From Microcystis aeruginosa NIES-2549 (lineage in GTDB: Bacteria; Cyanobacteriota; Cyanobacteriia; Cyanobacteriales; Microcystaceae), in the NCBI RefSeq assembly GCF_000981785.2, contig NZ_CP011304.1, positions 900,001-932,000 of the forward strand: 32,000 nucleotides of DNA, in the 5' to 3' direction. Positions 1-32,000 of this stretch are shown here, in pieces (positions within the stretch are counted from its first letter, which is position 1; each line of letters begins with the position of its first letter). Made by a program: the position numbers and the translations under genes. The notes beneath the pieces were generated by a model. The model saw only the letters and a program-made list of their open reading frames with translations, ran no database searches and was not told the origin of the DNA.

Positions 1-1387
1 CCTGCGTCAACGTCCCCAACCTCTGTTTAAAGACCGTCCCTGTTTAAATTATGATATCGGTCGTTGTCCGGGGGTTTGTCAAAAATTAATTAGTCCCCAA
101 GATTATCGGGAAACCTTGCAGAAAGTGGCGATGATTTTTCAGGGAAGGACGGGAGAATTATTAGAGAAATTAGCGACAAAGATGCTAGAAGCGTCGGAAA
201 ACCTAGATTTTGAAAAAGCGGCCACGATTAGGGATCAAATTCGCGGATTACAGGCCCTTAATACCGATCAAAAAGTCTCTTTACCTGATGATACCGTATC
301 CCGGGACGCGATCGCTTTAGCTAAGGACGAGCAGCATTGTTGCATACAATTATTCCAAGTGCGTTCTGGTCGTTTGGTGGCACGTTTGGGATTTTTTGCC
401 GATAGTCAGTCAGCAAACGAGGGAGAAATCCTGCAAAAAGTCCTAGAAGAACATTATTTATCGGTGGAAGGGGTGGAAATTCCCAGCGAAATCCTGTTAC
501 CCTGCGAATTACCGGAAGGTGAGGTGTTAGCGGGGTGGTTAAGGGAAAAAAAAGGTCGCAAAGTCGAGTTAACTGTCCCCCAACGGCAAAGTAAAGCGGA
601 TTTATTAGCTATGGTGGAGAAAAACGCTCTTTATGAGTTAGAAAAGACGAAAAGAAGCGCCGACCGAGATTTACAGTCTTTGCAGGATTTAGCGGTAATT
701 CTCGATTTACCGGCACTGCCGCACCGCATCGAGGGTTATGATATTTCTCATATTCAGGGTTCTAATGCAGTCGCGTCGTCAGTGGTGTTTATCGATGGGG
801 TGGCCGCTAATCAACATTATCGTCACTATAAAATCAAAAATCCCGAGGTTAAAATCGGCCATTCCGATGATTTTGCCAGTTTAGCAGAAGTAATTCGCCG
901 GCGTTTCCGTCGTTATGCCGAAAATACCGATAATATTGCCGAAAGTGATGATTTTCCCGATTTGGTCATGATTGATGGGGGAAAGGGACAATTATCGGCA
1001 GTGGTGGCAGTTTTAGGGGAGATGAATTTATTAGAACAGGTAAAAGTTGTTAGTTTAGCTAAACAGAGAGAGGAGATTTTTTTACCCGGGGAATCCTCTC
1101 CTTTAGAGACGGATAAGGAACAACCCGGAGTGCAATTATTGCGTCGAGTCAGGGATGAAGCGCACCGCTTTGCTGTTAGCTTTCACCGACAACAAAGGAT
1201 GCAAAAAAGTCGCCGTTCCCGTTTGGATGAGATACCGGGGTTAGGTTTTAAGCGACAAAAGGAGTTATTAGCTAATTTTCATTCGGTGGATTATATTCGC
1301 GAAGCTTCCCTAGAACAATTGCAACAGGTGACAGGAATTGGGGAACAATTAGCTAAGGAAATTTATAATTATTTTCATCCTAGGTAG
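1..1387 (+). CDS. uvrC: Excinuclease ABC subunit C (UvrC), 5' end outside window
   Basis: The reading frame starting at nt 2 is open from the window edge ([27 protein letters not shown]...), so the tracked start at 116 is internal. UvrB-interaction region [13 protein letters not shown], endonuclease region [11 protein letters not shown] / DGGKGQL and C-terminal Hh[14 protein letters not shown] are present. Confidence 0.95.
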
Positions 1388-1497
1388 GGATAAGCTGTAT
1401 AAAGAAGATAAGGCGGTGTGTTTTTGCGTAACAATGCAGAAATTAGAATATTGGTATCAAGAACGAGACGCAGCACGAGTTTCTCGGATAGCCTCAT
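1375..1497 (-). pseudogene. PIN-domain toxin remnant (N-terminal ~40 codons only)
   Basis: MRLSEKLVLRLVLDTNILISALLRKNTPPYLL matches the N-terminal acidic-residue motif (hhhDTNhLI) of PIN/VapC-like toxins. It stops after ~40 aa and its end overlaps the uvrC stop region. It lies directly downstream of, and overlaps, a small antitoxin-like ORF. Confidence 0.55.
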
Positions 1498-1657
1498 TGA
1501 TAGATTCTTCGATTTCTTCCTCGGAATAACGCGAGTTACGTTCTTGGACAGAATCCACGGTTGCTTCAAAGCTCGCTCTTTGTGACGTTTCTTCAAAGTA
1601 TCCCTTTTTTGCGCCTTTTTGTCCTAAAGCTGATCCGGTTAGTGACCAACGTACCAT
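1457..1657 (-). CDS. Small acidic protein, putative orphan type II antitoxin
   Basis: 66-aa ORF with a charged C-terminal half, positioned immediately 5' of the PIN remnant in classic antitoxin-toxin order. No specific family recognised. Confidence 0.45.
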   Translation of the reverse strand: MVRWSLTGSALGQKGAKKGYFEETSQRASFEATVDSVQERNSRYSEEEIEESINEAIRETRAASRS

Positions 1658-1868
1658 GATTTTTCTCCTTTAGCGCCTAAACGCATAAACATCATAACCC
1701 ATTTCTAGCAACAATTAGAAAGAATAAATTTTAACCTCAGATAAGGTGCTTTACACCCAACTAAGAATAACCGTTGGGGTGGTTGGGTTTCGCTTTTTCA
1801 ATCGAATTGAGCCATTTTCGACCCCGTATTGTTTCGCTTAACTCAACCTAGGAGGCCGAAAACCTAGA

Positions 1869-2240
1869 CTAACGCGGAGTAATTTCACTCAACGCTTCTT
1901 GCAGCACTTCATCACTTACACCATGACGCTTCAAACTAGCAACGAGAGCAGAAATTGTATCTCCCTCTAGACGCTCCAAATCCGCACGCAGCCCTTGTCC
2001 AATGTAAGCACGGATCAAAGGTTGATAACCTGAGAAACCAAGCAACGGTGCAACCCGCTTTAAATCTTCAATCACATCTTCGGGAATACGAATCGTGATT
2101 GTAGTCATAGGGCGATTTTTCTCCAGTCGTTTTTTTAATGCCTCAACTTTCATAATACCGTCATGGTTGAGCGGGTTAATTCTAGATTTCTCGTCATTCC
2201 AAACAAAAGTAATGCCACTTAGGACAAAATAGACATCCAT
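1869..2240 (-). CDS. CopG/RHH BrnA-like antitoxin; the ORF is extended 5' by an in-frame BrnT toxin fragment
   Basis: MTTITIRIPEDVIEDLKRVAPLLGFSGYQPLIRAYIGQGL is a ribbon-helix-helix antitoxin signature. Probable real starts are ATG 2153 (MKVEAL) or ATG 2108 (MTTITI). The first 29 codons are BrnT-like. Confidence 0.7.
   Translation of the reverse strand: MDVYFVLSGITFVWNDEKSRINPLNHDGIMKVEALKKRLEKNRPMTTITIRIPEDVIEDLKRVAPLLGFSGYQPLIRAYIGQGLRADLERLEGDTISALVASLKRHGVSDEVLQEALSEITPR
2154..2240 (-). pseudogene. BrnT-family toxin N-terminal remnant fused in frame to the antitoxin gene
   Basis: ITFVWNDEKSRINPLNHDGI resembles the BrnT N-terminus (FEWDExKxxxNxxKHGI). The rest of the toxin is missing. 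Confidence 0.5.
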
Positions 2241-2493
2241 ACTTGTAGTATAGGCAGGATGTATTTACATTGTCAATACTTTATTAACACACCCTAGGAG
2301 GCTACGAGGCTTCATCTTTAGGAAAAACGCCGTAACTTGGGATATAACTGAATCTGCTAGGATGCTATCACAGAATAGAAGACCACATCTATTAATTGCT
2401 GAGGCAGAACTAAGTTTAACCGCTCTTTTTTTAACTACTTATATCGCTTTCAGGTAAAAAAATTAGGCGTTTTCGGTTTACCATAGTCAAAGT

Positions 2494-4101
2494 GTGCTTT
2501 CTAGGCTAATGACTTTGACTAAAAACCCCGTGAGCAGAAACCGTCGTTTTTCCCCGCGCAATCTCTTTGAGACTTGCATGGCCCTATTGGTGTTATGTAA
2601 TTATATTCTGGTTATTTTCGATTTAACTTATATTCCCCTGCGAGATTTTTGGTTACAGGGACGCTTGCAAATAACTTTATTAAGATTTAATGAACCAATA
2701 AAACTCGGTCCGATTTCCTTTCAAGAATTACAAATACCTCCCGATAAACCCCTAGAAATTCCCTTTGTTAAAGGAATTGCTAAGTATGATGTGGTGAAAG
2801 GGATTAAACCCTATCGCAGTACCAGTGAATATTTAGATACAGTTAATAAACTTAATCAAATAATTAATCAAAAACTCTTTAACCCAGAGTTTAATCTGGG
2901 AGAATATCGCCAAGAGATTGAGAAAATTTTAGAAAATTTGCGCCAGAATAGTGTCAATATGGTCGATAATAATCCCTTTGCCTCGGCGGAGAAAACTGGG
3001 ACTTTAGAAAAGATTAAAAATAAAATGCGCTTGCGGGTTTTTAAAACAGAAAATGTTTCCGCAAAAGCAGCCTTTCAGAAGTTTTGGACTTGGGATTATC
3101 TCAGTCAAAATGGCTGGGAAAAAGAGTTGAAATTTTTCAATCAAGAAATTCAACCTTTAATAGAAACTAATTATTTTCGTCCCCTGGGAGAAGATGGGAG
3201 ACCGATAGATAACTTTGAGGCGATCGATTTTTTATTTGGTACCATCTTTTTCTGGGAATTTATGCTGAGAACTTGGTGGATTGCTCGCACTCATAAAGGC
3301 CTGCGTTGGCGCGAGGCTATGTTATGGCGATGGTATGATATTTTTCTGTTTGTTCCTATCTGGAGATGGTTGCGATTTATTCCTACCGTTATTCGCCTAG
3401 ACCAAGTTAAAATTATTAACTTAAAGTTGATTAAAGAACAGGCAGTTAAAGGTTTAGTCGCGCTAATTTCTAAAGATATTACTGAGATAATATTTCTGAG
3501 AATTATTAATCAAACACAGGAATATATTCGACGGGGACAAGTGGAGAAATTTCTCGATCAATCCCTTAGTGGTGGATATAATAATCTCAATGATACTAAT
3601 GAAGTTATCGAAATTTTTCGGTTAGTAGTTAATAGCACTGTTGATAAGGTTTTACCGCAAGTTAAACCGGAAGCAGAAGCTTTAATTAAATACAATATCG
3701 AGAAAATTCTCAGTCAAACTCCCGCTTATCAAAGCTTATTGCGATTACCCGGTATGAAAGGATTAAAAACTGACTTGAGCAATCGTCTATCTAGTCAATT
3801 GTATCAATCTTTTGTTAACATAGCGGAAAAGATTACCCAGGAAGACGAAGTTTTTGAGCGTTTATTACAGCAATTAGTCCAACGTTTCGGGCAATCTCTC
3901 GCCGGGGAATTACAATCCCGTCACAGTCTAGAAAGAATCGAGATGTTATTAATTATCTTCCTAGAAGAAGTGAAATTAAACTATGTAGAAGAATTCTCGG
4001 ATGAAGACTTAGAAACTATCCTCGAACAAACTCGCTTACTCCACTCTCAAAGTGCAGAAATTACCCCAGGAGAAACCATGAATCCTCGTCGTCTTCCCTA
4101 A
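2494..4101 (+). CDS. Membrane protein with voltage-sensor-like (S1-S4) domain and no pore module
   Basis: 535 aa, GTG start (alternative ATG at 2509). Hydrophobic S1 at aa ~25-46. S2-like IDFLFGTIFFWEFMLRTWW, S3-like WYDIFLFVPIW and S4-like RWLRFIPTVIRL at aa ~243-303. Long soluble C-terminal region with no further TM segments and no selectivity-filter motif. Confidence 0.6.
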   Translation: MLSRLMTLTKNPVSRNRRFSPRNLFETCMALLVLCNYILVIFDLTYIPLRDFWLQGRLQITLLRFNEPIKLGPISFQELQIPPDKPLEIPFVKGIAKYDVVKGIKPYRSTSEYLDTVNKLNQIINQKLFNPEFNLGEYRQEIEKILENLRQNSVNMVDNNPFASAEKTGTLEKIKNKMRLRVFKTENVSAKAAFQKFWTWDYLSQNGWEKELKFFNQEIQPLIETNYFRPLGEDGRPIDNFEAIDFLFGTIFFWEFMLRTWWIARTHKGLRWREAMLWRWYDIFLFVPIWRWLRFIPTVIRLDQVKIINLKLIKEQAVKGLVALISKDITEIIFLRIINQTQEYIRRGQVEKFLDQSLSGGYNNLNDTNEVIEIFRLVVNSTVDKVLPQVKPEAEALIKYNIEKILSQTPAYQSLLRLPGMKGLKTDLSNRLSSQLYQSFVNIAEKITQEDEVFERLLQQLVQRFGQSLAGELQSRHSLERIEMLLIIFLEEVKLNYVEEFSDEDLETILEQTRLLHSQSAEITPGETMNPRRLP

Positions 4102-4208
4102 AAATTAGCGATCATTGATTAGCTAATATTGCTTGATTTTTTGATCACTTTTCTAGTAATATATATGCTGAAGACCCGATTACTCAATTAACCTAATTAT
4201 CTACTCCT

Positions 4209-4847
4209 ATGTTAACAAAAATTATTCTCGGGTTACTTTGGTTAGGCTTCGGATTATACGCTTTTTTACTAGCACCCCCTGATCAACCAGATACAATAAA
4301 TTTAATTATCGATCTTTCCACTGGAAAATGGCAAAATATTAACCCGTTAATTATCTCTCTTTTCAACCTGATGGGAGTTTGGCCACTTATCTACACTAGC
4401 CTTTTAATTATCGATGGTCGTGACCAAAAAATCATCGCTTGGCCCTTTACTTTTGCCTCCTTTGCCGTGGGTGCTTTCGCTATTTTACCCTATCTAACTC
4501 TCCGTCAACCCAACAGCAATTTTACCGGTAAAAAAAATCTGGTCATTAAACTTTTAGACTCACCTTGGTTGGGAGTAATTGCCCTAATTACTGCGGCAAT
4601 TTTAATCGCTTACGGATTAATTAACGGCAATTGGTCTGATTTTTGGCATCAGTGGCAAACTAGCCGTTTTATTCATGTTATGAGTTTAGATTTCTGTCTT
4701 TTAACCCTATTATGTCCAATTTTGCTGCAAGATGATCTAACCCGACGGGGGTTAAAAAATCCTTTCCTGTTGCCGGTAATTTCCCTTTTGCCTCTAATCG
4801 GTCCGGCAATTTATTTAATTATTCGTCCTCGCTTAGGGGAGAATTAA
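4209..4847 (+). CDS. Integral membrane protein, unknown function
   Basis: 212 aa with about six hydrophobic segments. No catalytic motif recognised. Confidence 0.6.
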   Translation: MLTKIILGLLWLGFGLYAFLLAPPDQPDTINLIIDLSTGKWQNINPLIISLFNLMGVWPLIYTSLLIIDGRDQKIIAWPFTFASFAVGAFAILPYLTLRQPNSNFTGKKNLVIKLLDSPWLGVIALITAAILIAYGLINGNWSDFWHQWQTSRFIHVMSLDFCLLTLLCPILLQDDLTRRGLKNPFLLPVISLLPLIGPAIYLIIRPRLGEN

Positions 4848-4977
4848 GAGTAAATTTTCTTGAGCAAACTTAACTATTTCTTGACAAGAGAAGTTCATAT
4901 TTAACAGAAATTATGCTGAGGTTCCCCTAAAATATGAGGAAAGAGATTAATGTCCAGATTAGAAGGAGTGTTTAACC

Positions 4978-5271
4978 TTGTTAGAGAGTCAAAAACCCCC
5001 TCGGATTTACTGCTTTCAGGCTGATTATCTTGCCTGCCAACAATTTAACCCCCAAGAGATTCCCGCTTGGTTATCCTTAGAAGTAAACTGGCAGGGTTAT
5101 AGAATTCATACCCTACCCTGGGTAGCAGACGTAGCTAGGGTATTAGGATTATTAGCGATCGAAGATACCCCCCAAGGGTGGCAAGATTATTTAGAAAGCT
5201 TGGGATTAGCCAAAATTAGGTTAATGGACAGCGAGGAGTTTTTTGAGGATAAATCTTTATCGGGATGTTAG
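4978..5271 (+). CDS. Hypothetical protein (97 aa)
   Basis: Only a TTG start is available, but it is preceded by AAGGAG (4963-4968) at 9-nt spacing. The ORF abuts the phosphatase gene. Confidence 0.45.
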   Translation: MLESQKPPRIYCFQADYLACQQFNPQEIPAWLSLEVNWQGYRIHTLPWVADVARVLGLLAIEDTPQGWQDYLESLGLAKIRLMDSEEFFEDKSLSGC

Positions 5272-5318
5272 AAATGCCCTATAATTGGCAATTTAGTGAT
5301 GATTCTACCAGTGAATTT

Positions 5319-5792
5319 ATGCCCTATAAACTACTCTTCGTCTGTTTAGGAAATATCTGTCGTTCTCCCGCTGCCGAGAATATCATGACTTATCTGATTG
5401 AACAAGAAGGATTAGGTAATAAAATCCTCTGTGATTCTGCGGGGACTGCCGGTTATCATATCGGTTCTCCTCCCGATTCTCGCATGAATACGGCGGCCAA
5501 AAAACGCGGTATTCCTCTGCAAGGGACAGCCAGACAATTTACCCGCGAGGATTTCGATAATTTTGATCTAATCCTAGCCATGGATAAATCCAATTATCAA
5601 GATATTTTATCCCTAGATCGGACAGGAAAATATCAAGAAAAGGTCAAGTTAATGTGTGACTATGCTCGTTATCACCCAGAAAAAGAAGTTCCCGATCCCT
5701 ACTACGGTGGTCGTGAAGGTTTTGACCGCGTAATCGAGCTACTTTTAGACTCCTGTGGCAGTCTTTTGGAGGAAGTAAAAAACAAAATTTAA
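5319..5792 (+). CDS. Low-molecular-weight protein-tyrosine phosphatase
   Basis: CX5R(S) P-loop LFVCLGNICRSPAAE and the DPYYG acid loop. ATG 5319 (MPYKLLFVCLGN) gives the typical 157-aa length. The ORF is open back to 5265. Confidence 0.9.
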   Translation: MPYKLLFVCLGNICRSPAAENIMTYLIEQEGLGNKILCDSAGTAGYHIGSPPDSRMNTAAKKRGIPLQGTARQFTREDFDNFDLILAMDKSNYQDILSLDRTGKYQEKVKLMCDYARYHPEKEVPDPYYGGREGFDRVIELLLDSCGSLLEEVKNKI

Positions 5793-5806
5793 GTTTTTTC
5801 TTTCAG

Positions 5807-6463
5807 CTAATCGATTAATCTATGTTCAAGGGAAAAACGAACCAATTCAGCCCGATTGTTAGTATTGGTTTTTCTGAGTAAACTGCTAACATATTTCTCG
5901 ATCGTGCGAGAACTAAGATGCAGTTTTTGCCCAATTTCACTGTTAGAAAGTCCCCGGGCTAAATGTTCTAACACTTCCCGCTCGCGATTAGTTAACTTAA
6001 AATCGTCCTGTAAAGAAGAAGTTAAAACATCCCTAGTTTTGGGGCTTTCTTCTGGTTTTAATTTCTGATATTGACGTTCGCTTTGCACCATTTGCGCTCG
6101 CTCTAAAAGATTGCGAATAACCGCTTTTAATTCCTCCATCTCAAAAGGTTTAGGAAGATAGATATCACAACCCACTTGATAACCGCGAATTCTTTCTTCT
6201 GTTGACCCTCTTTCGGTTAAAAAAATTACTGGTAATAACCTAAATTCTGGCTGTTGCCGCACCTTAGTCACCAAAGAATAACCGTCTAAACGCGGCATTT
6301 TTATATCCGATACCAAAAGATGAGGATGATAGGTATCCAATAAATTCAAAGCTTCCAAACCATTACTCGCCGCTACCACACTATAACCTGCTAATTCTAA
6401 ATAGTCTTTGACTGCTAGGCGGATACCGGGGTCATCATCGGCAATTAGAATCAAAAGAGGCAT
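5807..6463 (-). CDS. Response regulator, NarL/FixJ (LuxR-type HTH) family
   Basis: Receiver domain (ILIADDDPG ... SDIKMP ... KPF) plus C-terminal LuxR HTH (LTNREREVLEHLARGLSNSEIGQKLHLSSRTIEKY). ATG 6463 (MPLLILIADDD) fits the receiver-domain start. The ORF extension to 6535 is probably spurious. Confidence 0.9.
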   Translation of the reverse strand: MPLLILIADDDPGIRLAVKDYLELAGYSVVAASNGLEALNLLDTYHPHLLVSDIKMPRLDGYSLVTKVRQQPEFRLLPVIFLTERGSTEERIRGYQVGCDIYLPKPFEMEELKAVIRNLLERAQMVQSERQYQKLKPEESPKTRDVLTSSLQDDFKLTNREREVLEHLARGLSNSEIGQKLHLSSRTIEKYVSSLLRKTNTNNRAELVRFSLEHRLID

Positions 6464-6664
6464 AGAAATTAACAGGACAAGGTTTTTTCGGTATTGATAG
6501 CCTAGCACCCTCCGCTCGCCACAATTGTCCATCAAGCTACAGAGGCCGTTTTAACTGATATTATACTAGCAGTAACCAGCTTTTTCAGTGATCAGATGTG
6601 AGTTTTTAGATTTTTTCTCCCCATCTCCCCACTCCCCCAACCCCTTGTTTACTTTTTACTTAAG

Positions 6665-7780
6665 ATGACAGATTATTTAGTTTCCTTGACAATTTGGGCG
6701 GGTATTTACGCGATTTTTGCCCTCGGTTTAAATCTACAATGGGGATTTACTGGCTTAATTAACTTTGGTCACGTTGCTTTTGCCACTTTAGGAGCTTATG
6801 CAACGGTTTTATTAACTTTACAGGGTGTACCGATGATTTTTGCCGCTATTGTCGGGGCGATCCTAGGGGCATTGTTGGGATTAGCCATCGGTTTTTCCAC
6901 CCTGAGATTAAGAGCCGATTATCTAGCGATTGTCACCATCGGGGTGTCTGAGTTAATTCGTTTGCTGGTGCTTAACGAGGATTGGTTAACGAAGGGTAGT
7001 TTCGGACTACAACGTTATCCCCTACCTTTGGATATAAATCCCAGTTTTCCCGTCAAATTATTAATTATTGCTCTGTTTACCCTGCTTGCTATCTTTGCTC
7101 TCTGGCAATTGGGGCGCAATCTGCAACGACAATGGCGCGAAGCGGGGCAAATTAGCGGTAAAAGCTATCAACCGACGCAAAAGAGAGCTTTAATCTTTTG
7201 GGGGTTGTTAGGGTCGATAATACTGCTTTTTCTGTATATAAACGGTGTAATTGCCTTGAATGATTATAATTACAAAGCGGGGCTGATGGTGGTAGTTTTA
7301 ATACTCCTCGCTCTCGTTTATACTGGTTTAGAATTACTTTTGCGATCGCCTTGGGGCCGCATCCTCAAAGCTATCCGGGAAGATGAAGAAATTCCCCGGG
7401 CTTTGGGAAAAAATGTCTTTTGGTATAAGTTACAATCTTTGATGTTGGGCGGTGCGATCGCTGGTTTAGCTGGGGCTTTTTTAGCATGGCAATTAACCAC
7501 CATTTACCCGACTAATTTTGAACCGTTATTGACTTTTAACGCTTGGATTATTATTATTCTCGGTGGCTCTGGTAGCAATGCCGGCACCTTACTAGGAGCA
7601 GTAATTTTCTGGGCTTACGATTCCCTAACTCGCTTTATTCTACCCCAATTAGATATTTTTAATGATAGCCAATTAGGGGCTTTAAGGATTATGATTATCG
7701 GTCTGCTGCTCATGGTTTTAATGATCTGGCGACCCCAGGGTATCCTCGGCAAAAAAGAGGAGTTAACTTTGGGAAAATAA
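6665..7780 (+). CDS. natC: Branched-chain/neutral amino-acid ABC transporter permease (LivM/NatC-like)
   Basis: 371-aa polytopic protein with the LivM-type pattern (GLINFGHVAF, RLRADYLAIVT, IILGGSGSNAGT). It is followed by a LivG-type ATPase, as in the cyanobacterial natC-natA arrangement. The symbol rests on synteny. Confidence 0.75.
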   Translation: MTDYLVSLTIWAGIYAIFALGLNLQWGFTGLINFGHVAFATLGAYATVLLTLQGVPMIFAAIVGAILGALLGLAIGFSTLRLRADYLAIVTIGVSELIRLLVLNEDWLTKGSFGLQRYPLPLDINPSFPVKLLIIALFTLLAIFALWQLGRNLQRQWREAGQISGKSYQPTQKRALIFWGLLGSIILLFLYINGVIALNDYNYKAGLMVVVLILLALVYTGLELLLRSPWGRILKAIREDEEIPRALGKNVFWYKLQSLMLGGAIAGLAGAFLAWQLTTIYPTNFEPLLTFNAWIIIILGGSGSNAGTLLGAVIFWAYDSLTRFILPQLDIFNDSQLGALRIMIIGLLLMVLMIWRPQGILGKKEELTLGK

Positions 7781-7783
7781 TTT

Positions 7784-7818
7784 CAGTTATCAGTTATCAG
7801 TTATCAGTTATCAGTTCA
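7784..7818. repeat. Heptanucleotide tandem repeat (CAGTTAT) x4 plus one degenerate unit
   Basis: Direct reading: cagttat cagttat cagttat cagttat cagttca. Confidence 0.95.
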
Positions 7819-7850
7819 TCGATTACTGTTCACTGAAAACACTTCCCACT

Positions 7851-7872
7851 TCATAATTCATAATTCATAATT
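7851..7872. repeat. Heptanucleotide tandem repeat (TCATAAT) x3
   Basis: Direct reading: tcataat tcataat tcataat, immediately 5' of the natA-like start. Confidence 0.9.
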
Positions 7873-7877
7873 TATAT

Positions 7878-8630
7878 ATGTTACTTTCTGCCAAAGGATT
7901 ATCGAAAAGTTTTGGAGGCATTCGCGCCGTCAATAATGCTTATTTGGATGTGCCGCAAGGCAGCATCACCGGGTTAATCGGACCAAATGGAGCCGGAAAA
8001 ACTACACTTTTTAACCTTTTATCTAATTTTATTCGCCCGGATAAAGGGGAAGTTTTTCTTGATGGTCAGCCCATTCATCAGCTGCCTCCCTATCAAATTG
8101 CCCTAAAAGGATGTGTGAGAACTTTTCAAGTAGCCAGGGTATTATCCCGATTAACGGTGTTAGAAAATATGCTCTTAGCTAGTCCTGGACAAACGGGCGA
8201 AAATTTTCTCAAAGTCTGGTTTCAGGGGGCAAAAATTCGCCAACAGGAACAGGAAAATCGTGCCAAAGCTTTGGACATATTAGATTCGATCGGTCTGGGG
8301 GAAAAAGCGCACGATTATGCGGGAGCTTTATCGGGAGGACAGCGTAAATTATTAGAGATTGGCCGAGCGCTAATGACCGAGCCAAAATTAATTTTATTAG
8401 ATGAACCTGCCGCTGGAGTTAATCCCACTTTAATCGGTCAAATCAGCGACCATATTATTGAATGGAATCGTCAGGGAATTACCTTTTTAATTATCGAGCA
8501 TAATATGGATGTGATTATGTCCCTTTGTCACTACGTTTGGGTATTAGCAGAAGGGACAAATTTAGCCGATGGCATTCCCAGCGAAATCCAAAAAAACGAG
8601 CGGGTTTTAAAGGCTTATTTAGGAGACTAA
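7878..8630 (+). CDS. natA: Branched-chain/neutral amino-acid ABC transporter ATP-binding protein (LivG/NatA-like)
   Basis: Walker A GPNGAGKTT, FGGIRAVNN LivG-type N-terminus, signature LSGGQRKLLEI and Walker B LILLDEP. Confidence 0.85.
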   Translation: MLLSAKGLSKSFGGIRAVNNAYLDVPQGSITGLIGPNGAGKTTLFNLLSNFIRPDKGEVFLDGQPIHQLPPYQIALKGCVRTFQVARVLSRLTVLENMLLASPGQTGENFLKVWFQGAKIRQQEQENRAKALDILDSIGLGEKAHDYAGALSGGQRKLLEIGRALMTEPKLILLDEPAAGVNPTLIGQISDHIIEWNRQGITFLIIEHNMDVIMSLCHYVWVLAEGTNLADGIPSEIQKNERVLKAYLGD

Positions 8631-9257
8631 AGCTAATTTTTGCACCTGTTGAACAAAGTTAGCCAGAATTTTTAAGCCATTAGTCGAGGATTTTTCCGGG
8701 TGAAACTGCACCGCCACCAAACGATCACGAGCGATCGCTGCTGTCACCGTTTGACTGCCGTGGCTGACGGTGGCGGCAGTCAGATGACTATCAAGGGGAT
8801 CAACATAATAGGAATGGACAAAATAGACGTGAGGATGCGGGGGTAATCCCTGCCAAAGAGCATGATCCGGCTGGGTGAAGTCTAACTGATTCCAACCCAT
8901 GTGGGGAATAGTAATGCCAGGTTCCGAGCGAAAACGGCGCACTGTCCCCGGAATAATCCCTAAACCCGCCTCTTGACCTTCCTCTGATGAGTCAAAGAGA
9001 ATTTGTAAACCGAGACAGATACCGAGAAAGGGTTTACCATTAGCGATCGCCGCTTTGATCGGTTTTTCGAGATGACGAGCGCGAATTTGCCGGACGGCAG
9101 GATCAAAAGAACCGACTCCGGGTAACACAATAGCGTCAGCTTTTTCGAGATCTAGGGGAGAATCGGTAATTTTCGGCACTGCACCCACGGTTTCCAGTCC
9201 TTTACAGGCAGAGTGCAGATTTCCCATGTCATAATCGATGACAGCGATTAAGGTCAT
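8619..9257 (-). CDS. hisH: Imidazole glycerol phosphate synthase, glutamine amidotransferase subunit HisH
   Basis: IAVIDYDMGNLHS, GVGSF, catalytic GICLGLQ, QFHPEKS. The 3' end overlaps the convergent natA-like gene by 12 nt. Confidence 0.95.
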   Translation of the reverse strand: MTLIAVIDYDMGNLHSACKGLETVGAVPKITDSPLDLEKADAIVLPGVGSFDPAVRQIRARHLEKPIKAAIANGKPFLGICLGLQILFDSSEEGQEAGLGIIPGTVRRFRSEPGITIPHMGWNQLDFTQPDHALWQGLPPHPHVYFVHSYYVDPLDSHLTAATVSHGSQTVTAAIARDRLVAVQFHPEKSSTNGLKILANFVQQVQKLALVS

Positions 9258-9543
9258 TGCTATATACTGATCAGGCGATGACCTTATTTTAGAGCAATCA
9301 CACTACTAAATTAGCCCTTGAATCAAAAGTTGTTAAATGGGATTTGAACCCGCAACCGGCTACTTACAAATCAGCCCTGCATAATTGATAAAACCCTTTT
9401 CCCACAACAAACACAGGGCCATCTCAATCCTTGACAACCGCTTTCGCCAGAATTACAGCCAGCCGAGAGATTGTCTTCCCTAGTCGATGAACATCTGGTT
9501 AAACTTCATCTTGATGAGAAAAGCTGTAACACAACTAAAGTTT

Positions 9544-10584
9544 TTAAATTGAATAATCGATAACTTTCTCACTTTTATTGTCAAAATCAGTGAGTAGGGT
9601 CGCTTTTCTCGGTTTTAAATGTACCGTTTGTTCTGGTTGTAACTGTAATTGCTTGTATTCCTCTCGATTGAGGTAAGCTACCACCATTTCCCCATCAGCT
9701 AACATTAATTCTACCTGTATTTCCCAGCCTAAATGAATAACTCTTTTTACCACTGCCCAACTATTCAACCCATCTTGATTGGGCATAATTTCGAGGTCGT
9801 GGGGACGGATAAAAACGGTGGAATTATCCCCCGGATGATGTCCATTTCCTAATCCTGCTAAACTGGGTAAGATATTCACTTCCCCAATAAACTGCATCAC
9901 AAAAGGTGTGGCTGGATGATCGTAAATTTCGGCGGGAGAACCCACCTGTTCAATTTTACCATGATTCATCACAACAATCGTATCGGCCACTTCCATTGCT
10001 TCCTCTTGATCGTGGGTAACAAAAACACTGGTAACGTGAACTTCTTCGTGTAAATTTCTCAGCCATACCCTTAATTCTTTTCTAACTTTTGCATCTAAAG
10101 CTCCAAAGGGTTCATCTAATAATAATACATTCGGTTGAATGGCTAAAGCGCGGGCTAAAGCTACTCGCTGCCGTTGTCCTCCCGATAATTGGGCGGGGTA
10201 GCGATCGCCTAATCCTTGTAATTGAATTAATTCTAATAGTTCCTCAACTTTTTTCTTAATTACTGGCGATTTTTGCTGGCGAATTTCTAGCCCAAAAGCA
10301 ATATTTTGACGAACAGTTAAATGTTTAAATAGGGCATAATGTTGGAAAACAAAGCCTATATTTCTCCGTCTAGGATCAAGATGGGTGGTATCTTGTCCGT
10401 TAATGATAATTGCGCCACTATCGGGAGTTTCTAATCCCGCAATTGAACGTAATAAGGTGGATTTTCCCGATCCCGATGGTCCGAGAAGGGCGACTAATTT
10501 GCCTTCAGGAATGGTTAAACTGATATTATCTAAGGCTTGAAAATTGCCGAAACGTTTAGAAACTTGCTGGATGATAATACTCAT
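9544..10584 (-). CDS. cysA: Sulfate/thiosulfate ABC transporter ATP-binding protein CysA
   Basis: Walker [36 protein letters not shown] and a C-terminal TOBE-like region. ATG 10584 ([12 protein letters not shown]) is the plausible start. The upstream 17 codons lie in a palindromic repeat. Confidence 0.92.
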
Positions 10585-10610
10585 AATTTTTAGGTTTTTT
10601 GTAGAACGTA

Positions 10611-10636
10611 GGTTGGGTTGAAGCATGAAACCCAAC
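10611..10636. repeat. Small palindromic repeat element (GTTGGGTT-N9-AACCCAAC)
   Basis: An 8-bp perfect stem flanks gaagcatga, within cgtaggttgggttgaagcatgaaacccaacg. A half-copy-like sequence ggttgggtttcgc occurs near 1772-1784. Confidence 0.7.
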
Positions 10637-10665
10637 GCCCGCTCATATTTTTAGGTTAATTGTAG

Positions 10666-11529
10666 TTAAGTAGTATGAATTTTGTGGGCGGTTTTACGTT
10701 CGAGAATTTCTTTGATAATTAAAGTAACTCCCGCTAGTAAGGCGAGAATAGCCGCCGCACTAAAAGCAGCAGGAGTGAGATAATTTTTATAAGCCTGTTC
10801 TACGAAAATTGGCAGGGTGGCAGTTCTACCTAAAATACTGCCAGAAACCACAGAAACTGCCCCAAATTCTCCCATCGCCCGGGCATTAGTTAACAGCACT
10901 CCGTACATCAACCCCCAACGAATATTGGGTAAAGTGACGCGCCAGAAAATCTGCCAATCATTTGCCCCTAAAGTGCGCCCCGCTTCCTCTTGTTCTAAGC
11001 CAATTTCTTCTAAGACTGGGATAACTTCTCTAGCGACAAAAGGCATAGTAACAAATATGGTTGCTAATACCATTCCGGGTAAAGCAAAAAGTATTTTTAT
11101 ACTGAAAAGTTCTAGAAAAGAACCTAACCAACCATTGCGCCCATAGAGCAGTACAATCATTAAACCCGCTACCACGGGAGAAACGGCAAAAGGTAAGTCA
11201 ATTAAACTAATTAATAAAGTTTTACCACGAAATTGATTGCGAGCAATTACCCAAGCGGCACAAAGTCCAAAAATTGTGTTTAAAGGTACAGTAATTAGGG
11301 CAATAATTACTGTTAATCTTACCGCTTCGATAAAGTCAGAAGTTCCCGCCGCTTCTAAAAAAGCTTGGAATCCATTGCGAAAAGCATAGTAAAATACTGC
11401 CGCTGCCGGAATAAATAATAATAGTGCCAGATAGACAAGGGCGATGATAATTAGTAGGGGTTTGTAATCCCACTCTTTCGGTTTAGTTGATTTTTTTAGA
11501 CTCAGCATTTTTGATCTGTCTCCAGTCAT
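10666..11529 (-). CDS. cysW: Sulfate ABC transporter permease CysW
   Basis: 287-aa polytopic protein with the CysW-type DLPFAVSPVVAGL and EAA-loop region (EEAGRTLGANDWQIFWRVTLP). Positioned between cysT and cysA. Confidence 0.9.
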   Translation of the reverse strand: MTGDRSKMLSLKKSTKPKEWDYKPLLIIIALVYLALLLFIPAAAVFYYAFRNGFQAFLEAAGTSDFIEAVRLTVIIALITVPLNTIFGLCAAWVIARNQFRGKTLLISLIDLPFAVSPVVAGLMIVLLYGRNGWLGSFLELFSIKILFALPGMVLATIFVTMPFVAREVIPVLEEIGLEQEEAGRTLGANDWQIFWRVTLPNIRWGLMYGVLLTNARAMGEFGAVSVVSGSILGRTATLPIFVEQAYKNYLTPAAFSAAAILALLAGVTLIIKEILERKTAHKIHTT

Positions 11530-11549
11530 ACTCTAATATTTTTTACTCT

Positions 11550-12392
11550 TTACTTAACTCTGTATTTTTGCCCCCATTGCTGCAGGAAATTAATTACTAC
11601 TAACATGAACAAAGAAACCAGTAATAAAACCATGCCGATTACTGTCGCCCCTGTGTAATCATATTCCTCTAGTCTTTGGAAGATTAAAACTGGGGCAATT
11701 AAATCCTTAAAGGGAATATTAGAGGAGATAATAACTACGGAACCATATTCACCGATCGCTCTGGCAAAACCGAGGGCAACTCCTGTTAAAATAGCCGGTA
11801 GTATTGTGGGAAAAATCACTCGCCAAAAGATTTGCCAAGAGGAAGCACCGAGGGATAAAGCCGCCTCTTCTACCTCTTTTTCCATTTCCTGTAAAACTGG
11901 CTGTAAGGTGCGGACAATGAAGGGTAAAGCGATAAATAACATCGCCACAAAAACCCCTAAAATGGTAAAGGATATCTTAATGCCAAAGGGGGCAAAAAAT
12001 TGACCGAGCCAACCCTTATCACTGTAAACTGTGGCGAGGACTAAACCAGCAACAGAAGTGGGTAAAGCAAAGGGCAAATCCACACAAGCATCGACAATTT
12101 TTTTACCCGGGAATCGATAACGCACTAACACCCAAGCGATAATAGTGCCAAAAACTCCGTCAATTAATCCGGCGATTAAGGAAGTCAAAAAAGTGACTTG
12201 GTAAGCGGATAAAGAAATCGGTAAAGTGGCAACACGCCAAAATTCAGCAAAACCAAGAGTTAGGGATTTAGCAAATAGTGCCGCTGCTGGTAAAACCAAC
12301 AAAACCACTAGATAACTAATGGTAATTACCCAAGGAATAGAAACTTTTTTCAGGGGTTGACTGGGAGATAAAGATAATTGTGGGTTAGCCAT
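11550..12392 (-). CDS. cysT: Sulfate ABC transporter permease CysT
   Basis: DLPFALPTSVAGL and EEAALSLGASSWQIFWRVIFP. First permease after the binding-protein gene. Confidence 0.9.
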   Translation of the reverse strand: MANPQLSLSPSQPLKKVSIPWVITISYLVVLLVLPAAALFAKSLTLGFAEFWRVATLPISLSAYQVTFLTSLIAGLIDGVFGTIIAWVLVRYRFPGKKIVDACVDLPFALPTSVAGLVLATVYSDKGWLGQFFAPFGIKISFTILGVFVAMLFIALPFIVRTLQPVLQEMEKEVEEAALSLGASSWQIFWRVIFPTILPAILTGVALGFARAIGEYGSVVIISSNIPFKDLIAPVLIFQRLEEYDYTGATVIGMVLLLVSLFMLVVINFLQQWGQKYRVK

Positions 12393-12411
12393 TGTTAATT
12401 ATTGCTAGAGA

Positions 12412-12753
12412 TTACCAATTGTCTGCTTCTTCAAGAACTTGTGCTGAATCATACCAAACTTCTACATCTAAATCTGCCAGATAGGAAAGGGCATTTTCTA
12501 TACCTTGAGAGTTGCCTTGTAGTTGTAGATCAAACCAGCCATCTTGATTATTATTGGCAGCTAACAAAGCGGAAAATATATTCACTTTTAGACCGGGAAA
12601 AGACCCTAAACGTGCTATAATTGGCTCGTTAATATATTGTTTAGGAACCCGAATTTTTATTCGTCGGGAAGTGGGGCGATCAAGTCCCGATTGATCGAGA
12701 TGTAAGTCACTTTGGGGATGATTAATAGTTTGCCATTGGGGTTGATTATCCAT
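12412..12753 (-). CDS. Stand-alone NIL-domain protein
   Basis: IKIRVPKQYINEPIIARL ... VNIFSALL ... GWFDLQLQG ... ALSYL resembles the ferredoxin-like NIL domain found at the C-terminus of MetN-type ATPases. It occupies the sbpA-cysT gap, as a small ORF does in other cyanobacterial sulfate clusters. Confidence 0.65.
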   Translation of the reverse strand: MDNQPQWQTINHPQSDLHLDQSGLDRPTSRRIKIRVPKQYINEPIIARLGSFPGLKVNIFSALLAANNNQDGWFDLQLQGNSQGIENALSYLADLDVEVWYDSAQVLEEADNW

Positions 12754-12764
12754 AGTTTTTCTCC

Positions 12765-13808
12765 TTAGGATTTACCAGCTTTAGTCAGAATTTTATCGAA
12801 CAAGCCTCCATCATCAAAAAATTGCTTTTGTACCTGATCCCAACCGCCTAAATCCTGCACGGTAAAGAGATTTTTTATCTGAGGAAATTTACTCTCAAAC
12901 TCTTTAGCTACCGTCGGTTCAACGGGACGAAACCCCACCTGAGCAAATTCTCTTTGGGCTGCGGGAGTAAATAAAAACTGCACAAAAGCTTCCGCCACTT
13001 TTCTCGTACCTTTTTTATCCACATTGGCATCAACAACCGCCACGGGATTATCAATAGAAATATTATAATCAGTGGGAACAGTATAGGCTAAATTCTCACC
13101 TTTTTGGTTAGCGAGAATCATCTCGTTTTCGTAATTAATTAGCACATTTCCCTGGCCCTGTTTAAAAAATACATCACTAGATTCGCGAGCATCTCTAGGT
13201 AAAACTGGCACATTTTTAAAGACTTTTTCGACAAAAGTTTGCGCCTCTTGTTCACTGCCTCCCGCTTGCGTCACCGAACCCCAAAGAGCGAGAAAATTCC
13301 AGCGCGCTCCGCCAGAAGTCTTGGGATTAGCGGTAATAACTTTAATATTATCCTTGGCTAAATCTGACCATTTATTAATTTTAATATTGGCATCACGAGG
13401 AACAAAAGCCACTACAGATTTATGAACAATAGAGTCATTGGGAGCTTCTTTTTCCCAACCGGGTTGAATTAATCCCGCTTGCTCAATTTTCTTGGTATCC
13501 AAAGCTAAAGCCAAAGCTACCACATCCGCTTCTAAACCATCGATAACGGCGCGAGTTTGGGAACCGGAACCACCATAACTCTGTTCAAAAGTTACTTTTT
13601 GCCCCGTTTTTTGTTGCCATTCCTCGACAAATTTGGGAATGATTTTTTCGTAGGCACTTTGGGTGACAGCATAGGAAACAAGTGTCACAGTCACGGGTTT
13701 TTGGCTGTCATTGCCGCTATTGGTGGGGGATGGGGTGCAAGATGCCAGCATTCCTCCCGTCAGGACAGTTGCCATGAGTAGGGATAAACAAGACTGGGAT
13801 GACTGCAT
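12765..13808 (-). CDS. sbpA: Sulfate-binding periplasmic protein SbpA
   Basis: Lipoprotein-type signal (LASCTP), sulfate/thiosulfate-binding protein pattern (YGGSGSQTRAVIDGLEADVVALAL, NPKTSGGARWNFLALWG). First gene of the cys transport operon. Confidence 0.9.
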   Translation of the reverse strand: MQSSQSCLSLLMATVLTGGMLASCTPSPTNSGNDSQKPVTVTLVSYAVTQSAYEKIIPKFVEEWQQKTGQKVTFEQSYGGSGSQTRAVIDGLEADVVALALALDTKKIEQAGLIQPGWEKEAPNDSIVHKSVVAFVPRDANIKINKWSDLAKDNIKVITANPKTSGGARWNFLALWGSVTQAGGSEQEAQTFVEKVFKNVPVLPRDARESSDVFFKQGQGNVLINYENEMILANQKGENLAYTVPTDYNISIDNPVAVVDANVDKKGTRKVAEAFVQFLFTPAAQREFAQVGFRPVEPTVAKEFESKFPQIKNLFTVQDLGGWDQVQKQFFDDGGLFDKILTKAGKS

Positions 13809-13978
13809 CGGCGGCGCTCCTAAAATTTACTCTGAGGTTGTATCTGTTTTCAGGCGTGTTTTAATCCTACAGCATAGGAAACAAAATTTCAATACATTTA
13901 TAAAACAAACTTGAAACCAAGTTAGGAGAAGAGAAACTGTGAGAAGATAGAATCAGTGCTACATCTAGGTTTGAGACT

Positions 13979-14758
13979 ATGGGCAAGAGCGTCAAAGCCA
14001 AAAAAACAACCCTCCTACAACAACTGATTAACCAGAGTTTTCTCTTTCGCGGACTAGAGGAAGCTTGGTTAAGTCAGTATCTCGATGCCGACAATCTCAA
14101 GCTAGAGACGCTATTTTCCAATCGTCCCGTCTATACGGCTTTTCTCCCCGATGAATTTCTAGATGTTTTGTATGTGATTTTGAATGAGGGTGTAATCGTC
14201 GTCCGCAGCACTCCCCTCGACCGGATTATTGCCATTACCTACCCCGGCGGCTGTTTTGGCATGAGGAGTTTACCCTTTAGTTATGGTTTAGCCAGTCGCG
14301 CCTTTCCCTGTTTGGTGGAATCCTATAAAACCACCCACGTCCTGAAAATTCCCTTATCGGCGCTAGAAAAGATTTACAACGATAACGAAAGTTTTCGTCA
14401 ACGGTACTGTTTTTTATTTGAATTACAGCAAAAATTCGAGTATCATTTGCTTAATTGCAGTAGCTATCCACCCCAAGCTGTAGCCACTTTACTCAGAGCT
14501 TTAATCTATCAAGAAAGAGAATTAGGCAGTCAACCGAGTGCTGAAAATATCTATACTTTTGATCTATCCGTAGATGTGATTGCTCGCGCTTGTCAACTCA
14601 ATCAACGCACCGTCGAACAGGTATTAAAAGGATTGCAAAACGTGGGATTAATTGCCTCAGAATCGACGGGGGATTTAATTCGGGTACTGGATGCCGAGGG
14701 TTTAAAAGAAGTGTACAGTGCCACCAGGGATAAAGTTAATTGGTGGCCCCTCAGATAA
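13979..14758 (+). CDS. cysR: Crp/Fnr-family transcriptional regulator, CysR-like by position
   Basis: N-terminal cNMP-binding-like beta-roll start (FLFRGLEEAWL) and C-terminal HTH (IARACQLNQRTVEQVLKGLQNVGLI). Divergent from sbpA, like cysR of the Synechococcus sulfate cluster. The symbol rests on synteny. Confidence 0.65.
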   Translation: MGKSVKAKKTTLLQQLINQSFLFRGLEEAWLSQYLDADNLKLETLFSNRPVYTAFLPDEFLDVLYVILNEGVIVVRSTPLDRIIAITYPGGCFGMRSLPFSYGLASRAFPCLVESYKTTHVLKIPLSALEKIYNDNESFRQRYCFLFELQQKFEYHLLNCSSYPPQAVATLLRALIYQERELGSQPSAENIYTFDLSVDVIARACQLNQRTVEQVLKGLQNVGLIASESTGDLIRVLDAEGLKEVYSATRDKVNWWPLR

Positions 14759-14777
14759 GTAGGTTTGGCCTTATTTA

Positions 14778-15455
14778 TTATTGCCATTGACAGCGCTTTA
14801 AAGCATCTTCGGCAGCCGCTTTGGTGGCATCCTGTTTCCGTTTACCTTTACCTGTACCGTAGAGAAGGTTATTAACCCGCACTTCGGCAGTAAATTCCCT
14901 AGCGTGGGGGGGTCCTGTCACATCGATGATCGTATATTCTGGATTAGAGGCAAAATTGGCCAGGGCCCACTGTTGAAAGAGATTTTTGGCATCGATAAAA
15001 GATGGCGATTCCGATTGTTGGGAGACTAAATGAGAGGCTACAGGGATAAAAAGTTGGTGCAGATAGTTTTTAACCGCATTTAACCCCGAATCTAGATAAT
15101 AAGCCCCAATTATCGCTTCAAAAGTGTCCGCTAATAGGGTAGGATTCGATCGCCCCCGATCTTTAATTGCCCCCTTACCCAAACGCATTAACTCCCCCAG
15201 GCCGATTTCGATGCCTAATTGCGCTAATTGTTCTTCTTTGACCAAATTTGACCGCAAACGAGTTAATTCGGCCTCGTTCATGGCGGGATATTTCTGATAC
15301 AAAAGTTCGCCCACCAAAAAAGCCAAAATCGCATCGCCCAAAAATTCTAGGCGCTCGTTATTTTCCGTCAATTGGGACTGTTCATTAACATAGGAACGAT
15401 GGGTTAAAGCTTGGGTGAGAAGGAGAGCATTTTGAAAAGGAGGCAAACAAGACAT
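14778..15455 (-). CDS. rnc: Ribonuclease III
   Basis: LTHRSY, signature ERLEFLGDAIL, and a C-terminal dsRBD (PHAREFTAEV ... GKGKRKQDATKAAAEDAL). ATG 15455 (MSCLPPFQ) gives 225 aa. The ORF extension to 15650 is spurious. Confidence 0.93.
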   Translation of the reverse strand: MSCLPPFQNALLLTQALTHRSYVNEQSQLTENNERLEFLGDAILAFLVGELLYQKYPAMNEAELTRLRSNLVKEEQLAQLGIEIGLGELMRLGKGAIKDRGRSNPTLLADTFEAIIGAYYLDSGLNAVKNYLHQLFIPVASHLVSQQSESPSFIDAKNLFQQWALANFASNPEYTIIDVTGPPHAREFTAEVRVNNLLYGTGKGKRKQDATKAAAEDALKRCQWQ

Positions 15456-15513
15456 TACAGAAATGATCAAGTCAAGAGCATTTCTTATCTTAATCCGACC
15501 CCACCCCGAATAG

Positions 15514-16068
15514 ATGAGACGAACGATCCTTTTTTTACTGTTTTTTCCGGCTAGTTTAGGCATAATCTCCCAAGTATTCTCACCGGAAAACCTATCCGCT
15601 GCTATTCTTGCCCTAGGTACCCTGGTGATGTGTATGGAACAGGCACGCATGGCAGCGGTGGACTTGGCAGAAATTGCCCAATTTCAGCAAAAAACCAGCG
15701 ATCCTCGCCTCGATCGCTTTTTTATAGTTACAATTAGTACAATTGTTTTAGAATTAGCGGGCTTTTATCTGGCTGCCCTCTGGATAGGATGGGGAGCTTT
15801 AATAGTTTTAGTTAGTCAAATTTGGTTTCATTGTTTAGCCAAAATTCAACTGCAGCCAAGCACGGGAAAAATTATTGACCATGGCATAGGGCCACGTTTA
15901 CCCATCTTACTCGCTGACGGAATCGGCATAATCTTCGTGGCTTTCTGGTTAGCCAAAATTGCCACCCTAATTATGGCCATGACTTTAACGACAATGTTAT
16001 TAATCTACGGCTCTATTAAGTATAGACCTCTTGTCAAAATCAAAAATCTTCCCTTGGTTGAGGAGTAG
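15514..16068 (+). CDS. Integral membrane protein, unknown function
   Basis: 184 aa with 4-5 hydrophobic segments. The start is uncertain (internal Met codons MCMEQARM). Confidence 0.5.
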   Translation: MRRTILFLLFFPASLGIISQVFSPENLSAAILALGTLVMCMEQARMAAVDLAEIAQFQQKTSDPRLDRFFIVTISTIVLELAGFYLAALWIGWGALIVLVSQIWFHCLAKIQLQPSTGKIIDHGIGPRLPILLADGIGIIFVAFWLAKIATLIMAMTLTTMLLIYGSIKYRPLVKIKNLPLVEE

Positions 16069-16245
16069 GTAGCCAGTATTCGGTCGTCAGGAGAATCAAA
16101 AATGAGCTTTAATCAATTAAATTCTCTATTTAGAGATTTTATGCCTATTTTTCTCATTTTTGAACTCTCAAAAATTAATTATCGTTGAGCTTGCCGCTAG
16201 AGGATTTGAGCGCATTTTTCTCTCAGACATCAGCCCTCCTTTGCT

Positions 16246-16268
16246 AAAATGATAATCATTATCATTTT
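16246..16268. promoter_or_regulatory. Fur-family (Zur-type) operator, perfect 11-1-11 palindrome
   Basis: AAAATGATAATCATTATCATTTT. The core TGATAATCATTATCA (16250-16264) equals the 7-1-7 Fur-family consensus. It ends 8 nt before the thrS ATG and overlaps TAAAAT (16245-16250). Confidence 0.7.
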
Positions 16269-16276
16269 AACTGGCA

Positions 16277-18133
16277 ATGGTCAATCAAATTAAGTCCCCC
16301 CTGGCAGAAAGCCCCGTTATCCAAGAAGATTCGCAAAAAATAGTAAAAATACGCCATACTTGCGCCCATATCTTAGCGATGGCCGTACAAACTCTCTTTC
16401 CTGAAACCAAAGTCGCTATTGGTCCCTGGACAGAAACGGGATTCTACTACGATTTTGATCGCCCAACACCCTTTACCCCCGAAGATTTGGAGAAAATAGC
16501 GGCAGAAATGGGGCGAATTATCGGGCAAAACCTGCCAATTATCCGAGAAGTGCTGGAAAGAAGCGAAATTACCGCAGAAATCGAGCGCCTTAATCAACCC
16601 TACAAAAAGTTAATTTTAGAGAGAATTCCCCCAGATGAAACCATTACCCGTTATTTTATCGGTAGTCCGGACGCAGGACGGAGCGATCGAGAACCCTCGT
16701 TAATTGATGGTGCTGTTTCTCCCCCAGAAGAATTTTGGTGGGATCTGTGCGCGGGACCCCATCTCAACTCGACGGGGGAAATTAACCCAGATGCTTTCGT
16801 CTTGGAGAGTGTAGCGGGTGCTTATTGGCAAGGAGATGAAAAACAGCCGCAATTACAGCGAATTTACGGCACAGCTTGGCAAACCCCCGCAGAATTACAA
16901 AATTATCTCCAACAAAAAGAAGAAGCGCAGCGACGAGATCATCGCAAATTGGGACAACAATTAAAATTATTTAGCATCCAAGAAGATGCCGGTGGCGGCT
17001 TAGTTTTTTGGCATCCCCGGGGTGCAACAATGCGTTATTTAATCGAAGATTATTGGCGCCAAGCTCATTTAGAAGCGGGTTATCAATTTCTTTATACTCC
17101 CCATCTAGCTAATTTAGATCTGTGGAAAACTTCTGGACATTGGGACTTTTATCGCGACAATATGTTTGAGGCGATCGAGTTAGAACAGCAAAGCTATCAA
17201 ATTAAGCCGATGAATTGTCCTTTTCATGTTTTAACCTATCAAAATGACCTGCATTCCTATCGAGAATTTCCCCTCAGATGGGCAGAATTAGGCACAGTTT
17301 ATCGTTACGAGCGATCGGGGGTTTTACACGGATTAATGCGGGTGCGAGGTTTTACTCAAGATGATGCTCATATTTTTTGTTTGCCAGAACAAATTGCCGC
17401 AGAGATTCTAGGAGTTTTGAATTTAACCGAGAAAATTCTCTCCGATTTTGGCTTTACTAATTATCAGATAAATTTATCGACTCGTCCCAGTAAATCAGTG
17501 GGTAGTGATAGTGTTTGGGAATTGGCAACGGCGGCTCTAATTGAGGCCTTAAATGCTAAAAAGTGGGATTATATTGAGGATCAGGGAGGTGGGGCTTTTT
17601 ATGGTCCGAAAATTGATATAAAAATTCAAGATGCGATCGGTAGAATGTGGCAATGTTCCACGATTCAGGTCGATTTTAACTTGCCAGAACGCTTTGATAT
17701 GCAATATGTCGCTAGGGATGGTAGTCGCGAAAGACCGATTATGATTCATCGAGCTATTTTTGGCTCTTTGGAAAGATTTTTTGGTATTTTAATCGAGAAT
17801 TATGCGGGAGATTTTCCTCTCTGGTTAGCACCTATTCAAGTCCGTTTATTACCCGTTAGTGATGAACAGCAGCATTATGCTTTAGGGGTGGCAATGCAGT
17901 TAAAACAAGCTGGTTATCGAGTGGAAATCGATAAAAGTGGTGAGCGTTTAGGTAAACAAATTCGTACAGGAGAACTAGAAAAAATACCTGTCTTAGCTGT
18001 GATTGGAAAACGAGAAGTTAGCAGTAAAACTCTAAGTGTTCGCACTCGACAAGGGGGTGATTTAGGTTCGATGACGCTGGCAGATTTATTAGAAAAAATG
18101 CAAACAGCGATCCTATCTAAAACTAATCTCTGA
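16277..18133 (+). CDS. thrS: Threonyl-tRNA synthetase (no N-terminal TGS domain)
   Basis: Editing-domain HxxxH (HTCAH, aa 27-31) and DLCAGPH. Class II catalytic core with zinc ligands in MNCPFH, QDDAHIF, IMIHRA. C-terminal anticodon-binding domain. Confidence 0.96.
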   Translation: MVNQIKSPLAESPVIQEDSQKIVKIRHTCAHILAMAVQTLFPETKVAIGPWTETGFYYDFDRPTPFTPEDLEKIAAEMGRIIGQNLPIIREVLERSEITAEIERLNQPYKKLILERIPPDETITRYFIGSPDAGRSDREPSLIDGAVSPPEEFWWDLCAGPHLNSTGEINPDAFVLESVAGAYWQGDEKQPQLQRIYGTAWQTPAELQNYLQQKEEAQRRDHRKLGQQLKLFSIQEDAGGGLVFWHPRGATMRYLIEDYWRQAHLEAGYQFLYTPHLANLDLWKTSGHWDFYRDNMFEAIELEQQSYQIKPMNCPFHVLTYQNDLHSYREFPLRWAELGTVYRYERSGVLHGLMRVRGFTQDDAHIFCLPEQIAAEILGVLNLTEKILSDFGFTNYQINLSTRPSKSVGSDSVWELATAALIEALNAKKWDYIEDQGGGAFYGPKIDIKIQDAIGRMWQCSTIQVDFNLPERFDMQYVARDGSRERPIMIHRAIFGSLERFFGILIENYAGDFPLWLAPIQVRLLPVSDEQQHYALGVAMQLKQAGYRVEIDKSGERLGKQIRTGELEKIPVLAVIGKREVSSKTLSVRTRQGGDLGSMTLADLLEKMQTAILSKTNL

Positions 18134-18246
18134 AGCTTTTGTATCAACCGGCAAATAGTGGATATCGATCCCTTCCAGGAGAATTTAACAGGGTTGAAAA
18201 AGCCTATTTTCTGTCAATTAATTAACTTAAAAGTGGGTTAGCTGCC

Positions 18247-19278
18247 ATGAGTTCTTTGATAATTCCTCTCTCCGATTCCCTCCCTTGCTTGCCTAAATCG
18301 GGAATGCCTGTGACGATTATTACTGGTTTTTTAGGCAGTGGAAAAACCACTTTACTAAATCATATTCTTGACAATAAAGAAGGTTTAAAAGTTGCCGTTT
18401 TAGTCAATGAGTTTGGGGATATTAATATTGATTCTCAATTGCTTGTTTCCATCGATGAAGATATGGTAGAATTGAGTAATGGCTGTATTTGTTGTACAAT
18501 TAATGATAGTTTAATTGAGACAGTCTATCAGGTCTTAGAAAAAGAAATACCCGTGGACTATCTAATCATTGAAACCACAGGATTAGCCGATCCTTTGCCA
18601 ATTATCCTCACTTTCTTAGCCACGGAATTAAAATATCTGACTCGCTTAGATTCTATTATTACCCTCGTGGATTCTGAAACCTTTACTGCTGATCATTTTG
18701 ATAGTAATATTGCCCTTAGTCAAATTCGTTATGGTGACGTGGTAATTCTCAATAAAATAGATCGAGTAAGTGGCAAAAAATTAGATGATTTAGAAAAGTT
18801 TATTCGTCGGGAAAAAGAGGGTATAAGACTCCTAAAAAGTAGTTATGGTCAGGTTCCTTTGGGTTTATTGTTAGATCTAGGTTTAACTAAAGAAGAATTG
18901 TATAAAGTCCAGTTGAGAGACTTTCAAAAAAATCGCCCAATCTCCAGTGATAATCAATCTCCTGAAGACTTTAATTTTGTCTCCTTTGTTAGCGATAAAC
19001 CATTTAATCTAGATAAATTTGAACCTTTTCTCACGGAAAAAATGCCGATAAATGTTTTTCGAGCAAAAGGGATTCTCTGGTTTCAACAAAGCGATTTAAA
19101 ACATATTTTTCAATTGAGCGGTCTTCGTTACGATCTGCAAGCGGTAGAATGGGATACATCTCCTAATAATCAGTTAGTTTTTATCGGCAGAAATTTAAAT
19201 AAAGAGGAAATCTTGACACAACTAAACGAATGCTTGGCTAGTTCTCAAAAAATTAAAAAGGACAAACTAAGTAGGTAG
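18247..19278 (+). CDS. COG0523-family G3E GTPase metallochaperone (CobW/ZigA/YeiR-like)
   Basis: Walker A GFLGSGKTT (aa 27-35), metal motif CICC (C80-x-C82-C83), ETTGLADP, NKID and a CobW_C-like C-terminal domain. The last 3 codons plus the stop lie inside a MITE end. Confidence 0.9.
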   Translation: MSSLIIPLSDSLPCLPKSGMPVTIITGFLGSGKTTLLNHILDNKEGLKVAVLVNEFGDINIDSQLLVSIDEDMVELSNGCICCTINDSLIETVYQVLEKEIPVDYLIIETTGLADPLPIILTFLATELKYLTRLDSIITLVDSETFTADHFDSNIALSQIRYGDVVILNKIDRVSGKKLDDLEKFIRREKEGIRLLKSSYGQVPLGLLLDLGLTKEELYKVQLRDFQKNRPISSDNQSPEDFNFVSFVSDKPFNLDKFEPFLTEKMPINVFRAKGILWFQQSDLKHIFQLSGLRYDLQAVEWDTSPNNQLVFIGRNLNKEEILTQLNECLASSQKIKKDKLSR

Positions 19279-19371
19279 GTGTTAAAAGTTTTCAGACACC
19301 CCCCTTATCAAGGGGGGCAGGGGGGATCGAACCTAAAATCCATTTTTAATTTAATTATAACCAGCTACTTA
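19268..19371. mobile_element. MITE copy 1 (~100 bp; imperfect terminal inverted repeats, TA flanks)
   Basis: TA-AGTAGGTAGG...CACCCCCCTTATCAAGGGGGG hairpin...CCAGCTACT-TA. The same element occurs at 22148 and 27509. Confidence 0.85.
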
Positions 19372-19651
19372 TGAATAATTTATGGATAAAAACTTTAAAA
19401 TTTAACGAACCCTCGATCCAATGGTTTTACGTCTCTTTGTTCTCCAAGCTCATTATCGCAAACCCTTGCACTTTACGGAAGCGGCGATCACAATTAAAAA
19501 TGATGGGAATTATCTTAGTTGATTTACCCGATGGACAAAGCCAATGGTATCCTAGAGAAAAGAGCCATAACCATGATTAATACCGCAAGAAACCGCCAAT
19601 TTTTCCCAAAATAACCTTGCTAAGTCTAGAGGATTGGTTAAGGAAGATTAC

Positions 19652-19688
19652 TTGCCCCAATCTAACTTATGCTAGAATGATTATCATT
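19652..19688 (+). promoter_or_regulatory. Putative promoter with overlapping Fur/Zur-like 6-1-6 palindrome
   Basis: TTGCCC (19652-19657), 15-nt spacer, extended -10 TGCTAGAAT (19670-19678). The palindrome AATGATTATCATT (19676-19688) matches 12/13 nt of 16248-16260. A strong AAGGAG RBS at 19701-19706 lies 4 nt before ATG 19711. Confidence 0.5.
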
Positions 19689-19710
19689 ACCACAATAAAG
19701 AAGGAGCAAA

Positions 19711-20490
19711 ATGATTATCGTGGTGACGGGGGGTATAGCTGCGGGAAAAACCCATTGGATTCGCCAACAAATCGCCCAAAGCAAGCAGCCAAGTCTATAT
19801 TTTAGTCCCCAGACGGAAACTTTTCCCATTGATCATCTCACTTTACAGAGTGACTTTCCCCAGTTGTCCTCTATTTCTAGGGAAGAAGAAGACCTTTTGA
19901 GCAGTTTATCCATGGAAAACACGGTTTATATGGAAGTACCATGGCATTTAGACGCGCAATCCCTCGAAAGCTTTCTAAAACCCCTCAATTGTCATCGGGT
20001 AGCGATTACGTCTCCAGACGAAGAAATCCCCGAAGGACAAGTTCCCGTCGATGAAATGGTCATCAGTCCCGTCAAAACAACCATAAAAGGTGATCAATGG
20101 TTAAAAAAACGAGAAATACAGATTTATAGAGCCGTTTTAACGGGAGAAATCCTCGATTTTTCCAGTTTAACCACCTTTTGGACAGAATTAACCCAAGGGG
20201 CCTATGGGGAAGTGCTGCGGGTTAAAAGTATCTTCGATATCATCGACGGTCAGTGTATTTATGGGGAATTTATGGATGAATGGCCAGAAAAAGACTTTCA
20301 AAGCTTAAATTTCCCCTTAAATGTCGATGGGAGACCGAATCGCTTCAGTGGGATTGAAATCGTCGGTCGCAATCTCGATAAACCGACAATTGCCGATACC
20401 CTGAGTGATTGTTGTCTGTCCGATGAGGCACTTTTTTATTATCAACAACAATTTCAAGAATCTTTAGAGCCAGAAATGGAGTTAATCTGA
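19711..20490 (+). CDS. P-loop protein with CobW_C-like C-terminal domain (stripped-down COG0523 paralogue)
   Basis: Walker A VTGGIAAGKT (aa 6-14), but no CxCC motif and no NKxD. The C-terminal half parallels the upstream COG0523 protein (LRVKSIFDIIDGQ vs FRAKGILWFQQSD; IEIVGRNLDKPTIADTLSDCCL vs LVFIGRNLNKEEILTQLNECL). Its stop overlaps the next ATG (TGATG). Confidence 0.75.
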   Translation: MIIVVTGGIAAGKTHWIRQQIAQSKQPSLYFSPQTETFPIDHLTLQSDFPQLSSISREEEDLLSSLSMENTVYMEVPWHLDAQSLESFLKPLNCHRVAITSPDEEIPEGQVPVDEMVISPVKTTIKGDQWLKKREIQIYRAVLTGEILDFSSLTTFWTELTQGAYGEVLRVKSIFDIIDGQCIYGEFMDEWPEKDFQSLNFPLNVDGRPNRFSGIEIVGRNLDKPTIADTLSDCCLSDEALFYYQQQFQESLEPEMELI

Positions 20491-21299
20491 TGAAAATAGC
20501 CGTTTTATCCTGTATTCATGGCAATATGCCCGCTTTAAATGCTGTTTTGCAAGATTTAGACCAACAGGGTTGTCAAGAAATCTACTGTTTAGGGGATTTG
20601 GTTGGGTATGGACCCCATCCTAACCAAGTGGTGGAAAAAATCCGTCAACTGGGGATTACTACAGTACAAGGGTGTTGGGATGAGGATATCGTTGAGGGAT
20701 TAAATGCCTGTGAGTGCAGTTATCCGTCGCTTTTAGCAGAAAAACGCGGTAGATTAGCTCATGAGTGGACAAATCAAATAATCACCCCAGAAAACCGTAA
20801 TTATTTGTCAAAACTGCCCGAAATTTTTAAGCTAGATCACCTCTGTTTTGTTCATGGTAGTCCCCAAAATAACCATGAGTATCTTTTAGCCGAAATGGAC
20901 GCTTTTACGGCTTTAGAACGGGTTTTATCGGTAGATACAGAGGTTTTATTCTGTGGACATACCCACATCCCCTACATTCGCACTCTCGACGAGGGAAGCT
21001 TGCAAATAAAAGTGTATCAACCCGATGGGGAACAGTCGCGGCAATTTACCACACCAGTTAAACGTATCATCAACGTGGGATCGGTGGGAGAACCACGTCA
21101 CGGTCGTCCAAATGCCACCTATGTGATTTACGATCGAGAAACGGCAGCGGTACAACTGCGAGAAGTGGCCTATAACTATCAGGAAACCTGTCAGGCTATT
21201 TTAGAATCGGGTTTACCTCCTATTTTCGCTTGGCGATTGGCTAAGGGTCTAGAATATGCGGAAAAAGCCGATGATCCGACTCATGTTTGCGAACGTTAA
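20490..21299 (+). CDS. Metallophosphoesterase (YfcE/MJ0936-like) with Cys substitutions at two metal-ligand positions
   Basis: The calcineurin-like motifs are recognisable. Motif I is SCIHGN instead of SDIHGN (Cys8). Motif II is LGD (D36). Motif III is GCWDE instead of GN(Y/C)D (Cys62). Motif IV is VHGSP (H122), motif V is GHTH (157-159), then GSVGEP. Confidence 0.85.
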   Translation: MKIAVLSCIHGNMPALNAVLQDLDQQGCQEIYCLGDLVGYGPHPNQVVEKIRQLGITTVQGCWDEDIVEGLNACECSYPSLLAEKRGRLAHEWTNQIITPENRNYLSKLPEIFKLDHLCFVHGSPQNNHEYLLAEMDAFTALERVLSVDTEVLFCGHTHIPYIRTLDEGSLQIKVYQPDGEQSRQFTTPVKRIINVGSVGEPRHGRPNATYVIYDRETAAVQLREVAYNYQETCQAILESGLPPIFAWRLAKGLEYAEKADDPTHVCER

Positions 21300-21302
21300 T
21301 TT

Positions 21303-22019
21303 GTGATAAATCAAGAAATTATGTGGGCAATTTTAAGCGGTATTCAAGGCAATTTACCAGCCTATCAAGCGGTCTTGGAAGATATTCAGCAACGGTCAGT
21401 TACTGTAGAAAATTTATATATTTTAGGAGATTTTATCGGTGTTAATCCCGATAGTGAAATGCTAGTAGAACAAATACGTTATCCCACTAAAAATAACTTA
21501 TATCCGCAGGTTTGTCGGGGATGGTGGGAAGAACAATGTCTAATTTTACACAGTTTAGGAGCCACAGGAGAACCGACGGAATTAATCCATAAATATGGAA
21601 TTGATAGCACTAAACAACTCTGGGACGCAGTTTCTTTAGAAACGGTGCAATGGTTACGAAATCTCGATTTTGGTTTTGTCGAGTTGGATTGTTTATTAAT
21701 TCATGGCAGTAGTGTCAGTGTTAGTGAAGAATTAACCCCCGATACTCCCCCATGGCAAATTTTAGATCGACTGCAACGGGTGGGAGTTAATAATCTATTT
21801 TGTGGTCGTGCAGGACAAGTTTTTGATTATTCTTTACAGTCCGCTAATTTAACCAGCACTGTTACTACTTTAGATAAACGGCAACCAAGTCAAACTTTGA
21901 CGATTCAAGATAAGCGTTTAATTGGGGTTGGTAGCGTTGGTAAAGAATTAAATAAAGCAGTTTACACTCTCTATAATCCTAGTAATAATTGCGTGGAGTT
22001 TAGAACCGTACCTTATTAA
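21303..22019 (+). CDS. Degenerate metallophosphoesterase paralogue (predicted pseudoenzyme)
   Basis: Same fold signposts as the preceding gene, but motif I is SGIQGN (D and H lost), motif III is RGWWEE and motif V is GRAG (both His lost). Only LGD and IHGSS are retained. Start is GTG 21303 or ATG 21321 (MWAILSGIQGN aligns with MKIAVLSCIHGN). Confidence 0.75.
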   Translation: MINQEIMWAILSGIQGNLPAYQAVLEDIQQRSVTVENLYILGDFIGVNPDSEMLVEQIRYPTKNNLYPQVCRGWWEEQCLILHSLGATGEPTELIHKYGIDSTKQLWDAVSLETVQWLRNLDFGFVELDCLLIHGSSVSVSEELTPDTPPWQILDRLQRVGVNNLFCGRAGQVFDYSLQSANLTSTVTTLDKRQPSQTLTIQDKRLIGVGSVGKELNKAVYTLYNPSNNCVEFRTVPY

Positions 22020-22147
22020 TCTTTCAGAGATTAATTAAATATTCAAGATTAATTTACAGCCTTTATCGTAAAAGTGAAGTACAAAATAACCTTTGCTAAC
22101 TAGGTATTTTAGATGCGATAACGTACCTCATCTATCTAAGAAAAGCT

Positions 22148-22261
22148 GTAAGTAGGTAGGCGTTAAAAATTATCAGACACCCCCCTTATCAAGGGGGGAC
22201 TAAGGGGGGATTAAGGGGGGATCAAGGGGGGATTTATCTTCAACTTAATTATAACCAGCTA
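22148..22261. mobile_element. MITE copy 2 (right end diverged; internal G-rich 10-mer expansion)
   Basis: TA-AGTAGGTAGGCGTTAAAAATTATCAGACACCCCCCTTATCAAGGGGGG, followed by (AAGGGGGGAT-like) x3-4, then ...TTAATTATAACCAGCTA. The final CTA is the complement of the methyltransferase TAG stop. Confidence 0.8.
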
Positions 22262-23242
22262 GATAACTGAGGTAAGAGACTCTTGCTGACTTGCTTGCAG
22301 ATGGGATTTAGCGCGAACAGCGCGGAACATCCCAAAACGACATAAACCCGTACCAAAGGCCAAACGCATCAGCAGAATTGTCGGCACTTCTCGGACGGAT
22401 TTAACCAACCCAGTTAGACCAAATTGCCACCAACCTTGGGGACGAATCACCCCCTGCCAAATGGTATCAATCCAAGAGGGTAGAGTGGCTTTTGTCCAGT
22501 CAGCAGTCACCACTTCCCCATCTACCAATCCCGTGGCCGCTAACTGTTCGGCAAAACCTTCGATACTGGCAAAAGCGGGGTGGGACCACTGATCCAAAAG
22601 TTGGCGCATTACAGGACTTTCCCAGAAATTGAGCGGTTTTTGACGGTCATCTCGCTGATTCCAGTCCGCTACCACTAGGACTCCCCCCGGCTTAAGAACT
22701 CGCAGTAATTCCTGAGCAAAAACGGCTTTGTCCGGCATATGGGGACCGGCTTCAATTGACCAGACCACATCAAAACTCTCGTCGGGAAAAGAAAGGGCCA
22801 TGGCATCATCGACCAAAAAGCGAGCATTTACATCTGGGGGTGTTAGTTCTTTGGCCCGTGCCACTTGTTTGGGACTAATGGTGACACCGGTAACGGCAAA
22901 TCCGTAGTCGCGGGCCAGAATGCGACTGCTGCCACCAATACCACAACCGACATCGAGGAGAGTTGCACCGGCGGGTAGTTTATCCAAACCTCCCCAAGAG
23001 ACCATTTCCGCCACAAAGTCGGCTTTTGCCTGTAGAAAGTCTTTTTTTTCTGGTGGGGAACCGTAGTGACCTAAATGGATGTGTTCGCCCCAATAATATT
23101 CTAAAATCCCGTCCTCGGTCCATTGGTCGTAGGAATTGGCCACCGAGTCCGACGATTGGTACTTGCGAGAGGAAACAAAATAGACGACGATAGCGATCGC
23201 TAGGAGTAAACCTAAAGATGATGTCACCAAAAGTATATTCAT
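22259..23242 (-). CDS. SAM-dependent methyltransferase, MPBQ/MSBQ (tocopherol/plastoquinone pathway, Synechocystis sll0418-like)
   Basis: N-terminal TM segment, then YQSSDSVANSYDQWTEDGILEYYWGEHIHLGHYG, SAM motif LLDVGCGIGGSS and VLKPGGVLVVADW. ATG 23242 (MNILL) is preferred over the TTG at 23269. The specific substrate call is from remembered similarity. Confidence 0.8.
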   Translation of the reverse strand: MNILLVTSSLGLLLAIAIVVYFVSSRKYQSSDSVANSYDQWTEDGILEYYWGEHIHLGHYGSPPEKKDFLQAKADFVAEMVSWGGLDKLPAGATLLDVGCGIGGSSRILARDYGFAVTGVTISPKQVARAKELTPPDVNARFLVDDAMALSFPDESFDVVWSIEAGPHMPDKAVFAQELLRVLKPGGVLVVADWNQRDDRQKPLNFWESPVMRQLLDQWSHPAFASIEGFAEQLAATGLVDGEVVTADWTKATLPSWIDTIWQGVIRPQGWWQFGLTGLVKSVREVPTILLMRLAFGTGLCRFGMFRAVRAKSHLQASQQESLTSVI

Positions 23243-23529
23243 TAAATGCTGCCGGGCAAACTGATACAATGCTTAATAACTCTTAAAGATTATACAACCT
23301 TGAGGTTCTGTGGGCTGAGGTCTTTCAATCAAGATTGATAAGCGTAAGACGTATTTTAACCGCCTATGCTTGGATTAGCTGAATCTCCCCTAACTTCTTA
23401 ATGCTGGCAAAATTCTCCCTTACAAGGGAGATTCCCCCAGCTATCTACCAGTTAATTGCACCCAGCTACTGAGAACAGAAAAAGCTATATTTATAAGTAA
23501 ATCGAATCTGTCTTTCTGTTTAAAGACCC

Positions 23530-25404
23530 ATGGATAACAAAATTCTCGACGTTCGCCATCTCACCGTTGAATTTTCTAATCAGAAAAGAACAACAGTCGC
23601 CGTTAATAACATTAGTTTTAGCTTGCAGAAAGGTCAAGTTCTCGGTTGTGTGGGGGAGTCGGGTTCAGGAAAATCCGTCACCTCCCTCGCACTCATGGGA
23701 TTGGTTCCCTCTCCGGGGAAAATTACCCGGGGAGAAATTTGCTTTCGTCCAGCAAAAGGTCAGTCAATGCAAGCAGTAGATTTATTATCTATTCCCCCAG
23801 AAGAATTGCGTTATTATCGCGGGGGAGAAATGGCGATGATTTTCCAAGAACCAATGAGTTCTCTTAATCCAGTCTATAACATCGAGTTTCAACTCACAGA
23901 AGCAATTTTACTGCATCAAAAAGTCACCCCCGAACAGGCAAAAAATCAAGCCATCTCTCTACTGCAAGAAGTGCGCTTATTACCCAGTGATGAACAGTTA
24001 GAGGAGAAGTATATAGAAACTTTTCCCTTAGAAAATAAGGGTCATGTCAGAGAAAAAATTAGAACTTATATTCAAGAACAAAAAGAAGCAATTCTCAAGC
24101 GTTATCCTCACGAATTATCGGGGGGACAATTACAAAGGGTAATGATTGCCATGGCGATTTCTTGTAATCCTACCCTATTAATTGCCGATGAACCAACCAC
24201 CGCTTTAGATGTGACTGTCCAAGCAGAAATATTAAGATTATTGCGAGATTTGTGTAAAAGCGATCGAGAAATGTCAATGGTTTTTATCTCCCACGATTTA
24301 GGAGTTATTAACGAAATTGCCGATCAAATTGTCGTGATGTATCAAGGAGAAATTGTCGAACAGGGACCGAAAGAAGAAGTATTAAATTCTCCCCAACATC
24401 CCTACACAAAAGGTTTACTTGCCTGTCGTCCCCGCTTAAACTCTCGTCCAGAAAAATTGCCCACCGTCAGCGATTTTTTACAAGTGGAAAAAGACTCTCA
24501 AGGTAAGATTATTAAACTACAGGAAATTACTCCACCAGCAGTTAAATTTATTACTCTCCAGGAGGAAGAAAGCAGAATTGAAGGTTTACAACATCACGAG
24601 AATATTTTATCAGTAGAAAATTTATCGGTTAGATTTCCAGTTAAGGGAGTTTTCGGGCAAGTAAAGACCTTTTTTAATGCCGTAGATCAGGTCAGTTTTG
24701 CCGTTAAACAGGGGGAAACCCTCGGTTTAGTCGGTGAGTCGGGCTGCGGAAAATCTACCTTAGCAAGGACAATTCTGCGCTTAATTCCTGCTACTTCTGG
24801 AAATATCTATTTCCGAGGAGAAAATCTCGCTAAGTTAAACCCCAGCGATCCAAAATTAAGACTACTGAGACGGGAATTACAGATAGTTTTTCAGAATCCC
24901 TACAACTCCCTGAATCCCCGTTTATCCATCGGTAAAGCAATTTTAGAACCGATGGTTATTCATCATACCGGCGGCAATTCCCAAAAGCGACGGCAACGAG
25001 TAGAATATTTATTAGAACGAGTTAAACTTGATCCTAATTGGTTTGATCGCTATCCCCATCAATTATCAGGAGGACAACGACAAAGGGTTTGTATTGCTCG
25101 CGCTTTAGCCTTAAATCCTCAGTTTATTATCTGTGATGAATCTGTCTCTGCTTTAGATGTTTCCGTGCAAGCGGGAGTCTTAAATTTACTCAAAGAATTA
25201 CAGCAGGAATTTAATCTCACTTATATCTTTATTTCCCACGATTTAAGTGTTGTCAGATTTATGAGCGATCGGATTATGGTGATGAATAAAGGTAAAATTG
25301 AGGAAATGGGTACAGCTAACCAAATTATTAACTCTCCCCAAAGTGATTACACGCGTAAACTTATCGCTTCTATTCCCCAATTTACCGAAAGTCTTGCTAG
25401 TTAA
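23530..25404 (+). CDS. ABC transporter ATP-binding protein with two fused NBDs (DppD/DppF-OppD/OppF type)
   Basis: Two complete cassettes: GESGSGKS / LSGGQLQRVMIA / LIADEPT and GESGCGKST / [12 protein letters not shown] / IICDESV, each with the oligopeptide-type C-terminal extension (PQHPYTKGLL). Confidence 0.9.
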   Translation: MDNKILDVRHLTVEFSNQKRTTVAVNNISFSLQKGQVLGCVGESGSGKSVTSLALMGLVPSPGKITRGEICFRPAKGQSMQAVDLLSIPPEELRYYRGGEMAMIFQEPMSSLNPVYNIEFQLTEAILLHQKVTPEQAKNQAISLLQEVRLLPSDEQLEEKYIETFPLENKGHVREKIRTYIQEQKEAILKRYPHELSGGQLQRVMIAMAISCNPTLLIADEPTTALDVTVQAEILRLLRDLCKSDREMSMVFISHDLGVINEIADQIVVMYQGEIVEQGPKEEVLNSPQHPYTKGLLACRPRLNSRPEKLPTVSDFLQVEKDSQGKIIKLQEITPPAVKFITLQEEESRIEGLQHHENILSVENLSVRFPVKGVFGQVKTFFNAVDQVSFAVKQGETLGLVGESGCGKSTLARTILRLIPATSGNIYFRGENLAKLNPSDPKLRLLRRELQIVFQNPYNSLNPRLSIGKAILEPMVIHHTGGNSQKRRQRVEYLLERVKLDPNWFDRYPHQLSGGQRQRVCIARALALNPQFIICDESVSALDVSVQAGVLNLLKELQQEFNLTYIFISHDLSVVRFMSDRIMVMNKGKIEEMGTANQIINSPQSDYTRKLIASIPQFTESLAS

Positions 25405-26794
25405 AATTAGCCATCAAACCGAAAGGATTAGCTGCCTCTAATTGTGCCGATAAACCTAACAAAGTAATTTCATCAGCAGGTTTACCCACTAACTGGATTC
25501 CCACGGGTAAACCCTGACTATCAACCCCTGTGGGTAAAGCAATTGCAGGTAAACCACTCGCATTAGCAATCGGAGAAGGGGCAATCCAAGCAATCATCCT
25601 GTCAACCGCTTCTTGCGGTGGTAAATTTTCCCACTCACCAATTCCGGGAGGTTGATGTAGGAAAATGGGCAAAAGTAAGACATCAAAATTATCAAACATC
25701 GCCACAATTTGCCGCGAAATAACGTGCATCTGCCGCACCGCTTGCAGGTATTCCCCCGCGCTGCCAGAATTGTCTAATAACCATTGGTTAAGGGGACTTA
25801 ATAACTCCTTGGGAATTCCCGTCGCCGCCGTCCCCGCTTGCCAAATACGCCGAAAAGGAGCGATTAACGCCTGTAAATCGGGAGAATACTCGGTTAAATG
25901 ATGCCCCATACCCTCTAAAATTTTAGCCGTCTCGATCACAGCATTTTTATAGACGGAAGCCGCCTCGCCGAAGGGGGATATGGAAGTAGAAAAAGCGATT
26001 CTCAGGGGTTTTACGCCTCTCTGAGTGGCTTCTAGGAAAGAAAAGGGCGGATCGGGTAGCCAGTAGGGATCGCCCGTCGTATAGCCCGAAATCACGGTAA
26101 GCAGCGCCGCCCCATCTGCCACCGTCTTAGAAAGAGTGCCGTTAGTGGCGATACCGCTTTGAAATTCCCCCACCGGGGCATAGGAAACCCGTCCACGACT
26201 GGGTTTTATCCCCACCAAACCGCAACAACCCGCCGGAGTACGAATGGAACCGCCACCATCGGAACCCTGGGCAATCGGGCAGAAACCCGCCGCTACCGCC
26301 GCCGCCGCACCGCCACTGGAACCGCCTGCGGTATAATCGCGGTTGAAGGGGTTACGAGTCGGCAAAAAACCCGGATTTTCGGTGTAGGGAAAGGAACCTA
26401 GCTGGGAAGTGGCAGTTTTGCCCAGAAGGATAAAACCCGCCATTTTCATTCTGGTGACGATTCCTTCGTCGTATTGGGCGATATTTCCCTGTAAAGCGGC
26501 GACTCCGTAACTAACCGGCATTCCGGCGACGGCATTTAAGTCTTTAATGGCGGTGGGAACTCCAAAAAAAGGCGGTAATTCGGCAGTAGCGGCGATTTGA
26601 CTTAATTGTTCCGTTTGGATGCTGGCGGTTGCTAGGGCGCTTTCCCCGGCGACATGGACAAAACTACCAATTTGACAGTCAAATTTCTCGATTCTGTCGA
26701 GGTATAAATGGGTTAATTCTAGGGGGGAGATTTGTTTAGTGCGAATCAGTTGGGCTAATTCTAGGGCAGATTTTTGTAATAATTCATCACTCAT
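25397..26794 (-). CDS. Amidase-signature family amidase
   Basis: AS signature [32 protein letters not shown], with the catalytic Lys context (TAIKD). Convergent 8-nt overlap with the ABC ATPase gene. Confidence 0.9.
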
Positions 26795-26923
26795 GAGCGA
26801 TCGAGTTAAAATAGGTAAGTGAAAATAATTATATTCTTTAATGATAGAGATGGTTTTAAAAGAAAAAGTAAAAAAAGACCATTACTGTAAAAATTTCCCG
26901 ATCCCCTCTTTTCTTTGAAAATT

Positions 26924-27457
26924 ATGACCCCACAGTTAATTGAAATTCTCTCGGCTGACGAAATTCGTCGCACCATTACCCGTTTAGCTTCCGAAGTTAT
27001 CGAAAAAAGTGGCGATTTAAATAACTTGATTTTGATCGGTATCTACACGCGAGGAGTGCCTTTAGCTAATTTAATTGCTAATCAAATTGAGAGCTTAGAA
27101 GGGGTAAAAGTTCCCGTAGGAGCGATCGATATTACCTTCTATCGCGACGATCTTGATCGCATTAAAACCCGCACTCCTGCTAAAACCAAAATGCCCCTAG
27201 ATGTCACGGGAAAAACCGTGATTTTAGTCGATGATGTTATCTATAAAGGTCGCACAATCCGCGCCGCTTTTAATGCTATTATTGAGTATGGCAGACCGCA
27301 AAAAATCCGCTTATTAGTTCTCGTTGATCGTGGTCATCGGGAATTACCAATTCACCCAGATTTTACTGGCAAAAAACTCCCCACCGCAGCCGAGGAACAG
27401 GTCAGAGTTTATCTACAGGAGATTGACGGCAAAGATGGGGTGGAATTAATCAAATAA
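26924..27457 (+). CDS. pyrR: Bifunctional pyrimidine regulatory protein / uracil phosphoribosyltransferase PyrR
   Basis: [22 protein letters not shown] and PRPP motif [20 protein letters not shown] 26924 is preferred; the ORF is open from TTG 26915. Confidence 0.93.
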
Positions 27458-27508
27458 ACAGATAATTGGTAACTAATCCCCGGAGGAAAATAAACAGAAT
27501 TGCTTCGA

Positions 27509-27650
27509 TAAGTAGGTAGGCGTTAAAAATTATCAGACACCCCCCTTATCAAGGGTAGGGTTGATTCATGAATCAACCCTACCTTATCAGGGGGGGCAGG
27601 GGGTATCGAACCTAAAATCCATTTTTAATTTAATTATAACCAGCTACTTA
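27509..27650. mobile_element. MITE copy 3 carrying a nested palindromic insertion
   Basis: Same termini as copy 1 (TA-AGTAGGTAGG ... CCAGCTACT-TA). The central CCCCCCTTATCAAGGGGGG hairpin is interrupted by a 28-nt palindrome. Confidence 0.85.
27555..27582. repeat. 28-nt perfect palindromic element nested in the MITE
   Basis: GTAGGGTTGATTCATGAATCAACCCTAC is its own reverse complement. It is flanked by duplicated CTTATCA. Confidence 0.85.
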
Positions 27651-27669
27651 ATAGCCACAAAAATAGCAC

Positions 27670-27704
27670 TTGTTAAGTTTTTTCCTGTTTAGAAAACTTA
27701 ACAA
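27670..27704. terminator. 12-bp perfect hairpin between the convergent pyrR and EEP genes
   Basis: TTGTTAAGTTTT - 11-nt loop - AAAACTTAACAA. On the minus strand it is followed a few nt later by a T5 run (ctatttttgtgg). Confidence 0.4.
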
Positions 27705-27780
27705 ATTTAACCAACGAATTACTAAAGTCTGCTGAAGCTTTTACCCTCTATATATTTGCTAAATACAAAAATAATCTTTT

Positions 27781-28563
27781 TTAGGGCAAGGTAAAAGCAG
27801 CAATTACAGGATAATGATCGGAGGGAATAAGATTCAACCAACGGCAAGGATCGACTTTTGCCCAATCTAACTGCAAACGGCTATCATAATAAATGGTATC
27901 GATGGCTAAATAGGGGGTATCGGTGTAATTATTAAAGCTCATTTGTTCCGCTAATTCCAAATCGGCTAAAGCATCCTTTAATTTAATTTCTGACTGGAGA
28001 GGTTGAGTTAAAATCTGACGGGGTAATTGCTGAGAATTAACATTAAAATCACCTGTTAAAAATAGGTAATCTTTTGTTAAATCTAGTTGACAAAAACGCT
28101 CCTGTATGCACTTAGCACCTAAGTCCTTAGCTTTGTCGCTATAGTAATCGAGATGGGTGTTATAAAACTGTAAAGTTTGCCCCTCAAGAGTGCGAAATTT
28201 AGCCCCCGTTACCATGCGGGGATAAGGATTACCCCAAGCTTCGGTAATACTGCCAATAATATCGGGAGTTTCTGATAACCAAAATTCGTAAATTTCCAAA
28301 CATTTCAACCGACTTGGTTGATACAAAATCGCACAATGTTCATCTAATCCTGTTCCCCTGCGATCGCTTCCTAAACTTTGGTATTTTGGCAATAAACGGT
28401 GTAGATCCAATAGTTGATTAGCGCGAGCTTCCTGAGTACCAATTATATCGGGAGAATAGTGAGCAATTAAAGCCGCGACTGCTTCCCTTCTTACTCGCCA
28501 ATTACGCTCATCGGGATCGGGTTTATCGTAGCGAATATTAAAGGACATCGCTGTTAGTTTCAT
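27781..28563 (-). CDS. Endonuclease/exonuclease/phosphatase (EEP) family protein
   Basis: MSFNIRYD, GTQE, NTHLD, GDFN and C-terminal SDHYPV motifs of the EEP fold. Confidence 0.85.
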   Translation of the reverse strand: MKLTAMSFNIRYDKPDPDERNWRVRREAVAALIAHYSPDIIGTQEARANQLLDLHRLLPKYQSLGSDRRGTGLDEHCAILYQPSRLKCLEIYEFWLSETPDIIGSITEAWGNPYPRMVTGAKFRTLEGQTLQFYNTHLDYYSDKAKDLGAKCIQERFCQLDLTKDYLFLTGDFNVNSQQLPRQILTQPLQSEIKLKDALADLELAEQMSFNNYTDTPYLAIDTIYYDSRLQLDWAKVDPCRWLNLIPSDHYPVIAAFTLP

Positions 28564-28610
28564 AGCAAAATGGAGAATAGGGAAGATGGAAGGGAATGGG
28601 GATTTCTGTC

Positions 28611-28645
28611 AGTGAATAGTAATCAGTAATCAGTGAACTGAAAAC
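28611..28645. repeat. Degenerate heptanucleotide repeat array (AGTAATC-like x5)
   Basis: agtgaat agtaatc agtaatc agtgaac tgaaaac. It shares the ...ACTGAAAAC tail with the 7784-7840 array. Confidence 0.7.
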
Positions 28646-28777
28646 CCACATCTGATAACAAAGTCCGAATCTAAAACCTAATTCGTTAAGCTAAAAGCTT
28701 CGATGTGCTTAGTTTCTAACCTTCTTTTTAGGTAGGAGAATTGCCAGATTCTGTCTTTTGCCCCTTGCCTTCAGAAG

Positions 28778-28794
28778 CTGATAACTGATAACTG
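28778..28794. repeat. Heptanucleotide repeat (CTGATAA) x2.4, the reverse complement of the CAGTTAT-type unit
   Basis: ctgataa ctgataa ctg. Confidence 0.7.
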
Positions 28795-28801
28795 CCTTTT
28801 T

Positions 28802-29002
28802 CTAGGATCGAGAATCAGAATCTATATCTGTCTTCACTTCGGGGATAATATCCGGTCTTTGGGCATCTTCCCAACCAACCGGACGTTTAGAATTATACCA
28901 AGCGATCGAACCGATGGTGACAGCAGCCAGAAAACCGACCACATAAACTGCCACGAAATAAACGGGGAATTTGCCACTGGCCACTTCTAGGAGTAGATAC
29001 AT
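28802..29002 (-). CDS. Small single-pass membrane protein
   Basis: 66 aa with one hydrophobic helix (VYFVAVYVVGFLAAVTIGSIAWY) and an acidic tail. Family not recognised. Confidence 0.55.
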   Translation of the reverse strand: MYLLLEVASGKFPVYFVAVYVVGFLAAVTIGSIAWYNSKRPVGWEDAQRPDIIPEVKTDIDSDSRS

Positions 29003-29061
29003 AATTTTTTCACGATTAAGCTTTTAATTTGTATATCTTAACAGAATCGGCCCCCTCATCC

Positions 29062-29469
29062 CTATTCTCGATCGCTACTGGTCCACCAACCGGAAGGCAG
29101 CCAAACACCGCCATGAAAAGCTATTTTTGCCGGTGTCATCACATATCCCCAGGCCTCGCCGATCAATTCTCGCTCTAGATTATAAATAGGGATTCTGCGA
29201 CGCTGATACTCGTTTTCTTCTGGAGATCTGCCGGGTTGATAATCTTCCAAACCATCCAAAAGCTCAATATCATAATCTGCGTTAAAAGTCAATAAAATTC
29301 CCTTCACCCAGCCCTCCCCCTCGGTCAGTCCGGGATAACCGAGGGCGGTAAGATGGTATAAATGCCCCCTTGTGTAGGCGGTTTTAGAGTTGATCACTTT
29401 TCCTGCACAGTAGGCAGAATAGTTACTCTCCCTGGGTTTCAGGGTTCCATAAACAAAAACTTCCATCAT
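29062..29469 (-). CDS. Gamma-glutamylcyclotransferase (AIG2/GGACT-like) family protein
   Basis: N-terminal VFVYGTLK motif and a conserved acidic residue context (LDGLEDY). Its start overlaps the AKR stop by 4 nt, implying co-transcription. Confidence 0.8.
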   Translation of the reverse strand: MMEVFVYGTLKPRESNYSAYCAGKVINSKTAYTRGHLYHLTALGYPGLTEGEGWVKGILLTFNADYDIELLDGLEDYQPGRSPEENEYQRRRIPIYNLERELIGEAWGYVMTPAKIAFHGGVWLPSGWWTSSDRE

Positions 29470-30491
29470 CGATCCAATTGTGCAGCTACTCCTCCTAATA
29501 GGATATCGCGAACAAATTGACTGGCTAAAAGTTCGTGGGGAAAACCGAGGGAAATGGCACTGATATTATCGAGTCTTTGCAGCTGTTCCCCAGTCAGGTT
29601 AAAATCCACACAGGCGAGATTATCCTGCAATTGGGACAATTTTCGAGCGCCAATGATAGGAATTACGGAGTTAGGGCGATTTCTGAGCCAATTTAACGCC
29701 ACTTGTGCCGGTGATTTGCCGATTTCTCTGGCAATCTCTAGGACGGTCTCGGCAATTTTCAGATCGCGATCAAGAATTTGAAAAGGTTGGTCGGTCATGC
29801 TTAAACGACCATCGACGGGGTTGGGTTGATTATATTTTCCCGTTAAAACTCCTCCTCCCAGGGGACTCCAAGCTGTCACCCCGATGTTTAATGCTTTGGC
29901 CATAGGCAATAATTCCCGTTCGGGGGTGCGTTCCTTGAGAGAATATTCTATCTGTAGTCCGATAAAGGGTGTCCATCCCCGTAGGGTGGCTAGGGTGTTC
30001 GCTTGGGAGACAATCCAAGCAGGACTGTCAGAAATGCCGATATAAAGCACTTTTCCCATCCTGACCAAATCATCGAAAGCACGCATCACTTCCTCGATAG
30101 GAGTGAGAGAGTCCCAAATATGAAGCCAGAGTAAATCGATGTAATCAGTGCCTAAACGCTTTAAACTAGCTTCTACCGCCTGAAAGAGGTTTTTTCGATG
30201 ATTTCCGCAGGCATTGACATCGCCGGGGCGGGTGTTGAGAGAATATTTCGTGGCAATTACCCATTTTTCTCGATCGCCCTTGACAAATTCCCCCACTAAT
30301 GTTTCACTGGTTCCGTTAGTGTAGAAATTAGCAGTATCGAGAAAATTGCCCCCCGCTTCCGCAAAAGCCTGAAAAACCGCCCGACTTTCCTCTTTATCCG
30401 ACCCCCAACCCCAATCTTCCCCGAATGTCATCGTTCCTAGACATAGTTCCGAAACTCGCAGACCACTATTACCTAAAAGTTTGTAACGCAT
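29466..30491 (-). CDS. Aldo/keto reductase (Tas/YajO-like)
   Basis: MRYKLLGNSGLRVSELCLGTMTFG, FLDTANFY, ATKY, IDLLWLHIWD and ISDSPAW: AKR catalytic tetrad context. Confidence 0.9.
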   Translation of the reverse strand: MRYKLLGNSGLRVSELCLGTMTFGEDWGWGSDKEESRAVFQAFAEAGGNFLDTANFYTNGTSETLVGEFVKGDREKWVIATKYSLNTRPGDVNACGNHRKNLFQAVEASLKRLGTDYIDLLWLHIWDSLTPIEEVMRAFDDLVRMGKVLYIGISDSPAWIVSQANTLATLRGWTPFIGLQIEYSLKERTPERELLPMAKALNIGVTAWSPLGGGVLTGKYNQPNPVDGRLSMTDQPFQILDRDLKIAETVLEIAREIGKSPAQVALNWLRNRPNSVIPIIGARKLSQLQDNLACVDFNLTGEQLQRLDNISAISLGFPHELLASQFVRDILLGGVAAQLDR

Positions 30492-30682
30492 AATTAACTA
30501 AAATTTTGAATAATGAAGTTAATTATAATTGAATTTGATCGACATTTTTACTACAGCATCCAGTCTTTTTTGTCAAGTACATTTGATACAAGTTTCATAA
30601 GCTAACCCCAGTGAAAGCTATGACCTTAAAGGAGGATAAACCACCTCGGTGGGGGGGTCATTCCCCCGTTAACTGGGCGATT

Positions 30683-30909
30683 CTATTTAGGGTTTGCTGA
30701 ATAAATCTAAAAACCTTGTTGGGTAAGACTTTTAGACTTTTTGTCAATCAAAAAGTACCAGGTATGGGAGTGATCAGGGGGAAAATTCCGGGACTTTTTC
30801 CCTAAAAATTAGGTAATTGGCCACCTCAAAACCGGTAAAATCCCACACCCCACACCCCACACCCCACACCCTGCCCCCACCGAAAAACTTTTTCAGCAGA
30901 CCCTATTTA
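30683..30909. repeat. ~227-bp segment bounded by 19-nt imperfect inverted repeats (MITE-like)
   Basis: CTATTTAGGGTTTGCTGAA (30683-30701) versus TTCAGCAGACCCTATTTAG (30891-30909), 16/19 complementary. The (CCCACAC)x4 array lies inside it. Confidence 0.5.
30841..30868. repeat. Heptanucleotide tandem repeat (CCCACAC) x4
   Basis: cccacac cccacac cccacac cccacac, followed by the degenerate unit cctgccc. Confidence 0.95.
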
Positions 30910-31063
30910 GTTGCTTGATTACCTTGGTTCGTCGTGGAGGGTTTCGGACGCTTCCCCAAGCTCGGCGTTTATGGGCCAAGCAAGTTGACACAATGCCTTA
31001 CTTTTATGAAACCATCCTCCTAAATTGCCCTTAAAAAGGGGTATTTAAAGCTGAAAAAAGGGG

Positions 31064-31090
31064 CTTTGCGCCCCAAAAAATCTTTAGTCA
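31064..31090 (-). terminator. Rho-independent terminator of ndhF (bidirectional form)
   Basis: AAAAAA-GGGGC-tttgc-GCCCC-AAAAAA. On the minus strand the GC hairpin is followed by T6, 14 nt after the ndhF stop. Confidence 0.75.
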
Positions 31091-31103
31091 ACGGCTTAAA
31101 AAT

Positions 31104-32000
31104 CTACACCAGACTATAGACAATTACTAAACCCAAAACTGCGGCAAAGACAATTAAAGCGTAGAATTGGGCGCGACCATTTTCGAGGTATTTGAGACCT
31201 TCACCACTGACAAGAGTAGCTAAACCGGTTAAATTCACTGCCCCATCGATAACGCGATAATCCACTTCCATAATTTGCCGTGCGAGACGACGACAACCCT
31301 GGACAAAAACTCGATCATAGAGATTATCAATGTACCATTTGTTCAGGGAAAAACGATACAAAGCGGGGAATTTTTCCGCAATAGTTGCGGGGTCAATTTT
31401 CTTCTGGAGATACATCAAAGAAGCGACAGTAATCCCGATTAAAGCAATCCCCACCGAATTACCCGCCATAATCAGAAACTCTGTCCAATCAAAAGCATGA
31501 ACTTCTTCCACCACTTCGTTAGGAACATGAATAAAACCCTCGAAGAAATTCTGCCAAGGTTTACCCACCAAACCGATTAACAAAGAGGGAACCGCCAAAA
31601 TCATGAGAGGTAAAGTCATAGTAATTGGCGATTCGTGGGGTTCATGGGCATGATGGCCGTGGTTGTCTTCTTCCTGTGCTTCCGAGTCTAATTGCTTAAC
31701 ATTCATCGCCCCCGGTCCAAAAGCTGGAATCGCGCCCGCATTGGCTAACAGTCGGCGTTTAATCTCCTTATTAGTCCCTCTAAACTCCCCTTCAAAGGTG
31801 TTAAAGTACATCCGGAACATATAAAAAGCTGTTAAACCCGCAGTAGCCCAACCGATTAACCATAAAGACGGGTTCGCCTCAAAAGCTAAACCGAGAATTT
31901 CATCCTTAGACCAGAAACCGGCGAAGGGAGGAATCCCACAGATGGCCAGAGTTCCCACCAGGAAAGTCAGGGCAGTAATGGGCATATACTTGCGTAAACC
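31104..32000 (-). CDS. ndhF: NAD(P)H-quinone oxidoreductase subunit 5 (NdhF), C-terminal part; 5' end outside window
   Basis: The frame stays open to the window edge (..GLRKYMPITALTFLVGTLAICGIPPFAGFWSKDEIL). The long C-terminal extension with a His-rich loop (HGHHAHEPHE) and terminal TM helices fits an NdhF1-type subunit. Confidence 0.92.
   Translation of the reverse strand, partial: GLRKYMPITALTFLVGTLAICGIPPFAGFWSKDEILGLAFEANPSLWLIGWATAGLTAFYMFRMYFNTFEGEFRGTNKEIKRRLLANAGAIPAFGPGAMNVKQLDSEAQEEDNHGHHAHEPHESPITMTLPLMILAVPSLLIGLVGKPWQNFFEGFIHVPNEVVEEVHAFDWTEFLIMAGNSVGIALIGITVASLMYLQKKIDPATIAEKFPALYRFSLNKWYIDNLYDRVFVQGCRRLARQIMEVDYRVIDGAVNLTGLATLVSGEGLKYLENGRAQFYALIVFAAVLGLVIVYSLV

Follow-up and report, generated by a model that had tools for sequence, protein, structure and literature searches.

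How bacteria survive when zinc is scarce is mapped chiefly by Zur regulons, whose members have repeatedly brought new metallobiology to light, as with FolE2, ZagA/ZNG1 and T2-type threonyl-tRNA synthetases (ThrRSs). In Anabaena PCC 7120, the genes all4725–all4721 (hemB2, thrS2, the COG0523 gene all4722 and folE2) form a Zur-regulated operon that includes a T2 thrS with 'insert a', directly followed by the COG0523 gene; one Zur operator lies immediately 5′ of thrS, and Zur also controls a second promoter inside the operon. The T2 enzymes are recognized by an 'insert a' of ~20 amino acids next to DxCRGPH, by the absence of the T1 insertions, by Zur control and by an adjacent COG0523 gene (PMC4787780). 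A second described system is that of Picosynechococcus sp. PCC 7002 (pAQ7 G0127–G0132; Ludwig et al. 2015, PMC4628125), in which G0131 lies behind a perfect Zur box common to it and a divergent FAD/NAD(P) oxidoreductase gene and is induced ~100-fold by TPEN and in a zur mutant.

We analyzed a window of 32 kb (the whole stretch of DNA under study) from Microcystis aeruginosa NIES-2549, in which a thrS and a COG0523 gene in the same order are followed by three further genes, geneA, geneB and geneC, which we refer to as the trio (Table 1). Re-reading the sequence recovered every element of the original prediction, all on the + strand and at unchanged coordinates. In our alignment, the thrS product contains an insertion of ~24 amino acids before WWDLCAGPH, which recurs where thrS lies in a zinc island of another cyanobacterium, is missing from a T1-like ThrRS, and corresponds to the 'insert a' of Rubio 2015 (PMC4787780); as judged from its sequence, the Microcystis thrS is T2-type. 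The gene that follows encodes, as anticipated, a canonical COG0523 protein with CxCC and both expected Pfam domains, in which C80, C82 and C83 are invariant and for which the best NCBIfam model is ZigA, with a score under that model's cut-off.

Table 1. Features of the zinc island and trio in the 32-kb window of M. aeruginosa NIES-2549.
Feature	Coordinates	Strand	Remarks
Zur box 1	16246..16268		perfect 23-nt palindrome, core 16250-16264, directly upstream of thrS
thrS, T2-type (low-zinc) threonyl-tRNA synthetase	16277..18133	+	TIGR00418, 706 bits
canonical COG0523 G3E GTPase, GCICC motif, CobW_C domain	18247..19278	+	Pfam cobW 7e-54, CobW_C 2e-20
MITE-like repeat copy 1	19271..19368	+	carries COG0523 stop codon and hairpin CCCCCCTTATCAAGGGGGG
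trio promoter/predicted operator	19670..19692	+	extended -10 TGcTAGAAT (19670-19678) overlapping Zur box 2 (19678-19692)
geneA, degenerate COG0523-like P-loop protein	19711..20490	+	Walker A, CobW_C-like C-terminal half, near-invariant DCC
geneB, metallophosphoesterase, Cys at motifs I and III	20490..21299	+	Metallophos_2 1.8e-20; 3rqz alignment
geneC, catalytically degenerate geneB paralogue	21303..22019	+	start alternatively ATG at 21321
MITE-like repeat copy 2	22152..22262	+	downstream of geneC

The tight packing claimed for the trio held for the first junction, where geneA and geneB overlap as TGATG, but depended on the choice of start codon at the second. The 3-nt gap between geneB and geneC exists only if geneC begins with the GTG at 21303; the ATG at 21321, which would leave a gap of 21 nt, is an equally possible start, and conservation of the geneC family begins only at W8.

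The repeat at the COG0523 stop codon had been called a MITE. Three copies lie in the window (the third at 27512), and presence of the copy in the COG0523–geneA spacer varies among Microcystis strains, three of which (L001, L004 and L006) have a different spacer segment where copy 1 sits. Copy 1 aligns with copies located 3′ of geneC in other strains, and copy 2 also occurs 3′ of geneC in L001, L002, L006 and L010. The element is therefore multi-copy and insertion-polymorphic, and it supplies the stop codon. No terminal inverted repeats or target-site duplication were seen in the strain alignments or in a repeat scan of the spacer, in which only an internal GC hairpin was evident, so 'MITE-like' is the accurate term.

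Box 1 (AAAATGATAATCATTATCATTTT), claimed as a perfect palindrome ahead of thrS, reads directly as 23 nt in an 11-1-11 arrangement and ends 8 nt before the thrS ATG. Its core, TGATAATCATTATCA, is the sole match in the 32-kb window to all 14 positions of the 7-1-7 inverted repeat consensus TGATAATNATTATCA; with up to three mismatches allowed, the window contains 16 matches, compared with 3.15 expected from shuffles. Among the Zur-binding sites listed for Anabaena, that of alr3242 has the best score (PMC10957091 S3 table), and the core of box 1 has exactly its sequence. The related palindrome anticipated in the second promoter-like region was also found: box 2 (TGATTATCATTACCA) matches the consensus at only 12 of 14 positions and lies just ahead of the ribosome-binding site of the trio (GAAGGAG, 19700–19706). 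A consensus promoter scan performed no better than shuffles; box 2 abuts the extended −10 TGcTAGAAT. Box and promoter are invariant in eight Microcystis strains, the spacer upstream of them being mosaic, and at the orthologous position in other cyanobacteria we found boxes that match 12–14 of the 14 positions and are fused to TATAAT.

We scanned the 150 nt ahead of each ORF for Zur boxes, taking 12 of 14 matches as the minimum. Of 71 non-redundant loci, 43 have such a box ahead of geneA, compared with 36 of 477 other, unrelated ORFs. Known Zur targets had box rates similar to that of geneA in the same scan (HemB 13/18, ZnuA 9/13, ThrS 5/7), which supports Zur regulation of the trio, and in seven loci a displaced geneC has a Zur box of its own. 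In other bacteria, the consensus TGATAATNATTATCA serves as the classical 7-1-7 Fur box, and this double identity, together with the uninformative promoter scan, would suit a reading in which the palindromes bind Fur (iron) or arose by chance in AT-rich sequence and the trio merely neighbors thrS–COG0523 in Microcystis. That reading is very improbable and largely refuted: the Anabaena Zur site has the same motif, distant lineages have the box in the corresponding place, and it also precedes znuA, hemB and thrS, and the association with zinc islands extends across many genera. Moreover, at the orthologous PCC 7002 promoter, expression of G0131 was 95.8-fold under zinc limitation and 0.2-fold at 100 µM Zn, and 142.8-fold in the zur mutant but only 2.5-fold in the fur mutant (PMC4628125). 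Because this promoter answers to zinc and zur and barely to fur, the regulator is Zur, and the Fur half of the 'Fur/Zur' box originally proposed falls away. Zur control of the trio is thus well supported, both by the boxes observed here and by the induction known from PCC 7002.

The PCC 7002 data also bear on the claim that the trio belongs to no described regulon. G0131 is what is left of a geneA orthologue, its N-terminal 147 residues, in a rearranged locus from which geneB has been deleted, in which geneC has been cut to its C-terminal half, and in which a foreign ORF lies between the two remnants; this rearrangement accounts for the lack of G0129/G0130 induction in that study and for the family having gone unrecognized. 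In the sister strain Picosynechococcus PCC 7117 the trio is intact. The claim was therefore nearly right, the exception being this truncated remnant, which was described in 2015 as hypothetical and Zur-induced. The sole published expression dataset touching the trio came from the rearranged locus, and its reading is corrected here.

A survey of gene neighborhoods, proposed with the original prediction, covered 79 genome loci and 39 cyanobacterial-type metagenome loci and bore out the trio as a conserved unit, situated in zinc islands and with Zur boxes upstream of geneA and of displaced geneC. In essentially every locus with room for both, geneA and geneB are adjacent, with a gap of −1 to +35 nt in nearly all, and geneC comes next in about three quarters; in the metagenome set, geneA was present in 38 of 39 loci and geneC in 30 of 39. 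Six of the 79 genome loci (L012, L016, L018, L031, L057 and L072) have no geneC nearby despite >7 kb of downstream sequence, indicating that geneC is dispensable for at least some lineages. Across many genera, the islands that house the trio contain COG0523, thrS, zur, znuABC, hemB, folE, hisI and smtA/smtB. Relatives of the trio occur in 230 representative species and the trio next to Zur boxes recurs in >200 cyanobacterial species, and it appears to be among the most widely conserved components of cyanobacterial Zur islands without a described function. Outside cyanobacteria, 27 of 41 loci encoding a Cys-type metallophosphoesterase (MPP) have COG0523-like, FeoB/Gate, FUR or WD40 neighbors; neither geneA nor geneC was found in these loci.

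The product of geneB scores 74 bits against Pfam Metallophos_2 (cut-off 27) and has Cys at two metal-ligand positions, as the original prediction had it. Relative to the solved MPP 3rqz, SDVH of motif I becomes SCIH (C8) and GNHD of motif III becomes GCWD (C62), such that motif I is CxH rather than DxH and motif III GCWD rather than GNH(D/E), with C62, W63 and D64 conserved; motifs II (GD), IV (H) and V (GHxH) are present. The full ligand set of a binuclear site is C8, H10, D36, C62, H122, H157 and H159. C8, C62, C74, C76, C155, C267, H10, D36, H122 and H157 are the same in all 121 sequences compared, and 120 of them (99%) have H159. Additional features are an invariant CxC (C74, C76) and a C-terminal HxC tail, whose D..H.C.R pattern is invariant and which is predicted to be disordered in the AF2 model (pLDDT <50 at residues 255–269, compared with 85.3 for the model), the best folds for which are 3rqz and SapH.

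In motif III, Trp stands in place of the general-acid His, and hydrolytic competence is therefore not guaranteed. This loss, together with a tail that is invariant but predicted to be disordered, like those of metallochaperones, and the fact that at 21 of the 41 loci from other phyla the gene immediately next to the Cys-type one encodes a FeoB-like or Gate transporter, might point to geneB being a cytosolic protein that accepts or buffers zinc (or iron) with high affinity and whose Cys/His-rich site, CxC loop and HxC tail would take metal from importers or COG0523 proteins and pass it on, with geneA and geneC as adaptors. We regard this as quite unlikely. The remaining catalytic ligands, along with GD and GHTH, are invariant at about 70% overall identity, which is typical of an active enzyme, and a Tyr in motif III (GNYD) is common among canonical Asp/Asn relatives, which makes loss of the His a subfamily trait and no sign of inactivation.

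If geneB is an enzyme, the trio could instead be a zinc-independent (iron/manganese) stand-in for a zinc-dependent housekeeping phosphoesterase, with cysteines that select Fe(II) over Zn, following the paralogue-swap logic of HemB2, FolE2 and ThrRS-T2. Other island genes are such paralogues (Asp-rich HemB, FolE, HisI and T2 ThrRS), the FeoB-like neighbors in other phyla point to Fe(II), and Dbr1, an RNA lariat debranching enzyme, is able to use Fe/Zn combinations (PMC9202583). Nevertheless, known zinc-sparing paralogues usually lose Cys ligands, whereas geneB gains them, and no canonical Asp/Asn housekeeping paralogue was found in cyanobacteria, the nearest Asp/Asn relatives examined coming from non-cyanobacterial contexts. 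The replacement logic is therefore unproven, and we consider this alternative unlikely.

For geneA, alignment bore out all parts of the description as a P-loop/CobW_C protein without CxCC and NKxD. G12, K13 and T14 of Walker A are invariant in 20 sequences, no family member has a Cys between Walker A and Walker B, and the region of NKxD reads HRVA, with R96 and V97 conserved. Although geneA itself has no Pfam or NCBIfam match, PF07683 is precomputed for some family members, and hhalign aligned geneA with the COG0523 profile over residues 140–235, the CobW_C region (probability 91%, E 9e-7). Its AF2 model (pLDDT 82.8) had PDB matches with E<0.001 only to YjiA (Foldseek E 8e-7). By sequence profile and modeled structure, geneA is a degenerate COG0523 protein; direct metal delivery by it is questionable because every known COG0523 metal ligand is absent.

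The third gene fits its description as a paralogue with most catalytic residues gone. It is 31% identical to geneB (E 3e-25), has no Pfam match, and has kept, of the MPP motifs, GD (motif II) and His (motif IV) alone: motif I reads G/E-Q, motif III GWWE and motif V GRSG. The family conserves GWWEEQ and LFCGRSG.

We favor, with a probability of roughly 0.55, a zinc-starvation island with two Zur operators and a Cys-type phosphoesterase core served by an assembly factor and a non-catalytic partner. Operator 1 would cover the thrS start and COG0523, the pair already characterized in Anabaena, and operator 2, overlapping the −10 of the second promoter, would control geneA, geneB and geneC. The functional core would be geneB, a putative nucleotide or diester phosphoesterase of the 3rqz/SapH (COG0639) branch, in whose predicted binuclear site all His/Asp ligands are kept and one ligand per metal is now Cys; by analogy with Dbr1, these cysteines may bind Zn (or Zn/Fe) more tightly and keep the enzyme metallated at scarce zinc. 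Probably translationally coupled to geneB, geneA has lost CxCC and the guanine-specificity motif while keeping the P-loop and the client-binding CobW_C, and would most likely serve geneB specifically, as a factor for assembly or metal insertion that depends on nucleotide; geneC, conserved yet ligand-poor, would most likely be a non-catalytic partner subunit. We infer the chaperone relation of geneA to geneB and the active/inactive pairing of geneB with geneC from how closely the genes are coupled, from geneA being homologous to COG0523/YjiA and from the ligands that geneC has lost, and the metal and substrate proposed here are likewise inferential.

A broader version, which we consider doubtful, would make the double-Cys MPP a previously unrecognized, phylum-spanning zinc-starvation enzyme whose thiolate-ligated binuclear center needs an NTPase dedicated to it (geneA in cyanobacteria and, outside them, COG0523 or FeoB-like proteins) and whose substrate is a nucleotide signal or intermediate, with geneB/geneC as a bacterial active/dead heterodimer. 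If true, the substrate might be, for example, Ap4A-type dinucleotides or a FolE-pathway triphosphate, and metal status would be tied to nucleotide signaling. Since Microcystis is bloom-forming, its acclimation to trace metals is ecologically relevant.

Among known proteins, geneB is nearest to the ApaH-like 3rqz/SapH (Spr1479) branch of COG0639, with 3rqz as its best sequence match (2e-31) and 3rqz, 3qfm (SapH), 1nnw and 2gju as its best fold matches (TM about 0.7). SapH hydrolyzes Ap4A and ATP and also acts as a phosphodiesterase. In proteins of this branch the ligands are the canonical Asp and Asn, and neither the 7-residue CxC insertion nor the C-terminal HxC tail of geneB is present. In Dbr1, Cys in place of the motif I Asp gives stable Zn binding and has been called unique to that enzyme (PMC9202583); geneB has the same substitution, in the alpha metal pocket, plus a second Cys for the motif III Asn. 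The likeness to eukaryotic Dbr1 is one of chemistry, not family, geneB being bacterial and of another MPP branch. With the COG0523 metallochaperones (YjiA, ZigA, ZagA and ZNG1), geneA shares the two-domain architecture of P-loop and CobW_C and a Zur-regulated context, but it lacks CxCC, NKxD and the ETTG glycine and is ~90 residues shorter. Vps29 of retromer, which is among the fold neighbors of geneB, is an inactivated MPP-fold subunit, and geneC likewise keeps the fold-defining motifs, without most metal ligands, and is strongly conserved; geneC differs in that it is a paralogue of recent origin whose gene adjoins that of the active relative, and any scaffold role for it would be hypothetical. 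As for the regulon itself, the summary of the Anabaena system in PMC6103462 includes neither a phosphoesterase nor a geneA-like protein, whereas in Microcystis and on the A. variabilis plasmid the zinc island runs on into the trio.

Five co-directional genes span positions 16277-22019 (Table), and all of the elements listed in the original prediction were found in the window. Downstream of thrS and a canonical COG0523 gene lie the three genes that we call the trio: geneA, encoding a degenerate COG0523-like P-loop protein; geneB, encoding a Cys-type metallophosphoesterase (MPP); and geneC, a degenerate paralogue of geneB. The predicted TGATG overlap of geneA and geneB is present, and the predicted 3-nt gap between geneB and geneC holds if the GTG at 21303 is the start codon, but translation could equally well begin at the ATG at 21321, because conservation of the geneC family begins only at W8. 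The island is flanked by unrelated genes for an ABC transporter, RNase III, a methyltransferase and an amidase, and in Microcystis it therefore comprises five genes only. The Microcystis source is reflected in geneA, which is 99% identical to its counterpart in M. ichthyoblabe FBCC-A1114. Crp-family genes, one of which lies upstream of the island here, also occur near the trio in five other non-redundant loci.

Features of the zinc island and its surroundings in the window
Feature	Position	Strand	Remarks
Third site, TTATAATTATTTTCA	1363-1377		2 mismatches to the Zur consensus
Crp-like HTH protein	13979-14758		upstream of the island
Membrane protein	15514-16068		184 aa, without family match; upstream of the island
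Box 1	16246-16268		perfect 11-1-11 palindrome, ending 8 nt before the thrS ATG
thrS	16277-18133	+	first of five genes; TIGR00418, 706 bits
COG0523 gene		+	second of five; cobW and CobW_C domains, motif GCICC
MITE-like repeat, copy 1	19271-19368	+	
Box 2	19678-19692		12/14 consensus positions
geneA	19711-20490	+	259 aa; neither Pfam nor NCBIfam match
geneB	20490-21299	+	269 aa; Metallophos_2
geneC	21303-22019	+	238 aa; neither Pfam nor NCBIfam match
MITE-like repeat, copy 2	22152-22262	+	
MITE-like repeat, copy 3	27512-27557+	+	

Alignment of geneA homologues revealed two invariant features, Walker A (G12, K13, T14) and the acidic E75 in the Walker B position, together with a near-invariant C-terminal DCC, and it bore out the claim that the protein has neither a Cys at the CxCC position of COG0523 nor an NKxD motif. 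Its C-terminal half aligns to CobW_C in a profile–profile comparison (probability 91%), and the only significant PDB match to its AF2 model (pLDDT 82.8) was the COG0523 protein YjiA. GeneA is a stripped derivative of COG0523.

The geneB protein aligns end to end with 3rqz, an MPP of solved structure (2e-31), with the motif I Asp replaced by Cys and the motif III Asn-His by Cys-Trp, which agrees with the two Cys-substituted metal-ligand positions originally proposed. Among 121 homologues of ~70% identity, no substitution occurs at C8, H10, D36, C62, H122 or H157, and H159 is present in 120; a CxC pair in a 7-residue insertion (C74/C76), C155 and a C-terminal HxC are likewise invariant. The binuclear ligand set is therefore complete, with one thiolate per metal. 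Disorder is predicted for the C-terminal Cys/His tail. The folds nearest to geneB are those of 3rqz and SapH; the latter hydrolyses Ap4A and ATP and is also a phosphodiesterase. GeneC is paralogous to geneB (E = 3e-25), with most of the catalytic residues gone, as had been proposed: its family keeps GD and the motif IV His, and motifs I, III and V read G/E-Q, GWWEE and GRSG. GeneC is strongly conserved and yet incapable of building the canonical site.

Relatives turned up in 230 representative genomes when we searched with a geneA profile, and we fetched 79 loci for neighbourhood analysis, all of them cyanobacterial except for one record labelled Candidatus Gracilibacteria. In essentially every locus with room, geneB begins -1 to +35 nt from the end of geneA, and in most loci geneC follows within ~350 nt; six loci lack geneC although their sequence runs on for more than 7 kb downstream. 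A separate scan of metagenomes found geneA in 38 and geneC in 30 of 39 cyanobacterial-type geneB loci. Frequent neighbours are COG0523 paralogues, ZnuA/B/C, Asp-rich HemB, FolE, T2-type ThrS and WD40 proteins, and some islands add HisI, metallothionein/SmtB or the FUR-family gene itself. The survey thus upheld the expectation that the trio is kept as a unit alongside COG0523, ThrS and Zur boxes. Extra copies of hisI (PRA-cyclohydrolase) lie in the zinc islands of A. variabilis (locus L081, 7078-7428) and a Thermosynechococcaceae MAG (L084, 10792-11151), DUF1636 genes in L081 and L083, and smtA/smtB with a FUR-family gene in L084; all of these are candidates for further paralogues in the Zur regulon.

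The perfect palindrome predicted upstream of thrS is indeed there. The core of this box 1 is the sole exact match in the window to TGATAATNATTATCA, and this 15-nt sequence is identical to the alr3242 site, the top-scoring entry of the published list of Anabaena Zur sites (S3 table of PMC10957091), from which we took the Zur consensus; the Anabaena regulon list came from a review (PMC6103462). Within 16244-16277, where box 1 stops 8 nt short of the ATG, no Shine-Dalgarno sequence is visible, which suggests a thrS mRNA leader that is very short or absent. The second promoter-like region, also anticipated, contains box 2, a related palindrome that abuts a putative extended -10 element (TGcTAGAAT), followed by the ribosome-binding site GAAGGAG. 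A scan of 16000-22400 for consensus promoters and terminators gave no more hits than shuffled sequences and was not used.

Counting boxes that matched at least 12 of 14 consensus positions and lay at most 150 nt upstream of an ORF, we found one in front of geneA in 43 of 71 non-redundant loci and in front of other ORFs in 36 of 477 cases. The frequency for geneA equals that of accepted Zur targets in these loci (HemB, 13/18; ZnuA, 9/13; ThrS, 5/7). As a rule the box is fused to TATAAT and lies 27-70 nt ahead of the geneA ATG. Boxless geneA genes mostly come straight after hemB or folE, where they seem to belong to longer operons, and in the seven loci where geneC is displaced 1.4-3.6 kb from geneB it has a box of its own, ATATAATGATTATCA, at -18 to -42.

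Control by Zur and zinc has already been demonstrated for an orthologous promoter (Ludwig et al. 2015, PMC4628125), which complements the anatomy, conservation and operators observed here. In Picosynechococcus PCC 7002, G0131 changed 95.8-fold under TPEN zinc limitation, 0.2-fold at 100 uM Zn, 142.8-fold in a zur mutant and 2.5-fold in a fur mutant (PMC4628125), and our analysis identifies G0131 as residues 1-147 of a geneA orthologue. The authors also reported that the phosphoesterase genes were not induced (PMC4628125), which might be taken to argue against co-regulation of the trio. We rejected this argument after comparing plasmid pAQ7 (L091, 28600-30700) with the plasmid of the sister strain PCC 7117 (L080), in which A-B-C is intact behind a perfect box: in PCC 7002, geneB has been lost, geneA is truncated and only residues 117-246 of geneC remain, with the foreign ORF G0130 separating the two remnants. 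The PCC 7002 version is thus rearranged and non-functional, and the phosphoesterase genes went uninduced because the locus is broken, which is not evidence for independent regulation. The broken locus of PCC 7002 and the intact one of PCC 7117 form a natural comparison pair. The adjacent G0132, a ~410-aa FAD/NAD(P)-binding oxidoreductase with weak matches to Lys/Orn monooxygenases, was induced 92-fold and 70-fold in PCC 7002 (PMC4628125). Such an oxidoreductase gene diverges from geneA across a common Zur box in 27 loci (L056, L060, L061, L064, L065, L067, L080 and ~20 others) and is absent from the Microcystis island.

The thrS–COG0523 half of the island is a known arrangement. The window ThrRS has a ~24-residue insertion immediately before WWDLCAGPH, shared with the zinc-island thrS of other cyanobacteria (72-76% identity); it is missing from a T1-like ThrRS (52% identity), which has two different small insertions instead. 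The insertion matches the 'insert a' that Rubio et al. (PMC4787780) described in T2, the enzyme for zinc limitation. The T2 gene, thrS2, shares a transcript with the COG0523 gene all4722, and Zur represses it from a promoter immediately ahead of thrS2. The proposed MITE at the COG0523 stop is indeed repetitive, and copy 1 rewrites the last codons of the gene and supplies its stop codon; the element is best called 'MITE-like', since alignments of the spacer showed neither terminal inverted repeats nor target duplications. In the ~100-nt element, GTAGGTAGGYGTTAAAARTTWTCAGACACCCCCCTTATCAAGGGGG is followed by a variable number of GGGGGGATYAA units, and the element ends in ...TTAATTATAACCAGCTA; copies 1 and 2 lie on either side of the trio and its promoter. 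The COG0523–geneA spacer carries the element in the window and in strain T1-4, and three other strains have a different segment there. The 200 nt nearest the promoter, with box 2 among them, do not vary among the Microcystis strains compared.

In a full-library search, the cyanobacterial Cys-type proteins fell into a single cluster at 50%, and four further, divergent Cys-type clusters lay outside it. Among the named sources beyond cyanobacteria are Sorangium, Polyangiaceae, Pseudobacteriovorax and Kiloniellales. A picocyanobacterial origin of the marine Cys-type loci was dropped because these names point to other phyla. The next relatives are canonical Asp/Asn proteins (GNYD) in which the CxC pair is already present; when we searched for a canonical paralogue in cyanobacteria, the nearest canonical relatives among those examined lay in non-cyanobacterial contexts (ccm genes; pstB-phoU). 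In 41 non-cyanobacterial-type Cys-type MPP loci, neither geneA nor geneC occurred, and the neighbours were a FeoB-like/Gate membrane protein (21 loci, directly adjacent where inspected), a COG0523-like gene (20), a FUR-family gene (7) and a WD40 gene (7). The Cys-type MPP is thus the widely distributed core, accompanied in each lineage by its own NTPase or transporter partners, and it has a recurrent tie to metal homeostasis. In 10 loci a ~190-aa protein without Pfam match, 'c5', follows the non-cyanobacterial MPP (L095-L122, marine metagenome; for example, L122 1462-2031), often beside a convergent FUR-family gene.

G3E genes characteristically adjoin the genes of their clients. When zinc falls, Zur would leave both operators, and the resulting geneB phosphoesterase would, through its thiolate ligands, keep its Zn (or Zn/Fe) even where buffered zinc is very low. 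GeneA is likely to be a nucleotide-driven assembly factor for geneB, given its probable translational coupling to geneB and this habit of G3E genes, and geneC may be a non-catalytic partner. The relationship to SapH/ApaH and the recurrent adjacency to folE and COG0523 lead us to speculate that the substrates might be nucleotide polyphosphates. Two features qualify this model: the motif III His of geneB is a Trp and, DCC aside, no metal site can be recognised in geneA.

A literature search on Zur, cyanobacteria and metallophosphoesterases or phosphoesterases returned only the PCC 7002 paper; RegPrecise may list the genes as predicted regulon members. A 2018 review of Zur regulons mentions no phosphatase or phosphoesterase (PMC6103462). 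The claim that the trio is absent from described regulons therefore stands insofar as no paper within the literature searched treats it as a family or as a Zur-regulon member, but not for the G0131 remnant, which had gone unrecognised. Overall, the trio falls within known systems, namely the Zur zinc-starvation island, G3E chaperones and MPP enzymes. The only precedent that we found for a Cys in motif I is Dbr1, where it has been called unique to that enzyme and credited with stable Zn binding (PMC9202583), and what sets the trio apart is the putative double-cysteine binuclear site of geneB, which extends across several phyla.

Follow-up and report, generated by a model that had tools for sequence, protein, structure and literature searches.

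Why would the gene for a threonyl-tRNA synthetase (ThrRS) lie directly behind what looks like the operator of a metal-sensing repressor? The question is raised by thrS in a 32,000-nucleotide stretch of the genome of Microcystis aeruginosa NIES-2549, which we refer to as the window. The original prediction had proposed a Fur-family operator in front of this gene, with Zur as a suggested regulator, and a stress-specific paralogue resembling the T2 enzyme of Anabaena as its product. Two ThrRS paralogues, T1 and T2, have been described in Anabaena; T1 is reported to be constitutive and essential, and thrS2 to be repressed by Zur from a promoter directly upstream of the gene (Rubio et al. 2015, PMC4787780). 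For the thrS2 promoter, Pall4723, binding by Anabaena Zur has been reported with a Kd of 7 nM (PMC6103462).

Direct reading of the sequence confirmed an exact 11-1-11 palindrome at positions 16246 to 16268, AAAATGATAATCATTATCATTTT, separated by an 8-nt spacer (AACTGGCA) from the thrS ATG at 16277. The symmetry extends one pair beyond what had been claimed, giving a perfect 12-1-12 palindrome at 16245 to 16269 (TAAAATGATAATCATTATCATTTTA; no strand assigned) that we treat as the predicted operator. Within the window, no odd-centered perfect palindrome is longer, and among palindromes of all kinds it ranks second in length. The 7-1-7 core at 16250 to 16264 (TGATAATCATTATCA) agrees with the Fur-family consensus TGATAATNATTATCA without a mismatch, as had been predicted, and no other position in the 32 kb matches this consensus with zero or one mismatch. 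When up to three mismatches were allowed, the window contained 16 matches, compared with 3.15 ± 1.88 in shuffled sequences, and none of 100 shuffles reached the observed count.

We scored the site with a symmetrized position weight matrix (PWM). The matrix was built from 11 nonredundant sequences out of 14 predicted cyanobacterial Zur sites, which are printed as 23-mers, upper-case letters marking the consensus bases (Haas et al. 2009, PMC2770081, Additional file 5); none of the training sites came from the organism of the window. The window site scored 31.43 bits out of a maximum of 31.5, exceeding all 11 training sites. First-order Markov simulations of the window (n = 300) gave a top score of 18.9 bits and a mean of maxima of 10.8 bits, and none of them reached 31.43. 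These results bear on the simplest alternative, namely that the palindrome is a chance product without function. The region is AT rich and short inverted repeats are frequent in promoter regions, but the simulations, the shuffles, and the presence of equivalent sites at the same place in nine other lineages (see below) leave this explanation hardly credible.

A more demanding alternative is that the main protein binding the site is a different Fur paralogue, either FurA or a PerR-like FurC, and that thrS responds to iron or to oxidative stress by peroxide. The 15-nt core is identical to what we take to be the generic, classical 7-1-7 consensus of Fur boxes such as those of Bacillus subtilis, and the core sequence alone is compatible with such a regulator. 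Against this, the window box carries the consensus base of the cyanobacterial Zur motif at 23 of 23 positions, flanks included, and the cyanobacterial Fur and Zur motifs are described as significantly different in RegPrecise, as summarized in PMC3323870. Because the flanks and the core both match the Zur motif, we read the site as a Zur box, beyond a generic Fur-family box. The core is also identical to the Zur-binding site upstream of Anabaena alr3242, the best-scoring of the Zur-binding sites listed for that organism (PMC10957091, Table S3), and a 7-1-7 palindrome is specifically bound by Anabaena Zur according to Napolitano 2012, as reported in PMC3323870. Motif comparison therefore supports the suggestion of Zur, and we regard the palindrome as a textbook-perfect candidate site for this zinc-sensing repressor on the promoter of a gene that is identified below as thrS2.

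The synthetase and its paralogue

The gene behind the box (16277 to 18133, plus strand) encodes a ThrRS of 618 amino acids that lacks the N1/TGS domain, as judged from Pfam, NCBIfam, and alignments. The ATG at 16277 is the first start codon of the open reading frame, which ends at 18133, and its use is supported by an ATGGTCA/MV(S/N) start that is conserved among homologues. The protein contains the Pfam domains tRNA_SAD, tRNA-synt_2b, and HGTP_anticodon and matches the NCBIfam model TIGR00418 with 706 bits. We collected 80 related loci and aligned 24 cyanobacterial proteins. The window ThrRS was 72 to 82% identical to proteins of the T2 clade and about 50 to 56% identical to T1 proteins. It belongs to a 471-member cluster at 90% identity whose named members are all from Microcystis.

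The two types of enzyme are told apart by insertions. Anabaena T1 is described as having insertions b and c, no insertion a, and accurate editing, and T2 as lacking b and c and carrying a 20-residue insertion a (residues 128 to 147) beside C154 and H158 (PMC4787780). The window ThrRS has neither of the T1 insertions in the catalytic domain (b, 6 residues; c, 3 residues). Immediately ahead of the motif WWDLCAGPH of the N2 editing domain, 24 residues separate G129 from WW154-155, compared with 2 in T1, which amounts to an insertion of 22 residues. Its codons lie at 16664 to 16729 on the plus strand and specify approximately residues 130 to 151 (SPDAGRSDREPSLIDGAVSPPE). Relative to Escherichia coli ThrRS (1QF6), about 21 extra residues are found at this place, and the N1/TGS domain is absent. 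Among the best 120 database homologues, all 111 proteins that could be parsed had 22 to 34 residues at the position of insertion a. Since insertions b and c are missing and a 22-residue insertion a is present, we identify the gene as thrS2; by alignment, its membership in the T2 clade and its T2 hallmarks bear out the proposed kinship with the stress-specific Anabaena paralogue.

The original prediction had also listed the editing motifs and three zinc ligands as present, and this holds in both the sequence and the alignment with 1QF6. HTCAH occupies residues 27 to 31 and DLCAGPH residues 156 to 162, with C158 and H162 corresponding to C154 and H158 of Anabaena T2. The zinc-ligand contexts KPMNC314, DDAH365, and MIH491 align with those of the E. 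coli enzyme, and the contexts of C314, H365, and H491 are invariant in the T1/T2 alignment. However, the intact HxxxH and CxxxH motifs had been set against the editing-impaired T2 as a point of difference, and that contrast was mistaken. In the account of Rubio et al. (2015, PMC4787780), Anabaena T2 conserves both HxxxH and DxCRGPH and is nevertheless impaired in editing; the defect is attributed to insertion a beside DxCRGPH, and deletion of the insertion improves editing.

These features also bear on whether the window gene could be the organism's only or main ThrRS, in which case an essential housekeeping synthetase would be under Zur control. The window covers 32 kb of the strain's genome, and the intact editing motifs and zinc ligands would suit a housekeeping enzyme. 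We searched for T1 proteins in Microcystis with a profile from Snowella and Crocosphaera and obtained many T1-type proteins of 599 amino acids with T1 hallmarks. They occurred in a MULTISPECIES [Microcystis] RefSeq entry; in M. aeruginosa Sj, KW, and CS-555/01A07; and in M. wesenbergii, M. panniformis, and Microcystis sp. MC19. A search with a Xenococcaceae query gave no Microcystis among the matches listed, and the large clusters that it returned were from Pleurocapsales. One of the Microcystis T1 proteins, P0370, carries EESASK as insertion b and DKY as insertion c and is without insertion a; it shares 54% identity with the window ThrRS. Its gene lies on a 4.75-Mb Microcystis chromosome in a locus without any PWM site of at least 10 bits; the best score, 3.2 bits, came from a 134-nt region shared with a divergent gene of the znuA family.

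Thus, at the level of the genus, the window gene is not the sole thrS: Microcystis has a T1 without a Zur box and a T2 with one, as does Anabaena. Rubio et al. (2015, PMC4787780), moreover, report a long insertion a only in the presence of both paralogues, and five T2-clade loci in which the insertion is short or missing carry no Zur box (see below). Taken against the intact motifs and the span of the window, these observations make it very unlikely that the window gene serves as the housekeeping synthetase. A literature search on thrS duplication or Zur in Microcystis found nothing specific.

The box and its neighbors in other lineages

With the same independent PWM, we examined the sequence ahead of thrS in each of the loci. 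Among 12 loci tabulated as T2 with a long insertion, 10 had a box of 21.8 to 31.4 bits upstream of thrS2, and in 9 of these the box ended 5 to 14 nt from the ATG. The window had the highest score (31.4 bits, 8 nt). A relative with a 98% identical protein scored 29.2 bits and kept the box and the 8-nt gap with one change in a flank. The remaining boxes were those of Calothrix (28.5 bits, 8 nt), Phormidesmis (28.3 bits, 14 nt), a member of the Leptolyngbyaceae (28.0 bits, 10 nt), Allocoleopsis (26.8 bits, 11 nt), Nostoc (25.6 bits, 137 nt), locus L001 (23.8 bits, 5 nt), Planktothrix (23.8 bits, 8 nt), and Limnospira (21.8 bits, 9 nt). The two loci without a box in this position were those of Gloeocapsa, where a site of 17.9 bits precedes the overlapping gene before thrS2, and of Chroococcidiopsis, where an IS element lies upstream of thrS2. 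A box within 5 to 14 nt of the ATG, found in 9 of the 12 loci, is therefore the usual arrangement of the thrS2 family.

Loci of the other kinds gave no Zur box. The best score upstream of thrS in 13 T1 loci was 6.3 bits, and in 5 loci of the T2 clade whose insertion is short or missing (Pseudanabaena and Cyanobium) it was 0.3 bits. The length of the insertion and control by Zur do not go strictly together, however, because L001 has an insertion of only 5 residues and yet carries both a box and a COG0523 gene. Several further matches were rejected as operators on account of their position. Matches to TGATCAAAATCATCA at approximately +262 of T1 genes fall in coding sequence (KIINRK), and two PWM matches of about 15.8 bits in the window (1359 to 1381 and 18419 to 18441) lie inside coding sequence as well. 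The second of these falls in a part of the COG0523 coding sequence that is conserved and found again in the 98% identical relative and in Planktothrix.

The COG0523 gene itself starts 113 nt after thrS2 in the same orientation (18247 to 19278, plus strand) and encodes a CobW/ZigA-like G3E GTPase of 343 amino acids. Pfam recognized cobW (182.5 bits) and CobW_C (73 bits) in the protein; the best NCBIfam match was to the zinc chaperone ZigA, below its cutoff, and the score was also below the cutoff of the CobW equivalog. In the 113 nt between the two genes, neither the consensus scan nor the PWM scan gave a Zur-like site. In Anabaena, thrS2 is reported to be cotranscribed with the COG0523 gene all4722 (PMC4787780), and by analogy the two window genes are probably cotranscribed too. 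In L001 and in the Nostoc, Calothrix, and Leptolyngbyaceae loci, thrS2 is followed on its own strand, at a distance of up to about 3.2 kb, by a COG0523 gene, which is adjacent to it only in Nostoc. On the other side, the gene upstream of thrS2 in the window (15514 to 16068) encodes an unrelated membrane protein and has no box. The window also contains an MITE-like repeat of about 105 nt in three copies, the first of which supplies the last codons and the stop codon of the COG0523 gene.

Neighboring genes carry further weight in the choice between Zur and another Fur-family regulator. Zinc-limitation-response genes are found beside thrS2 both in the window (COG0523) and in orthologous loci: folE, cobW, and hemB in Gloeocapsa, and two znuA genes, cobW, WD40, SufE, and folE in Phormidesmis. 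The 32-kb window contains no Fur-family gene. In Allocoleopsis, a FUR-family gene lies directly upstream of thrS2 and received no NCBIfam assignment to Zur, Fur, or PerR, which would be compatible with control by a different paralogue. Nevertheless, the zinc-related company of thrS2, the match to the Zur-specific motif across core and flanks, and the Anabaena orthologue, for which experimental control by Zur and zinc has been reported (PMC4787780, PMC6103462), make a response to iron or peroxide through FurA or FurC distinctly unlikely.

Proposed promoter geometry and regulation

The TAAAAT hexamer that had been noted as −10-like is present at 16245 to 16250 on the plus strand, where it overlaps the left edge of the operator. 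A TAnnnT hexamer ending at box position 5 occurred in all five of the thrS2 boxes examined and in a second site in the window (see below); the Limnospira box has TAAAAT itself in this position. This register is only suggestive of a −10 element, because the Zur motif itself, with A at position 1 and T at position 5, accounts for part of it. Overlap between Zur sites and the −10 boxes of mapped promoters has been described for Anabaena (PMC10957091). A scan with consensus promoter elements returned no canonical −35/−10 pair on the plus strand at the site, so that the assignment of TAAAAT as the predicted −10 element, and with it the promoter geometry that we infer for thrS2, depends on comparison with the orthologous sites. 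The original prediction had held that the palindrome leaves no room for a conventional leader. The leader would indeed be short, but the transcript need not be leaderless: if TAAAAT is the −10 element, the leader would have about 20 nt and no Shine-Dalgarno sequence.

A palindrome so close to the start codon could instead act mainly as RNA, with a hairpin beside the AUG, transcribed from a promoter farther upstream, that controls translation or stability. If it were transcribed in full, the region is predicted to fold at −12.9 kcal/mol (z = −3.4), with pairing that extends up to GGCA just before the AUG. Such a hairpin would come from any perfect DNA palindrome, however, and the orthologous boxes are imperfect palindromes in which the Zur consensus bases are kept and the pairing is not. 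Furthermore, a transcript that starts inside the box, as predicted here, would lack the 5′ arm, and in the Nostoc locus 137 nt separate the same box from the ATG. Rfam gave no leader RNA family; its only match, to U4atac (E = 0.14), lies inside a repeat element and was dismissed as noise. An RNA-level function as the main role of the palindrome is accordingly a highly improbable reading.

We propose that the palindrome acts at the level of DNA and that zinc-loaded Zur very probably represses the thrS2-COG0523 unit by occluding its promoter. Under zinc-replete conditions, a zinc-loaded Zur dimer would sit on the 7-1-7 core and its flanks, covering both the putative −10 element and the predicted transcription start near 16257, inside the box, and RNA polymerase would be excluded. 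When zinc is scarce, Zur would lose its sensing zinc and leave the DNA, and a thrS2-COG0523 mRNA with the short leader described above would be made. By analogy with Anabaena, T2 would then stay dimeric and active at low zinc, and the housekeeping T1 would lose its zinc and dissociate. Because the 22-residue insertion lies in the editing domain, T2 may be expected to edit Ser-tRNAThr poorly and, as in Anabaena, to rely on T1 subunits in heterodimers.

A second, weaker Zur-like box, AGAATGATTATCATTACCACAAT, is located at 19674 to 19696 (no strand assigned), 14 nt before an ATG at 19711. It scored 15.7 bits, a value reached in 9 of 300 simulations. On its own the score is weak evidence, because two intragenic sites score equally. 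Other features speak for the box: it is intergenic, it has the hexamer TAGAAT in the same −10 register (19673 to 19678), and boxes precede the orthologous gene in Gloeocapsa (15.3 bits) and Planktothrix (18.5 bits). Upstream of this box, a cysS remnant of 38 codons was observed at 19406 to 19519.

Behind the second box lies a unit of three genes on the plus strand (19711 to 22019), described here from Pfam, NCBIfam, and locus comparison. It encodes a P-loop protein with a CobW_C-like tail (19711 to 20490), a metallophosphoesterase (20490 to 21299), and a degenerate phosphoesterase-like protein (21303 to 22019), and the same trio adjoins thrS2 in Gloeocapsa and Planktothrix. As a speculative and rather unlikely extension, the second box might control this undescribed set of a P-loop/CobW_C-like protein, an ApaH/YfcE-like phosphoesterase, and a degenerate second phosphoesterase of that type, and the set would possibly work with the low-zinc synthetase. 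If so, the trio might metallate T2 or clear dinucleotide polyphosphates or other side products when T2 takes over, and the operator, doubling as nearly all of the thrS2 5′ leader, would belong to one and the same specialized low-zinc design.

Relation to known systems

The analysis extends the experimentally characterized Zur/thrS2/COG0523 system of Anabaena to Microcystis, the main freshwater bloom-forming cyanobacterium. The pairing of operator and gene is conserved in at least 10 lineages, and the distance from the box to the start codon is nearly constant. Several uses follow if the proposed control holds. The thrS2 transcript or protein could mark zinc limitation in blooms, and Microcystis under zinc stress is predicted to tolerate some mischarging of Ser for Thr. 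The perfect consensus site would also be a convenient positive control for studies of Zur binding.

The Bacillus subtilis-type Fur box is a 7-1-7 element, TGATAATnATTATCA. The 15-nt core in the window is identical to it, but the regulator and the metal differ: with AAAA and TTTT flanks, the cyanobacterial core is the Zur motif, and its context is related to zinc rather than to iron. Like the cyanobacterial Zur boxes of Haas et al. (2009, PMC2770081), the window site is no more than 50 nt from a start codon and is located beside a COG0523 gene. It is unlike the published sites in being perfect, as natural sites are normally imperfect. The cyanobacterial Zur motif in RegPrecise is reported to have drawn already on a Microcystis genome (PMC3323870), and the window site may for that reason already be present in a database.

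Zur is known to control zinc-sparing or zinc-independent paralogues of zinc enzymes, including ribosomal proteins L31 and S14, FolE2, HemB2, PyrC2, DksA2, and, in proteobacteria, paralogues of CysRS and ThrRS (Haas et al. 2009, PMC2770081). The window unit resembles these cases in that Zur derepression would turn on a second copy of a zinc-dependent protein along with a COG0523 protein. It differs from the zinc-independent paralogues in that T2 keeps all three zinc ligands and thus is not zinc independent; the advantage of T2 in Anabaena is a dimer that is active at low zinc.

The closest relative is the system of Anabaena (Nostoc) sp. PCC 7120, in which thrS2 is all4723, repressed by Zur at Pall4723 and described as part of a low-zinc operon, all4725-all4721 (PMC4787780). 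Both organisms have a T2-clade ThrRS with an insertion of about 20 residues before DxC.GPH and without insertions b and c, a 7-1-7 Zur box directly upstream of thrS2, a COG0523 gene immediately downstream, and a separate T1 gene elsewhere in the genome (in Microcystis, at the level of the genus). They differ in order and habit: Microcystis belongs to another cyanobacterial order, is unicellular and bloom forming, and is known here from sequence. The Microcystis unit also comprises only thrS2 and the COG0523 gene, with no hemB2 upstream and no folE downstream, and the gene before it is the membrane protein gene without a box. Finally, the window operator matches the consensus perfectly and is separated from the ATG by 8 nt, compared with 137 nt in the single Nostoc locus examined. 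For Pall4723-thrS2-all4722 of Anabaena, Zur binding, zinc induction, and enzymology have been published (PMC6103462, PMC4787780). The window locus is the Microcystis counterpart of this system; it leaves the current picture of Zur regulons and duplicated synthetases unchanged and adds to it a new example, not a new kind of system.

A second Zur-like box and the genes behind it

Beyond thrS2, the T2-type threonyl-tRNA synthetase gene, and the COG0523 (CobW/ZigA-like G3E GTPase) gene directly after it, we found a weaker Zur-like box at window positions 19674-19696. This box scored 15.7 bits on the matrix built from published cyanobacterial Zur sites and has a TAGAAT -10 in a register matching that of the thrS2 box. 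Zur-matrix scores near 15 bits are unreliable by themselves, since two intragenic sequences (18419-18441 and 1359-1381) reached about 15.8 bits each. The former is part of the COG0523 coding sequence, encodes the conserved stretch DINIDSQL and was found again in a 98%-identical relative (L084) and in Planktothrix (L086).

Fourteen nucleotides separate the second box from a three-gene unit (19711-22019). The first gene encodes a P-loop protein whose tail faintly resembles CobW_C. The second encodes a metallophosphoesterase, nearest to PDB 3RQZ and distantly matching ApaH/Ap4A hydrolases, and the product of the third is phosphoesterase-like but degenerate. These three genes also adjoin thrS2 in Gloeocapsa (L081 7895-10193) and Planktothrix (L086 3478-5951), each time with its own box (15.3 and 18.5 bits, respectively). 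The unit and its box are possibly a hitherto undescribed module of the Zur regulon.

Repeats and mobile elements

The window holds three copies (19268-19372, 22149-22266, and 27509-27651) of a MITE-like repeat roughly 105 nt long, which carries a GC-rich hairpin (CCCCCCTTATCAAGGGGGG); pieces of the copies are 90-97% identical. The COG0523 gene shares its final three codons and stop codon with copy 1, and copies 1 and 2 flank the three-gene unit along with a putative cysS remnant. A weak Rfam match to U4atac (19298-19389) falls within the repeat and was rejected as noise. Copy 3 contains the longest perfect palindrome in the window (30 nt, GGTAGGGTTGATTCATGAATCAACCCTACC; 27554-27583), which lies between convergent genes at 26915-27457 (+) and 27781-28563 (-) and may have inserted into the repeat or may act as a bidirectional terminator.

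At the Chroococcidiopsis locus (L082 4901-6016), thrS2 is abutted by a DDE transposase gene and no Zur box is left upstream of it. In Limnospira (L083 4118-5719), an IS605-type TnpB gene sits just upstream of thrS2, yet the Zur box has been kept, 9 nt from the ATG. The thrS2 locus seems to have been remodelled repeatedly by mobile elements.

Other gene neighborhoods

The T1-type thrS of Microcystis, the housekeeping-type paralogue, and a gene for a ZnuA-family solute-binding protein are divergently oriented (L088 2946-5800, chromosome CP142375.1), with a cobW-family gene 1.4 kb farther on. No Zur-like site of at least 10 bits occurs across this whole 9.8-kb locus, and therefore its transporter and cobW-family genes may serve a different metal.

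Directly upstream of thrS2 in Allocoleopsis franciscana is a FUR-family gene (135 aa; L085 5485-5892), to whose product NCBIfam assigned no subtype. Because a 19.6-bit Zur-like box (5398-5420) precedes it, the arrangement suggests an autoregulated zur adjoining its target.

A short reading frame (RTLDPMVLRLFVLQAHYRKPLHFTEAAIT..., 19406-19519, +) that lies after the COG0523 gene and ahead of the second box resembles the last part of the catalytic domain of CysRS (Pfam PF01406, E = 4.7e-4, under the gathering score); it is probably a remnant of cysS. A cysS gene also lies near thrS2 in Allocoleopsis; CysRS is likewise a zinc enzyme, with paralogues under Zur control in other bacteria.

Follow-up and report, generated by a model that had tools for sequence, protein, structure and literature searches.

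A cyanobacterial metallophosphoesterase clade with cysteines at two metal-ligand positions, encoded in Microcystis aeruginosa NIES-2549 within a module probably linked to zinc limitation

In the calcineurin-like fold of metallophosphoesterases, the motif I residue ligates one metal and the motif III residue the other, from opposite sides of the pair. The motif I Asp is shared by virtually the whole superfamily apart from Dbr1, whose activity depends on an invariant Cys at this position (PMC4176325). Stoichiometric Fe and Zn, not Mn, co-purify with yeast Dbr1 (PMC9202583), and a Dbr1 homologue, Drn1, is reported to interact with Dbr1 and enhance its activity (PMC4105757). The closest solved structure to the protein analysed here is 3rqz, a structural-genomics entry from Sphaerobacter thermophilus, and the closest characterised enzyme by fold is SapH/Spr1479 (3qfm), a streptococcal asymmetric Ap4A hydrolase/phosphodiesterase. 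PhoD has relatives among the purple acid phosphatases of the calcineurin fold, and its Cys ligand lies at neither the motif I nor the motif III position. In the Bacillus subtilis enzyme, this Cys124 bonds the active-site Fe (PMC6950083), which shows that a phosphoesterase can hydrolyse its substrate with a thiolate ligand in place. PhoD differs, however, in subfamily and architecture (one Fe3+ and two Ca2+), is secreted, and is unrelated in sequence to our protein at the level searched.

Among the COG0523 metallochaperones, pairs with clients include ZNG1 with METAP1 and the nitrile hydratase activators. Zur-regulated COG0523 clusters exist (PMC2770081), and in Anabaena, where the Zur site is a 7-1-7 palindrome (PMC3323870), thrS2 is repressed by Zur and shares a transcript with a COG0523 gene (PMC4787780). 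A Zur/TPEN-induced cluster on pAQ7 of Synechococcus PCC 7002 includes G0129, annotated as a phosphoesterase, and the neighbouring G0130; hemB-II/folE-II are induced along with the adjacent GTPase-like gene (PMC4628125). G0129, mentioned there in passing, is probably a homologue of the phosphoesterase studied here. When we searched the literature on (metallo)phosphoesterases together with Zur, COG0523 or zinc starvation, this mention was the only one found and no dedicated study appeared; the phosphoesterase gene goes unmentioned in the Synechocystis, WH8102 and ZepA papers, and no phosphoesterase/COG0523-like pair of the kind reported below was described in the literature searched.

We analysed a window of 32,000 nucleotides from M. 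aeruginosa NIES-2549 (contig NZ_CP011304.1, positions 900,001 to 932,000; coordinates below are those of the window). The open reading frame at 20490..21299 on the forward strand encodes a metallophosphoesterase of 269 aa that starts MKIAVLSCIHGN, as identified with Pfam, phmmer and our own profile HMM. It scored 74 bits against Pfam PF12850 Metallophos_2 (cut-off 27) and 37.3 bits against PF00149 (cut-off 21.5). AF2 models of the protein had pLDDT values of 81-92 (best 91.8), and Foldseek with the AF2 model returned a probability of 1.00 against 3rqz, SapH, YfcE, lambda phosphatase, PP1 and calcineurin, the top matches being 3rqz and then SapH 3qfm. As the preliminary description had claimed, all five calcineurin-like motifs could be placed: SCIHGN (motif I, residues 7-12), GDLVGYG (motif II, residues 35-41), GCWDE (motif III, residues 61-65), VHGSP (motif IV, residues 121-125) and GHTH (motif V, residues 156-159). 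Motifs II, IV and V agree with the superfamily pattern and their GD35-36, H122 and GHTH156-159 are invariant, whereas the D-x-H of motif I reads C-I-H, with the His retained and the Asp replaced by an invariant Cys, and the G-N-H-(D/E) of motif III reads G-C-W-D, with the Asn replaced by an invariant Cys and the His by Trp. Judged from its sequence, the protein would retain a complete binuclear metal site in which two hard O-donor ligands have been swapped for thiolates.

The position of both cysteines was confirmed by several alignments. In a phmmer alignment with the solved structure 3rqz_A (E 2.1e-31), SCIHGN fell on SDVHAN and GCWD on GNHD. A profile HMM made from 109 canonical relatives gave the query 318 bits and, at the highest posterior confidence, placed SCIHGN under SDIHgN and GCWD under GNHD of the consensus. 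Alignments of all three kinds, pairwise, multiple and profile, agreed with the earlier claim that Cys8 (codon at 20511..20513, forward strand) stands at the motif I Asp and Cys62 (codon at 20673..20675, forward strand) at the motif III Asn, with all other ligands retained. The preliminary description had also allowed that the two residues might miss the ligand columns, or that Cys might be common there in ordinary family members. Both lie on the ligand columns in the profile alignment, and Asp and Asn were present in the 128 full-length canonical or sister representatives among the 150 nearest (50% identity). From the fold and the Dbr1 precedent, it is a reasonable inference that each metal site would gain a thiolate and that metal preference would shift. 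A Cys8-Cys62 disulfide is unlikely, because in this fold each position serves a different metal and the two face the pair from opposite sides.

We then examined how widely the swaps are distributed. Both cysteines were present in 121 of 121 cyanobacterial orthologues, including those of Prochlorococcus, and the 120 closest database relatives of the phosphoesterase were all of the Cys type. A second, non-cyanobacterial clade carried both in at least 109 of its 120 members, the remainder being N-terminal fragments or regex misses. Among the 150 representatives, Cys62 was found in only 16 (14 with both cysteines and 2 without the N-terminus), all within the two Cys clades, the only groups in which the motif III Asn was replaced; one Cys/Asn and one Val/Asn representative each showed a single motif I change. 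Overall, Cys8 and Cys62 were invariant in >230 sequences of 37-97% identity from several phyla, and the unswapped ligand and catalytic residues H10, N12, D36, D64, H122, H157, H159 and R203 were invariant or nearly so across both Cys clades, which are ~40% identical. In a neighbour-joining tree with 200 bootstraps, the two Cys clades grouped together in 165/200 replicates, and together with the CxC sister group described below in 181/200. On this distribution, the double-Cys swap is a clade signature and not a one-off. At each signature Cys, TGT and TGC were both used (69 loci), which argues for selection on the amino acid.

The swaps are accompanied by a CxC insert, an [H/C]xC tail and a three-gene module, all of which the preliminary description had missed. 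The CxC motif, Cys74-Glu-Cys76 (20709..20717, forward strand), lies in a 9-residue insert after motif III, stands 12 residues past that motif, and is invariant in both Cys clades; the insert was also found in a GNYD sister group and in none of the 109 canonical relatives. The tail motif, His265-Val-Cys267 (21282..21290, forward strand), is invariant in cyanobacteria, and the second clade has a CxC at the extreme C-terminus in its place. No [H/C]xC tail was found in the sister or canonical groups. Both swaps and the tail always co-occurred, on a CxC background. The conserved Cys and His residues beyond the catalytic set are C74, C76, C155, H204, H265 and C267. In the AF2 models the CxC loop was the least confident loop, and the C-terminal tail also had low confidence. 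As a separate observation, likewise absent from the preliminary description, His204 stands where the family has Asp.

When compared with the known systems, the protein shared individual features with each. Like Dbr1, it has Cys for the motif I Asp (Cys8), and the Dbr1-Drn1 pair (PMC4105757) loosely parallels the phosphoesterase and the ligand-depleted paralogue encoded beside it. In Dbr1, however, the motif III Asn is unchanged and neither the CxC insert nor the [H/C]xC tail occurs; the enzyme is eukaryotic, has no link to zinc regulation or to a G3E NTPase, and carries a C-terminal domain and a lariat-recognition loop, both missing from the 269-aa phosphoesterase, which has no extra domain. 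No Dbr1 chain was found among the PDB sequence matches at E up to 1 or among the top 50 Foldseek matches; scores and architecture ruled out membership of the Dbr1 family. The YfcE family was also rejected (TIGR00040, 31.1 bits against a cut-off of 56.25; NF006988, 50 against 117 bits), and the architecture spoke against it as well. The structure 3rqz (Foldseek TM 0.69-0.77) and the canonical relatives share the length class, the GSVGxPR motif and the C-terminal helices with the phosphoesterase, but 3rqz has Asp and Asn ligands with GNHD, no CxC insert or Cys/His tail, and Asp at the position of His204. SapH (Foldseek E 1.7e-15, TM 0.67) also has a Trp after the motif III ligand (GNWE, compared with GCWD here), but it is 23% identical, has the canonical Asp and Asn and none of the Cys features, and comes with no zinc-regulon context. 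The GNYD + CGC sister group, composed of uncharacterised bacterial metallophosphoesterases (e.g., P0134 and P0138; L081-L083), has the same 9-residue CxC insert but keeps Asp and Asn, has Tyr rather than Trp in motif III, and has no [H/C]xC tail.

In cyanobacteria the phosphoesterase gene belongs to a fixed module of a COG0523-like P-loop protein, the Cys-type phosphoesterase and a ligand-less paralogue, which was also found in the streamlined genomes of Prochlorococcus. In the window, the P-loop gene (19711..20490, forward strand) encodes a divergent COG0523-like NTPase of 259 aa with a Walker A motif (GxxGxGKT) and a CobW_C-like C-terminal domain, and its stop codon overlaps the start codon of the phosphoesterase gene. 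This gene lies directly upstream of the phosphoesterase in ~9/10 cyanobacterial loci, and the junction between the two is an overlap in 38/71 loci and ≤30 nt in 29/71, together 67/71. The paralogue (21303..22019, forward strand; 238 aa; BLASTP 31% identity, E 3e-25) is found downstream of the phosphoesterase in nearly all cyanobacterial loci. Its motifs read SGIQGN, GDFIG, GWWEE, HGSS and GRAG, and its family keeps only two of the ligands, the motif II Asp and the motif IV His, so that it is classed as a pseudo-enzyme.

Pfam and NCBIfam searches gave no match for the P-loop NTPase or for the dead paralogue, a single-sequence PDB search with the P-loop NTPase gave none either, and its family alignment contained no CxCC and no NKxD. 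When this family alignment was compared with a COG0523 alignment by hhalign, residues 146-243 matched with a probability of 96% (E 2.6e-9). Against the PDB, the best informative match of the family profile was YjiA (E 0.003), with repeat-inflated RecA matches above it and otherwise generic P-loop matches only. These comparisons indicate that the P-loop partner is, by its sequence, a relative of the COG0523/G3E NTPases and not a regular member. As in COG0523-client pairs and Zur-regulated COG0523 clusters, the gene of a G3E-family NTPase stands with that of a metalloenzyme in a cluster that probably responds to zinc. The differences are that the partner has neither CxCC nor the guanine-specificity motif, that the ligands of the client have been re-engineered, and that the module includes a dead paralogue.

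The surrounding genes and upstream boxes connect the module to zinc. Upstream of it lie a threonyl-tRNA synthetase gene (16277..18133, forward strand; NCBIfam TIGR00418, 706 bits), probably a ThrS2-type zinc-starvation paralogue, and a gene for a canonical COG0523 GTPase with the CxCC motif, read as GCICC (18247..19278, forward strand; Pfam cobW 182 bits, CobW_C 73 bits); in cyanobacteria generally, the module has ThrRS, ALAD, FolE and COG0523 genes as neighbours. A perfect 7-1-7 Zur-type box, TGATAATCATTATCA (16250..16264), with 0 mismatches to the consensus TGATAATNATTATCA, was found 13 nt upstream of the ThrRS paralogue, and an imperfect one with 2 mismatches, TGATTATCATTACCA (19678..19692), lies 19 nt upstream of the P-loop gene. 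Across the window, 16 consensus matches at ≤3 mismatches were counted against 3.15 expected. Upstream of the orthologous module, a Zur-type box was found in 37/71 cyanobacterial loci, compared with 0.07 per kb elsewhere, and the box at the Picosynechococcus PCC 7117 module is perfect. The suggestion in the preliminary description that the locus is wired to a Fur/Zur-type operator is therefore well supported by the perfect and 2-mismatch boxes and their recurrence. A scan of 16000-22400 for promoter and terminator consensus sequences performed no better than on shuffles.

The association with zinc-homeostasis genes was also seen in other phyla, at loci of the second clade. A COG0523 and/or FeoB-like gene adjoined the Cys-type gene in 9/10 non-cyanobacterial loci, and genes for FUR-family proteins, ZnuA, ZIP, an L33 paralogue and a CysRS paralogue were also found nearby. 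The second-clade gene is translationally coupled to that of a FeoB-like GTPase/permease, and a FeoB_N-containing gene lies directly beside it at one locus. The protein encoded downstream of the second-clade gene was not homologous to the cyanobacterial dead paralogue.

Taken as a whole, these results make the phosphoesterase a probable, so far uncharacterised component of the response to zinc limitation. Its more specific role as a zinc-starvation phosphodiesterase, with thiolate-enriched metal sites loaded by its own G3E-like NTPase, is a reading to which we give slightly less than an even chance. On this reading, the three proteins would be made from one Zur-box promoter, with the NTPase translationally coupled upstream; a promoter with a Zur box predicts that the phosphoesterase is made when zinc is scarce. 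The swapped sites, alongside an extra Cys/His site that the CxC loop may form with the C-terminal [H/C]xC tail, would hold Zn(II), or Fe(II)/Zn(II) like Dbr1, so tightly that they stay metallated at very low free zinc. The dedicated G3E-type NTPase may load or proof-read the metal, and the dead paralogue may serve as a structural partner. The holo-enzyme would hydrolyse a phosphodiester or nucleotide-type substrate, a proposal made because SapH, the closest characterised structural relative, is an Ap4A hydrolase/phosphodiesterase.

Several observations argue against this reading. A thiolate-rich and possibly zinc-hungrier protein in zinc starvation is at odds with zinc sparing as usually understood, where paralogues shed Cys ligands, and the P-loop partner lacks the COG0523 CxCC metal motif. 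In the PCC 7002 zur mutant, G0129 and G0130 transcripts were not raised, whereas that of the adjacent GTPase-like G0131 was (PMC4628125). Most marine picocyanobacterial loci also lacked a box matching the consensus used. In a broader and rather doubtful version, the module would be an unrecognised, near-universal cyanobacterial machine with a counterpart in other phyla, a cassette of FeoB-like, COG0523, Cys-type phosphoesterase, ~225-aa and FUR proteins; the pocket, CxC loop and [H/C]xC tail would hold a new thiolate-rich centre needing NTP-dependent assembly, acting as an enzyme or as a metal relay of the zinc-starvation response.

Other explanations were weighed against the same evidence. 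That the substitutions are neutral or inactivating, in a decaying or ordinary family member, is suggested solely by the deviation from the consensus motifs; it is effectively refuted by the invariance of Cys8/Cys62 despite synonymous codon turnover, and all remaining ligands are kept next to a truly decayed paralogue that serves for comparison. An unlikely alternative is that the protein handles metal, as a high-affinity Cys/His acceptor, buffer or sensor of zinc (or iron) between an importer or GTPase and its clients, with vestigial phosphoesterase chemistry. The coupling of the second-clade gene to a FeoB-like GTPase/permease beside COG0523 genes would fit such a role, as would the coupling of the cyanobacterial gene to a COG0523-like NTPase, the many conserved non-catalytic Cys/His residues, and the extreme C-terminal CxC, which resembles a flexible metal-transfer tail. 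However, the non-ligand residues Asn12, Asp64 and Arg203 (GxPR) are kept in common with canonical relatives that are presumably enzymes, ligand loss marks the known non-catalytic members of the fold and has also befallen the adjacent paralogue, and we know of no metallochaperone with a calcineurin fold.

We regard as quite improbable a classical zinc-sparing replacement, that is, a zinc-independent isozyme that takes over from a zinc-dependent phosphoesterase at low zinc and uses a different thiophilic metal such as Co, Ni, Cd or Fe. Although the gene sits among replacement paralogues (ThrRS, ALAD/HemB, FolE, HisI, L33 and CysRS) under Zur boxes, and COG0523 neighbours are compatible with delivery of another metal, replacement paralogues normally lose Cys ligands whereas the phosphoesterase gains them. 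No close canonical counterpart was seen among the 120 closest relatives, and the presence of the gene in streamlined Prochlorococcus suggests a primary rather than a back-up role. It is very unlikely that C8, C62, C74, C76, H/C265 and C267 form an iron-sulfur cluster, or another polynuclear thiolate cluster, within or above the former binuclear pocket, with a redox or non-hydrolytic role and NTPase-assisted assembly, as for Ni/Fe centres with G3E or CooC-type NTPases. The constant co-occurrence of the four features, the low AF2 confidence of the two invariant segments (AF2 cannot place cofactors), the dedicated NTPase and the FeoB_N-containing gene beside one second-clade locus are consistent with such a cluster. 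Nevertheless, the five canonical His/Asp ligands are retained, so that a binuclear site fits better than a cubane, no recognisable Fe-S spacing motif is present, sister proteins that have the usual Asp/Asn site and lack the tail carry the CxC as well, and the context is consistently zinc (Zur boxes, ZnuA, ZIP, COG0523) rather than Fe-S biogenesis.

Dbr1 has been the only well-studied exception at the motif I Asp, with one ligand changed. Here, a whole clade appears to have changed one ligand per metal and to have added two further Cys/His segments. Conservation of this Cys clade extends from Prochlorococcus to Nostocales, a sister clade occurs in other phyla, and the enzyme is encoded alongside its own G3E-type NTPase in predicted zinc-starvation operons. 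If the thiolates retune the affinity or selectivity for metal, the clade would show, as an experiment of nature, how a hydrolytic binuclear site adapts to metal scarcity; the phosphoesterase would also be a candidate client or partner for COG0523-type metallochaperones, few of whose clients are known, and an apparently core but unexplained contributor to the zinc economy of the phototrophs that dominate the ocean.

The open reading frame at 20490-21299 (+ strand; N-terminal sequence MKIAVLSCIHGN) encodes a 269-aa protein that scored 74 bits against Metallophos_2 (threshold 27) and 37.3 bits against Metallophos (threshold 21.5) in Pfam, and both its profile score and its fold place it in the calcineurin-like superfamily. 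By phmmer, the closest solved structure was the Sphaerobacter metallophosphoesterase 3rqz (E = 2.1e-31), with SCIHGN matched to SDVHAN and GCWD to GNHD. When the query was aligned together with its 150 nearest representatives, the two Cys fell on the same ligand columns. As a check against misalignment, a profile HMM made from 109 canonical relatives was compared with the query; the query scored 318 bits, and posterior confidence was maximal where SCIHGN fell on the consensus SDIHgN and GCWD on GNHD. Since these three independent alignments agree, Cys8 and Cys62 were assigned to the motif I Asp and motif III Asn columns, respectively, confirming the Asp-to-Cys and Asn-to-Cys swaps proposed in the preliminary description. 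The protein lacks these two residues, which define the superfamily motifs, and retains the remaining ligands (His10, Asp36, His122, His157, and His159). The alignments show a predicted ligand sphere that is intact, with one thiolate substituted at each metal position. Membership of the YfcE family was rejected, as the protein fell below the cut-offs of the YfcE-family models.

The frequency of Cys at these columns was assessed in the 150 best representatives of 50%-identity clusters, drawn from 14,816 matches at E up to 0.001. Both Cys were present in 14 of these, and Cys62 in two more that were N-terminally truncated; all 16 fell in two related clades, one cyanobacterial and one non-cyanobacterial. 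Asp and Asn were found in 128 full-length others, the exceptions being P0204 (Cys/Asn) and P0225 (Val/Asn), so that among these 150 the Cys pair is not common in ordinary members and is confined to two clades. Both Cys were also present in 121/121 closest homologues, all cyanobacterial and 68-97% identical (genera Gloeothece, Chamaesiphon, Nostoc, Fischerella, Microcoleus, and Synechocystis), in every Prochlorococcus and marine Synechococcus orthologue examined, and in at least 109 of 120 members of the second clade, whose hosts include Kiloniellales, Sorangium, Polyangiaceae, Pseudobacteriovorax, Verrucomicrobiales, and a Thaumarchaeota-labelled MAG. The best protein match was 97% identical (JGI metagenome), and the best species-representative locus 76%. 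Across 69 loci, TGT and TGC were both used at each signature Cys, indicating that constraint acts on the amino acid. By neighbour joining (72 taxa, 222 columns, 200 bootstraps), all 200 replicates recovered the cyanobacterial clade, 195 the second clade, and 165 the two together, which gives moderate support to a single origin of the double swap; both clades plus a CxC-bearing sister group were recovered in 181. P0204, a 468-aa Planctomycetota protein annotated as a sigma-70 family factor, is a fusion whose phosphoesterase domain reads GCVHAN with GNHE, and its motif I exchange appears to be an independent single swap.

Beyond the swaps, we found further features that had not been remarked on earlier. 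A 9-residue insert behind motif III holds an invariant CxC (C74-E-C76) in both Cys clades; it is absent from canonical relatives and is shared with the sister group that keeps Asp and Asn (GNYD...CGC; L081 8013-8849, L082 4350-5117, and L083 1392-2126 in other genomes, and P0134 and P0138-P0142). The C-terminus is extended by ~15 residues; cyanobacterial members invariably close this stretch with H265-x-C267, and those of the second clade have CxC as their last residues. Only proteins with both swaps carry the tail, and it is missing from the GNYD...CGC sister group. In addition, His204 replaces Asp in the family's GQPRDG motif, and Cys155 stands just before GHTH in most members. AlphaFold2 modelled a calcineurin fold with confidence, at pLDDT 81 from a shallow alignment and 91.8 from a deeper one; the best Foldseek matches were 3rqz and then SapH, a streptococcal Ap4A hydrolase/phosphodiesterase. 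Confidence was lowest in the CxC loop and the C-terminal tail in both models, which is compatible with segments that may become ordered only around a cofactor.

The Cys-type gene lies within a three-gene module. Immediately upstream, a 259-aa protein with a Walker A motif is encoded at 19711-20490 (+) by a gene whose stop codon overlaps the start codon of the phosphoesterase; it has no family in Pfam or NCBIfam, though it is conserved across cyanobacteria. Conserved in its family alignment (A3) are GxxGxGKT(T)W, an acidic residue behind a hydrophobic strand, and the C-terminal block SL..FW.EL..GAYG.V.RAKG...GRP.R.SG.E..G..L; CxCC and NKxD motifs are absent. In hhalign against a COG0523 alignment, residues 146-243 scored as homologous to the CobW_C domain (96% probability, E = 2.6e-9). 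The best informative PDB match of the A3 profile was the COG0523 protein YjiA (E = 0.003), with repeat-inflated RecA matches ranking higher, and the P-loop is YjiA-like. Because of the CobW_C homology and the YjiA match, we regard this protein as a divergent COG0523-like NTPase without CxCC or NKxD; it seems to form a branch of the G3E/COG0523 NTPases that has gone unrecognised. Immediately downstream, 21303-22019 (+) encodes a paralogue (31% identity to the phosphoesterase, E = 3e-25) without a Pfam match, in which motifs I, III, and V read SGIQGN, GWWEE, and GRAG and 5/7 metal ligands are gone; family-wide, the sole ligands kept are the motif II Asp and the motif IV His. From Prochlorococcus to Nostocales it is maintained beside the copy that looks active, and it is probably a partner of the pseudo-enzyme kind.

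Among 79 cyanobacterial loci (GTDB species representatives and other assemblies), this gene order was found in approximately nine-tenths, with exceptions mostly at contig ends, and the P-loop and phosphoesterase genes overlapped in 38/71 loci and lay within 30 nt in 29/71. RefSeq names the P-loop protein 'GTP-binding protein' or 'hypothetical', the phosphoesterase 'metallophosphoesterase family protein', and the paralogue 'metallophosphatase' or 'metallo-dependent phosphatase'; no curated NCBIfam or Pfam family exists for the Cys-type clade or its two partners. The remaining window looks like ordinary cyanobacterial chromosome, including UvrC, ABC transporters (among them a solute-binding/TOBE/NIL set), RNase III, a Crp-like regulator, a methyltransferase, an amidase, and a phosphoribosyltransferase; the ORFs at 2494-4101 (535 aa) and 4209-4847 (212 aa) matched no Pfam family at E up to 1e-5.

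The reported Zur site of Anabaena is a 7-1-7 palindrome (PMC3323870). A perfect Zur-type palindrome of this form (TGATAATCATTATCA, 16250-16264) precedes a ThrRS gene (16277-18133, +) by 13 nt. Next comes a canonical COG0523 gene bearing a CxCC motif (18247-19278, +), and the two genes make the same pairing as the Zur-repressed thrS2/all4722 operon of Anabaena (PMC4787780). A box with two mismatches (TGATTATCATTACCA, 19678-19692) lies 19 nt upstream of the P-loop gene. In 37/71 loci, the 300 nt upstream of the P-loop gene contained a box with at most two mismatches, versus 0.07 per kb elsewhere, in line with the Fur/Zur-type operator suspected from the sequence. In many box-less loci the module follows ALAD, COG0523, or FolE genes that are themselves preceded by a box; the consensus used had no match in most marine picocyanobacteria. 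Frequent neighbours were the classic zinc-starvation paralogues ALAD (HemB), FolE, ThrRS, and HisI, as well as COG0523. In Picosynechococcus PCC 7117 a perfect box occupies the divergent promoter ahead of the module (plasmid locus L088 3757-9532), which in PCC 7002-type strains is located on a plasmid beside hemB-II and folE-II. On pAQ7 of Synechococcus PCC 7002, hemB-II, folE-II, the GTPase-like G0131, and G0132 were induced in a zur mutant and by TPEN, and the phosphoesterase-annotated G0129 and neighbouring G0130 were reported as not induced (PMC4628125); this contrast, seen by RNA-seq in the zur mutant, is a caveat to the zinc link. A putative mapping through PCC 7117 makes G0131 the probable P-loop gene and G0129/G0130 the probable pair of phosphoesterase-fold genes. 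The COG0523 and P-loop genes are separated by a 430-nt spacer, in which a G/C-rich inverted repeat (cccccttatcaaggggggcagggggg, 19296-19325) directly follows the COG0523 stop; this could be a terminator or a repeat element, and a simple terminator scan did not pick it out.

In the second clade, FeoB-like GTPase/Gate protein and/or COG0523 genes adjoined the Cys-type gene in 9/10 loci examined, often with overlapping reading frames, and FUR-family regulators, ZnuA, a ZIP transporter, L33 and CysRS paralogues, and DUF1826 were also nearby. Taken with the cyanobacterial contexts, the zinc-homeostasis association therefore holds across phyla, and it is the strongest functional clue. Likely zinc-starvation paralogues in these islands were ribosomal protein L33 (L092 8240-8398), cysteinyl-tRNA synthetase (L087 10283-10816), and HisI/phosphoribosyl-AMP cyclohydrolase (L089 4323-4673). 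The FeoB-like proteins, with a small GTPase and a Gate domain (546-588 aa; typical FeoB is longer), recur by COG0523 and the Cys-type phosphoesterase near FUR-family genes (L084 1943-3694; L085 3346-4992; L086 5887-7596; L090 1770-3419; L091 1578-3344; L092 6544-8211; L078 8833-10473) and might be zinc-starvation rather than iron transporters. The gene for a conserved 216-240 aa protein overlaps the 3′ end of the phosphoesterase gene with its start (L084 5894-6616; L091 5894-6544; L092 5840-6544); the three copies share 39-52% identity, fall in no Pfam family, and showed no similarity by BLASTP to the partners in the cyanobacterial module. WD40 beta-propeller proteins adjoin COG0523 genes in several of these islands (L074 4190-5269; L084 7206-7871 and 9658-10716; L087 1787-2209), and DUF1636 and DUF1826 proteins likewise occur.

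Besides the thiolate-substituted ligand sphere, established features are two additional Cys/His segments that never vary, inheritance strictly together with a G3E-like NTPase (and, in cyanobacteria, a dead paralogue), a predicted Zur operator, and a zinc-homeostasis neighbourhood in unrelated phyla. Taken as a whole, they are best explained, at somewhat below an even chance, by an NTPase-serviced, thiolate-rich phosphoesterase that is metallated at low zinc and has a paralogue partner. Such a protein would bind thiophilic metal(s) tightly and stay metallated at very low free zinc, the G3E-like NTPase would load or check the metal, and the substrate may be a phosphodiester or nucleotide, as with the relatives SapH and YfcE. 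By analogy with the debranching enzyme for RNA lariats, Dbr1, in which Cys at the same motif I position is essential (PMC4176325) and whose yeast form purifies with Fe and Zn (PMC9202583), the metal could be Zn(II) or an Fe/Zn pair. The paralogue could be a structural partner comparable to Drn1, a Dbr1 homologue reported to interact with Dbr1 and raise its activity (PMC4105757). The motif I Cys is the sole feature that the protein has in common with Dbr1; Dbr1-specific domains are absent, and Dbr1 is not detectably closer than other members. In PhoD a Cys-Fe bond is compatible with phosphoester hydrolysis (PMC6950083), although that Cys sits at a different position from the swaps.

The coupling to FeoB-like and COG0523 genes and the C-terminal CxC would also suit a non-enzymatic metal acceptor, relay, or sensor, which we consider unlikely. 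A zinc-independent replacement isozyme using another metal is quite improbable, because thiolates were gained, not lost, and no close canonical counterpart was seen among the 120 closest database relatives, all of them Cys-type. We give an Fe-S or polynuclear cluster a slim chance, and neutral decay, which conservation excludes, practically none. The calcineurin fold is already known and the ligand swap partly precedented, and we found no paper that studies this clade. What appears to be new, judging from sequence, is the coherent signature of double swap, CxC, and tail in an NTPase-linked, zinc-regulon context, by which the Cys-type phosphoesterase bears on metallobiology and cyanobacterial physiology.
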